DNA of 41,120 nucleotides from a virus (Duplodnaviria > Caudoviricetes). Shown here one piece after another: positions 1 through 41,120 of the stretch. Below the pieces are notes generated by a model. The model searched no databases and was not told where the DNA came from. It saw only the letters and a program-made list of their open reading frames with translations. Positions within the stretch are counted from its first letter, which is position 1. Every line of letters starts with the position of its first letter. A program made the position numbers and the translations under genes. The stretch is from positions 1 to 41,120 of IMG/VR virus record IMGVR_UViG_3300020045_007165; one strand, written 5' to 3'.

Positions 1-121
1 CAACGTGGACACCAGCAGCCAACTTCAGCACCACCACCCGCCCAACTGGCTCTGAGGGAACGGCGAGCATGTCAGACCCCAACTCAATGAAGGGGCCATA
101 TGCCATGCCTTACGTTATCAC
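1..121. repeat. 121-bp terminal direct repeat (identical to 41000-41120); circular-assembly overlap
   Basis: caacgtggac...tacgttatcac is identical at both ends, and a gene reads across the join in frame. Confidence 0.95.
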
Positions 122-275
122 ATCCCAGCCGATAGATGGGTTCTTTACTATTAGTCAAATGTGCAACGGGGTTGTCCCTGATGGTTGGAGCCTTGCGCTG
201 CGGAACAACTGCGGTGCAGCTCTAAGTACAGGATGCGTAGTTAGTTATCGCGCAATAACATATACAACGACTTAG
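1..275 (+). CDS. 3' part of a 171-aa putative virion/tail accessory protein that starts at 40759 and crosses the join
   Basis: The frame of track ORF 69..275 continues open upstream through the terminal repeat to ATG 40759. Confidence 0.85.
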   Translation, partial: TWTPAANFSTTTRPTGSEGTASMSDPNSMKGPYAMPYVITSQPIDGFFTISQMCNGVVPDGWSLALRNNCGAALSTGCVVSYRAITYTTT

Positions 276-290
276 TTCAGGCGAGTCATC

Positions 291-1061
291 ATGAGCGCAT
301 TGAAGTCAAAACAATGGGGAATTACCAAGCCGCCTGCGGGGTCGTCTATTAATTGGGGTGACTCGATTAGTAGCGGGCTAGTGGGTTATTGGTTATTCAA
401 TGAAGATGGTGGTGATATTGTTAAAAATAGTGCTCGTATAAATAATGGTTCATTAATTGGTGTTTCTAAGTCAGTAGGTAAGTTTGGACGCGCACTGGAG
501 TTTAATGGGACTACTAGCTACATTTCCATAGTAGCGAATCCCCAGACTGGGCTTGCTGGAGATTATACAACCTCATTTTGGATTTACCCAACCTCTGGTT
601 CTGGATTTAGACCTATATATGACAGAGACTCAGGTGTTTTGGAGTGCTACCTATACAATAGCACAGATTTAGTTACCTTACATAATAGGTCAGGCTCAAT
701 TCACTATAAGTTTTGGCCGCTTCTAACATTAAATGTCTGGACATATGTTACTATTGTGTTCTCCGGTGCAACGTGGAGTGTGTACTACAATACAATACCA
801 CAAAGCGGCAGCGGGGAAGTAGGAACCGCCGCACCTGTAGCTAGTGCTGGGGCGATAACAGTTGGAATATTTGCTGTGGCTCCTGGCTTTTATGCAGGCA
901 AGATGGATAATTTTCGGCTATATAGCCGCGCACTCAATCCAAACGAAGTCAAGAGACTATACCAAGAGCCGTTCGCAGGAATAGTGGAGCCAAATTTGCG
1001 GCTGAGAAGCGGCACTGTAGTCGCAGGTGCAAGCTTTGTGTATATTGGGAGGTTTTTCTGA
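291..1061 (+). CDS. LamG/concanavalin A-like domain protein (tail or receptor-binding accessory)
   Basis: LVGYWLFNEDGG, GKFGRALEFNG, WTYVTIV and GKMDNFRLYSRAL motifs typical of LamG_3. Confidence 0.85.
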   Translation: MSALKSKQWGITKPPAGSSINWGDSISSGLVGYWLFNEDGGDIVKNSARINNGSLIGVSKSVGKFGRALEFNGTTSYISIVANPQTGLAGDYTTSFWIYPTSGSGFRPIYDRDSGVLECYLYNSTDLVTLHNRSGSIHYKFWPLLTLNVWTYVTIVFSGATWSVYYNTIPQSGSGEVGTAAPVASAGAITVGIFAVAPGFYAGKMDNFRLYSRALNPNEVKRLYQEPFAGIVEPNLRLRSGTVVAGASFVYIGRFF

Positions 1062-1573
1062 TGATAATTACAGCAATACTATGCGCTATCTCTTACCGTA
1101 TTAGCGGTGGACTTGGGAATGAACTTGTCCGTAAAACGCTTGGCAAGTCTGTAGGATGGGAGATGCCAAATAACATCATTTGTCTACAATGGGGTATTTG
1201 TGTATCGCTGCTATTCCCTATCACATGGGCGACACCATTGATTGCGCTGATAGTGGGTGCAACGAGGAAAATCGGCTATCTGAAACAGGTTGCTGGATAC
1301 TTTGGTTTCCCATCAGGATTCGACCTTACAAGGAAGGAAAACTGCACATGGCAAAATTTGAGCTTATTATCTGTGAGAGGCGCGTTAATCATACTTCCTG
1401 CGGCATTATGTTTTTACCAATTATATCCTGTGCTTTGGCATGGTGTGCTTGCTGGCGCACTTATGCCTGCTTGGTATCTAATAGGCACTTTCATTCCTGA
1501 GAAAAAAGGTGTAATATCACACTCACAGATAGGTGAAATTCTCATAGGCGCAAGCATAGGGGCTGTTTTATGA
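1061..1573 (+). CDS. Multi-pass membrane protein, function unknown
   Basis: Several hydrophobic segments; start overlaps the upstream stop. Confidence 0.7.
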   Translation: MIITAILCAISYRISGGLGNELVRKTLGKSVGWEMPNNIICLQWGICVSLLFPITWATPLIALIVGATRKIGYLKQVAGYFGFPSGFDLTRKENCTWQNLSLLSVRGALIILPAALCFYQLYPVLWHGVLAGALMPAWYLIGTFIPEKKGVISHSQIGEILIGASIGAVL

Positions 1574-1866
1574 AAACCAACGAACCCACACTTGATGCAC
1601 TCATCAAGCAGATAAACAGCCAGAAACAAACCGGAAGCAATACTGTTTCAAAGGCACTCTCCTTGCTCAACCAAAGAATGACAATGGCAGAAAACGCCAT
1701 CCAATCCGACATTTTCAAAGAAGCTACAACATTGATTTACGATGCAAATACCGAATTGATGCAGGCTATTTATGAAATAAAAAGATTAAGAACTCCGTGG
1801 TGGAAGAAACTTTTTAAGGAAAAAGCACTCATAACTCCTTCATGTCGCGGTAAATGCCATGGATAA
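1570..1866 (+). CDS. Hypothetical coiled-coil protein
   Basis: ATGA coupling; helical with PWWKKLF motif. Confidence 0.65.
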   Translation: MKTNEPTLDALIKQINSQKQTGSNTVSKALSLLNQRMTMAENAIQSDIFKEATTLIYDANTELMQAIYEIKRLRTPWWKKLFKEKALITPSCRGKCHG

Positions 1867-2089
1867 TAAAGAGCAAGACGAGGCTATAAAAGGAATCCTA
1901 AAATGGAAATCCGAACAAGAGAAAGAGCAGGCTGTGGACAAGGCCGTCAAGCGCGACAGATACATCCGTTGCATGGCGGTGATAGGCGTGATATGGTCGG
2001 GCTTGGCTTGGCTTGGGAGCATTGCGGTGGACAACTCAAAGCTAGTGTATGCTATGATAGACGCAGCTATAAAGGCGCAAACGAAATGA
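1859..2089 (+). CDS. Single-TM protein, possible holin/antiholin
   Basis: One TM helix with charged N-terminus, upstream of endolysin. Confidence 0.55.
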   Translation: MDNKEQDEAIKGILKWKSEQEKEQAVDKAVKRDRYIRCMAVIGVIWSGLAWLGSIAVDNSKLVYAMIDAAIKAQTK

Positions 2090-2256
2090 CAACAGCCGCA
2101 TCATACCTCATTATTTTTATGATTTCAGTATATGCCTTCTTCGACGGGGCGCGGGACAAGGTGATGTTTGAAAGGGCTGTGGAGAGAGAGGCGACTATTA
2201 GGATGCTCATCAGCTATGATTTGAAACAACTTACTCTTGTTGAGGTGGAGATATGA
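2086..2256 (+). CDS. Small N-terminal TM protein (56 aa)
   Basis: ATG 2086 coupled (ATGA) to the previous stop; MTTAASYLIIFMISVYAFF; shorter than the track ORF. Confidence 0.55.
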   Translation: MTTAASYLIIFMISVYAFFDGARDKVMFERAVEREATIRMLISYDLKQLTLVEVEI

Positions 2257-2696
2257 AACTCTCATCCAACTTTGAATTGAGTGAATTTATTTTATCACAA
2301 ACAGCTACCCGATTCGGTATCGACAATACCCCCGACAAGAAATCCTTTGAAAACCTAAAACGCCTTGCGCTACTGCTAGAAGAAGTGAGGGCAATATATG
2401 GTCGCCCTATTCGTATATCATCGGGCTATCGCTGCAAAGAGCTTAACAGGCGCGTAGGAGGCTCACAAACCAGTCAGCATACCAAAGGCTGCGCCGTTGA
2501 CTTCACAGTGCAGGGCGTATTGGTGCGTGACGTTGTAGAGGACTTAATGGATACCGATATAAAATACGACCAGCTCATCAGTGAGTTTGATGACGCGAAG
2601 GGCGGTGGCTGGGTGCATATTTCTATTTCAGATAGCGATGTTTACCGCAGAGAGGTGTTGCTTGTGGATAAGTTTGGAACGAGGGCGTTTTCATGA
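2253..2696 (+). CDS. Endolysin, peptidase M15A family (Zn D-Ala-D-Ala-type)
   Basis: LSSNFELSEF, ISSGYRC..LN..VGG...SQH..G.AVD and WVHIS motifs. Confidence 0.92.
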   Translation: MKLSSNFELSEFILSQTATRFGIDNTPDKKSFENLKRLALLLEEVRAIYGRPIRISSGYRCKELNRRVGGSQTSQHTKGCAVDFTVQGVLVRDVVEDLMDTDIKYDQLISEFDDAKGGGWVHISISDSDVYRREVLLVDKFGTRAFS

Positions 2697-3010
2697 CAAA
2701 TTGCCGCATAGGGAAAATCACATACAAGGCCGTACCGCATTTGTCGGAGGTAATCCCGCATGTGCGCGGCGCAGAATTTCGCGAAGTAATGCACGATTAT
2801 ACTGATAAAATATGTGGTTTTTACCCTAAAGGCATGGCCGGATTTGTTATTGTCGGATGGGACTTTAACGGGCATTTTGCCAGAGGGACAAGACTGCATG
2901 AAGATTCCTTTGTTGGAAACACCCTGTTGCCGAGTTTCATAGCTGATATTTTAAGGCGTGACACAGCAAAGGATGTTGCTGATGAAGTTGTGAAAGGGGA
3001 TTTTTCATGA
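2693..3010 (+). CDS. Hypothetical protein inside the lysis cassette
   Basis: ATGA-coupled on both sides. Confidence 0.7.
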   Translation: MTNCRIGKITYKAVPHLSEVIPHVRGAEFREVMHDYTDKICGFYPKGMAGFVIVGWDFNGHFARGTRLHEDSFVGNTLLPSFIADILRRDTAKDVADEVVKGDFS

Positions 3011-3333
3011 GCAGATGGGCAGAGCTTATCGAGGGTGATAACCAACGCCTATCCATGCGCTCGGTAATAACCTATCTTGTAACCTTTACTTTATGTGTCG
3101 GTTTCTTCATGGCAATGACAGATAGCGATGGTGGCACGGCGATGGGTGTAGCAGGTATCCTTTCAACCCTTGTAGGTATTATTTATGGTGTCGGGAAGTG
3201 GGCGGATAGTTCGGTGACAAAAGCAGCCATACAGCCACAATCGGTCAATGTCGAGAATGTGGAATCTGTAACGGTAAGCGAACCTAGAAAAACACCACGA
3301 AAACCAACAAGGGCGGATATTAGAAACTCCTAA
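3007..3333 (+). CDS. Probable holin (2 TM, basic C-terminal tail)
   Basis: RLSMRS followed by two TM helices; downstream of endolysin. Confidence 0.6.
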   Translation: MSRWAELIEGDNQRLSMRSVITYLVTFTLCVGFFMAMTDSDGGTAMGVAGILSTLVGIIYGVGKWADSSVTKAAIQPQSVNVENVESVTVSEPRKTPRKPTRADIRNS

Positions 3334-3392
3334 TTGATTCCTTACAAGCCTACCTCCATGCTTCGCATGGTTTAACATGAAGGAGAATTACA

Positions 3393-3578
3393 ATGGGACT
3401 CATCGAACTCGTCATCATACTGGCCGTATTAGGTTTTGTGTGGTATCTTGTGACCACGTTTATTCCAATGCCTGCCCCCGTTAAGAACGTCATCACCGTG
3501 ATTTGCGTCATCGCGCTTTGCTTGGTGCTTTTGAATGTGGCAGGGATAGGTGATTACAGAATAGGAAATAGGTTGTAA
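3393..3578 (+). CDS. Small 2-TM membrane protein resembling the bacterial Thivi_2564 family
   Basis: Strong RBS AAGGAG; L..LVIILAVLG..WYLV..FIPM..PVKNVI.VI pattern recalled from that family. Confidence 0.65.
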   Translation: MGLIELVIILAVLGFVWYLVTTFIPMPAPVKNVITVICVIALCLVLLNVAGIGDYRIGNRL

Positions 3579-3841
3579 TGTCATTTTTAAGCCTTCTCAC
3601 AAACCCAAAAACAATAGCCATTATAGCTATCTCATCCTTTATCGGTGGATGGCACGCACAAACTATTTATGATGGATACATCGCTGACAAAGGAAAAACA
3701 AAGGTCATCAAGAAACTGGGGGATGGACAAAATGAAATCATCAAATTCAATAGTGCTGCCGATAAAGCAATAAGAGCGTCAAAAGATGATAAATGTCTTG
3801 ATAGTGAGATACCGAAAGAAGTTCTCAATCTTCTAAAATAA
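3578..3841 (+). CDS. Putative i-spanin (Rz-like)
   Basis: N-terminal TM ending GGW, helical region, C-terminal Cys (KCLDSEIP); position in lysis cassette. Confidence 0.65.
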   Translation: MSFLSLLTNPKTIAIIAISSFIGGWHAQTIYDGYIADKGKTKVIKKLGDGQNEIIKFNSAADKAIRASKDDKCLDSEIPKEVLNLLK

Positions 3842-4331
3842 CATTTATATTCGCAAATTCACCAAACACATCTTGGGCTGCTTTGTTGTAGGCTAGAGCT
3901 GCATCTCGCTCATTCTTATAAACCCCTAAATGAACTCGTATTTTGTTAATTGAAATGTAGGCTACCCATATTTTACCGGGCTTATGCCAGCACACACCTT
4001 TGTATGTACTACTATAACTTCCTTCAATTGGCTCTTTTTGCTTTTTCTTATTTTGATTATTTTGCATGGATGTACATATCCTTAAATTGCATTTTCTGTT
4101 GTCAAGTTTGTCGCCGTTTATATGGTCGGTCGACATACCTTTAGGTGTATTCAAAACAATCCGGTGCATCATAACTACTTTCCTCCCCATTCTCTTTGCA
4201 GCGTACCCTGAACAGTAATGCCATTTTCTTTGAGTTAGGTGATGATAGTCTTCATCATCGACAATGGCAAAAACTCCCTTTGACACAGGTATTGCTTTTG
4301 AATTTGGGGGGAGTATAATTGAATCAGTCAT
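3825..4331 (-). CDS. HNH-AP2 homing endonuclease
   Basis: FAIVDDED, MHRIVL, TDHINGDKLDNRKCNLR (HNH); SSTYKGVCW...W.A.I...HLG....AALAYNKAA..FGEFA (AP2). Confidence 0.95.
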   Translation of the reverse strand: MTDSIILPPNSKAIPVSKGVFAIVDDEDYHHLTQRKWHYCSGYAAKRMGRKVVMMHRIVLNTPKGMSTDHINGDKLDNRKCNLRICTSMQNNQNKKKQKEPIEGSYSSTYKGVCWHKPGKIWVAYISINKIRVHLGVYKNERDAALAYNKAAQDVFGEFANINVILED

Positions 4332-4397
4332 GGCGGGTGAACTCCGTTGTGATTAGGGCATGTAGGTTGACGGCAAATCTTCCTACATCGCCCGAAA

Positions 4398-4425
4398 ATT
4401 ATAAAGGAATTGGCTATTATGTCAA
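4398..4425 (-). promoter_or_regulatory. Consensus sigma70 promoter for the HNH-AP2 gene
   Basis: TTGACA (4425-4420), 16 nt, TATAAT (4403-4398) on the minus strand; followed by hairpin 4356-4393 and GGAG RBS. Confidence 0.8.
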
Positions 4426-4589
4426 ACAAAATTATCATGATTGTTGGTGCATCCCTCCTGCTATCAAGCTGCTCCTCGGAAAGCATTAGAACCTGTCCTA
4501 AGCGTGTTGAGTTCGATGGCGATACATGGGGGGAGCTGGCAAGATATACAGGCTCCTTGCAGCGGCAGTATGATTCCTGCGCTAATTAA
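4419..4589 (+). CDS. Putative o-spanin lipoprotein (Rz1-like), 56 aa; not in the ORF track
   Basis: MSNKIIMIVGASLLLSS-C lipobox, two further Cys, RBS AAGGA; hand translated. Confidence 0.8.
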   Translation: MSNKIIMIVGASLLLSSCSSESIRTCPKRVEFDGDTWGELARYTGSLQRQYDSCAN

Positions 4590-4669
4590 TCGCCTTTGTC
4601 TTCGTTGTATAAAGCCAATCTCTTTTTACTTTGGACAAGCTACTTTGTGTAAAGTATGCTTTGGACAAA

Positions 4670-4993
4670 TCAAGTCTTGGTCGAGCATAGACAGCGCTCA
4701 GTGTTGTGCCAAGGGCATGTTTCCACCCTATTCTGAGTTGATAGACCCTCAAGCCATTTTTGCTTCTTCTTCTTGAACTCCGCAATATCTTCTGGTGAGC
4801 AATTTAAATCAGGCCCTTTGAACTCCGATTGCTTGTATGAGCATAGAGCATTTATAGCCGCCTCAGATAATCTCAGACAGAAATCATGAGATAGTGCAAC
4901 ATCTGGGATATTGCATTTTAATTCTACTGACTTTATAGCTTTGGCCACATGCTCTACCAACAATCTATTGGTTACTTCCATATCTGCCACCAT
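4670..4993 (-). CDS. Hypothetical protein (end of leftward early operon)
   Basis: Track ORF; VAKAI...AEAAI motif common in phage early proteins; start uncertain. Confidence 0.55.
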   Translation of the reverse strand: MVADMEVTNRLLVEHVAKAIKSVELKCNIPDVALSHDFCLRLSEAAINALCSYKQSEFKGPDLNCSPEDIAEFKKKKQKWLEGLSTQNRVETCPWHNTERCLCSTKT

Positions 4994-5205
4994 TTTTTAG
5001 GTTCTGGTTCCGACTCATCTTCCATGGCATCATACATGGCGAAGAACTCAGGGTGACGAGCGCGAACCCTATCTTCTAAAGCAGCCCACGGCTCTTGAAA
5101 CATATACTCGTATTTTCGCTCCAAATATTCAGGCAATTCCATTTCACCGGAAGGCGGAGTTGTGAGGTGGCGAGGAAAATGAACTACGTTCGTCAGCTTA
5201 TCCAT
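4972..5205 (-). CDS. Hypothetical protein
   Basis: GGAGG RBS before ATG 5205 (MDKLTNVVHFP...KKWWQIWK). Confidence 0.7.
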   Translation of the reverse strand: MDKLTNVVHFPRHLTTPPSGEMELPEYLERKYEYMFQEPWAALEDRVRARHPEFFAMYDAMEDESEPEPKKWWQIWK

Positions 5206-5368
5206 AAATCCTCCAAAGCAGAGCAATAATACCCAGAACTCCACCAAGCACTATTCCGCAGATGAACCCATAATTAAATCCAAGGCTATAGGCAGCATAT
5301 TCGCGCTTGCTTAAGGGCTTCGTGAGTGATGGATTATTGATCTGTTTTTCTAACATTGAACGGATCAT
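5198..5368 (-). CDS. Small C-terminal TM protein (56 aa); not in the track
   Basis: MIRSMLEKQ...GFICGIVLGGVLGIIALLWRIYG; hand translated, overlaps the next start. Confidence 0.6.
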   Translation of the reverse strand: MIRSMLEKQINNPSLTKPLSKREYAAYSLGFNYGFICGIVLGGVLGIIALLWRIYG

Positions 5369-5396
5369 CCTTTCTAAGTGATTCTATTTCGTTTAA

Positions 5397-5804
5397 TCAT
5401 ACTATTTCCGCTTCACGCTTGCGAAGCTCAGAAGCCAGAAACTCCAGTACGTCACGGCGAACCTCGCCAATGATATGGTCTATATAAGCAGATGCGTCCT
5501 TATACGCCTCTCTCAATTCGAGCTTGGTTTTACCCTTCAGCGCAAGCCGTCTGTTATCAGCAACGGCACGGTGGCTTATCGTATCTTTACCGCTACCAGC
5601 ATTCACATTAATCATGATGCGAGCCATATCTTTGTCATTCAATACGCAAACCTCCGCCGAAACAGGCAGGCGCACTTCTCTACCGAGAATGCTAGTAGCC
5701 CCGCGCGCGTCAATGCTTACGCAATCTGCATTGGCGAGCAAATCCATCTTGTTGGATGCCAGATCTCTAAGCGTTTGCCTTAAATAAATGTCCTCGAAGT
5801 TCAT
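5397..5804 (-). CDS. Hypothetical protein
   Basis: 135-aa ORF in operon orientation. Confidence 0.7.
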   Translation of the reverse strand: MNFEDIYLRQTLRDLASNKMDLLANADCVSIDARGATSILGREVRLPVSAEVCVLNDKDMARIMINVNAGSGKDTISHRAVADNRRLALKGKTKLELREAYKDASAYIDHIIGEVRRDVLEFLASELRKREAEIV

Positions 5805-5820
5805 ACAATCATCCGTCTTT

Positions 5821-5958
5821 TCATTTACCGTAAAGCATAATTGCCATCAGGAGCGTAACGCCAAGCAGCAGAAAAAAAATACCAACTGAGCAGAAAAACA
5901 TCCCAAAAACTATATTTAACCATTCACCATAAGGTGAAATATATCTCTCTAATCCCAT
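5821..5958 (-). CDS. Small TM protein (45 aa); not in the track
   Basis: RBS GAGG; MGLERYISPYGEWLNIVFGMFFCSVGIFFLLLGVTLLMAIMLYGK. Confidence 0.55.
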   Translation of the reverse strand: MGLERYISPYGEWLNIVFGMFFCSVGIFFLLLGVTLLMAIMLYGK

Positions 5959-5982
5959 ATCATCCTCTCAAACTCGGTTCGT

Positions 5983-6123
5983 TATGCCAGTGTCCCCCAT
6001 ACGGACAGGTATCGCTCCACTGGCAGAGCGGCGAAATCCATCGCGGGTAGCATTGCTTTCGCACAGATGCCCTCCATGTTGTTTACGCCCTCAAGGATAA
6101 GCTGGCGACACCCTTGCGGGTAT
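5983..6123 (-). ncRNA. Candidate structured RNA (GNRA hairpins plus pseudoknot)
   Basis: AUACCC-GCAA-GGGUGU, UGC-GAAA-GCA and CGCUC/GAGCG hairpins; the loop of the last is complementary to CACUGGCA downstream. Confidence 0.45.
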
Positions 6124-6131
6124 TCTCAAAT

Positions 6132-6344
6132 TCAGTTCCGGTAATCCGGTATCACATCAAATTCAGCCTCTCGCTTCTCTAATCCAATAGCTTTAAGGAA
6201 ATTATCAGATAAAGGAGTCTTTCTTGCCCTTACCTGACTAACAAATCCTACTGAATAGCTCAACTCACTTGCCAGCTTACGCATACTGCCAGCGTGTTCT
6301 ATTAAAGTGTCGAGTCTTTTACTCGCTTGGTATATGCGGATCAT
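6132..6344 (-). CDS. Small HTH (Xre/Cro-like) DNA-binding protein
   Basis: GSMRKLASELSYSVGFVSQV...PLS..FLKAIGL; likely start MIRIY. Confidence 0.7.
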   Translation of the reverse strand: MIRIYQASKRLDTLIEHAGSMRKLASELSYSVGFVSQVRARKTPLSDNFLKAIGLEKREAEFDVIPDYRN

Positions 6345-6612
6345 CCCAACCCAACACGTCAAATGCATGTTCTAAGGCCGATAATCCGCCTGTTGTGATT
6401 CCGGTTTGTCCGACTTCGTAGCCAAACTGGTGGCACATATCTTCCAAGGCATCTCGCAGTTTTTTCTCACGCGGTGTCTCATTCGTCAGTCCGGTCATTG
6501 GAGTCCTCCAGCCCATGCGTACCCCAGCAATACACCAAACCAAACAAGCCCCATATCCATCATAAATCTGTATCTGAATTTCATCACTCACCTCCTGATT
6601 TAGCGGAGTCAC
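6319..6612 (-). CDS. Hypothetical protein (true start possibly 6498)
   Basis: ALEDMCHQF..TGGLSALEHAFDVLGWDDP. Confidence 0.6.
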   Translation of the reverse strand: MTPLNQEVSDEIQIQIYDGYGACLVWCIAGVRMGWRTPMTGLTNETPREKKLRDALEDMCHQFGYEVGQTGITTGGLSALEHAFDVLGWDDPHIPSE

Positions 6613-6958
6613 TGCTTTCGGCTTCTATTTGATGTAACGGCACGATTAGAAACCCCTCTTGCAGGCGTTTTACAAACTCGGTGGCTAACTTATTCCTACG
6701 GTGCTGAAACGGCTTATAGAGCCATGCCCAGATATATTCAGTAGTCGCCGGAGTAATATTTACCGATTCCCGCTTGTTTAAATATGGACGGAATTGCTTC
6801 ATCACCCATTCAGCCATCTCTATTGCTGGAGCATTATCATTTATCCCTGCCATCAACCCTATGCAGATGGTATTGAACAATGCGCTATCATCCGGCTGTT
6901 GCGGTGCCACACACTCATGGCTTCCCTGATCGCCGCATTTGGAACAATATCCAGTCAT
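6584..6958 (-). CDS. Hypothetical protein with N-terminal Cys/His cluster
   Basis: CSKCG...HEC; RBS AGGAG. Confidence 0.65.
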   Translation of the reverse strand: MTGYCSKCGDQGSHECVAPQQPDDSALFNTICIGLMAGINDNAPAIEMAEWVMKQFRPYLNKRESVNITPATTEYIWAWLYKPFQHRRNKLATEFVKRLQEGFLIVPLHQIEAESSDSAKSGGE

Positions 6959-7155
6959 TATGGGTTCTCCTTCACAACTTTATCATACGCATCCTTGCTG
7001 TAATGCACCCTGTTTTCCCTCGGTTTTTCATCATCTTTCTTGTAGTTTGGCAAGCTGACAATAGCCACTACTGCAACAAACATTACTGCCCATAGCTGCC
7101 AAGGCAAGCCGCCTTCGTCTTCGTAAATATCGTCCTCTTCTTTGCGTGGTATCAT
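6958..7155 (-). CDS. Small single-TM protein
   Basis: Acidic N-terminus then WQLWAVMFVAVVAIVSL; start set at MIPRK. Confidence 0.6.
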   Translation of the reverse strand: MIPRKEEDDIYEDEGGLPWQLWAVMFVAVVAIVSLPNYKKDDEKPRENRVHYSKDAYDKVVKENP

Positions 7156-7159
7156 AACT

Positions 7160-7429
7160 CTATTCCTTCCCAAAGTGCTTGCGGATGATTTCAATGGCAT
7201 CAGAAAGCTTTAATTCCGTTGTTGTGAAAGAGCCATTGAGGTGGCTATGCGTTGTAGTGCCCGCTGCTGCTGTAAGTTTATCAATCAACCCATCTACATC
7301 GTGAGCACGTCCTGCTTGGTAGCCTTCATAGGCATATTGCGTTTCGGTTAGATACCCATCGCCTTGTGGCATAACGTAATAGCCCTCTATCGCTGCCCAC
7401 TCCTCAAAATCCTTGCGTATATCACTCAT
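7160..7429 (-). CDS. Hypothetical phage early protein
   Basis: R.DFEEW...TQYAYEGYQAG motif common in lambdoid accessory proteins. Confidence 0.7.
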   Translation of the reverse strand: MSDIRKDFEEWAAIEGYYVMPQGDGYLTETQYAYEGYQAGRAHDVDGLIDKLTAAAGTTTHSHLNGSFTTTELKLSDAIEIIRKHFGKE

Positions 7430-7623
7430 AAAATCCTACCCCCTCTATTGCGTGATTCTTCTTCTCGTTCTTCCTGCTCTGCTTTCCGCATATATTCCAT
7501 TGCCCTGATTCGAGCCGCCCAGTTCAAACGACCCTCACCAGCCCTTGCCAAGTCAGCAGACAATGCCTCGGATAGCCTAATCTCTTTATGCCCATCGTCA
7601 TGAGATACTTCTTCGTCGGTCAT
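7426..7623 (-). CDS. Hypothetical protein
   Basis: ATGA-coupled start MTDEEV within the track ORF. Confidence 0.55.
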   Translation of the reverse strand: MTDEEVSHDDGHKEIRLSEALSADLARAGEGRLNWAARIRAMEYMRKAEQEEREEESRNRGGRIL

Positions 7624-7862
7624 AAAATCACTTCCTCTTTCGTAGGTGTCTTTGATAGCGGTATCCAAGGCTGCCAATGGGTAAAATCATACTCATATTC
7701 CCCCTCCCAATCATAGCCATCCCATTGGTCAAAGTGCCACTTATCACCATAATAAGTTATAACTGCTCCTCCTCCATGCTGCTCATGTGTTACGATGATG
7801 CGAGTCCTGTCTTTAATAGGCGCTGAAATTCCCAAGGTTTCTTTAGGTTGCCATTCAGTCAT
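7620..7862 (-). CDS. DUF551-like phage protein
   Basis: MTEWQPKET...THWQP motif. Confidence 0.65.
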   Translation of the reverse strand: MTEWQPKETLGISAPIKDRTRIIVTHEQHGGGAVITYYGDKWHFDQWDGYDWEGEYEYDFTHWQPWIPLSKTPTKEEVIL

Positions 7863-7864
7863 AA

Positions 7865-7984
7865 TCACCCCCAAAAATAGGTTCTTTGAATGTAAAAAGC
7901 TAACTTTAAGACGGAACCGGCAAACAGTAGCAACGCCCCCATCCATAGGATAATAATCAGGTCTATTGGTTTGTTTAGTTTCAT
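7865..7984 (-). CDS. Small TM peptide (39 aa); not in the track
   Basis: MKLNKPIDLIIILWMGALLLFAGSVLKLAFYIQRTYFWG; ATGA coupled. Confidence 0.55.
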   Translation of the reverse strand: MKLNKPIDLIIILWMGALLLFAGSVLKLAFYIQRTYFWG

Positions 7985-8214
7985 TCCACATCCTCCCGCG
8001 CTATAATCGCATAAACGGCCATAATCCGCTTTTGAATATCTTTCTTGGCATTATCAATGGATTCTTGCAGCCCACCGACAGCATCCTCCAATGCCCCTAT
8101 ATCCTCTTTTGCAATCCTATCGGCAAATATCCTCATTTCATTGAAATAATGCTCCGATTCGCTATCAAGGCGTTGCGTTAAATCAAATGCTTCGGTGTAA
8201 TCTAAGGGGCGCAT
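7981..8214 (-). CDS. Hypothetical coiled-coil protein
   Basis: RBS GGAG; acidic, helical. Confidence 0.7.
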   Translation of the reverse strand: MRPLDYTEAFDLTQRLDSESEHYFNEMRIFADRIAKEDIGALEDAVGGLQESIDNAKKDIQKRIMAVYAIIAREDVE

Positions 8215-8231
8215 GGGTTTATCTCCATTTG

Positions 8232-8378
8232 TTATTTATTTAACTCTTTACATGAAACAAGTTCGATATTTTTTACTTTGGCTTCTTTGCATATCTTGAA
8301 TGGGTCAGCGGGCAAAGTTGCTACCGCCATCAAAAATCCAAAGATGATACAAATTATCATTTTTGCGTAATCTAACAT
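8232..8378 (-). CDS. Small exported or membrane protein (48 aa, paired Cys); first gene of the left operon, not in the track
   Basis: MLDYAKMIICIIFGFLMAVATLPADPFKICKEAKVKNIELVSCKELNK; RBS AAGGA. Confidence 0.6.
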   Translation of the reverse strand: MLDYAKMIICIIFGFLMAVATLPADPFKICKEAKVKNIELVSCKELNK

Positions 8379-8441
8379 GGGTTTATTCCTTTGTTTGTGT
8401 AGCAGCAAAGTATTTCTAAATTCCCCTGCCGCTACAAAACA

Positions 8442-8523
8442 ACCCTAGCATGGGTGAAAAGGTATTGCAACAAAAAAGATAATATTTTTATCTATTGACT
8501 TATCAATTAGATAGGAATATTAT
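8442..8523. promoter_or_regulatory. Divergent promoter hub 1 with candidate operator
   Basis: Rightward TTGACT(8495)-17-TATTAT(8518); leftward TTGCAA(8470)-17-TAGGGT(8447); imperfect inverted repeat tatctattga-ctta-tcaattagata over the rightward -35. Confidence 0.65.
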
Positions 8524-8545
8524 CACCATAAAGGAGTATATTTTT

Positions 8546-8728
8546 ATGAAATCAATCGAGAAAAAACTAGTTCAAGTGCGTATTCCACATGCATTATATA
8601 AAGAAATAGAAGAACACGCCGAAATACATGGGCGCAGTAAAGGTAGCGAAACGGCAATTCTAGTGCAGGAAGCTATGGCGGCGCGGAATAATACAGTATT
8701 TCAGTTTGCAAAGCCAAAGAAGAAATAA
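8546..8728 (+). CDS. Arc-family ribbon-helix-helix repressor
   Basis: VQVRIPHALYKEIEEHAEIHGRS; RBS AAGGAG before ATG 8546. Confidence 0.85.
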   Translation: MKSIEKKLVQVRIPHALYKEIEEHAEIHGRSKGSETAILVQEAMAARNNTVFQFAKPKKK

Positions 8729-8734
8729 CGAAAC

Positions 8735-8817
8735 ACCACCCCGCGCTTGCAGGGTGAGGGGTGGTTAGGGGATAAAAGCATTGCGCGAGTCGCGTTTACG
8801 CTTTTATCCCTGATTTT
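8735..8817 (+). terminator. Tandem hairpins after the Arc gene (terminator/attenuator candidate)
   Basis: accacccc/ggggtggt (8 bp) and gggataaaagc/gcttttatccc (11 bp) followed by tgatttt. Confidence 0.5.
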
Positions 8818-8841
8818 AACGGGTGAATGGAGGGTGAGAAT

Positions 8842-8976
8842 ATGGATGCGATTCTTTATACTTTAGTGTTGGCTGCTTGTATGTGTTTTTGCTTAGGACA
8901 CATACACGGCAGGCTTGAAAAAATATGGTTAGCCCTAGACGAGCTTGACCGCAAGAAATTGGATGCAGAAATATGA
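8842..8976 (+). CDS. Small N-terminal TM protein (44 aa); not in the track
   Basis: RBS GGAGG; MDAILYTLVLAACMCFCLGHIHGRLEKIW... Confidence 0.55.
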   Translation: MDAILYTLVLAACMCFCLGHIHGRLEKIWLALDELDRKKLDAEI

Positions 8977-9053
8977 ACTCATTTAGCCTGATACCCAATT
9001 AACCCCAACCCCCGCCCAGCAGGCAAAACCGATGCAAAGAGAGTGAGGAAGAA

Positions 9054-9254
9054 ATGACCGCAAAAACCATATTTGCTCTATTATGCCTCGCGCAAGGAAT
9101 TGCCGTTGGCTACGGATTTTATCAAGCAAGCATAAACGATAGCAAGAAATGGGCTATTTTCTGCGCCATTATGCTTGGCGGCATGTTTATGGATTTTCAA
9201 TTCGCAAAAACAAATTATATCCTTATGGGATTTTTGAAAGGACTTGGTTTATGA
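9054..9254 (+). CDS. Small 2-TM membrane protein
   Basis: RBS GAGG; two hydrophobic segments. Confidence 0.65.
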   Translation: MTAKTIFALLCLAQGIAVGYGFYQASINDSKKWAIFCAIMLGGMFMDFQFAKTNYILMGFLKGLGL

Positions 9255-9391
9255 CCAACGACCCGATATCTCGCTGTAGATGCAAGACACTCAGCCGAAA
9301 ACGCTGCAAACGCAATGTATATGCTGGCGGGAATTGTTTTCAGCATTATTGGATACGGATTAAAGACATGAGAGAAAGGTACGCATTATGA
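9251..9391 (+). CDS. Small basic C3H Zn-binding protein
   Basis: ATGA-coupled MTNDPISRCRCKT....RCKR......CFQH. Confidence 0.55.
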   Translation: MTNDPISRCRCKTLSRKRCKRNVYAGGNCFQHYWIRIKDMRERYAL

Positions 9392-9798
9392 CCAACGACC
9401 TGATACGCGAGAGCTTGAGGCCATGTCCTTTTTGTGGGGGTGAAGCTAGGCTTAGACCGTTGGGTGACTGCTTAACGGCATGGTGCGAGTGCATTGCCTG
9501 CGGATGCTCTATTCACGCTTTAACTGATGATAACGCTTGCATGATATGGAACACCCGCACCCACCAAGACACCGAAATGCAGCGTTTGAGGGATGTGATT
9601 GCGAGGTGTAGGGATGCTATGCAAACTTGTTTTTCTGGGCATATTAAGCAAGCCCTAGCCGAGTGCGATGCTGTGTTAAAGAATACGCTCACTACAGGAC
9701 TGCCAGAAATGGCGGCTGCAAATCAGGAACCTGAATTAACAGGTGATTCCATCGGACGCGATGGCGTAGGGCGCTCATGTGAAGGAGAGAACTTATGA
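9388..9798 (+). CDS. Lar-family (restriction alleviation-like) Zn-ribbon protein
   Basis: LRPCPFCGGEA...CIACG...WNTR. Confidence 0.8.
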   Translation: MTNDLIRESLRPCPFCGGEARLRPLGDCLTAWCECIACGCSIHALTDDNACMIWNTRTHQDTEMQRLRDVIARCRDAMQTCFSGHIKQALAECDAVLKNTLTTGLPEMAAANQEPELTGDSIGRDGVGRSCEGENL

Positions 9799-9968
9799 AC
9801 TACCTCCCCGACTTCCAACCTTTATACAAAAGCCGTATGCCCAAAGCGCACATCGAAAACCAGCTTCGCTTTGAGGCACTGGAAAAGCGTATCGAACAGT
9901 GCATTACACTATTAGAGCATTTATCGAGTAGGGTTCACATTATGGAAACTAGGGGTAGTGACGAGTAG
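9795..9968 (+). CDS. Hypothetical protein (57 aa); not in the track
   Basis: RBS AAGGAG, ATGA coupling; MNYLPDFQPLYK... Confidence 0.6.
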   Translation: MNYLPDFQPLYKSRMPKAHIENQLRFEALEKRIEQCITLLEHLSSRVHIMETRGSDE

Positions 9969-10179
9969 CCTTCATAATCAATTCAGCTTTGCGTTCCAAC
10001 TCCAAAAGCCTATCATCCACACCCACGTTAATACCTTCGGCCACTTTCATCCATATGGCAAGTAGGTCTAGGGTTTTATTGATATTAATGAGCGTGGCAG
10101 TATTGGCTTGCTGGCATCTGAATATCTTTTCTAGCGCATCACGCATATCTTTGGGGGTTGATAAATCTATTACGGTCAT
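9949..10179 (-). CDS. Hypothetical coiled-coil protein
   Basis: ATGA-coupled end of the leftward recombination operon. Confidence 0.65.
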   Translation of the reverse strand: MTVIDLSTPKDMRDALEKIFRCQQANTATLININKTLDLLAIWMKVAEGINVGVDDRLLELERKAELIMKATRHYP

Positions 10180-10382
10180 GCACGTTCCTTAATTAACCAG
10201 TAGCGCGAGCGTAATCCGCCATGTGTCGAAGTCTCTTTCCGTGATGTTATGTGGTAGCCTAAATCTTTCAGCTCACAGACACGTTTGGGCAGACTATGGC
10301 CTTCGTGGAAATCATCAAAGGTCACTCCAATGCGTTTCTTCTTCCTAAGCGTTGCAAGGACTCGTTCTAAGCATGGTTTCAT
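10176..10382 (-). CDS. Small winged-helix DNA-binding protein
   Basis: L..RV.EL...GY.I.......RYWL pattern; RBS GAGG. Confidence 0.65.
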   Translation of the reverse strand: MKPCLERVLATLRKKKRIGVTFDDFHEGHSLPKRVCELKDLGYHITSRKETSTHGGLRSRYWLIKERA

Positions 10383-10391
10383 GATAGCCTC

Positions 10392-10637
10392 CTATGGTTG
10401 TTTAATATCACGGGCTTTCAGCATTGCATCAGCGAATTGGTAAGCCGCGTTTGCATGCCAATCTTGCAGCCATTCTGATTCGGCTTTGAAGTTTTCTGGC
10501 ATTTTCTTGCCCATCATGCGCTCAAAAAAACGCACTGTTTTATCGCTGTCGCCTTGTAGAGCGCGGGCAAGATACTCGTTTGAAAGCATACCGTTTAAGG
10601 CTTCTATAGCGATTAAATCTCTTAGTTGTGTGGTCAT
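10392..10637 (-). CDS. Conserved phage hypothetical protein
   Basis: LRDLIA..ALNGML...AYQFADAMLKAR motif. Confidence 0.8.
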   Translation of the reverse strand: MTTQLRDLIAIEALNGMLSNEYLARALQGDSDKTVRFFERMMGKKMPENFKAESEWLQDWHANAAYQFADAMLKARDIKQP

Positions 10638-10646
10638 AACAATCTC

Positions 10647-11075
10647 CTAATAGTTTTGGTTTTCGTTTGGTTCGGGAATATCAAATTGATTGGCAGCCGC
10701 CCATTGTCGGCATAAAGTGTGATAACCTTCACATTGTGCGGTTGTTAGGTCATTATAGGAAAGCCTACCCGCGTCCGGCTCACCAGTGAAGGGGTTTACA
10801 TAAGGATTGGAAAACCCGCCTATAAACCGCATCATGCTGTCGTGCATCTGGTCTTTATCGAAAAACTTTCCTTGTGAGCCGAAATAAACAATAAAGGCAG
10901 GCACAATCACAGAGAAATAATATTTACGCTGCCTGTCACTGGATGATTCTTTCCACTCACTTACGGCAATCTTAATCCGCTTCCCCGCCATAGTGGCTAT
11001 GACATTCGCCATTATAAGACGGGAATCATCGGTTAGCCTGCCGGAATCGGGGACGAAAAAGGAAAATGACTTCAT
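10647..11075 (-). CDS. NinB/YbcN-like recombination accessory protein
   Basis: S..QRKYYF.VI...H......S..LTT......C..WA....IPEP pattern; next to ERF. Confidence 0.6.
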   Translation of the reverse strand: MKSFSFFVPDSGRLTDDSRLIMANVIATMAGKRIKIAVSEWKESSSDRQRKYYFSVIVPAFIVYFGSQGKFFDKDQMHDSMMRFIGGFSNPYVNPFTGEPDAGRLSYNDLTTAQCEGYHTLCRQWAAANQFDIPEPNENQNY

Positions 11076-11467
11076 TTTTTCTTAATCCTGTATGAAAGTT
11101 TAGGCTCGCCCGTGTGGAAACTTGCCCAGTTAGGCATTTCACCTTCTGGCAGTGATTCGATATATTCGCCAATCTCACGCAATTTCGGCTTGCGCTCTAT
11201 TTTGCAAAACTCATCCGGCGTGGCCTCAGAATCGGCTTTTACTGACTTTCTAGGGGTGGTGTAGTAAATCTGGTAGTTTTGTAGCTCGCCCTCGATATTA
11301 ACCTCAAACTCGCCTGTTTCAGCTAGATATGCCGCTACATTATCACGGCATTTGTCAGCTTCATTTTCGGCAAGCTGCAAATCGGAGGCGAGTTTCTTTG
11401 CCACTTCTTTTATTCTGTAGATTTCGGCATCAGCTTTCATCCACTCGATTAATGCATCTTCTATCAT
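11072..11467 (-). CDS. Siphovirus Gp157-like protein
   Basis: Coiled coil then PDEF.K...P....I pattern; adjacent to recombinase. Confidence 0.55.
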   Translation of the reverse strand: MIEDALIEWMKADAEIYRIKEVAKKLASDLQLAENEADKCRDNVAAYLAETGEFEVNIEGELQNYQIYYTTPRKSVKADSEATPDEFCKIERKPKLREIGEYIESLPEGEMPNWASFHTGEPKLSYRIKKK

Positions 11468-12177
11468 AACTTACCTTTCGGGGCTTCGGATTTGAACGCT
11501 TCAACCTTAGAAGTGTAAATAGCGCGGATTTCAGCAGCGGCAGCGGAATCAGCAACATCTTGGCTTGCACCCATGATGATTAGTTTCTCATGATAAAGAG
11601 TCTCCGCATCCTTTAGACGAATAAGGGAATCCGCTTGCTCAAAGGCTCCCTTGCAGTTAGCAACCCACATTCTGCGAAGCTCGTCGGATTCAAACACGCC
11701 CACACGTTTACCGGCAAACTCTTTCTTTTCCGCATCTGTATCTTGCTCACCCTCGGTTGGTATGTTGAAGGTGTTGATAGCAAATATCTTATAGGCTTGC
11801 GAAAGGGCTTTTTGCGTTGCTTTATCGGAATAATCCACCGCCTCGGCAATCATCGGGATTGTTACCTTAGAATCATCGTTTGTGTTCACTAGGTCAAACT
11901 CTACGCTGATAATCACCCATAACGAAAAGCCCCCGTTTTTAGTGGAGCGTTCTTTTTCCTCACGGCTTAAAACTCTTGGCAGGATATTCAAAGCACACTC
12001 TTTTTGAAGCGGGGCTATCACGTTGCGAATATCGTCAATGCCACGGAATTTATATTTAATGTCACCGTTGCCGCCCTTGTCTTTTGCAATACCTTCTTTT
12101 GCCAGCAACTCCGTCATGCGCTCGATTGACTTGTGAACGCCAACTATTTTCTCAGCTTCTTTTTTCGGTTCCGTCAT
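11464..12177 (-). CDS. erf: ERF-family single-strand annealing recombinase
   Basis: YKFRGIDDI, AEAVDYSDKATQKALSQAYK...FNIPT. Confidence 0.88.
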   Translation of the reverse strand: MTEPKKEAEKIVGVHKSIERMTELLAKEGIAKDKGGNGDIKYKFRGIDDIRNVIAPLQKECALNILPRVLSREEKERSTKNGGFSLWVIISVEFDLVNTNDDSKVTIPMIAEAVDYSDKATQKALSQAYKIFAINTFNIPTEGEQDTDAEKKEFAGKRVGVFESDELRRMWVANCKGAFEQADSLIRLKDAETLYHEKLIIMGASQDVADSAAAAEIRAIYTSKVEAFKSEAPKGKL

Positions 12178-12190
12178 AAATCCTCCATTG

Positions 12191-12346
12191 TTAAATTATT
12201 CCATCATCTTCTTCATTGCATGATTGGCAGTAAAACTCATCGCTAGGCTCGTCGTTTATTCCGTCCTCAGTATAACGATAAAATCCCTCTGGGTAAGCAT
12301 CGCAATCACATAATTCACCACACTTAGCGCATAGTATCATTGACAT
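12191..12346 (-). CDS. Small acidic Zn-ribbon protein (51 aa); not in the track
   Basis: MSMILCAKCG...FYCQSC; RBS GAGGAG. Confidence 0.65.
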   Translation of the reverse strand: MSMILCAKCGELCDCDAYPEGFYRYTEDGINDEPSDEFYCQSCNEEDDGII

Positions 12347-12492
12347 AAAAGCTCCTCTGGTGGGTTATTAATTAGTATCGCTGAAAAATCATCGACTATT
12401 TTATAATAATCATCCCGAGTTACTTGTGACATTCCGCTTGGAAGCCATACAAGCTTTCTGTCTATGTATTTTGCTACTTCATCATAAGTCAT
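12337..12492 (-). CDS. Hypothetical protein (51 aa), first gene of the recombination operon
   Basis: RBS AGGAGG before ATG 12492 (MTYDEVAKY). Confidence 0.65.
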   Translation of the reverse strand: MTYDEVAKYIDRKLVWLPSGMSQVTRDDYYKIVDDFSAILINNPPEELLCQ

Positions 12493-12515
12493 AAAATCCT
12501 CCTGTAAAATTGTTC

Positions 12516-12568
12516 TTGCTAACAACACTAAAGTAATGTATGTTTTTATCAATGTCAACACTAAAGTG
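12516..12568. promoter_or_regulatory. Divergent promoter hub 2 with two repeated operators
   Basis: Rightward TTGCTA(12516)-17-TATGTT(12539); leftward TTGACA(12558)-17-TACTTT(12535); caacactaaagt at 12523-12534 and 12556-12567. Confidence 0.75.
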
Positions 12569-12576
12569 AGGCGAAA

Positions 12577-12777
12577 ATGAAAAAAAATGTATTAGATTTA
12601 TTCAACGAGATTATAGCGGGATTTGATACGCGATTAAAGAAGCTTGGCATGAGTAAGCGGCGATTCTGCGAGATTTCTGGTGTGCATGAGAATACCATGT
12701 ATCACATGAAAAACCCGACGATTTATACGCTGCACAAGATTGAAAGAGCGTTGCGCGATATGGAGGCTAGAAAATGA
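12577..12777 (+). CDS. Cro/Xre-like HTH regulator
   Basis: LGMSKRRFCEISGVHENTMY...PTIYTLHKIERAL. Confidence 0.8.
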   Translation: MKKNVLDLFNEIIAGFDTRLKKLGMSKRRFCEISGVHENTMYHMKNPTIYTLHKIERALRDMEARK

Positions 12778-13229
12778 CAACACTTTTTCTTCCCTTCCCG
12801 CCTTCGGTAAACGGCATGTTCAATGGCAAGGTTCGCCGCTTCAAGAGCGATGGGTATAAACTATGGTTATTGGATGCGAAGCGGGAGCTTGATATTGCCA
12901 AGTATAAAGCTGGTTTTAGTTGGAAAAACCACATAGGCAAGGTTGAGGTTCACATGCTGTTACGCGCCCCCGATAACAGGGTGCAGGATGTGGATAATCG
13001 CATAAAGGCGGTACTCGACTTCCTCGTTACCCACCAAGTTATACAAGGCGATGATTCACGCTATGTTAGGGGTATATCGGCTTACTGGGCTGATGATGTA
13101 GGTGCGGCAGGGTGCGCGGTTGAAATAGTGGATGTAGTGCCGGTAACGAAGTGTAAGCCTGCCTACGCTATCGGATATAAACCTGATGTAACAGTACGCC
13201 CGAAACGGAGGGGTAACAAACATGACTGA
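12774..13229 (+). CDS. rusA: RusA-family Holliday junction resolvase
   Basis: LPFPPSVN; DVDNRIKAVLDFL....IQGDDS catalytic motif. Confidence 0.92.
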   Translation: MTTLFLPFPPSVNGMFNGKVRRFKSDGYKLWLLDAKRELDIAKYKAGFSWKNHIGKVEVHMLLRAPDNRVQDVDNRIKAVLDFLVTHQVIQGDDSRYVRGISAYWADDVGAAGCAVEIVDVVPVTKCKPAYAIGYKPDVTVRPKRRGNKHD

Positions 13230-13422
13230 GAAAAACATAGACGCACAAGGGGTTCAGGAATATCTAGCCCAGAATCCACAAATAAAGACCGTTTCATTTA
13301 CATGCTATCCTGATGAAAACAAGTTATTCTGGCGAGGCTTCAAAAGCACTTTAGGTGGATGTGCCGCGATAACATTAACAGTGTTTCTAGGTTCAGTGTT
13401 CAAATATTTAGTGAATTTGTAG
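13222..13422 (+). CDS. Small C-terminal TM protein
   Basis: RBS GGAGG; hydrophobic C-terminus. Confidence 0.6.
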   Translation: MTEKNIDAQGVQEYLAQNPQIKTVSFTCYPDENKLFWRGFKSTLGGCAAITLTVFLGSVFKYLVNL

Positions 13423-13470
13423 CCTATACTAACTAAATGAGTGAAATAGTACAATGGAGAGGAAAAACGC

Positions 13471-13653
13471 ATGACTGAAGAAACATCAGGAGAGATGCTA
13501 CAGAGATTAGGTATGGATGGCATGCTGTGGTCAATTGAAATGCACAAATATTTCCCGCAAGTTCCACAAGATGATTTGCTTGGATGGTGCTGCAATATGA
13601 TTATGGCTGGATATGATGCGCGTGACAGAGAAGTTAGAGGGGCAATGGCATGA
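13471..13653 (+). CDS. Conserved phage hypothetical protein
   Basis: D...W..........L.GW..N.IMAGYD motif; RBS GAGG. Confidence 0.7.
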   Translation: MTEETSGEMLQRLGMDGMLWSIEMHKYFPQVPQDDLLGWCCNMIMAGYDARDREVRGAMA

Positions 13654-13799
13654 ATGAACAAACCACACAAACTATTGAGCGAACCCTATCAGAGCGCATA
13701 GATATGGCTAGGCGTTGGCGCAAGCAGTTTAAATACACTGGCGATGAGGAATTTCTCATGAATATTATTGAGGATTTGTTAGCACAAAAGCCTTGGTAA
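13650..13799 (+). CDS. Hypothetical protein (49 aa); not in the track
   Basis: ATGA coupling; MNEQTTQTIERTLSERIDMARRW... Confidence 0.5.
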   Translation: MNEQTTQTIERTLSERIDMARRWRKQFKYTGDEEFLMNIIEDLLAQKPW

Positions 13800-13825
13800 A
13801 ACCCCTTGCACAAAAGGAATGACCT

Positions 13826-14068
13826 ATGAGTGAAGATTATTATTTAGTTTGTAATAAAAAGAAAATCTATATGCCGTTATTCTCCATGAATATGGGTGGT
13901 ATTGGATTATCTGATAAGAGGTGGGTTTTTGATTTTATTCTTGCTTGTGGCAGGGAGGAAATAAAACTTGTCCACGAGGACAGTGACGATATGCCAGAAG
14001 ACCGAGCCTATCCTGATACGGAATGGGTTTTTATGAACGCTTGGCATCCATATAAAGGCGAGGAATGA
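13826..14068 (+). CDS. Hypothetical protein
   Basis: RBS AAGGA; MS..YYLVC...K pattern. Confidence 0.7.
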   Translation: MSEDYYLVCNKKKIYMPLFSMNMGGIGLSDKRWVFDFILACGREEIKLVHEDSDDMPEDRAYPDTEWVFMNAWHPYKGEE

Positions 14069-14072
14069 TTGC

Positions 14073-14474
14073 ATGTACGCAAGAAACGAAACCACTGAAT
14101 CACCCATAGACATATCCAAAATAATCGACCTATCCATAAGCTATTGCCACAATGCAATGCCGTTTATGGACTTACAAAACCCCCGCATGTGGGTGAAGGA
14201 TGGTTGTAATATAGAATTGGATATTATTCCGGTGATGAAAGAAGTGATGCAGAAGAAAAAAGGCATTACATGCTATAAATATTTTTCCACCCCTATCTAT
14301 GTTGCAAGGGATAAAAGGCTCGTCAAAGAAAAGTATGAAGCTGAAAAACCCGCCATTGATTGCGAGGCTTACATAAAGATTTACCAGTGGAAGCGTGATA
14401 GAAATATGCCGCTTAAAGAGGCGGAATTAAAGGCTTTACAGGAATATGAAAATAAGCTTGCAATTCAGAAATAA
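14073..14474 (+). CDS. Protein resembling the C-terminal (DnaD-like) domain of phage replication initiators, without an N-terminal HTH
   Basis: W...GC..E.DI.P.........I....YF...I..ARD.R pattern recalled from alphaproteobacterial phage initiators; replication-module position. Confidence 0.45.
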   Translation: MYARNETTESPIDISKIIDLSISYCHNAMPFMDLQNPRMWVKDGCNIELDIIPVMKEVMQKKKGITCYKYFSTPIYVARDKRLVKEKYEAEKPAIDCEAYIKIYQWKRDRNMPLKEAELKALQEYENKLAIQK

Positions 14475-14486
14475 TAGGCGTATAAA
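14458..14486 (+). promoter_or_regulatory. Sigma70 promoter driving the long non-coding region
   Basis: TTGCAA(14458)-17-TATAAA(14481). Confidence 0.7.
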
Positions 14487-14554
14487 TAAGAAGCTCCCGC
14501 GAAGCTATTAACTTCCGAGAGCGTGGTAACTAGAACTTTGCGGGTGGTAGTTAC
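14484..14554 (-). ncRNA. Predicted ~70-nt two-hairpin antisense RNA
   Basis: Own promoter upstream; hairpin GUAACUA/UAGUUAC, then hairpin GCUCUCG-GAAG/CUUC-G-CGGGAGC followed by UUCUUAUUU (intrinsic terminator). Confidence 0.65.
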
Positions 14555-14895
14555 AGAGGCATTATGCATAAAGCAGAGCCTTCTGTCAAACAAAAACCTC
14601 ACAAAAACTAATTGCTACAATATAGAGACACGTTTTGTACGTCATTGCTCTCGGCTAGGGCGTGTTTTAAGAGGCTGCAATAGCGGTAGGATAGGCAGCA
14701 TAGAGTGAGTCGAAAAGGGAATCTCTAACCTAGGCGCAGCACTGCGTTAAGTCCCAAAGCTAGAGGCAGGTGATAATGCTCTCTGGTGTGCCTAAGCGAA
14801 AAGCTCCTATACGGTGTTCTTCCCGGCATTAGACTTCATGCTATTAATTTGGCAGGGAGTCTTTTGTACCATCCGTAGCCCCTACCGGTGTTATT
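14492..14895 (+). ncRNA. Predicted ~400-nt structured RNA or long leader
   Basis: No credible ORF; nested helices 14684-90/14881-87, 14691-99/14803-10, 14731-38/14787-94, 14760-65/14781-86, 14701-05/14723-27. Confidence 0.6.
14561..14589 (-). promoter_or_regulatory. Counter-oriented sigma70 promoter for the antisense RNA
   Basis: TTGACA(14589-14584)-17-CATAAT(14566-14561) on the minus strand. Confidence 0.75.
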
Positions 14896-14913
14896 AAGTA
14901 AGAAAGTATCTTT

Positions 14914-15474
14914 ATGGGTAAGTATTGCAAGTTTATGAAGTATGCAGGGGTTGATATCCGTAAGGACGACCCAAACTATCACAAAACCATCATTGATTAT
15001 GTTCAGAACCTTTATGTTTCAAAGTTTGGCAAGAAACGCGATGGTCTTAATTATTGCAGGGCAAAGGCTGTTTTGGGGGTGCATTTTCAAGGATATGAAA
15101 TAACCCATCCTGACACTCGCAATGAAAAGTCAGCTAATCGAACGAAGAAAAGAAGAAATAAGTCTAAAACTACAATACAATCTAAGCCAAACAACCCGCC
15201 CAAGCTAAGTATTGTTAAAGCCAGTTATGCCTGTTCAGATGAGTTTCTTTTGTCCTATGAATGGCGAAAATTAAGATATGCGGCATTGAAGAAAAATAAC
15301 GGCAAGTGTGAACTATGCGGAAACGGCAGGGGAGATGGCGTAAAGCTTCACGTTGACCATATAAAACCGCGTAGAAAATACCCTGAATTGGCTTTGAGCC
15401 TAGAAAATCTACAGGTGCTATGCGAGTTATGCAATCATGGCAAGGGAAACTGGGATGAAACTGATTGGAGGTGA
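14914..15474 (+). CDS. HNH endonuclease (McrA-like, Zn-binding) with long basic N-terminal extension
   Basis: EWRKLRY..L.....CELCG...LHVDHIKPR..YPEL.L..ENLQVLCELCNHGK. Confidence 0.92.
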   Translation: MGKYCKFMKYAGVDIRKDDPNYHKTIIDYVQNLYVSKFGKKRDGLNYCRAKAVLGVHFQGYEITHPDTRNEKSANRTKKRRNKSKTTIQSKPNNPPKLSIVKASYACSDEFLLSYEWRKLRYAALKKNNGKCELCGNGRGDGVKLHVDHIKPRRKYPELALSLENLQVLCELCNHGKGNWDETDWR

Positions 15475-15504
15475 AAATAATTGCAAAATAATTGAAAATA
15501 GGCA

Positions 15505-15533
15505 TTGACACTATATGACTAATGTGTAATACT
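15505..15533 (+). promoter_or_regulatory. Promoter of a three-gene moron-like cassette
   Basis: AT-rich UP region, TTGACA(15505)-17-AATACT, then GGAG RBS. Confidence 0.55.
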
Positions 15534-15583
15534 GGCTTTCAGAGAGGCAATTAGGTCTTTCGGAAAAAATGGAGAAACATTTT

Positions 15584-15805
15584 ATGACAAATACAGTTTA
15601 TACTTCACTCGAAACATTCACCAATATTTTTGCAATGGTAGAAGAACGCGCTCGTTTAATCACTGCAATGAAAAACGACAAAGTGAAGTTGGCAAAATCT
15701 AGCCTTGATGCGAAAGTACAATCAAGCCGCTATTTCATGACGCAAATAAACGCCATTAATGCAAAGCTGGAAGGCTTGCAAGGCAAAACCATTATGGGGG
15801 TGTAA
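15584..15805 (+). CDS. Hypothetical coiled-coil protein
   Basis: RBS GGAG supports the start MTNTVY. Confidence 0.7.
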   Translation: MTNTVYTSLETFTNIFAMVEERARLITAMKNDKVKLAKSSLDAKVQSSRYFMTQINAINAKLEGLQGKTIMGV

Positions 15806-15809
15806 TGGT

Positions 15810-16103
15810 ATGAATCTAGCCTCACCTTATGGAAAACACCTTAGAAATTGCAAAAAGCAACTTGTGGAAAGAAATTTAAGCATGACCATCATTACATCAG
15901 AAACACGCAACCCCACACCTAACCGAGCCTTAGACTGGCGAGCTACTTTTAAGGATTATGAGGGCGGTGACGTGCAGGGCTTTGGTGCTACACCTGAATT
16001 AGCTACCGAGGATTTACTAGAACAAAACCGCTGCGACACTTGCGGGGATATTCACTATCCCAAGTCAGTGCCGTATGCTTGTGAGAATGTGGATGGAGTA
16101 TGA
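15810..16103 (+). CDS. Hypothetical protein with C-terminal Cys cluster
   Basis: DWRAT..DYEG....GFGAT...A..DL motif; start uncertain. Confidence 0.6.
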   Translation: MNLASPYGKHLRNCKKQLVERNLSMTIITSETRNPTPNRALDWRATFKDYEGGDVQGFGATPELATEDLLEQNRCDTCGDIHYPKSVPYACENVDGV

Positions 16104-16282
16104 ACTGGATTAACCAATGCGAAGAACTATGGGGCGAGAAGTGGAAATCCACCCTAGCCCTAACTGCTGGCGTAACCAAGCGTAATGTATTCCGTTGGTT
16201 TTCTGGTGAGTACAAAATCCCTTTGCGTGTTGAGCAGGGCATTCAAAAAACTTGGCAAATATGGATAGGTGATAAATCGTGA
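16100..16282 (+). CDS. Small HTH protein
   Basis: LWGEKWKSTLA...GVTKRNVFRWFSG...IP. Confidence 0.75.
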   Translation: MNWINQCEELWGEKWKSTLALTAGVTKRNVFRWFSGEYKIPLRVEQGIQKTWQIWIGDKS

Positions 16283-16611
16283 ATTTATTAGGCAAAACAG
16301 GCGTATATCAAAAGGGACAGAAGCGCACTAAGGGCAAGCCTAGCGATAGACCGTATCTTGATTGGTTGAAACAGCTGTCATGCTGCGTATGCCATAGAAC
16401 GCCCTGTGACCCAGCGCATGTGAGGTTGAACGGTAGGGCAGGAATAGGGCAAAAGCCTTTATTCTCAGCAGTGCCGTTGTGTAGAACTTGCCACTTGAAA
16501 CAACACAGCGAAGGGCATTCAGCAATTATGCCAAGCGAACAATGGTTAGAAATGGCGGATTTTTATTTAAGAATTTGGAAAGATTATGAAACCCAAGGAT
16601 TAGACCGATGA
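16279..16611 (+). CDS. DUF968-like Zn-binding putative nuclease/recombination protein
   Basis: YLDWLKQLSCCVC...DPAHVR...G.G.KP...AVPLCRTCH..QH. Confidence 0.8.
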   Translation: MNLLGKTGVYQKGQKRTKGKPSDRPYLDWLKQLSCCVCHRTPCDPAHVRLNGRAGIGQKPLFSAVPLCRTCHLKQHSEGHSAIMPSEQWLEMADFYLRIWKDYETQGLDR

Positions 16612-16619
16612 TAAAGTTG

Positions 16620-16648
16620 TTGCGGATGCCAATATCTTAGTTTATAAT
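16620..16648 (+). promoter_or_regulatory. Sigma70 promoter at the start of the packaging module
   Basis: TTGCGG-17-TATAAT. Confidence 0.65.
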
Positions 16649-16665
16649 TCTCAAAAGGAAATATT

Positions 16666-16986
16666 ATGCAAATAGGTGATAAAGTCACATACATCCGTCA
16701 CTCAAAAGATGGCGTGAGTGAAGGCGAGGCCAAGATTAAAGGTATAGGGCTTGACGGTGAAAACCGCGCTATTGTGCTTCTGGTCGAGGGTGATAATTCC
16801 TTCAACACCTACACCGCTTGCGTAAATCCTAGTGATGATTTCAAAGAGCAATTCACTGCAATGGTCACTGAGCTTGAGGAATTAAGCAAAGAAGGCAACG
16901 ACAAAGCCAAAGCCATTGTTGAGCAGTATAACGGTAAAATCAGCGTGATGAGAGATGCGTTGATAGGAAGTCCAGTGGAGTTGTAA
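16666..16986 (+). CDS. Hypothetical protein (SH3-like N-terminus, coiled-coil C-terminus)
   Basis: MQIGDKVTY; RBS AAGGA. Confidence 0.7.
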   Translation: MQIGDKVTYIRHSKDGVSEGEAKIKGIGLDGENRAIVLLVEGDNSFNTYTACVNPSDDFKEQFTAMVTELEELSKEGNDKAKAIVEQYNGKISVMRDALIGSPVEL

Positions 16987-17372
16987 TGGTAGCTGGCAGA
17001 CCAACGTCCATGACTGAGGGTGTACTCCAGAAATTAGAGGAGGCATTTTTGCTCGGATGTTCAGACAGAGAAGCTTGCTTGATGGCTGATATTGCACCAG
17101 CAACTCTTTATGAATATCAGAAGGATAACCCAGATTATGTGGAACGCAAAGAAAGTCTTAAAGAAAATCCGATACTAATTGCAAGAACGACAGTGGTTAA
17201 TAATTTACGGAGTGATAGCGACCTATCCATGAAGTTCTTGGAAAGAAAGAAGAAAGACGAGTTTAGTCCGAGCAGCACAATAAACAATACACACACATTT
17301 GTTCAAATGCCCACAATCACTAAGGACGGCGAAGAAATTACTTTTAATGTAGGAGAACCGACCAATGGCTGA
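16986..17372 (+). CDS. terS: Terminase small subunit
   Basis: GRPT....KLEEAF..G.S..EAC..A.I...TLY.Y....P HTH; upstream of TerL. Confidence 0.8.
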   Translation: MVAGRPTSMTEGVLQKLEEAFLLGCSDREACLMADIAPATLYEYQKDNPDYVERKESLKENPILIARTTVVNNLRSDSDLSMKFLERKKKDEFSPSSTINNTHTFVQMPTITKDGEEITFNVGEPTNG

Positions 17373-17769
17373 CGCAGTAACGGTACAAACACTACAGGAC
17401 GCAGATGATTACGTCATTATGCGCTTTACCAACCTTTCGGACGGCACAGGAGAAGCGGCTGTGACTAAGGTGGATGTTTCAACTCTTGACGTGTCAGGCC
17501 GCAATGGGGCGGCATGTTCTGAGGTTGTCATCGAGGAAATCGAATATAGCATTGTGGGTATGTCAGTATCGCTATTGTGGGATGCTACGGCGGATGTAAG
17601 GGCTGCGGTGTTGAGCAACAGTGGTTTGATGACATTCTGCGGCACTAAGGGCATTCCAAATAACGCCGGTGCTGGTAAAACTGGCGATATCCAGCTTACC
17701 ACGACAGGGCATACGTCTGGTGATTCCTATGATATCACACTGAAAATGAGGAAAAAATATGCTTCGTAA
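17365..17769 (+). CDS. Conserved phage hypothetical, beta-rich, possibly virion-associated
   Basis: MADAVT.QT......FTN.SDGTGE..V.KVDVS.L; RBS AGGAG. Confidence 0.75.
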   Translation: MADAVTVQTLQDADDYVIMRFTNLSDGTGEAAVTKVDVSTLDVSGRNGAACSEVVIEEIEYSIVGMSVSLLWDATADVRAAVLSNSGLMTFCGTKGIPNNAGAGKTGDIQLTTTGHTSGDSYDITLKMRKKYAS

Positions 17770-17896
17770 CATTTTGATTGCAGCATTATTGCTTGTTCCA
17801 TTCACTGCATCAGCCCAACAGCTTTGTAAGCAGCGTGTTGTTGAAGTGTGCAGTCCGAGTGGCATTTCGTGTCAGCTTGTGGTGGTGTGTGACTAA
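17759..17896 (+). CDS. Secreted Cys-rich mini-protein (45 aa; signal peptide plus 26-aa mature peptide); not in the track
   Basis: MLRNILIAALLLVPFTASA/QQLCKQRVVEVCSPSGISCQLVVVCD; RBS GAGG. Confidence 0.7.
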   Translation: MLRNILIAALLLVPFTASAQQLCKQRVVEVCSPSGISCQLVVVCD

Positions 17897-17976
17897 ACTA
17901 TTGGTTGAATGTGCAATTAATGCACATGGCGTTTGGCTCGGTTCTGAACGATATTGTAACCAACTCACGGTTGTAA

Positions 17977-19308
17977 ATGGCATTAAATCTCCCCGAATAC
18001 CTAAACATACCCGACAAGCTCCTGCCTATCATCACGGACTTCAACGACTACAAATTCTTTGTTATCGAGGGCGGTCGTGGTTCAGGCAAAACACAAACCA
18101 TAGCCAGAATCCTGCTTTACATAGCCGAGAAGCGCAAGGTGCGTATCTTCTGTGGTCGTGAAGTGCAGAACACCATTGAGGAATCAGTTTATACCGTATT
18201 TTCTGATTTGATAATGAAGCATCATCTTGCGTATGATGTGAAGAAGGTAGGCATTACACACTTAACAACTGATTCAGAATTGAAATTTAAGGGCTTCCGT
18301 GAGCAGGGTAGCGTCAACATTAAGGGTGTCGAGGGTGCTGCAATCGTTTGGGTGGATGAGGCGCAAACAGTTACTAAACCTACTTTGGATATTCTAATCC
18401 CCACGGTACGCACCGAGAACAGCAAATTGATATTCACGATGAATCGCTACATGCGGGATGATGCTGTCATGGAATTGGTAGGTCGGCCTGATTGCCTGCA
18501 CATAAAGATAAACTATTTCGAGAATCCTTTCTGCCCTCTGACGCTCAAGCATGAAGCTGAGTTGGTGAAGAACAAATCTGAGCGCGATTATCGGCATATC
18601 TGGCTTGGTGAGCCTCTAGCGCAGGCGGATGATTACCTATTCAACTACGACAAGCTGCATCACTCAATGGAAATTCAAACATTCGGCGAGAAGTTTGGCA
18701 ATCAACGTATTATGGGTATTGACTTCGCAGCGCAGGGTAATGATTCGTGCGTAGCTACTATTTTGGATAGGGAAACCAATCAACACTGGAAGCTAGCCGA
18801 GAGAATCAGGTGGGATGAGCCTGATGCGATGATTTCAGTTGGAAAGATTGTGCAGCTTATGGGGCAGTTCAAGCCGGATGTGTGTATTTTAGATGTGGGA
18901 GGAATGGGGCATGTGGTGTGGAATAGATTAATTGAGGTGGGGATGAAGGTTGAGCGGTTCGACGGGGCGACGACAAAAGGCATTGATGCTGTGCATTATG
19001 CCAATGCGAGAGCCGAGGGATATTATATTCTTAAAGATTGGTTCGATAATTCGTGGCTATCCATATCCAAAGAGCATATTGAGGTGATTAAACAGCTTGA
19101 GAAAGTAAAAATGAAATTCCGTAGCGATGGGCGCAGGGTGCTTGAGAGTAAAGTAGACATGAAGAAAGACACAGGCGGATTATCGCCTGATGATGCGGAT
19201 TCTCTCATGATGGCAGTTTATGGCGCAGTGAAGTTTTTGGGCAAATCTAACTCAGTTGCCAACGATAATCCGATAAAAAGATTGTCGGGGAGCAAGAGAA
19301 AGCGTTGA
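17977..19308 (+). CDS. terL: Terminase large subunit (PBSX-like ATPase plus RNase H-like nuclease)
   Basis: Walker A GGRGSGKT, Walker B IVWVDEAQ, GIDFA and SPDDADS nuclease motifs. Confidence 0.95.
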   Translation: MALNLPEYLNIPDKLLPIITDFNDYKFFVIEGGRGSGKTQTIARILLYIAEKRKVRIFCGREVQNTIEESVYTVFSDLIMKHHLAYDVKKVGITHLTTDSELKFKGFREQGSVNIKGVEGAAIVWVDEAQTVTKPTLDILIPTVRTENSKLIFTMNRYMRDDAVMELVGRPDCLHIKINYFENPFCPLTLKHEAELVKNKSERDYRHIWLGEPLAQADDYLFNYDKLHHSMEIQTFGEKFGNQRIMGIDFAAQGNDSCVATILDRETNQHWKLAERIRWDEPDAMISVGKIVQLMGQFKPDVCILDVGGMGHVVWNRLIEVGMKVERFDGATTKGIDAVHYANARAEGYYILKDWFDNSWLSISKEHIEVIKQLEKVKMKFRSDGRRVLESKVDMKKDTGGLSPDDADSLMMAVYGAVKFLGKSNSVANDNPIKRLSGSKRKR

Positions 19309-19332
19309 CTGCTACTAAATATAGCGTATAAT
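19305..19332 (+). promoter_or_regulatory. Sigma70 promoter upstream of the portal genes
   Basis: TTGACT-16-TATAAT; the -35 overlaps the terL stop codon. Confidence 0.7.
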
Positions 19333-19351
19333 TCACGAAAAGGAGCACAAT

Positions 19352-19546
19352 ATGAAGGCAGTTGCATCATTATTCGGCGGGGGTTCCACTCCTAAAGTTT
19401 CCACTCAACCAGCACAAGACACGGAAGCAGAGCAGAAGAAAGCCAAAAAGGCACGTTCTGCACTTCTGGCTACCGAGGGCGGTGTACTCGGTACTGAGCT
19501 TGAAGGTGGGCAAGTAAGCCAGCGTTCGACTATTTTTGGGAATTAG
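19352..19546 (+). CDS. Small pre-portal virion protein
   Basis: LFGGG..P...R..LL.T..G....T..G pattern typical just before T7-like connectors; RBS AAGGAG. Confidence 0.75.
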   Translation: MKAVASLFGGGSTPKVSTQPAQDTEAEQKKAKKARSALLATEGGVLGTELEGGQVSQRSTIFGN

Positions 19547-19547
19547 C

Positions 19548-21344
19548 GTGAAAGATTTTCAATCCATATTCCAGCGATATACCGAGTTAAAATCGGAGCG
19601 TGAATCATATAAGCCTTTATGGGATTCAATCTCCAAATTCGTCGGCATAAACGTCAATCCTGGTTACACATGGAATAACCGTGGTAACAAAGCGAAAGAC
19701 AATGATGAGTATGTTGATGACCCGACCTCTGCAATATCCGTAAATCAGTTTGGTGACTACATGGTTGGTATTATGTGGGGTACGGGTGATAATGCTTTTA
19801 AGCTTGTACCTTCACGCTACGTTTTAGAATTAGCCTCACCAGAAGAAGTCGAGGGATATTACGACTTCGCCACTCAGCAATCACTCTACCACATAAATCA
19901 TCCCGATGCTGGGTTCAATGGCTGCTTGCGCTCTTACGCTTATGACCAAGCGGCCTTTGGTACTTCGGGCATTGGTGCATTTCCTAACAAAGCATTTATC
20001 AACAAAACAGCCGATAACGCTTTAATCTTCCGTCAGTATGGTGTGGATAATGTGTGTATTGATGAGGGCAGGGCAGGGTTAGTCGAATACGTTTTTGCTA
20101 CTTATAAATGGCGCGTCAGTCGAATTGTTGGTGAGTTCTGCACAGAAAATGGTGCAGTAAACGATATGGCGATTGAGCGTTTGCCACGTGCTATAAAAAC
20201 GGCATGGAAGAAAAACAAGCTGAATGATGAGTTTACCATCGTATTCGGGGTAATGCCTCGTGATGACTACGACCCGAAGAAGATGGGAGCGCGTGGTACT
20301 AAGTATCGTGGCGTGTGGTTTCAAGACGGTGACGCGGCGAATAACACCATTTTCTTCGAGGAAAGCTTTGCTGAACGCCCCATTGCAATGGCGAGAATGA
20401 TTAAGGTGCGCGGTGAGGTGTACGGGCGTTCAAGCGGCACGATGCTATTATCTACTATTCGCGCGGTAAACTTTATGCTGGCGACCTCGATTGAAGTCAT
20501 CGAGAAGATGGCTAATCCTTCGCTTGGAATACTGAATAATGCCATATTTGGTGATTCTGTTTTAGACACGTCACCAAACGGATTGACGGTGTTTAATTCT
20601 GCATTAGCCGCAGGACAGCAACCTACTTTCCCGCTTTATGATGTGGGCGACCCTTCGTCTTTGATTCAGTATCTCATTCCGTATTTGAATGAGAAAGTCA
20701 CCACGGCTTTCAAGGTCGATGCTTTGTTAGATTTCAGCTCTGCAAAAGAGATGACGGCAACCGAGAGTTTGCAGCGTTACGCTATTCGTGGCAAGTCACT
20801 CGCTGGTATTCTACAACAACAGAAAGTTGAGTGCTTGGATGTTGTGGGGCGCAGGGTTGTTTCGGTTCTCTATGGATTAGACCAGTTAGGTGTAAATCCT
20901 CGTGTCTCAAATGACGCAGCAGCGAAACTAAAAGCAACCAATCGTGGTGAGCGTGTGATTCCTGATGCAGTATTACAGACGATTGAAGCTGGCCGCCCGT
21001 GGTTTGAAATTCGCTTTAATAACGAATTAGAAAAGCTCACGCGTACGGAATCGGTACAGGCTCTTGTTCAGGTGTTACAGTCCATTGGTGGGATTGCTGC
21101 GCTGTATCCACAGATTATCGAGGCGATTGACTGGTATAAGCTATTGAAAGACATCAATGATAACCTTGATGCCAATAACCAGATTCTAATCGGTGAGACA
21201 AAATTCAAAGAGAAGATTCAGGCATTGGCACAACAACAAGCAGCGGCGATGGCGTTGCAAGCAGGGCAGATGGGTTCAGAAATTCAAAAGAATACAGCGC
21301 AAGGTAATAAGAGTAACGCGGAAGCAAAACAGGTTGGCGTATGA
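19548..21344 (+). CDS. Portal / head-to-tail connector (T7 gp8 or BPP-1-like)
   Basis: ~600 aa; FGTS, GEVYGRS and MTATE motifs; GTG 19548 is the likelier start. Confidence 0.9.
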   Translation: MKDFQSIFQRYTELKSERESYKPLWDSISKFVGINVNPGYTWNNRGNKAKDNDEYVDDPTSAISVNQFGDYMVGIMWGTGDNAFKLVPSRYVLELASPEEVEGYYDFATQQSLYHINHPDAGFNGCLRSYAYDQAAFGTSGIGAFPNKAFINKTADNALIFRQYGVDNVCIDEGRAGLVEYVFATYKWRVSRIVGEFCTENGAVNDMAIERLPRAIKTAWKKNKLNDEFTIVFGVMPRDDYDPKKMGARGTKYRGVWFQDGDAANNTIFFEESFAERPIAMARMIKVRGEVYGRSSGTMLLSTIRAVNFMLATSIEVIEKMANPSLGILNNAIFGDSVLDTSPNGLTVFNSALAAGQQPTFPLYDVGDPSSLIQYLIPYLNEKVTTAFKVDALLDFSSAKEMTATESLQRYAIRGKSLAGILQQQKVECLDVVGRRVVSVLYGLDQLGVNPRVSNDAAAKLKATNRGERVIPDAVLQTIEAGRPWFEIRFNNELEKLTRTESVQALVQVLQSIGGIAALYPQIIEAIDWYKLLKDINDNLDANNQILIGETKFKEKIQALAQQQAAAMALQAGQMGSEIQKNTAQGNKSNAEAKQVGV

Positions 21345-21640
21345 TAAATGAACATAGCATAGTCGATGCAATGGCAAAGCGGGAATCAGACCGCCAAAAG
21401 CAACAGGAAATAGTGATTGAGAATATCGAGGAGTATAAAGTCGCACTTAACCGCATATTCTCCATGAATGAAGGCAAGCTACTTGCCAAGTATTTACTAA
21501 GGTTTTGCATGGTTTTTAACGATGACGCACAGCTAAACCCTGCAAAATTAATAGAGGATAAAGGAAAGAGGGCTGTGTGGTTGAAGATGGTTAGACCCTA
21601 CTTGGATAGACAACTAATTATGGAGATTGAATCACAATGA
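21341..21640 (+). CDS. Small post-portal protein (Bbp19-like)
   Basis: F....GK.L...L...C.......G.R.V.L pattern; synteny. Confidence 0.7.
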   Translation: MINEHSIVDAMAKRESDRQKQQEIVIENIEEYKVALNRIFSMNEGKLLAKYLLRFCMVFNDDAQLNPAKLIEDKGKRAVWLKMVRPYLDRQLIMEIESQ

Positions 21641-22443
21641 CCGAAGAAGTAATTGTGGACGCTGCCGCGCAAGCGACAACAGCAACCACACCAGCCAACG
21701 ATGCACCTAACGGGGCGGTGGCACAAACGGTATCAAATGATTTTGCAGTTCCCGATGCTTACAAAGAGAAACCGTGGACAGCAAACGTAAAATCCAGTGA
21801 TGATTTATGGAAGCAGCTTGACAATGCTCAAGCTCTCATCGGCAAAAAGATTGTAGTGCCTGATTGGGAAAAGGCCGACCCAAAAGAAATTGACGAGTAT
21901 GTCGGGCAACTCCGGCCTAAAGACGCATCAGCCTATAAATTCGCAGATGATATGCCGGAAGCGGAGCGCACAGCTTACGGTGCGATGCTGCATGAAGTAG
22001 GGCTTCCTGCTCCCCTTGCTAATAAACTCATTGAAAAATACGACACCATGCAGAAAGCCGAGATTGCTAAAGCATTCAGCGAGGAAGGGTTGCTTGCTGA
22101 AAAGAAAGCCTCCTTTGGGGATAATTACGAGGCGATGGGTGCGAAGGTAGCAAAAACCATTTCTTCTAATCTGAGCAAAGAGGACTTGGCTATTGTTGAC
22201 ACCAAGCTGCCGAATAACGTAGTGGGGATTATCTACCGTCTTGCTGCGAATATGGAAAAGAAATACGGGGCGAGTGAATCAGGTGCAGCGGCGAGCAATG
22301 CGGCGGCGATGTCTCCGGTGAATGTCAGTGAGCAAGCCAATAAAATACGCAATGATATTGATGCTCTCACCCGCCGCCAGCACACCGCCGAGGAAAGACA
22401 AGTCCTCATTGACCAACTCAACGCACTTTACACAAGGAAATAA
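21637..22443 (+). CDS. Capsid scaffolding protein
   Basis: Low-complexity N-terminus, L.K...NAQ.LIGKK, RP....Y; synteny. Confidence 0.8.
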   Translation: MTEEVIVDAAAQATTATTPANDAPNGAVAQTVSNDFAVPDAYKEKPWTANVKSSDDLWKQLDNAQALIGKKIVVPDWEKADPKEIDEYVGQLRPKDASAYKFADDMPEAERTAYGAMLHEVGLPAPLANKLIEKYDTMQKAEIAKAFSEEGLLAEKKASFGDNYEAMGAKVAKTISSNLSKEDLAIVDTKLPNNVVGIIYRLAANMEKKYGASESGAAASNAAAMSPVNVSEQANKIRNDIDALTRRQHTAEERQVLIDQLNALYTRK

Positions 22444-22445
22444 TT

Positions 22446-23084
22446 ATGAAAGCCCTCAAAGTAACTATCAGCGGTTCATACCGTGGCGAACAAGACAAGA
22501 TTATTGATTTTGCAAACGTAACCGGAGTCATTCCCTATCAGGATGAAGAAGTCGCCACTCAGCACGTTCGCAAGCGTTATGCGCGGATGTGGATTATGGG
22601 GAATGAGAAATTCCGTGAACGTATGAAATCTGTGCGTGAGTGCTATATTGATGATATGCAGGAAACCGAATCCGAGTTTACCTTTGTTGGTAAGGACATT
22701 CGAGCGATGACACAAGAAGAATTGCAGGACTTGGCTACAGCTAAGGACTTAAAACAAATCCCCCTCTACAAGAAAACTTCAGAACGTGAGATGAGAATGG
22801 CGGCATATGCTACCTATAGCGACCATGTGCTGAAAGAGCCTGTAAATCACAAAGAAGTAGGGTTTAACCTGATGAAACAGCCTCCTATCATTGTGAATGA
22901 CAGCGCATGGCGTAAGGATACTACTAAGAAACTCACCAATGATGAGGTGCTGTCTCAAGAGGCGACCATTGGTAAGAAAACTACCATGAGCCGTGCGGAG
23001 TTAGAAGCTATTGCCAAAAGCCAAGGCATAGAGTTTCATCACAAGCTATCGGATGCGAATTTGTATGCCAAAATATACGGTTGA
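22446..23084 (+). CDS. Hypothetical head-region protein with possible HeH/LEM-like C-terminus
   Basis: SRAELEAIAKSQGIEF...LS...LYAKI; RBS AAGGA. Confidence 0.65.
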   Translation: MKALKVTISGSYRGEQDKIIDFANVTGVIPYQDEEVATQHVRKRYARMWIMGNEKFRERMKSVRECYIDDMQETESEFTFVGKDIRAMTQEELQDLATAKDLKQIPLYKKTSEREMRMAAYATYSDHVLKEPVNHKEVGFNLMKQPPIIVNDSAWRKDTTKKLTNDEVLSQEATIGKKTTMSRAELEAIAKSQGIEFHHKLSDANLYAKIYG

Positions 23085-23109
23085 CGGTTATCTAGATATA
23101 GTATAATAT
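23081..23109 (+). promoter_or_regulatory. Promoter of the major capsid gene
   Basis: TTGACG then TATAAT (15-nt spacer) or TAATAT (17-nt spacer). Confidence 0.6.
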
Positions 23110-23233
23110 ATTTTTATCGGGTAGCCCATATAGGGTCTGATGACGTGAAGCTGCTGTAAGAGCTAGAAAACCCCATTTTTGGGATAATTTTCGCCAAAAA
23201 CGAAATTTATCAACTCAAAACAGGAGACTAGCT

Positions 23234-24163
23234 ATGACTAGCACTACTATTTCACCATCCCTTGACCAAGGGCAATTACAGAATTTCCAAGATTCTTTCT
23301 TTCATCTGGCACAACAAGACAAATCGCGTCTTGAATCCACTCGCGCAGTTGTTTATCTGCCTTCAAAAGGCAAAGTAAATAACTTCGCACGCATCGGTCG
23401 CCTTGACCTTATCGAGACTGCAACCCGCAATCCTGATAAGCAATTTGCTGACTACGCACTGGATAACCGCCAGCTCACCAAACGCCGCTTTACTTTGACG
23501 GTTCAGATTGATGCGAAATACGACATCAACGAACTGATTAAAGACCCAACGAGCGACATCCTGAAACAACTCGTAAACGCAAAAGGTCGCACAATTGACC
23601 GCGTTATCGTGGCTGCTTCGGTTGGTGCGGTTCTCACGGGTTCGCCTGATGCTGCTCTCACTTCGACTTCTGCTGCAACTGACGGTGTAGTTACCGTGGA
23701 TGCTTCGGCTGGCTTGACATATGAGAAGATTCAGGAAGTCACCCAGAACTTCATCAATAACGACCTTGGCTACGATATGATTAAAGGCTCTGTCCTTTGC
23801 ATCTCCGGTGCTGAAAACACTGATTTGATGAGCGAAGTTGAATTTATCAGCAACGACTATATCTCTGGCAAGCCAGTAGAAACAGGCGTGATGATGAACG
23901 CAGGCACTTATCAAGTCGTACTGTTTGCTGGTTCTGTCCTCGGCGGTGTGACGGTGCTTAACCCAATCCTTCCCGAAGGTGCTACCCTTCGTGATTGCGT
24001 TGTGCTTGCGCCTGAATCGGTTGCTGTTTCTATGGAAGTGAATTTGCTGGGTGTTGAGAAATCGGCAACCAAAGTTAATTCGTGGGATATCACCATCGAC
24101 TTGTGGCTGAACGCTATGCGTACTGAGGGTGTGCGTGTTCAGAAAATCCAAACAACCATTTAG
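23234..24163 (+). CDS. Major capsid protein
   Basis: F......QQ..SRL, DPTS, GRTID.VI and terminal A.R.E...V motifs of podovirus-type MCPs; strong RBS. Confidence 0.88.
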   Translation: MTSTTISPSLDQGQLQNFQDSFFHLAQQDKSRLESTRAVVYLPSKGKVNNFARIGRLDLIETATRNPDKQFADYALDNRQLTKRRFTLTVQIDAKYDINELIKDPTSDILKQLVNAKGRTIDRVIVAASVGAVLTGSPDAALTSTSAATDGVVTVDASAGLTYEKIQEVTQNFINNDLGYDMIKGSVLCISGAENTDLMSEVEFISNDYISGKPVETGVMMNAGTYQVVLFAGSVLGGVTVLNPILPEGATLRDCVVLAPESVAVSMEVNLLGVEKSATKVNSWDITIDLWLNAMRTEGVRVQKIQTTI

Positions 24164-24171
24164 GAGGATTT

Positions 24172-24717
24172 ATGAGCAGAGTACCACAAAACAGAATCGC
24201 TACGCTGGAGGATTATATTCCGGCTACTGATTTGAACTCGCTTGCCGCAACCGCTGCTGAACTAAACGCTAAATGTGACAGGTCTGCACAGGTAGTTTCT
24301 TTAACTGCAACAGCTTCTATTACACAGACCGCCCATGAGGGGCGTGTGCTTATCGTAACTGGAACGGCTGCTGCGGCATATACTTTGCCGGAAGCGACTG
24401 GCTCTGGTGATAGATACAAGTTTATCATGGGGCAAGTTAATACAAACGGAACAACGTTTGTAGCGGCAGATACGACTAACTGTTCTTATCACGGAAAGAT
24501 TAACAATCTTGACGTAGATTCCAATGCTGCAACTGCTTATTTCACCGTAACGGCGGGGGGCACTGATACAGTGACTTTTGACGGGACAACTAAAGGTGGG
24601 CAAATTGGTGACTTTGTAGAATTCGTAGATATTGCTACAGACCAATGGGCTGTTTCGGGCGAGGTGCGTTGTCCGGCTGGTTCAAACGTTGCTAGTCCTT
24701 TTAGCTCGGCTGCGTAA
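24172..24717 (+). CDS. Putative capsid decoration/fibre protein
   Basis: Ala/Thr-rich beta protein, TLP.ATGSG..Y.F; RBS AGGAGG. Confidence 0.6.
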   Translation: MSRVPQNRIATLEDYIPATDLNSLAATAAELNAKCDRSAQVVSLTATASITQTAHEGRVLIVTGTAAAAYTLPEATGSGDRYKFIMGQVNTNGTTFVAADTTNCSYHGKINNLDVDSNAATAYFTVTAGGTDTVTFDGTTKGGQIGDFVEFVDIATDQWAVSGEVRCPAGSNVASPFSSAA

Positions 24718-24743
24718 ATAATTTTTAACTAAGGAGAATTAAC

Positions 24744-25244
24744 ATGGCTACAGGTATTCGCTCTAACGGGTTTACGGAATATCCGACTAACCCTATTAAC
24801 AGTGTTGGCAAGCAACTCGTCACCACTTTCTACAAAAAAACCATCGCAACGGGTGCGGGGACTAATACCCTCCATATTCTTGCAGGCCCACTTAGCTACG
24901 ATTGCACCATTCGTAAAATCGTAGGTGCTACCCCTGCTTTGACATCTGCCAACAACAATGACCTTGGCTTTTGGAAAAAGAATGAGGATGGCACTTTTAC
25001 AGCGATTGATGCTGATATTATGTGGGATGGTGTTGACCTTTCATCCGCGCTTACCTATCGTGATTTGCTACAGACGCTCAACACGTCTTTAGACGCTGAC
25101 GATAATATTGGCACGTTACTTGGTCTGGGTTCTGACCAAATGCCTGCCGGTGGTGTGTATCTGGGGCTTTACATTCAGACCGCTTCTACGGCGGCTTCTG
25201 AGGTTCTGTTCCTCGAAATCGGTATCGAGCAAGGTAACTTCTAA
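24744..25244 (+). CDS. Putative capsid decoration/cement protein
   Basis: Position after MCP, before terminator; RBS AAGGAG. Confidence 0.6.
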   Translation: MATGIRSNGFTEYPTNPINSVGKQLVTTFYKKTIATGAGTNTLHILAGPLSYDCTIRKIVGATPALTSANNNDLGFWKKNEDGTFTAIDADIMWDGVDLSSALTYRDLLQTLNTSLDADDNIGTLLGLGSDQMPAGGVYLGLYIQTASTAASEVLFLEIGIEQGNF

Positions 25245-25250
25245 TTATAC

Positions 25251-25280
25251 AGGCGTGGGGGAAACCTCACGCCTTTCTTT
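25251..25280 (+). terminator. Intrinsic terminator after the capsid genes
   Basis: aggcgtgggg-GAAA-cctcacgcct-ttcttt. Confidence 0.85.
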
Positions 25281-25292
25281 CAGGTGTGGATT

Positions 25293-25913
25293 ATGGCTTT
25301 AGGAAGTAAGGTTGACATCTGTAATCTAGCTTTAGGAAATCTCGGGAATTATGGGACTGTTTCCGACATTGACGTGCCTACTAATGACAAAGAAATCACC
25401 TTTGCGCTCTGGTATGATATTTCCCGCCAAGCACTCTTGAAAATGACCATGCCTAACTTTGCTCTCGCCCGTGTGTTGGTGAGCGAGTTGGTCGTCACTA
25501 TCCCCTTCGGGTATGATTATGCCTTTGAATACCCCATAGATTGCCTAAAAGTTTTAGGGCTTGGCAATGTTGAGGACAGGGCGGATTATATTTATTCAGT
25601 CGAAGGCAACCAGATTCTCACGGATGATGAATGGGAAGATGGGCTTGAGCTTCGCTATATCAAAGACGTGACGGATGTAAATTCCATGTCGCCTGAGTTT
25701 AAGATGGTGCTGGGGCTTTACCTTGCGGGAAATGTAGCGATGGACATTACACAGGATGCGAATAAAAAGGCATTAATTGAGAAGATGCTGCCTGCAAAAA
25801 TAGCTGAATTATCTGGTCTTAACGCCCAAGAGAACAGACCCATTCGCGTAAGTAACTCACTATTCAAGGCTGCCAGACACGGCGTAATATCCCGCAACGC
25901 CCAAAAGAAGTGA
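25293..25913 (+). CDS. Tail tubular protein A / adaptor (T7 gp11-like)
   Basis: VDICNLAL..LG, NFA, Y.YAF.YP.DCLK and L.Y motifs. Confidence 0.85.
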   Translation: MALGSKVDICNLALGNLGNYGTVSDIDVPTNDKEITFALWYDISRQALLKMTMPNFALARVLVSELVVTIPFGYDYAFEYPIDCLKVLGLGNVEDRADYIYSVEGNQILTDDEWEDGLELRYIKDVTDVNSMSPEFKMVLGLYLAGNVAMDITQDANKKALIEKMLPAKIAELSGLNAQENRPIRVSNSLFKAARHGVISRNAQKK

Positions 25914-25919
25914 GGACTC

Positions 25920-28190
25920 ATGAAAGTCGTCACCTCATATAACAACTTCGCAAGGGCTAAGATAGACCATGATATGAGTGGGCGATATGACTTGCCTATT
26001 TACTCCACGGGTACGGACGAGTTCCGCAATTTCATCTCAAACTTCAAAGGCAATGCAATCTATCGGTGTGGGTTTGAGAACATGCTCGCCCATCAAGACT
26101 GCGCTTTAATCGAGTTTAAGTTTTCCGACAACCAGAATTACATCCTTGTGATGTACAATACCGTAATGCGGTTCCTTTCCTATGATATTAATGGAAATTT
26201 CGGATGGGTGCTAAACGGTGGCGCTACGCCTTTGGAAGTGACAACTCCCTACACACTGGCAGAATCGAAAGAGATTGCCTTCCGTAAATCCTACACCCAA
26301 AACTCAGATGTGATGATTATCACCCACGAAGACCATGAGCCTCGTAAACTCGTAAGATTGGCCGCGAATGACTTTACCTTCAATACTTATTCAAGAAAAG
26401 ATGACCCGTTTCCCCTGACGTGGCAGGCAACTAAAGCAATTACAGGGGTGACGCAGGCAACGGCTGGCGTTGTAACAGCAGTGGCGCACGGGTATTCTAC
26501 GGGCGATAGGGTCAAGATTGCTGGCATTACTGGCATGACCGAATTGAACGGATACACCGCGAGAGTGATTGTTCTCACAGCAGATACATTTTCTATTGAT
26601 GTTGATACCACCACGTTTACGGCCTATTCGGCCAATGGAACGGCAGCGAAGGTGCTTACAGGCGATTATCCCTCTGTAGCTTTATTCTACAAGGGCAGGC
26701 TTAATTACGCTGCCTCACGGCTTAAAATAACAACCATATGGATGAGTGAGTCGGGCTTCTACTATGTGCACACCCTTCCGGCCACTGTGACGGATGCTTC
26801 GGCCATTCAGATTACTCTGGCGGAAATAGCCCAACGGATTGAGTGGCTGTTTGCGGGGGATAATAGTCTGATAGCTGGCGCGGGGGATGGGATAGTAGCG
26901 ATAAACGGCGGCGGGGTAGGCACTCCAATTACTTCGGCAACGATTGAGGCGAGCCTTACTCCCTGCGATGGGACGAATGGTGCGGAGCCGCATAAGAAAG
27001 ACCGGTATATCTTTTACATCGGCAAGGATGGGCGCAATCTTTACTTCTTCAATTATGACATTCTCACCGAGACTTTCATTGCCGAGGATGCGAACATTCT
27101 GAGCTACGACATTACCCGTGGTGGTGTGACGAAATTCCGCCATGTGAAGGATAGGAATGATATTGTTTATTGCCTGCGGGGAGATGGGGAGTTTTGCTCG
27201 GTGAATTTCAACGTATCTGAGAAGATTGTCGGCTGGCATGAGCACGATACCGAGGGGCTTTTCAAAGATTTGGTGCAGATAAGCGATAATGACGGTAAGG
27301 AGCAGTTATTCACGCTCACGCTCAGGAACAGCGTTTATTATATCGAGAGACTTGCGCCTTATGTTGAGTTTGTGGCAAGGAATGACTTTTTCACCGATGA
27401 TGAAGCTGAGGACGAGGAAGCCTATACCCGCTATATCGCAGAACAATTAAAGGGCTGTATCTTTCTAGACAACTCTGAAACGGTGAGCAATCTTAAATCC
27501 ACCACTATAACTTATAGCTCAGGCGCGGGGACAATCACGGCGGGTGCAGCTTCGTTTTCCTCTGGGGACGTTGGTAAACATATCGTCTATAAAACCACCA
27601 CAGGCTATGAATCTGGCAGGTTCCTGATTACAGCTTATACCAGTACCACGGTTGTTTCAGTGAGTGTATTACAGACACCCACGGCAAACGTTTATTCGAG
27701 TTGGTATTTGACATTCAGCACTATCAGCGGGCTTTCACGCTTCAATGGCTTGGAAATTGGCGTAGTGACGGACGGCGGATTCTTGGATACATTTACCGTA
27801 TCTGGGGGTGCGATTGACCTTGAAGACCAAGTTACTCATGCAGTTGTGGGGTACATATACCGTGGGCTAATCAAATCTTTCTCATTAGGATTCATGGTTC
27901 AAGGGGAAAATACACAAACGACTATGAAGGCTATCAGTCGAGTGGGCGTAAGGATGGTGACTTCCGCTGGTGGTAACATTGGTTCAAGTCCCTACGCTTT
28001 AGAAGCGGTGCAGGAGCTTTCGCAGAATGATTTGAACTACCTCCCTCCACTGCCGATTGATGGCACGAAATACGTTACTTACTCTGACGACAACCAGAAG
28101 GATAAATATTTTTACATCGTTCAAGACGAGCCGTTGCCGCTGCATGTCGTGGCGGTGATGGTGGATTGTAGCTACAGTTTCACACGGTAA
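25920..28190 (+). CDS. Tail tubular protein B / nozzle (T7 gp12 or P22 gp10-like)
   Basis: NF.......GR.D, YTQ..DVM, YPS...F...RL, GWH.H, EPLPL.V. Confidence 0.88.
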   Translation: MKVVTSYNNFARAKIDHDMSGRYDLPIYSTGTDEFRNFISNFKGNAIYRCGFENMLAHQDCALIEFKFSDNQNYILVMYNTVMRFLSYDINGNFGWVLNGGATPLEVTTPYTLAESKEIAFRKSYTQNSDVMIITHEDHEPRKLVRLAANDFTFNTYSRKDDPFPLTWQATKAITGVTQATAGVVTAVAHGYSTGDRVKIAGITGMTELNGYTARVIVLTADTFSIDVDTTTFTAYSANGTAAKVLTGDYPSVALFYKGRLNYAASRLKITTIWMSESGFYYVHTLPATVTDASAIQITLAEIAQRIEWLFAGDNSLIAGAGDGIVAINGGGVGTPITSATIEASLTPCDGTNGAEPHKKDRYIFYIGKDGRNLYFFNYDILTETFIAEDANILSYDITRGGVTKFRHVKDRNDIVYCLRGDGEFCSVNFNVSEKIVGWHEHDTEGLFKDLVQISDNDGKEQLFTLTLRNSVYYIERLAPYVEFVARNDFFTDDEAEDEEAYTRYIAEQLKGCIFLDNSETVSNLKSTTITYSSGAGTITAGAASFSSGDVGKHIVYKTTTGYESGRFLITAYTSTTVVSVSVLQTPTANVYSSWYLTFSTISGLSRFNGLEIGVVTDGGFLDTFTVSGGAIDLEDQVTHAVVGYIYRGLIKSFSLGFMVQGENTQTTMKAISRVGVRMVTSAGGNIGSSPYALEAVQELSQNDLNYLPPLPIDGTKYVTYSDDNQKDKYFYIVQDEPLPLHVVAVMVDCSYSFTR

Positions 28191-28193
28191 ATT

Positions 28194-28592
28194 ATGATAC
28201 GCGAGTTTACAAAAGAGGATTTAGAGAATTTTCAGCCGAATGATTACAGCTCGCCGGATGATATTAAATATGTGTTCGAGGATGAGGCATGGTGGCTATA
28301 TACACTTGAGAATAAAGGAATAAAGGCTATAATGGCATTCAGGGAAGCGGAAGAAAACGAATGGGCGATATTTGCGTTAATATCTAAATATTTTACAGCA
28401 AGGGACAGTGTGGAGATGAAAGCGTTTATACATAGGGCGGAAGCGGTTTTGAAGCCTAAAAAGGTGTGGACGTTCTCACTGCCTATCGTGAAAACGGATA
28501 ACTGGCATAAATGGCTTGGATTCGTATTTGAAAAGCCTTTTGAATTTATGGGTAGAAATTATAATATGTGGGTGAAGTATGAAACCGTTTAG
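28194..28592 (+). CDS. GNAT-fold virion assembly protein (T7 gp13-like)
   Basis: Synteny; W..WLGF.FE motif. Confidence 0.65.
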   Translation: MIREFTKEDLENFQPNDYSSPDDIKYVFEDEAWWLYTLENKGIKAIMAFREAEENEWAIFALISKYFTARDSVEMKAFIHRAEAVLKPKKVWTFSLPIVKTDNWHKWLGFVFEKPFEFMGRNYNMWVKYETV

Positions 28593-29076
28593 TAGTACAG
28601 GCAGTTTTGCTGGTGATTTGCTTAGGATGGGCGTTGCGTTTGACCCTATGACCGCCGTGATGGTAGGGCTTAGTGTGGTAAGTGCTGCATCGCAAATGTC
28701 ATCTGCAAAAAAACAGGCCAAAGCGACCATAGCCGAAGGTAACATTGTCGCTGCAAACAAAGCTAAGGACATTGCGCGTAAGACCGCAACTCAACGTGTA
28801 TCATTCCTAAACTCAGGGCTTACGCTTGAAGGCACTCCCATGAATGCCATTGATTCTACCTTCAACACGGGGCTTGAGGATATTGCGGGGATTAGTAATG
28901 CCTACAATATGCAGGCCAAGAATCAGATAGCAGCCGGAAGAAGTGCGGCTATTGGTAGTTTGGCCAGCGGGTTTTCGAGTTTTGCTATGCCTGACTTGGG
29001 ATTTGGCACTGGATTTTCGGGATATGATTCAACAACGATGGCCGCTGGTACGGCTTGGCAGAATCCTGGGGCTTAA
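28579..29076 (+). CDS. Internal virion (ejection) protein, gp14-like
   Basis: DP.T...G.S..SA..Q and SG..LEGTP motifs; start may be downstream. Confidence 0.75.
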   Translation: MKPFSSTGSFAGDLLRMGVAFDPMTAVMVGLSVVSAASQMSSAKKQAKATIAEGNIVAANKAKDIARKTATQRVSFLNSGLTLEGTPMNAIDSTFNTGLEDIAGISNAYNMQAKNQIAAGRSAAIGSLASGFSSFAMPDLGFGTGFSGYDSTTMAAGTAWQNPGA

Positions 29077-30639
29077 ATGGCAAATCGTGACCTAAACAAT
29101 AACAGAACATTCACTAACGTAGTCGCCCCTGCGCCGGATACGCTCGTTCCTGCTATAGCTGAATTTGGACAACAAATCATCAGACAATCACAAGAGGCGA
29201 AGATTGTTGAGAATATGTCAGCGGCTCAACTGGAGATTGGCAAACTGTCGAATGATTTTCAGATTCAGTACGAAGGCGACCCTTTTAACGAGCAGGGGCT
29301 TAAAGATTTCAAATCACAACGCCAAGGCATATTGGATAAATACGGCTCAGGCATAAGCCCGTTCTTCGGCAGGCAGTGGAAGGATAACGCCTTTAAGATT
29401 GCAAGCCAGAACGATACTCAGGTGAATGCGTGGGGGTATAAGCAGGCGGCGAGTAATGCCAAGACGAGCCTTGTAAACACCGCACAAAATAACCTGAATC
29501 AAACGGCGATTGACGGTGAGAGGTTTGCCCGTGGTGAGATTGATATTGCCGAGGCATTATTCAATGTTCATAATTCAATGGATACGCTGCGCGAGCATGG
29601 TAATGCTAATTTAGGCACTGAATCGACAGATGCGATTATCCATGATTTAGGGCAAGACCACATCAAAACCTTCATTTCCAGTGTTGCCAAAGAGAATCCA
29701 GTAGCTGCGCTCCGTCTTATGGATAACGAGGGAGTGCAGGCTGAAATTACTAACCGTGACGAGTTTGCCAAGTTTCGCGAGGCTATCGAAACCCGCGCCA
29801 TGAATTTTCAGGATGTAGCAAAACAAACGGAAGTGCTTGATATGATGAAGGGTGAGAACGCGCTTTTAGTCAGCGGAAAAACCCTCACCTACGCCCAGAT
29901 GCAGCAAGCCTCAAGCAAGATGTCCGAGCCTGCGCGTGATTACTTCATGAAGATAAATGGCTACTCGAAAGAGGGTGGCGATGGTCGTGCTTTTAAGATG
30001 GACGAGAAGTTGCAATACAAAGCCTCTATTTATGACAGGATGACACAGTTATCCAATCAAGAGGACATATCCCCTGATGATATTCAATCCCTGCAAAATG
30101 ATATTTACTACGGAATGCGTAAGGGCGCGATTACGCAGGAAGAAGGCGCAAGTTATTTAACTCAACTCATAGACCCCGCCATTGCCCAGAAAGAGGAGGA
30201 TTTATCGCAATTCTCAACGGGGCAGTGGAATCCATTTAAAAGTAACACTGGATTCAAAGAGTTACAATCGTTCTTCACTGATAAAATGGAAATCAAGCCA
30301 GCGGAAGGTGAAGAAGAAGTTGGCACATTATCCAAGGGGATTAATGCTACGAACAAAGCGAATCTCTATGATAACTACTGGAACTCACTACAGCGTCAGG
30401 CTGCAAAGGCAAATGTTCCTGTAGCGGATATTGGCAAGCTTCCTAACCGTGATGAGATTTACGCCACCGCACAGAAAGAAGCGCAGCAGCAATCAATGGC
30501 GCGTTCATCGCCTGTGCTTAAAGTGCAGCCAAGTATTCCTATGATAGCGATTAAAAAGCTTATAGCCAATCCTGAGAAGGCAAGTGATTTTGATGAAATG
30601 TTTGGAGTGGGTGCAGCAAATAGGGTGTTGGGAAAATGA
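29077..30639 (+). CDS. Internal virion (ejection) protein, gp15-like
   Basis: 520-aa helical protein; synteny; C-terminal FDE.FG.GAA.RVL. Confidence 0.7.
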   Translation: MANRDLNNNRTFTNVVAPAPDTLVPAIAEFGQQIIRQSQEAKIVENMSAAQLEIGKLSNDFQIQYEGDPFNEQGLKDFKSQRQGILDKYGSGISPFFGRQWKDNAFKIASQNDTQVNAWGYKQAASNAKTSLVNTAQNNLNQTAIDGERFARGEIDIAEALFNVHNSMDTLREHGNANLGTESTDAIIHDLGQDHIKTFISSVAKENPVAALRLMDNEGVQAEITNRDEFAKFREAIETRAMNFQDVAKQTEVLDMMKGENALLVSGKTLTYAQMQQASSKMSEPARDYFMKINGYSKEGGDGRAFKMDEKLQYKASIYDRMTQLSNQEDISPDDIQSLQNDIYYGMRKGAITQEEGASYLTQLIDPAIAQKEEDLSQFSTGQWNPFKSNTGFKELQSFFTDKMEIKPAEGEEEVGTLSKGINATNKANLYDNYWNSLQRQAAKANVPVADIGKLPNRDEIYATAQKEAQQQSMARSSPVLKVQPSIPMIAIKKLIANPEKASDFDEMFGVGAANRVLGK

Positions 30640-33600
30640 GTAATTTCTTCGCAGAAGATGTAGCTACTCCACAAAACGGCAATTACTTTGCCGATACAGT
30701 CGCGTCCGTGCCAATTAACGATAATGAGATTGATGTTATCCACCGTACGAATAGCCCACTGAAAGAAACGCCAAGCTCCTTCGGGTTGGTGGATATTCCA
30801 GTCGATTTCACAGCGGGGATATTTAAACCTGTTGCCGAGTTACCAGCTATCGGCGGTGGGCTTCTTGTCGAAACTGGCGAGCTAACCAAAGGGATGCAGG
30901 GCAAATCCACCATTGATATTGCGAAACAATCCTTCACCAAGCGAATAATCGAGAATATGAAGGAAGAAGATTTCGGCGTAAAGGGGGTGTTACAGTCTGT
31001 TTGGGGGGCGCAAAAGGACGCACTTTTAAGCCTATTTTCTGATGGTACAGTCCCCGAAGTAATGCAGAATGCTGGCAATGCAATGGTAGCGCAGAATCAA
31101 GCAGCACTTGATGCGCTCGGAATATCCCGCAAAGGCGGAACAAGTGTTGCGTATGATGTGGGTAATGCGTTCGGGCAGGTGGCATTAACTGTAGGATTAA
31201 CCTTTGCTAGAAAGAATCCGAAAGTGGCGGCAGGTTACATGACCGCACTGATTAACACACAGGATTACGCCGAGGCTCGTAAGGCCGGGAAAGACCCAGA
31301 GGAGGCGGCTTCGATTGCAGCTGCATCAGCTTATGGGCAGGGGCTTATTGAGTTACTAGGTGGCAAAGTATTCCTTGGAGCAGCGGCGGGTAGCTCGTTG
31401 CTTCGTAAGGTGATTATCCGCTCAACCGGACAATCGGCGGAAGAAGCCACGCAGGGCGTTGTCGAGGAATCCATCAAGGGAATTTCTGGCGTTCGTGATA
31501 CGGGAATGCAGGAAAAAATAACCAATATCGGTTATCAGGCGATGCTTGGATTTGTGGCTGGTGTCCCTATTTCTGCGGTGGTGTCGAAGATTGAGGAAGG
31601 CGGAAAAGCGGCGGGACTTGATGACGCGCAGATAAAAGATTTAGCGGATAATCTGGTGAAGAATAAGGATGAAATTATTGATGCTGCCACTGTCATCATT
31701 GACAAAGAAGCCGCTGGTCTAACCAATGACGCACCCGCAAAAGCCGAAACTCTAAAAGCCGTAAAGCAAGTATTCGCTGATGACGCTGCTTTAGAGGAGC
31801 AGATGAAAAAGGGTGGAACGCAAGACCCGCAACTAGCGGCGAAGATGATATTGAAGTCGCCCGATACCAGCTTGGAAACCAAGGCGGCTATTGCGAATCT
31901 TGGTGATAATTACACAATGGATGAATTGAAGGCAGCGGTTGATGGGTTGAAGGTGGAATCAGCGGCTCGCGCCAATGAAGCTATTACGCCGATTATGGAG
32001 CAGGAAAAAGCTGAACAGCAAAAGCAGATAGCAAATATTCAAGCGGAGACGGATGATATATCTACAAATCTCCTGCGTGAAGTTACTGCATTGCAAGAAA
32101 GCAAAGCCATTGTTGACCCCGATGTTCTTGGTATGCTTGAAAATACCAGAGCATTATTGCAAGAGCAGCGCACAACGCCGAAACCCGTTAGCCTTATTGC
32201 TTTCCTTAAAAGCAAAGGGGGAATCCGCGATAATGATGCGCGAGAAAATAGCAGTGTCGATATGTTTGGCAATACAAGCATCAATAGGCGCGGTGCAGGC
32301 GGTGAGCTTGAAACAATGGGGATGAAAAATCGTGCCAAGAATGGTGCTCGCAATGATAAGACGGGGCTTGATTTGGACATGGCACGGGAGGCGGCGGCGG
32401 AGGCTGGCTATATAGATATGGATTCGACCGTAGCAGATTTTCTTGTTGCGGTTGAGAATGATTTCAAATCACCAAATTCAGTCATTGCAGAACAGGATGT
32501 TGGTAATCAATCCAAACTAGATGAAATTGACAACATACTTTCCAAACTTGATAAGGAGCTTGGCGATAAGGACGTTACTTATAATAGGAATATGCTTAAA
32601 GATTTGCGCCGCCGTGTTGCTGCGAATAGAAAGGTTGATAAAAGGGTCGCCCGTGAAATTAAGGCGCGGGAAGCGGAGCTAAATCGTCTTGAATCCGACA
32701 AGCGGGCTGTCGCAAAATCGCCGCCTGCAATCCTAGCCAACAAATTAAAAACCTTTATCTCTGGGCTTCGGGAGGGGACGTATCTTGGCAGGAAAGAGGC
32801 TGCTGATGTGCAGAACATCCTCATTGATATGATAGAGAGGTCTGGCATTGATGCTGCTGAACGCGCCCAATTTATCCGCATAATTAAGAACACACAAACT
32901 ATTGAGCAGTTGCAAACAAAACTACCGGAAATTGTAAAGCGTGTAGAGCGTTTACTGGAAAAATCCAAACGGTCTGCCATTGTCTCACACATAAAGAAAG
33001 TGGTTGATAGTGTGAAAGACAGCAATGTTATTGCAGTGGATTTTGCCAAGCAGATACAAAGCCTTGTAAATGAGATTGACACGAGCAAGCGCACGGAAAA
33101 AACAATTAATTCCCTGCAAAAAACTCTGGACTATATGCAGCGCAACCCAGATGCAGAAATGCCTAAGCGCATATTGAAGAAGCTTGAAATACTGAATAAG
33201 AAGCCACTGGAAGATATTACGACACAGGAGCTTCAAGATATTTCTGATGCTATTGATACCCTTGTCAAGCGCGGGAAATTGAAGCTAACCTTATTGGAAA
33301 ATCAAAAGGAGAGACTGAAAGAAAAGCGCATTGAGGAGCTTCAAAAATCCTCTGTTCCACTAAGTGATAGGAGCGTCAAGAAAGCAAAGATTGGTGAGCG
33401 TCTATCTATAATGGACAGGATAAAGAACAAATATATAGAAAAGAGAAACCGTGCGTCCCGTTTGGGGCTGGCGACAAATCCTATGGATGTGTTTTTCGAT
33501 ATGCTCGATGGGGACAAGAATTACAAAGGCGCAAATCACAAGATTTTCAAGCAAGCCGTGGATAAGTCATTCTCGAAATATCTTGACCTTAAAGAATCAG

Positions 33601-35234
33601 TAACTCGTGAGGTGAAAAATCTTTCTGATAAGCTGAATTTAAGTGAGCAATCTTTTGAGAAGATAGGCGCATGGGCTGTTTTACAACAAGAGGGGGGCGA
33701 GAAGAAACTTTTAGATTCTGGCATTACGCAGGGTGAAATTGATGGGTTGTCTTTGAATGAAGATGAAATCAAAATGTACCAGCTTATGCGTAAGAAGCTG
33801 GACTCCATGCTGCCTGCTATTCAAGAAGTCATGCGCGATGTTTACAACAAAGATGTAGTAGCGGTGAGTGACTACTTCCCATTCATGACAGACCATGAGG
33901 CGGCGAAAGATTTTGAGATTCAAGACCAGTTGGGGCCGAATGTTCCTTCTATTGGCAAAAAGAAAAATGTGGAAAAGGGGTTTACCATAAGCCGCACGGG
34001 TGGAAGCCAGAAAATAAGAATAGATGCGCTGGGCGTGTTCCTGCGCCATGTGGATAACGCCGCATATTTGATAGAGATGGGTGGTGATATTAAATCCCTC
34101 GGCGATGTGGCGCAAAGCTCTGAATATGGTGAAGCGGTTGGCGATGTTGGGCAGGAGATGGTTGTCGAGTGGATTAACCTACTCGCTCGTAAAGGCAATC
34201 TACCCGGAAGAATACACGCCATAGATGCGCTCAGGCGCAATACTGGGTTTGCTGTTTTGGGTTATAAGCTTTCAACTGTATTAATACAGCCCACGGCAAT
34301 GCTAGATGGTGCGTCAATGATAGGCGGAAACTATGTTTCTGATGGGGCTATAAAGGTAGGAACGAGTAGAGAGTGGCGGCAATTCTTATGGGATAATTTC
34401 CCAGAAGTGCGGGAACGTGCTGGCGATGACCCTGCTTATCTTGATATGGGTGGAAAGGGTATTGTTGGTGATGTGCGCGAGGCGGGATTCTTTGTCTTGA
34501 AGAAGGTCGATGCTTTTGCTGCATCGTCCGTTGCCGCTGGCGCATATACTAAGTCCGTCGAGGAAAGAGGCGGTGTGGTTGATTTGAGCAATCCTGACCC
34601 CGTTGCCATTCAAGAAGCGCAGTTGATGATGCGCCGTACACAGTCCTCTGGCTTTGCCAAAGATTCGCCCGCCCTTCTAACGCAGGGTGAGCTTACGGGT
34701 AATACGTCTGTTGACAAGCTGATTTTCCAATTTCAATCCTTTATGCTGAATAGATGGTCGCTTATCAAGCATGATATGTGGGCATTGGGAATTAAAAAGG
34801 GTGATGTGAAGAAATCCCTTAATTCTGCAACATGGTTAATACTGGCAATGGCTGCCGAGGTTGGCATTCGCAGATTGAGCAAGGAGTTGGTCGCGGCACT
34901 CACGGGCGATGATACTAAGCCGTGGGAAGATACGATAACCAAAGAAGCTGTTATGACAGTTCTAGGTAACGTTCCGTTTGTCTCACAAACAGTTGGCTCA
35001 TTCGAGTATGGCTCCGTCCCAGTGCCTTCAATCAGTATGCTGACACAGATAGGAGAGCGATTAAAATGGGCTGCACAATCAAAATCTGAATCAAAGAAGG
35101 CGCAACATTATTCGGAGGCGGCAATCCTTCTCATGGGTACAGGCTTCGGTGTTCCGGGGACATTACAAGCCGAACAGCTATTAAGAGGCTCGATGAAAGA
35201 TGAAAAGAAAAAATCCAAACTCAGCACACCTTAA
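30636..35234 (+). CDS. Large internal virion (ejection) protein, gp16-like position
   Basis: 1532-aa helical protein; E...E..Q motif, QFQSF near the C-terminus; synteny. Confidence 0.75.
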   Translation: MSNFFAEDVATPQNGNYFADTVASVPINDNEIDVIHRTNSPLKETPSSFGLVDIPVDFTAGIFKPVAELPAIGGGLLVETGELTKGMQGKSTIDIAKQSFTKRIIENMKEEDFGVKGVLQSVWGAQKDALLSLFSDGTVPEVMQNAGNAMVAQNQAALDALGISRKGGTSVAYDVGNAFGQVALTVGLTFARKNPKVAAGYMTALINTQDYAEARKAGKDPEEAASIAAASAYGQGLIELLGGKVFLGAAAGSSLLRKVIIRSTGQSAEEATQGVVEESIKGISGVRDTGMQEKITNIGYQAMLGFVAGVPISAVVSKIEEGGKAAGLDDAQIKDLADNLVKNKDEIIDAATVIIDKEAAGLTNDAPAKAETLKAVKQVFADDAALEEQMKKGGTQDPQLAAKMILKSPDTSLETKAAIANLGDNYTMDELKAAVDGLKVESAARANEAITPIMEQEKAEQQKQIANIQAETDDISTNLLREVTALQESKAIVDPDVLGMLENTRALLQEQRTTPKPVSLIAFLKSKGGIRDNDARENSSVDMFGNTSINRRGAGGELETMGMKNRAKNGARNDKTGLDLDMAREAAAEAGYIDMDSTVADFLVAVENDFKSPNSVIAEQDVGNQSKLDEIDNILSKLDKELGDKDVTYNRNMLKDLRRRVAANRKVDKRVAREIKAREAELNRLESDKRAVAKSPPAILANKLKTFISGLREGTYLGRKEAADVQNILIDMIERSGIDAAERAQFIRIIKNTQTIEQLQTKLPEIVKRVERLLEKSKRSAIVSHIKKVVDSVKDSNVIAVDFAKQIQSLVNEIDTSKRTEKTINSLQKTLDYMQRNPDAEMPKRILKKLEILNKKPLEDITTQELQDISDAIDTLVKRGKLKLTLLENQKERLKEKRIEELQKSSVPLSDRSVKKAKIGERLSIMDRIKNKYIEKRNRASRLGLATNPMDVFFDMLDGDKNYKGANHKIFKQAVDKSFSKYLDLKESVTREVKNLSDKLNLSEQSFEKIGAWAVLQQEGGEKKLLDSGITQGEIDGLSLNEDEIKMYQLMRKKLDSMLPAIQEVMRDVYNKDVVAVSDYFPFMTDHEAAKDFEIQDQLGPNVPSIGKKKNVEKGFTISRTGGSQKIRIDALGVFLRHVDNAAYLIEMGGDIKSLGDVAQSSEYGEAVGDVGQEMVVEWINLLARKGNLPGRIHAIDALRRNTGFAVLGYKLSTVLIQPTAMLDGASMIGGNYVSDGAIKVGTSREWRQFLWDNFPEVRERAGDDPAYLDMGGKGIVGDVREAGFFVLKKVDAFAASSVAAGAYTKSVEERGGVVDLSNPDPVAIQEAQLMMRRTQSSGFAKDSPALLTQGELTGNTSVDKLIFQFQSFMLNRWSLIKHDMWALGIKKGDVKKSLNSATWLILAMAAEVGIRRLSKELVAALTGDDTKPWEDTITKEAVMTVLGNVPFVSQTVGSFEYGSVPVPSISMLTQIGERLKWAAQSKSESKKAQHYSEAAILLMGTGFGVPGTLQAEQLLRGSMKDEKKKSKLSTP

Positions 35235-35284
35235 TTCTAGCCACCCACTACATTTTGCTATAAAATAACGTCAGGAGATACAAT

Positions 35285-37009
35285 ATGTCGATTACAGATT
35301 CATACGAGCCAGATATATCGGTTGGCAACGGCAGCACTACGATTTTCACTGGTACATGGTCGCCCATTGCTTCAACTTACATGCGTGTTTACAAGGAGTT
35401 AATCAGCACCGGTGCGCGTACTTTGCAGGTTTTGAATACCGATTATACCCTAGCGTTTACTTCCTCTGGCTACACCGTAACGATGGCAGTAGCTCCTAGT
35501 AGCCTGTATAACCTGATTCGCTCCCGTGAGGTAGGAATAGACCAATCCACCCCATACACCACTGCAAGGGGCTGGCAGGGGGCAACGATTGAGAATAGCT
35601 TTGATAAGCTCACGGCTATCGCACAAGACCAGCAGGATGCGATTGACCGCTCCCCTAAGTTTGAAGTGGGCAGCGCATTGACGGATGTTGTTATTTCTGA
35701 GTTAGTGGATGATGAATTATTGAGATTTAACGAAACGGACAACACGATTGAATCATCGGGTTACACGGTAGCGGATATTGGTGATTCAGTTACGGCTGCC
35801 GCAGCGAGTGCGTCGGCAGCGGCTTCTAGTGCATCATCGGCTTCGACATCGGCTTCTACTGCCACCACGCAGGCTTCAAATGCGGCTACATCAGCAGCAG
35901 CGGCGGCGGCATCGGTTGCTGCTCTAAGTGCTACGTCCACTTCCAGTGTTGCCATTGGCACAGGTGCAAAAAGCTTCACCACGCAAAGCGGGAAGTTGTT
36001 TGTTGCAGGGCAATATCTGCAAATTGCCAGTGCTGCGAGTGCTTTGAATTACATGCACGGTACAGTCACTTCCTATTCCGGTACGTCACTGGTGATGAAC
36101 ATTACGGATATTGGTGGCAGTGGTACGCTTGCTGATTGGAATATTTCCATTTCTGGGACGCAAGGGTCAACGGGTGCGACAGGTGCTACCGGCCCCGCTG
36201 GTTCTGTTTCTGATGGTGACAAGGGTGATATTACCGTAACCAGCAGTGGTGCGACATGGACGGTTGATAATAACGCTATCACACTGGCAAAACTAGCAAC
36301 ACAAGCGGCTAACACGATTCTTGCCGAAGTCACCGGCTCTACGGCGGTTCCCACTGCTGTTGCATTTGCTGCAAACAAATTTCCCGCGCGGGCAAGCACA
36401 GGGAATTTAGCAGCGAAGGATATTACCGATTTTGCACTGACGCTGCTCGATGATGCTGATGCGGCGGCGGCTCGTACCACGCTTGGCGCGGCTGCTGCAT
36501 CACTTGTGAAAATCAGCACTCAAACCGCTTCTGCTTCGGCAAGTATTGATTTCTCCGCTGTCTTTGACAGCACATACAAGAAATATATCATAGAAATAAT
36601 AGACATGGTTCCTGCGTCTGCTGCTGTTCTTCGCGCGCGGGTTAACACTGGTGGTGGATTCATTTCAACCGCTACCTACGACCAAGGCGGTGATGGTAGG
36701 GACAGCGAGGGCAATCCTGTCACTGGTGAGGCCGAGGGGGCTACGCAACTGGCATTGTCTTGTGGGGACAGCATTGCCACCACATCAGACCCCACTTATC
36801 TTCAAGTAGAGATCATCAATCCATCTCACGCATCTAAGCGCACAGCTATCATGTGGAGAGGCACATGGCTAATGGATGGCACGACGCGTTTCCGAAATAC
36901 ACATGCTGCTGGCTCTAACCAAACCACAAGCGCGGTGACTGGTATCCAATTTATTATGTCAACCGGCAACATCACCAGCGGCACATTCATTCTTTATGGA
37001 GTGGTGTAA
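35285..37009 (+). CDS. Tail fibre with T7 gp17-like N-terminal anchor
   Basis: GNGST..F, DY......V, E...DKLT...Q, then Ala/Ser-rich shaft; C-terminal GNI.SGT..LYG. Confidence 0.85.
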
Positions 37010-40000
37010 TGCCAACCATATTTGACCCAAAAACAGGTAAGTTTATAGAAGTGGAGGAAAAGATAATCCCCCCTAAGTTTACGCGCTCACTCACTGTTGA
37101 GGTTGTCGATGGCAAGGATGGCGAAAAAGGAGAAAAAGGAGATAGAGGGGAAAGGGGGGAAAGGGGGGATAGAGGAGAGTCGGGAAAAGATGGGCGTGAT
37201 GGCAAGGATGGAAAAAACGGAGAAACCATTGTAGGGAAAGAGGGGATTTCAGGAAAAGACGGGGCAGATGGTGTTGGCATTGTAGCGATAAAGCAGGAAA
37301 CCCCCGAAACTGCATGTATTACTCTCACTGATGGCACTGAGTATAAAATAATCCTCCCTGCTGGTAAGGACGGGGACAGGATAATTCTAGGCCGCTCACA
37401 AACGCATATCCAATGGCGGTATGAAAGCAGCAAAGAGTGGTTTGATTTATTCCCAATTCCTAAGAATACCCGTGGCGGTGGCGGTGGTGGAGTCAACAAA
37501 TTAAAAGATTTATTTGATATAGATTTAACAGGGCTGGCCAATGGTAATTCTATTGTTTGGAATGCAGCAACTAATCAATGGGAGGCAGGAAGCGGAGGGG
37601 GCGGTTCTGGTACAGTCACCAGTGTTTCAGTCACCACGGCTAACGGTATATCGGGAACGGTTGCAACGGCGACCACCACGCCTGCAATAAGTCTGGATAT
37701 TTCTGGTCTGGACGCTTCTAAAATCGCAGACGGCTCAGTTTCCAGCACTGAGTTTCAATATATCAACACCTTGAGCAGTAATGCACAGACGCAGATTGAT
37801 GGAAAACAGCCGCTTGATTCCGACCTTACTACCATTGCGGGACTTACCGCGACTACAGATAATTTTTTACAATCAAAATCCTCCGCATGGGCAAGCAGAA
37901 CACCGACACAAGTAACCGCCGACCTCATTGCTATGGTGGGCGATTCTGGCTCTGGCGGAACGAAAGGTCTTGTCCCCGCCCCCGCTGCTGGTGATGCCGC
38001 TGCTGGTAAATTTCTAAAGGCAGATGGAACATGGACTGCTGCGGGTGGTGGCTCTCCTGCCTTCAGTGATATTACTGGTGCAACAAATACCACGGCGGCT
38101 ATGGTGGTGGGGACAGGCGCGAGTCTAGCAACTAGTGGAAGCGGTACTATTGCGGCGACTTCCGTTACAAACGCCACACTCACAACCGCGCTTACGGTAA
38201 ACACAGGAACGCTAACGCTCACTGCAAATGCCGCGAATAACTCGGTTTTGACTATTGGTGCGGGTGCGGTATCGGTATCAGGCAGCAATACGGGCGACCA
38301 GACCACAGTAAGCGGAAATGCCGGCACCGTGACGTTTGTGGATGCTGGCGGAGACACCACGACTTTTGTTGCTTTGGGTACAGCCGCAACCGGCTCTCTA
38401 TCTCCTGCTACCGATGCTGGGTTGACTTATAATGCGACCACAAATGCGCTTACCACGACGACTTTCATAGGGGCTTTGACGGGAAACGCTGATACGGCCA
38501 CGACTTCTACATCAGCCACTACTGCAACCAATATTACGCTTGCAGACGAGGCTACCGACACCACATGCTTCCTCCTGTTTGGGACAGCCGCAACGGGTAA
38601 TCTTGGTGCTAAAACTAATACCGCACTCACGTTTAATTCCAATACTGCTTCTTTAGGATGCACTACTTTTGTGGGCGCATTGACTGGAAACGTCACAGGC
38701 AACGTATCGGGGTCGGCTGCGACAGTGACCACGGCAGCGCAACCAGCGATTACATCGCTTGGCACCCTCACGACCTTGACGGTGGACGATATCACTATCA
38801 ACGGCAACACCATATCATCTGCGGGGGCTTCCACACTTGCTATTACTCCGACAGCAGGGCAATCTATTACTTTTGATGGAACGGTAACGCTGGATGCTGG
38901 CGTTATTGCCGGGGCTACTTCCATTACATCTACAACTTTCGTTGGTGCGTTGACTGGTAATGCAAGCACCGCTACGAGTGCGACAGTCTCAACAACCTCT
39001 ACTATTGCAAACGAAGCCACGGACACATCATGCTTTGTTAATTTCACAACGGCGGCGACAGGCGACCTTGGACTTAAATCGAATGCGAGCCTTACATTCA
39101 ACTCCAATACGGCAAACTTAGGTTGTACGACTTTCACAGGTGCTTTGGTAGGCAATGCATCAACAGCAACGAGTGCTGCAACCCTAACCACCCCACGTAC
39201 TATTGGCGGCACGTCATTTGACGGTAGCGCGAACATAGTGCCTGATACTATCAACTCTGTAAACGAAGCAACAGACACCACTTGTTTCCCTTTATTCATT
39301 ACCGCTAGTGGCACTCAGGCGTTACAGCCAAAGAATAATACGGCACTTACGTTTAATTCCAACACCGGAACTTTAGGAGCCACTACCTTTTCTGGTGCGG
39401 GCACAAGTCTTACAGGCACTGCCTCTGGCTTAACGGCTGGTAACGTCACAACCAACGCCAATCTAACTGGTGTTGTAACAAGCAGCGGCAATGCTACTTC
39501 TTTTGGTGTGTTCACGTCAGCGCAACTAGAAGCGGCTTGTGCTGATGCTAATGGTAGCGGGGAATTAGTTTTCGCAACAAGCCCAACATTAACTACTCCG
39601 GTACTTGGAGTGGCTACGGCGACATCTATAAACAAGGTTACTTTTACGGCTCCTGCGACATCAGCCACTATAACGGCCACAAATGGGACGACAACAACTC
39701 TAAGCGGCGGTACTCAGTCTGGAACGAATACGGGCGACCAAACCATCACGCTGACTGGTGCGGTGACAGGTACAGGCACTGGTTCATTCGCCACAACTAT
39801 CGCGACTCCCGGCACACTCACAGTATCGTCTACCAATAGCACAGCAACGGCTCATACTCACGCCATTACCTCATCCTCTGCACCGGGCGCGGCGGCTTCA
39901 CTACTCGCCACTGATTCAAGCGGTATTATCGGCAGTACGGGTACGCGAATAGTCAAGGGATGGTTTACTGATTTACAGGTAACAAATTCTATAACTGGTA

Positions 40001-40398
40001 GCATCACAGGAAATGCCGCTACTGTCACGACCAATGCGAACCTGACAGGCGCAGTGACAAGCACGGGTAATGCCACGTCACAAATCACAGGAATATGGGT
40101 TGCTACCCCCAGCACGGTTGCGCTCGGAAACGTCACGCTTACCTTCAAGATGCCGTTTGGCGGCACAGTTAATAAGTTATATGGCGCACAAACTACAAGC
40201 GGGACATTTACTTGGGCGTGGAAAATAAACGGGACTAATATAACAGGTCTTTCTGCGGTTGCTGTCTCAAGTACCCCCGCAGATACGAATGCGACTGCCG
40301 CAAATACATTCAGTACAGGCGATATAATAACAGCAGTCTCATCATCAGCTTCCTCCGATTTGGGGGCGAGCGCGACATTACAAATAACACGGACTTAG
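37009..40398 (+). CDS. Long Thr/Gly/Ala-rich fibre protein with collagen-like N-terminus
   Basis: G-X-Y run, poly-Gly hinges, repeated G.LTGNA.TAT modules. Confidence 0.8.
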   Translation: MPTIFDPKTGKFIEVEEKIIPPKFTRSLTVEVVDGKDGEKGEKGDRGERGERGDRGESGKDGRDGKDGKNGETIVGKEGISGKDGADGVGIVAIKQETPETACITLTDGTEYKIILPAGKDGDRIILGRSQTHIQWRYESSKEWFDLFPIPKNTRGGGGGGVNKLKDLFDIDLTGLANGNSIVWNAATNQWEAGSGGGGSGTVTSVSVTTANGISGTVATATTTPAISLDISGLDASKIADGSVSSTEFQYINTLSSNAQTQIDGKQPLDSDLTTIAGLTATTDNFLQSKSSAWASRTPTQVTADLIAMVGDSGSGGTKGLVPAPAAGDAAAGKFLKADGTWTAAGGGSPAFSDITGATNTTAAMVVGTGASLATSGSGTIAATSVTNATLTTALTVNTGTLTLTANAANNSVLTIGAGAVSVSGSNTGDQTTVSGNAGTVTFVDAGGDTTTFVALGTAATGSLSPATDAGLTYNATTNALTTTTFIGALTGNADTATTSTSATTATNITLADEATDTTCFLLFGTAATGNLGAKTNTALTFNSNTASLGCTTFVGALTGNVTGNVSGSAATVTTAAQPAITSLGTLTTLTVDDITINGNTISSAGASTLAITPTAGQSITFDGTVTLDAGVIAGATSITSTTFVGALTGNASTATSATVSTTSTIANEATDTSCFVNFTTAATGDLGLKSNASLTFNSNTANLGCTTFTGALVGNASTATSAATLTTPRTIGGTSFDGSANIVPDTINSVNEATDTTCFPLFITASGTQALQPKNNTALTFNSNTGTLGATTFSGAGTSLTGTASGLTAGNVTTNANLTGVVTSSGNATSFGVFTSAQLEAACADANGSGELVFATSPTLTTPVLGVATATSINKVTFTAPATSATITATNGTTTTLSGGTQSGTNTGDQTITLTGAVTGTGTGSFATTIATPGTLTVSSTNSTATAHTHAITSSSAPGAAASLLATDSSGIIGSTGTRIVKGWFTDLQVTNSITGSITGNAATVTTNANLTGAVTSTGNATSQITGIWVATPSTVALGNVTLTFKMPFGGTVNKLYGAQTTSGTFTWAWKINGTNITGLSAVAVSSTPADTNATAANTFSTGDIITAVSSSASSDLGASATLQITRT
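37111..37278 (+). repeat. Collagen-like G-X-Y repeat
   Basis: GKDGEKGEKGDRGERGERGDRGESGKDGRDGKDGKNG. Confidence 0.9.
38330..39402 (+). repeat. Four diverged ~50-aa repeats in the fibre (approx. 38330, 38542, 39007, 39259)
   Basis: Consensus (N/D)EATDTTCF..F.TAATG.L..K.N.ALTFNSNT..LG.TTF.GA. Confidence 0.85.
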
Positions 40399-40408
40399 GA
40401 GAATAAAA

Positions 40409-40756
40409 ATGACACGAAAAATAATTATCCAAGATGAGATATTAGACAGTAGCGACTTTACTCTTAATTATGTTTTCTGGCTCGATGTGCCAGAGGAGCG
40501 GCAAGTAATACTGGCTCAAGATAACATATCTAGCTCAGTAAAAGATGCTACAGCAGAAGAAATTGATGACTTACGTGCAGGTAAGACAATTGAAACCAAG
40601 GGTACTGTATGGGTAGCGAAAGGTTCTGCTATTCAAGCGATTGAAAATAAACTTGAGCAGTTATTCTCCGCCAAGCAACAGGAGCTTAATGACAGGGATG
40701 CCTATAAATATTACGGGCGATTTTTCGATGGCCAAACATGGAATGAAGGAGCTTAA
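40409..40756 (+). CDS. Hypothetical tail-associated protein
   Basis: RBS AGGAG; ends YG.FFDG.TW. Confidence 0.75.
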   Translation: MTRKIIIQDEILDSSDFTLNYVFWLDVPEERQVILAQDNISSSVKDATAEEIDDLRAGKTIETKGTVWVAKGSAIQAIENKLEQLFSAKQQELNDRDAYKYYGRFFDGQTWNEGA

Positions 40757-40758
40757 TT

Positions 40759-41120
40759 ATGAGTACCACAGACAATATATCCTATGGTACATGGACTTCG
40801 ATGACCGTGACCAACCTTCAATCCCTTGCGATTGACACTTCCGACCCATTCGCAGGTTGGCAATCTGCGCGAGTAGACAACCAGACATCTGTAAAAGCAA
40901 TTGATTATGAAGTAAAAATCCTCCTGTCAACTGCTGCGACTGCCCCTGCGAACGACAAGGCGATTTATGTGTATGTCGTGCCGTGGATGTACGATGGTTC
41001 AACGTGGACACCAGCAGCCAACTTCAGCACCACCACCCGCCCAACTGGCTCTGAGGGAACGGCGAGCATGTCAGACCCCAACTCAATGAAGGGGCCATAT
41101 GCCATGCCTTACGTTATCAC
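40759..41120 (+). CDS. 5' part of the 171-aa gene that continues at 122-275; not in the track
   Basis: RBS AAGGAG; MSTTDNISYGTWTSMTVTNLQSLA... open to the window end. Confidence 0.85.
   Translation, partial: MSTTDNISYGTWTSMTVTNLQSLAIDTSDPFAGWQSARVDNQTSVKAIDYEVKILLSTAATAPANDKAIYVYVVPWMYDGSTWTPAANFSTTTRPTGSEGTASMSDPNSMKGPYAMPYVI
41000..41120. repeat. Second copy of the 121-bp terminal repeat
   Basis: Identical to 1-121. Confidence 0.95.

Follow-up and report, generated by a model that had tools for sequence, protein, structure and literature searches.

At the sequence level, a sense/antisense RNA module proved to be real, conserved and uncatalogued, and it lies at the replication locus of a tailed phage, at which no origin-binding domain is encoded. 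The DNA analysed, called the window below, is the complete genome of the virus (41,120 bases, with direct terminal repeats). Going by its head and tail genes the phage is a podovirus, and the names found among the relatives of its HNH protein, together with the initiator family itself, suggest an alphaproteobacterial host. The stretch is read here, tentatively and with less than even confidence, as an antisense-controlled, RNA-based replication origin. Its features are collected in Table 1.

Table 1. Position of the module and of associated features in the window
Feature	Position	Strand	Basis or remark
Winged-helix gene, 68 aa, HTH_39/HTH_91	10179-10382	-	Pfam
Stand-alone DnaD-like domain, 133 aa (headless initiator)	14073-14474	+	
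Predicted sense promoter TTGCAA-17-TATAAA	14458-14486	+	9/12 consensus; overlaps the 3' end of gene 14073
Predicted antisense RNA (~70 nt) with two hairpins and a U tail	14483-14554	-	both ends placed from the promoter and the terminator
Hairpin I: 5'-most hairpin of the sense RNA and putative terminator of the antisense RNA	14493-14522		terminator-like on the minus strand
Predicted switch: 14523-33 pairs locally with 14547-56 or long-range with 14607-20	14523-14620	+	
Predicted antisense promoter TTGACA-17-CATAAT	14561-14589	-	11/12 consensus
Predicted long hairpin in the variable linker	14625-14668	+	folding
Predicted multi-branched RNA body, core 14702-14872	14679-14892	+	z -2.61; core held in common with phages that are otherwise unlike
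A+T-rich stretch behind the body, also the ribosome-binding region of the HNH gene	14890-14913	+	80% A+T
HNH endonuclease, 186 aa	14914-15474	+	PF01844
Promoter TTGACA-17-AATACT, extended -10	15505-15533		separate strong promoter downstream of the module

The sense and antisense units

All the features named in a first-pass annotation of the window were located at the positions it had assigned to them. The plus promoter, which lacks the last T of the -10 box, stood as to its position and its conservation in the related locus L131, but not as to its strength, given its consensus score and the fact that the promoter scanner made no call there. Promoters without the final -10 T are frequent in Alphaproteobacteria. 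The minus promoter, placed by the annotation inside the sense unit, was borne out: it is the joint best among 25 promoter-like sites in 10 kb, five sites in the whole genome score like it (11/12), and L131 keeps its -35 box. Promoter-like sites as a class were not above chance (25 vs 20.7 +/- 4.7 expected).

The predicted antisense RNA (from about 14554 to 14483) folds with a z-score of -3.68, none of 200 shuffles being equally good, and its second hairpin is followed by a U-rich tail and is terminator-like. Because the two transcripts overlap, their complementarity was not counted as evidence. The local and the long-range form of the switch were predicted at -7.6 vs -9.3 kcal/mol in the window and at -7.6 vs -4.9 kcal/mol in L131, and both forms occur in folds of the growing transcripts of the two. 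When 14493-14554 was blocked in the models, the body from 14625 on folded unchanged and no terminator was created; in these equilibrium models antisense binding altered the 5' pairing and left the body fold the same, and neither an antisense-induced terminator nor occlusion of a start codon was found. The sense unit had been described as having no credible open reading frame, which agrees with the state of the 61-codon frame at 14523-14708: it matches no family and shows no conserved coding signature, being stopped after 15 codons in L131.

L131 was found through the domain motif of the protein encoded beside it, that is, independently of the RNA sequence (the comparisons with L131, L134 and L135 cover the locus only). 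It matches window positions 14478-14623 with an nhmmer E value of 1.2e-12. Its plus promoter, TTGCAT-17-TATAAA, is found at the corresponding position, the 17 nt of its spacer being of another sequence, and the counterparts of the minus promoter are TTGACA-18-AACAAT in L131, TTGACG-17-CATAAG in L093 and TTGCAA-17-TATATT in the phage phiGT1. Among the 12 pairs of Hairpin I shared with L131, three are changed on both sides, one is changed on one side and none is broken, and the L131 antisense RNA has the same two-hairpin fold as that of the window. Conservation of promoters and helices in relatives, on which the first-pass annotation had made the module depend, was thus found: both are kept in L131, with the three compensatory changes.

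One contig of run X1 keeps 14455-14607 (4 differences) and 14702-14783 (11 differences), the linker between them (14608-14701) being replaced by 83 other letters. The upstream gene of this contig is a different one, and 1238 other letters replace 14784-15540, HNH gene included, after which the contig rejoins the window at 15541, the right edge of the cassette. In a second X1 contig a homologue of gene 14073 is followed by other sequence instead of the module. What follows the 14073 homologue in X1 record 1, behind window position 14453, is a sequence that we take to resemble a tRNA 3' half read on the reverse strand. Out of 19.9 kb, the DNA run X7 holds only 14618-14873 and the RNA run X12 only 14702-14872; the latter was rejected as proof of expression, being a single contig at a depth of 3.2, and its uncovered parts are uninformative. 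The genes downstream in L131, L093 and L135 also differ from the HNH gene of the window. Since the module is kept while the flanking parts are swapped, it appears to be a unit of its own within a set of exchangeable parts.

The persistence of the module in a relative in which both flanking genes are swapped makes a leader dedicated to the HNH gene unlikely, and the proposal that the RNA controls an HNH nickase was weakened by the replacement of this gene in X1 and by the different downstream genes of the three loci. Rather unlikely, too, is a broader version, in which the module would be an antisense-controlled leader of the downstream operon (HNH and, by read-through, later genes), with replication starting elsewhere or by recombination; we hold in the same doubt its counterpart that the antisense RNA would tune elongation or translation by analogy with the repABC ctRNA or lambda OOP. 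The two-state pairing in the window and L131 is consistent with such a leader, as is the presence of Erf, a Gam-like protein, NinB and RusA, available for recombination-started replication, and the size of the RNA, its promoter and terminator and its position at a replication locus fit a ctRNA as described in the accessible part of PMC6090056. Yet the RNA is retained where the downstream gene has been freely swapped, a further strong promoter, separate from those of the module, is present at 15505-15533, the models contain no antisense-induced terminator or start-codon occlusion, and the headless initiators described below are left unexplained.

The domain at 14679-14892 had been called densely paired. 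It does fold better than shuffles, only modestly so (one of 200 was as good), and "densely" overstated the case; the whole 426 nt gave a z-score of -1.59 (7 of 100 shuffles as good) and 14612-14911 one of -0.72 (12 shuffles). The A+T-rich stretch announced downstream of the body is present (80% A+T over 14890-14915) and is a candidate RNA-to-DNA switch or unwinding zone. The window matched no family in an Rfam covariance-model search and had no real match by BLASTN in phages and plasmids, the three plasmid matches (E 2-5) being at chance level. Alignments of its body with the full-length loci were insignificant (94 of 500 shuffles as good for L093, 398 of 500 for L131), and since this body is not significantly alignable to those of its relatives, the class is defined by position and layout. 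A motif common to L093 and positions 14703-14721 of the window was not counted, the local alignment being insignificant. DNA pattern scans for homologues gave 6, 2 and 9 matches in IMG/VR and 3 in GTDB, all of which were chance on reading; a further scan, whose pattern had been derived in half from L093, returned that contig alone and so was not independent. Neither the window nor L093, L131 or phiGT1 has the G-tract that occurs in 12 of 47 relatives.

Replication genes and the headless initiator

Scanning of 63 ORFs against PHROGs and Pfam revealed no polymerase, helicase, primase, initiator or integrase, within the bounds of profile searches, which can overlook a divergent protein. The recombination and regulatory genes recognised were those for Erf, the Gam-like protein, NinB and RusA and a Cro-like gene. 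When 127 initiator, helicase and primase queries were run against the genome by tblastn, gene 14073 was the sole match, and no iteron array was found in the genome. Both searches uphold the earlier statement that polymerase, helicase, primase and full initiator are missing, and the bona fide initiator with an iteron origin elsewhere, which would have spoken against the module as an origin, was not detected. A lambdoid O/P iteron origin was rejected, since only the C-terminal domain of an initiator is present, without an iteron array. The GC skew tracks the coding strand over the 41 kb, without a turn at the module. GANTC sites were uninformative (3 in the module, 3.0 per kb genome-wide, none in L093 and phiGT1). 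A second gene-poor stretch of lower GC content, with short ORFs only and a local turn of the GC skew, lies at 8214-9149 and is a candidate alternative origin or control region. The genome also has a second endonuclease gene, of the HNH-AP2 type, at 3828-4331 on the minus strand, which is unrelated to the HNH gene at 14914-15474.

Gene 14073 is, judged by its homologues, the C-terminal DnaD-like domain of phage initiators of the DUF1376/HTH type without their DNA-binding head. Its family comprises 45 clusters at E<=1e-10, of 92-159 aa among the matches listed. Residues ~30-84 match the C-terminal part of proteins of 210-470 aa, and DUF1376 or HTH_36 was found at the N-terminus in 16 of the 27 longer homologues scanned. 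The structural model (pLDDT 90.5) resembled the DnaD domain 2i5u (Z 7.0, rmsd 2.3 over 66 residues; rank 2, tied with an unrelated chain) and 2zc2 (Z 5.3), Z values of 5.3-7.0 being within the range common for helical bundles. The gene had no Pfam match, other hints of DnaD were weak, Foldseek found nothing, and sequence searches gave no match in annotated phages, in IMG/VR (as a single protein) or among PDB sequences.

The motif of this domain led to 52 loci: 42 ORFs of at least 225 aa, four short ones near contig ends, two chance matches and four stand-alone genes. Among the flanks listed, the long ORFs with the domain run directly into further ORFs. In L093 and L131 a two-promoter non-coding stretch (about 390-460 nt) comes immediately after the stand-alone gene, with a small nuclease-like gene behind it; in L135 a two-promoter stretch lies ~470 nt further on, and in L134 there is none.

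The 68-aa winged-helix protein (10179-10382) could be a separate DNA-binding partner of the headless domain. A split initiator made of these two, or a body acting as folded single-stranded DNA (a primosome-assembly site or single-strand origin) exposed by transcription, was considered quite improbable; neither is accompanied by iterons. The HTH_39/HTH_91 gene is at hand and phiGT1 has a DnaA domain IV-like gene, but no test connects the small HTH to the module. As to the single strand, covariation and G-T pairs cannot separate it from RNA, as set out for plasmid motifs in the part of PMC5737381 available, yet the promoter and terminator of the antisense unit need RNA.

Non-coding stretches in front of related HNH genes

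The HNH family was followed through 82 fetched loci, from which 22 near-duplicates or loci cut by contig ends were dropped; the remaining 60 were judged by eye. A long non-coding stretch precedes the HNH gene in 47 of them and is absent in 13. The HNH gene would seem to be an exchangeable passenger from a family usually found behind such stretches. Most of them begin with a leader on the same strand that has a U-tract, continue in a body of 150-400 nt and close with a 3' hairpin; we take the leaders to resemble those of C4/IsrK. The 3' hairpin carries a G-tract in 12 of the 47 loci (shuffled mean 1.45), and a minus promoter of at least 10/12 is present in only 7. That most loci have same-strand U-tract leaders, not an antisense promoter, favours control of a downstream operon over the origin. 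Bodies and leaders are mosaic. Folding was of little help: strand asymmetry was weak (39/47 stretches vs 9/13 and 22/47 controls), and so were the body z-scores (mean -0.98, 4/47 below -2).

Headless initiators also occur in two other families, in which 15 loci match only the C-terminal part of phrog_270/9474/9327 and three the C-terminal part of the O-like phrog_678. They lie within 4 kb in 13 of the 47 loci with a stretch and in none of the 13 without (Fisher p 0.027, the classes having been assigned by eye and kin not being independent). Fourteen records that are at least 90% complete have such a stretch. In 11 of them no full initiator was detected: seven have a primase without a detected initiator, three a headless gene only (G001, G005 and, weakly, G003), and one nothing that was detected. 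The other three (G026, G030, G036) have a full initiator, and this coexistence again suits a leader. Two of three complete control genomes have an initiator-type match and G018 has nothing.

Several loci are of interest in themselves. An uncatalogued, strongly covarying RNA family occurs ~370 nt before HNH in L004, L018, L032, L036, L044 and L070, with two-sided changes in 26 of 91 pairs (6 sequences). A related body is present in G009 and G011, which code for a Toprim primase and an SF2 helicase. BLASTN of two related bodies against phages gave no real match. Rfam searches of the HNH-family loci matched none of 18 and then one of 18: L081:1378-1495 is the Betaproteobacteria-1 RNA, in front of HNH, and its genome (G037) has a full initiator-type match. 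Counter-promoter layouts like that of the window, in unrelated sequence, were seen in L062, L072, L080, L042 and L007, the first three having also a long G-tract hairpin and a headless O-like gene.

The association of stretch and nuclease in 47 of the 60 loci could also mean that the two form a mobile RNA-plus-nuclease cassette, or that the stretch is a stable RNA acting in trans, which the nuclease has spread and which lies at the replication locus only incidentally; the RNA would then partner the basic N-terminal part of the HNH protein or a host factor. Both parts of this proposal are improbable. The mosaic bodies and leaders, one body being the Rfam Betaproteobacteria-1 RNA, and the occurrence of a stretch among head genes in Vibrio phages are in line with it, but 13 of 60 HNH loci have no stretch, the module persists without this HNH, and the bodies share little sequence, unlike the scaffold of a protein-bound guide. 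That the body is the only piece of the 19.9 kb in RNA run X12 would fit as well; against this, X12 is the shallow single contig mentioned above and DNA run X7 likewise holds only this piece.

Among annotated phages, the cultured Sulfitobacter phage phiGT1 has a layout like that of the window, with a 641-nt gap containing an antisense promoter, an HNH gene and gp58, in which its annotators noted a match to the C-terminal domains of larger HTH proteins. Over 19000-39466 its annotation lists no polymerase, helicase or primase; gp62 is annotated as DnaA domain IV and could bind an origin. Its replication is not discussed in those parts of PMC7427195 and PMC10386132 that were reached by term searches. 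BLASTN of the gap against phages and plasmids gave no real match beyond itself, and the score of its local alignment with L131 was reached by 8 of 500 shuffles. The motif AG(C/T)GAGGGA is common to the L131 body, the phiGT1 gap and L005/L064/L083. Gaps of 460-525 nt before HNH, with promoter, leader and U-tract, were found in Vibrio phages 2.095.A and 1.178.O and Xanthomonas phage Kintu (L174, L175, L179); in 1.178.O stretch and HNH are among head genes, with a DUF1376 initiator and DnaB elsewhere. MW202674 carries a headless gene and lacks an annotated helicase or primase; five of its gaps were read, and none contains such a stretch.

A possible RNA-based origin and its relation to known systems

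If the stretch is an antisense-controlled origin, the predicted ~400-nt sense RNA would open the DNA and possibly prime replication, the headless DnaD-like neighbour would load the host helicase, and the predicted ~70-nt antisense RNA would damp the origin opening by the sense RNA. The transcript would start at 14493 and its 3' part would stay hybridised near 14860-14910, where the host might take over as in ColE1, through its RNase H and Pol I or else through the restart primosome, while the antisense RNA would sequester 14493-14554 during transcription. The RNA would substitute for the lost origin-binding domain, with the HNH gene as a homing-type passenger.

The origin was preferred mainly because the head of the initiator is repeatedly lost beside such RNAs. 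Counted in its favour were the conservation and compensation in L131, the retention of the module as its flanks change, the headless neighbour, the 11 of 14 complete genomes in which no full initiator was seen, the covarying body family, the ColE1-like geometry and the layout of phiGT1. Counted against it were the full initiators in 3 of 14 complete genomes and the own primase in 7 of 14, the normal initiator of Vibrio phage 1.178.O, gp62 of phiGT1, headless genes without a stretch (L134, one X1 contig, MW202674), the few minus promoters (7/47), the unalignable body of the window and a GC skew without a turn. What keeps the origin below even odds is that there are exceptions on either side, that the window has no G-tract and that no refolding was seen in the models. 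The interpretation given in the first-pass annotation was partly supported: the headless neighbour and the recurrence of headless genes in other families strengthen its replication part, and its HNH-leader part lost ground, with full initiators coexisting elsewhere. A wider generalisation, which we regard as doubtful, is that a widespread class of tailed phages has swapped the origin-binding half of the initiator for a folded transcript by which the origin is opened. The helicase-loading domain would have become stand-alone at least three times in different families, and the RNA would be spread by an HNH nuclease and controlled either by a counter-transcript or by a leader on its own strand.

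Numerous uncultured phages of 35-45 kb have no recognisable replication start, for which the module is a concrete candidate, and phiGT1, a cultured lytic phage with a marine host and the same layout, offers a testable system. If true, the origin would bring ColE1-like logic to tailed phages, assign a function to orphan phage RNAs, Betaproteobacteria-1 among them, and provide new small, tunable origins; if the leader alone holds, the module is an uncatalogued antisense switch.

With initiators of the DUF1376/YdaU and lambda O-like types and with DnaD, gene 14073 shares the C-terminal domain and, as its model tentatively suggests, the DnaD-like fold; it differs from them in having no N-terminal DNA-binding domain and an extra two-helix C-terminal part, and from lambda O/P in that no P-like or helicase gene follows. 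The structured ARRPOF RNA motif of Fusobacterium plasmids (200-350 nt, non-coding) is linked to replication without a rep gene, and no counter-transcript is mentioned in the part of PMC5737381 available; membership was rejected, as the window fails the covariance-model match. The Betaproteobacteria-1 RNA (RF02932) scored 59.8 bits in L081, in the stretch before the same HNH family; at the threshold of 49.4 bits or more the window has no candidate, so that membership was rejected, and one of 24 records matches. A HEARO/omega RNA with IscB was discarded as well, since the 186-aa protein is HNH only, without RuvC, and there is no Rfam match.

Lambda OOP is a short counter-transcript of the replication locus that has a promoter and a terminator to itself. 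The repABC ctRNA (RepE/incA), according to the accessible part of PMC6090056, likewise runs counter to a replication transcript from a promoter of its own and ends at its own terminator. The window resembles both in its predicted counter-transcript (~70 nt, against 50-77 nt, with promoter and terminator, at the replication locus) and differs in having, instead of repC or an O gene, 330 nt of non-coding DNA and an exchangeable nuclease gene. Identity with the repABC ctRNA was excluded, there being no repB or repC in the genome and no Rfam match. In the literature, of which few subscription papers were covered, no RNA-primed, antisense-controlled origin with a headless initiator was found in a tailed phage.

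The closest parallel in design is ColE1, whose long non-coding pre-primer RNA II is met over its 5' end by the shorter counter-transcript RNA I (PMC5043065, in the part available). No homology to RNA I/RNA II was detected with Rfam or by plasmid BLASTN, which gave chance matches only. The window differs from ColE1 in belonging to a tailed phage, in the lengths of its RNAs (~400 vs 550 nt sense, ~70 vs 110 nt antisense, with two hairpins), in lacking a G-tract and in the headless DnaD-like gene beside it, and its priming is a prediction. The likeness, at the level of sequence, lies in the absence of a full initiator, the long non-coding sense RNA and the counter-transcript with its own promoter, and the alternative 5' pairings of the window presumably parallel the alpha/beta/gamma pairings of RNA II. 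R-loop origins of T4 and transcript priming in pAMbeta1 are partial precedents.

Follow-up and report, generated by a model that had tools for sequence, protein, structure and literature searches.

Which process is controlled by a small antisense RNA that is predicted just behind half a replication initiator gene in a tailed phage? The locus that raises this question lies in the window, by which we mean the whole stretch of 41,120 bp that was analysed, a complete phage record with terminal repeats. The gene context of the antisense unit points to replication initiation as the target process. We propose, with a probability of about 0.5, that the antisense RNA is an RNA I-like inhibitor of a ColE1-like, RNA-primed origin. 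Such an origin would likely take over the role of the origin-binding initiator half, which was not recognisable in this genome. Some complete phage genomes have no recognisable replication start; the pelagiphage HTVC106P may depend on its host or hold a novel replication module (bioRxiv 2019.12.14.876532). The locus offers a concrete candidate, made up of a fragment of ~470 bp and one small gene.

A phage genome with half an initiator

When the window was searched with PHROGs (64 ORFs) and Pfam (56 scans), recombination genes (Erf, Gam-like, NinB and RusA), HNH genes, packaging genes and virion genes were found. No full initiator, initiator N-terminal domain, loader, helicase, primase, polymerase or integrase was recognisable in the same searches. 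Of an origin-binding initiator, only the C-terminal half could be recognised in this genome. The GC skew tracks gene direction and marks no origin. A divergent early control region at 12337-12777 contains a Cro-like HTH gene and no recognisable repressor, which together with the lack of a recognisable integrase suggests a lytic or unusual lifestyle. We also observed a small Arc/RHH-like gene (8495-8728) amid strong promoter-like sites on both strands of the leftward early region (8232-9145), and one capsid relative is labelled Methylococcaceae. Two genes frame the locus:

14073-14474, plus strand: 133-aa stand-alone C-terminal (DnaD-like) domain of lambda-O/DUF1376-type initiators, assigned by profile search and hhalign
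14914-15474, plus strand: HNH endonuclease gene, directly after the 3' element B1

The family of the 133-aa protein, as collected by profile search, comprises ~60 short relatives of ~130 aa as well as the C-termini of proteins of 250-340 aa. Twelve of the long matches were scanned, and seven carried primosomal, DnaD or O-like PHROGs and five DUF1376. In hhalign the protein matched residues 157-241 of P0069 (98.5%, E 3.5e-15). Judged by sequence, its relationship to initiator C-termini is firm. The structure model (pLDDT 91) was aligned with the DnaD domain 2i5u at Z 7.0 (rmsd 2.4 over 66 residues), tied with an unrelated AAA lid, and with a second DnaD domain at Z 5.3, where helical AAA-lid matches were tied as well. 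Because of these ties with unrelated helical lids, we hold the DnaD fold label of the model with moderate confidence. Foldseek with the model gave nothing at E<=0.001 and Pfam, including DnaB_2, gave no match, and an Atlas feature match linked the protein to a DnaB_2 cluster (0.91, rank 21). The protein is likely a helicase-loading adaptor. A split initiator was considered as well and dropped: the 80-aa ORF upstream has no HTH-like match, and the upstream genes vary between loci. A D5-like regulator lies upstream of the half-initiator gene in the related locus L157.

To survey relatives, 25 loci were collected, and removal of duplicates and fragments left six readable stand-alone loci. The duplicates were L125 and L134 (both of L124), L155 (of L123), L135, L138 and L140; L136 (truncated), L141 and L143 (atypical), L139 and L158 (spacer mostly unreadable) were excluded otherwise. 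In five of the six (L124, L132, L133, L157 and L123) the stand-alone gene is followed by a gene-free spacer of 307-618 nt, which in L123 comes after one intervening ORF. L156 has a stand-alone gene without a spacer, and the hairpin behind the L133 gene has the form of a terminator for the plus strand. Behind full-length initiators the next gene follows within 135 nt in eight of eight cases, and within 16 nt in six of them. The HNH gene also stands after the spacer in L157 and L177 (family assigned by eye in L177) and not in L124 or L132; we regard it as a passenger or homing enzyme rather than a constant part.

Searches for further relatives added little. No useful match came from blastn of the region against phage and plasmid sequences, and tblastn with two 133-aa family members hit no isolate phage or plasmid. 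Exact DNA patterns matched six stretches in viral contigs, two of them real (L124 type) and four by chance in coding DNA; other exact-pattern searches of viral contigs returned nothing, chance matches (with a loose pattern) or the L124 type again only. Locus scans led by a single protein or by the antisense module (termed A1 below) yielded no loci. A profile search of 267 genomes of the order of Zavarzinella formosa, the host of L157, returned only the two genomes already known, and a pattern search of 401 genomes of the class only G004. A DUF1376 search of G000 and G001 was uninformative, as control genomes gave none either.

A predicted promoter-driven antisense RNA

The antisense unit consists of two predicted features:

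14484-14554, minus strand: predicted antisense RNA of ~71 nt with a 5' hairpin bearing a C-rich recognition loop, a terminator hairpin and a U tail
14561-14589, minus strand: putative antisense promoter TTGACA-17-CATAAT, 11 of 12 consensus bases

A sequence-only reading had proposed a self-contained antisense gene of ~70 nt here, and promoter, both hairpins and U tail were all found where it had placed them. Folding of the 71 nt of the minus strand (14554-14484) recovered its two-hairpin structure at -22.8 kcal/mol (z -4.26), and none of 200 shuffles was equally stable. The plus strand of the same stretch (14484-14554) gave a z of -1.37 (18/200 shuffles). Fold energy alone is common, since 168 of 8210 genome windows of 71 nt are equally stable. 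The suggested termination in the antisense direction agrees with a terminator-like site that was called on the minus strand. The antisense promoter is the top one of five promoter-like sites in 13500-15500 and ranks fourth genome-wide on the minus strand by our own weighted score. As 5.0 sites are expected from shuffles, the number of sites is at chance level, while the quality of the antisense promoter is not. The region around its -35 box is kept in L157 and L177. A contig from run X8 differed at five positions over 14394-14544, with none of the differences within 14440-14544, and one from run X1 at four positions over 14455-14607, with DNA upstream of 14455 that could not be aligned. Run X7 contributed no aligned contig.

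These predictions support a promoter-driven, self-terminating antisense RNA of ~70 nt. The promoter and self-termination of the original proposal are thereby retained, while the gene appears to be half of a likely convergent pair rather than self-contained. The argument drawn from a YUNR U-turn in the loop was abandoned: this motif is present in 55% of random 15-nt loops and is uninformative by itself.

A leftward, self-terminating RNA where the replication slot begins recalls lambda OOP, which has ~75-77 nt (PMC3349717, PMC3985674). By analogy, the RNA could pair with the upstream mRNA at its 3' end, or act through its promoter, which would tune incoming transcription by collision; the downstream element would then be an ordinary DNA origin or unrelated. 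The -10 box, read as ATTATG on the plus strand, overlaps an ATG behind a ribosome-binding site, comparable to the lambdoid oop consensus (PMC3349717), and lambda pO is described to tune origin activation through interference (PMC3985674). In addition, similar minus-strand units stand upstream of some full-length initiators, most clearly in L127 and L130 among eight. However, OOP overlaps 55 nt of cII (PMC3349717), whereas the antisense RNA here ends ~10 nt past the stop codon (RNA end ~14484, stop 14474) without overlap with the upstream coding region, and there is no cII-like gene. Downstream lies a predicted non-coding RNA instead of gene O, and a separate recognition hairpin has a covarying partner. 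An OOP-like function would explain neither this covariation of loop and partner nor the strand-specific fold of B1 with its covariation; we consider it quite unlikely.

A predicted sense RNA and its folding switch

On the plus strand, the following features were predicted:

14458-14486, plus strand: predicted sense promoter TTGCAA-17-TATAAA with a start at ~14493, the best plus-strand site in 14380-14915
14526-14554, plus strand: predicted target hairpin of the sense RNA with loop core CTTTGCGGG at 14536-14544; the L157 loop has the same 9-mer, the L177 loop a variant
14592-14618, plus strand: downstream partner arm; in RNA longer than ~128 nt it would tie up the target loop within a long hairpin (14523-14618)
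14564-14611, plus strand: mini-ORF of 15 codons with AGAGG upstream and its ATG inside the antisense -10 box

The sense promoter scored 9.3, a site that is not distinctive alone: 108 plus-strand sites in the genome reach at least 9.0, and the -10 box is without its last T. This T is missing in most promoters of some alphaproteobacteria (PMC7703639), which may not be the group of the host. L157 has a counterpart of the promoter at the same place. Transcription from ~14493, at the base of the terminator hairpin, would yield a sense RNA of ~410 nt from gene-free DNA, which reaches the B1 element (14733-14902) and the first ~62 nt of which are complementary to the antisense RNA. The antisense RNA and this non-coding sense RNA are likely a convergent pair. 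We rejected the idea that the spacer hides a coding frame; the longest plus-strand frame without a stop spans 72 codons.

An alternative helix, 14496-14504 with 14536-14544, had been suggested for the sense RNA, and our predictions bear it out as 9 bp with one G-U pair. It is predicted at RNA lengths of 53, 98 and 113 nt (P 0.99, 0.93 and 0.72, respectively) and is not the predicted state at 63 or 78 nt, or at 128 nt and more. The growing RNA would therefore change between local hairpins and this helix, as a switchable RNA had been expected to do. At 128 nt, the long hairpin 14523-14618 is predicted with P 0.99. Its z value is -3.69 (0/300 shuffles), against -3.29 (2/300) for the minus strand. 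Analogous long-range helices are predicted to lock the loops of L157 and L177 at ~140 nt, and that of L177 to refold at greater RNA lengths. The helix with the upstream mimic was absent from the folding series of L157 and L177. For the partner of the target loop, the earlier suggestion was thus only partly right: the upstream mimic 14496-14504 does pair in the window, while the conserved partner lies downstream of the antisense -35 box.

The mini-ORF brings to mind the leader-peptide control of ColIb-P9 (Inc/repY) and R1 (CopA/tap), in which case the antisense RNA would block translation of the 15 codons and ribosomes would remodel the long hairpin. As in these plasmids, an antisense RNA lies upstream of a short ORF, and the sense RNA contains an internal mimic of the antisense loop (PMC4705826, PMC3753616; NC_002122). 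The P9 leader start is likewise beside the antisense -10 box (mechanism in PMC4705826), and the target loop agrees with that of ColIb-P9 at 10 of 11 bases (35/1000 shuffles, for a comparison picked post hoc). The loop core reads TTTGCG (window) or TTTGCC, compared with TTGGCG in IncI/IncFII. However, no rep gene is coupled, given that the mini-ORF ends at 14611, the next gene is the HNH gene at 14914 and the longest stop-free frame is the one given above. The start is not conserved either, as no ATG is present at the equivalent place in L157 or L177. The function of the mini-ORF is doubtful, and leader-peptide control here seems to us very improbable.

Homologous antisense modules with covarying loops

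L157 belongs to a Zavarzinella formosa prophage and has the same order as the window: half-initiator gene, terminator, target hairpin, antisense promoter, spacer and HNH gene. Its antisense module aligns with that of the window across both promoters with a score of 61 (shuffle mean 23, maximum 48; 0/1000 shuffles). When four other loci were compared with the antisense module of the window, only L132 came close (4/1000 shuffles). L157 shares the loop core CCCGCAAAG, and 36 of 2000 shuffles share any 9-mer. L177 is a second copy in the genome of L157 and is 93% identical to L157 over 120 nt. It probably continues the L158 prophage, since its first bases match those after the L158 half-initiator gene. 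The homologous antisense RNAs fold with z values of -2.9 (L157) and -3.3 (L177). We take 14484-14589 to be a real, conserved, predicted antisense RNA module (A1) of a family absent from Rfam, linked to a longer structured RNA, likewise predicted, in the replication slot of phages with a half-initiator.

In L177, GCCGGG takes the place of the GCGGGG in the target loop of L157, the other Z. formosa locus, and directly beyond the antisense -35 box CCCCGC gives way to CCGGCAAA. The cognate loop-partner duplexes of L157 and L177 were calculated at -16.1 and -15.0 kcal/mol, the swapped ones at -10.5 and -9.2 kcal/mol. A two-base change in the stem keeps nine of nine pairs on the minus strand and seven of nine on the plus strand. 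Compensatory loop changes in related phages, to which the sequence-only reading had looked as a check, are thus present in L157 and L177, two loci only. The loop of the window gave -6.3 with its own short partner piece alone and -16.3 with the partner of L177. In total, three A1 and four B1 sequences were compared in full, which is a small sample.

Exchangeable modules and the 3' element B1

The remainder of the spacer is divided as follows:

14624-14701, plus strand: variable middle module with a terminator-like hairpin (14626-14668) and a short U run
14733-14902, plus strand: conserved structured element B1, the candidate primer/origin region
B1, first half: hairpins H1 and H2, CTAAGC, direct repeat 1 (14807-14818) and hairpin H4 (14831-14862)
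B1, second half: CCATC, direct repeat 2 (14882-14892) and TAAGTAAG

In run X1 the stretch 14608-14701 was swapped for 83 other letters, and in runs X5 and X10 other upstream DNA was joined at the middle module. Modules are also combined differently between phages: the window and L177 have A1 with B1, L157 has A1 with an unrelated 3' part, and L124 and L132 have B1 with another small RNA.

Plus-strand hairpins with U-rich tails (14626-14668 and 14831-14866) would also suit an antisense-controlled attenuator or antiterminator that governs read-through into the HNH gene and later genes, possibly as the early-to-late switch of a phage without a Q-like gene. Such a device would easily explain the mixing of modules, and in the window, L124, L123 and L157 the terminase genes are situated downstream of the spacer. 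It would leave the link to the half-initiator unexplained, though, and the gene that follows the spacer varies. Moreover, separate strong plus-strand promoter-like sites lie downstream (15505, 16620, 19305 and 23081), and the predicted terminator hairpins are unchanged by antisense binding. We regard attenuation as unlikely.

The B1 of the window is homologous to that of L124 (alignment score 88, shuffle maximum 38) and, via L124, to those of L132 (L124-L132, 49, maximum 31) and L177 (L177-L124, 47, maximum 33); L177 and L132 align with a score of 51 (maximum 30). The direct alignments of the window with L132 and L177 were not significant (43/300 and 47/500 shuffles). In all four elements (window, L124, L132 and L177) the plus strand is more stable than the minus strand, and B1 alone folds weakly (z -1.7 in the window, -1.1 in L132). 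The elements contain G-U pairs, H1 and H4 show compensatory changes, and two of the four have UUCG loops. A direct repeat of 10-13 nt flanks H4 in each of them, which differs between phages and matches within each. Consensus folds by MAFFT/RNAalifold were misregistered and useful only in part.

Rfam gave no gathering-score match in the window, only GcvB (E 1.4) and CRISPR-DR36 (E 2.7) in 14300-15100, and nothing at E<=1 in five relatives. The antisense module and B1 are RNA families outside Rfam. The Betaproteobacteria-1 RNA (RF02932) had no match in 14300-15100 of the window; a sub-threshold match to it (21.9 bits, E 0.045, gathering threshold 49.4) was seen in the variable middle module of the second Z. 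formosa copy (L177:141-241). Primosome-assembly-site and twister-like motifs were considered and dropped, as Rfam had no match.

B1 could also be an RNA in its own right (a ribozyme or protein-binding RNA) or a single-stranded DNA signal, while the small RNA would set the amount of B1 or have a target in trans. To this we give a slim chance. B1 indeed accompanies different small RNAs, and one RNA-library contig covers just 14702-14872 with one difference, the sole contig on a 1.7-kb stretch; contigs carry neither strand nor ends, so that it is a weak hint of a stable RNA. Yet no Rfam family fits, and B1 is in or beside a half-initiator locus in all four cases (L177 by overlap only).

A model for RNA-primed initiation

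The RNA-primed origin is the reading that we prefer. In this model, host RNA polymerase would start the sense RNA at ~14493 and the antisense RNA at ~14554, with an overlap of ~62 nt. The target loop would be open briefly and then be locked in the long-range helix at ~130 nt, as is suggested by the predicted fold and the covariation in relatives. Sense RNA that is not bound by then may fold the 3' element and give rise to a persistent RNA-DNA hybrid around 14800-14900; pairing between repeat 1 in the RNA and the template strand of repeat 2 may nucleate it. The hybrid would either prime synthesis or expose the displaced strand, and the DnaD-like protein would recruit the host helicase. Binding of the antisense RNA while the loop is open would block the hybrid and priming steps, and loop variants may allow related prophages to coexist.

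The model is supported by the predicted RNA I/RNA II geometry, the homologous A1 modules with covarying loops, the half-initiator as neighbour, the spacers, the lack of other recognisable initiation genes and, suggestively, the direct-repeat pair that changes in concert in four of four B1 elements. Among 49 ORFs picked from four related phage regions there was likewise no initiator or loader, with the exception of a large helicase-like gene at the edge of G001. We count against it the indistinct sense promoter, the missing spacer of L156, the plus-strand terminator of L133, the GC skew, the weak loop-partner pairing in the window (-6.3), the weak folds of B1 alone in the window and L132, the tied DnaD fold match and the small sample. 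In addition, when 14493-14554 was kept from pairing, B1 was predicted to fold as before, so the coupling of the switch to the 3' element is unsupported by modelling, and free mixing of antisense and 3' modules is unexpected for a tightly coupled fold.

More tentatively, and at somewhat less than even odds, a group of tailed phages and prophages may have swapped the origin-binding half of the lambda-O-type initiator for a structured, antisense-controlled primer RNA while keeping the C-terminal helicase adaptor, which would make a hybrid of ColE1 RNA priming and lambdoid helicase loading. The RNA modules would then be swappable, and the loops would encode incompatibility groups.

Comparison with known systems

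ColE1 is described as needing no initiator: it uses a non-coding RNA primer and an inhibitor RNA complementary to the 5' end of this primer (PMC5043065). The hybrid depends on a stretch of rG in the RNA and of dC in the template (PMC4412123), a pairing that amounts to a direct repeat and parallels the repeat pair of B1. As with RNA I and RNA II in these sources, a short antisense RNA would here face the 5' end of a long non-coding RNA from a predicted convergent promoter, with no recognisable origin-binding initiator, a predicted folding window and variable loops. Unlike RNA I of ~110 nt, the antisense RNA has 71 nt and two hairpins, and there is no match to RNA I of Rfam. The phages also differ from ColE1 in being tailed phages with a DnaD-like half-initiator, in having repeats of 10-13 nt rather than G/C tracts, and in that the origin is a candidate here. 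If the model holds, the system works like RNA I/RNA II of ColE1, without being a family member by Rfam.

The ARRPOF and PAGEV motifs, structured and of 223-349 nt, also occupy gene-free plasmid-replication regions without a clear Rep (PMC5737381). Those belong to Fusobacterium and Vibrionales plasmids and not to phages, and neither had an Rfam match here. Searches of open-access text with narrow term combinations found no paper on a phage system of this kind. T4 encodes its own replisome. Its oriF and oriG resemble our proposal in that phage replication starts from a promoter-driven R-loop, while the passage of PMC4412123 on these origins describes no antisense control.

If the model is true, ColE1-style RNA priming reaches beyond plasmids to tailed phages, in an unrelated sequence family; about 60 orphan proteins of ~130 aa would gain a role. 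The strain that carries both Z. formosa loci has been deposited, and their loops differ, so that specificity is directly testable. Should the origin model be false, the antisense module and B1 are still families outside Rfam.

Further elements in related phages

After their stand-alone initiator domains, L123 (4000-4110) and L133 (900-1010) share a second type of conserved non-coding element, whose hairpin ends in GCGGAAAGCGG (score 71, shuffle maximum 37; no Rfam match). The 3' element of L157 is a third type, unlike both this element and B1. L124:1216-1294 and L132:3355-3427 each hold a different, single-hairpin candidate RNA on the minus strand with its own promoter, both with CGCCACCGTA; the U tail is weak, and the L132 candidate is more stable on the plus strand. 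The OOP-like promoter-hairpin units upstream of full-length initiators were located on the minus strand at L127:2040-2140 and L130:2020-2130.

No integrase was found among the ORFs picked from the Z. formosa prophage regions. Both regions adjoin a gene of ~1000 aa (L173:10169-13147 and L160:6076-9462). That of L160 has helicase-like PHROG matches, and the start of that of L173 we take to resemble a TrwC-type relaxase. A GapR-family gene (PF10073) was noticed in a prophage of a planctomycete genome (G001:C1:32294-32506, L171), with a similar ORF in the L157 prophage. Among 14 control genomes PF10073 was found in Caulobacter only, and module transfer or a mixed assembly are possible explanations for its presence in a planctomycete prophage.
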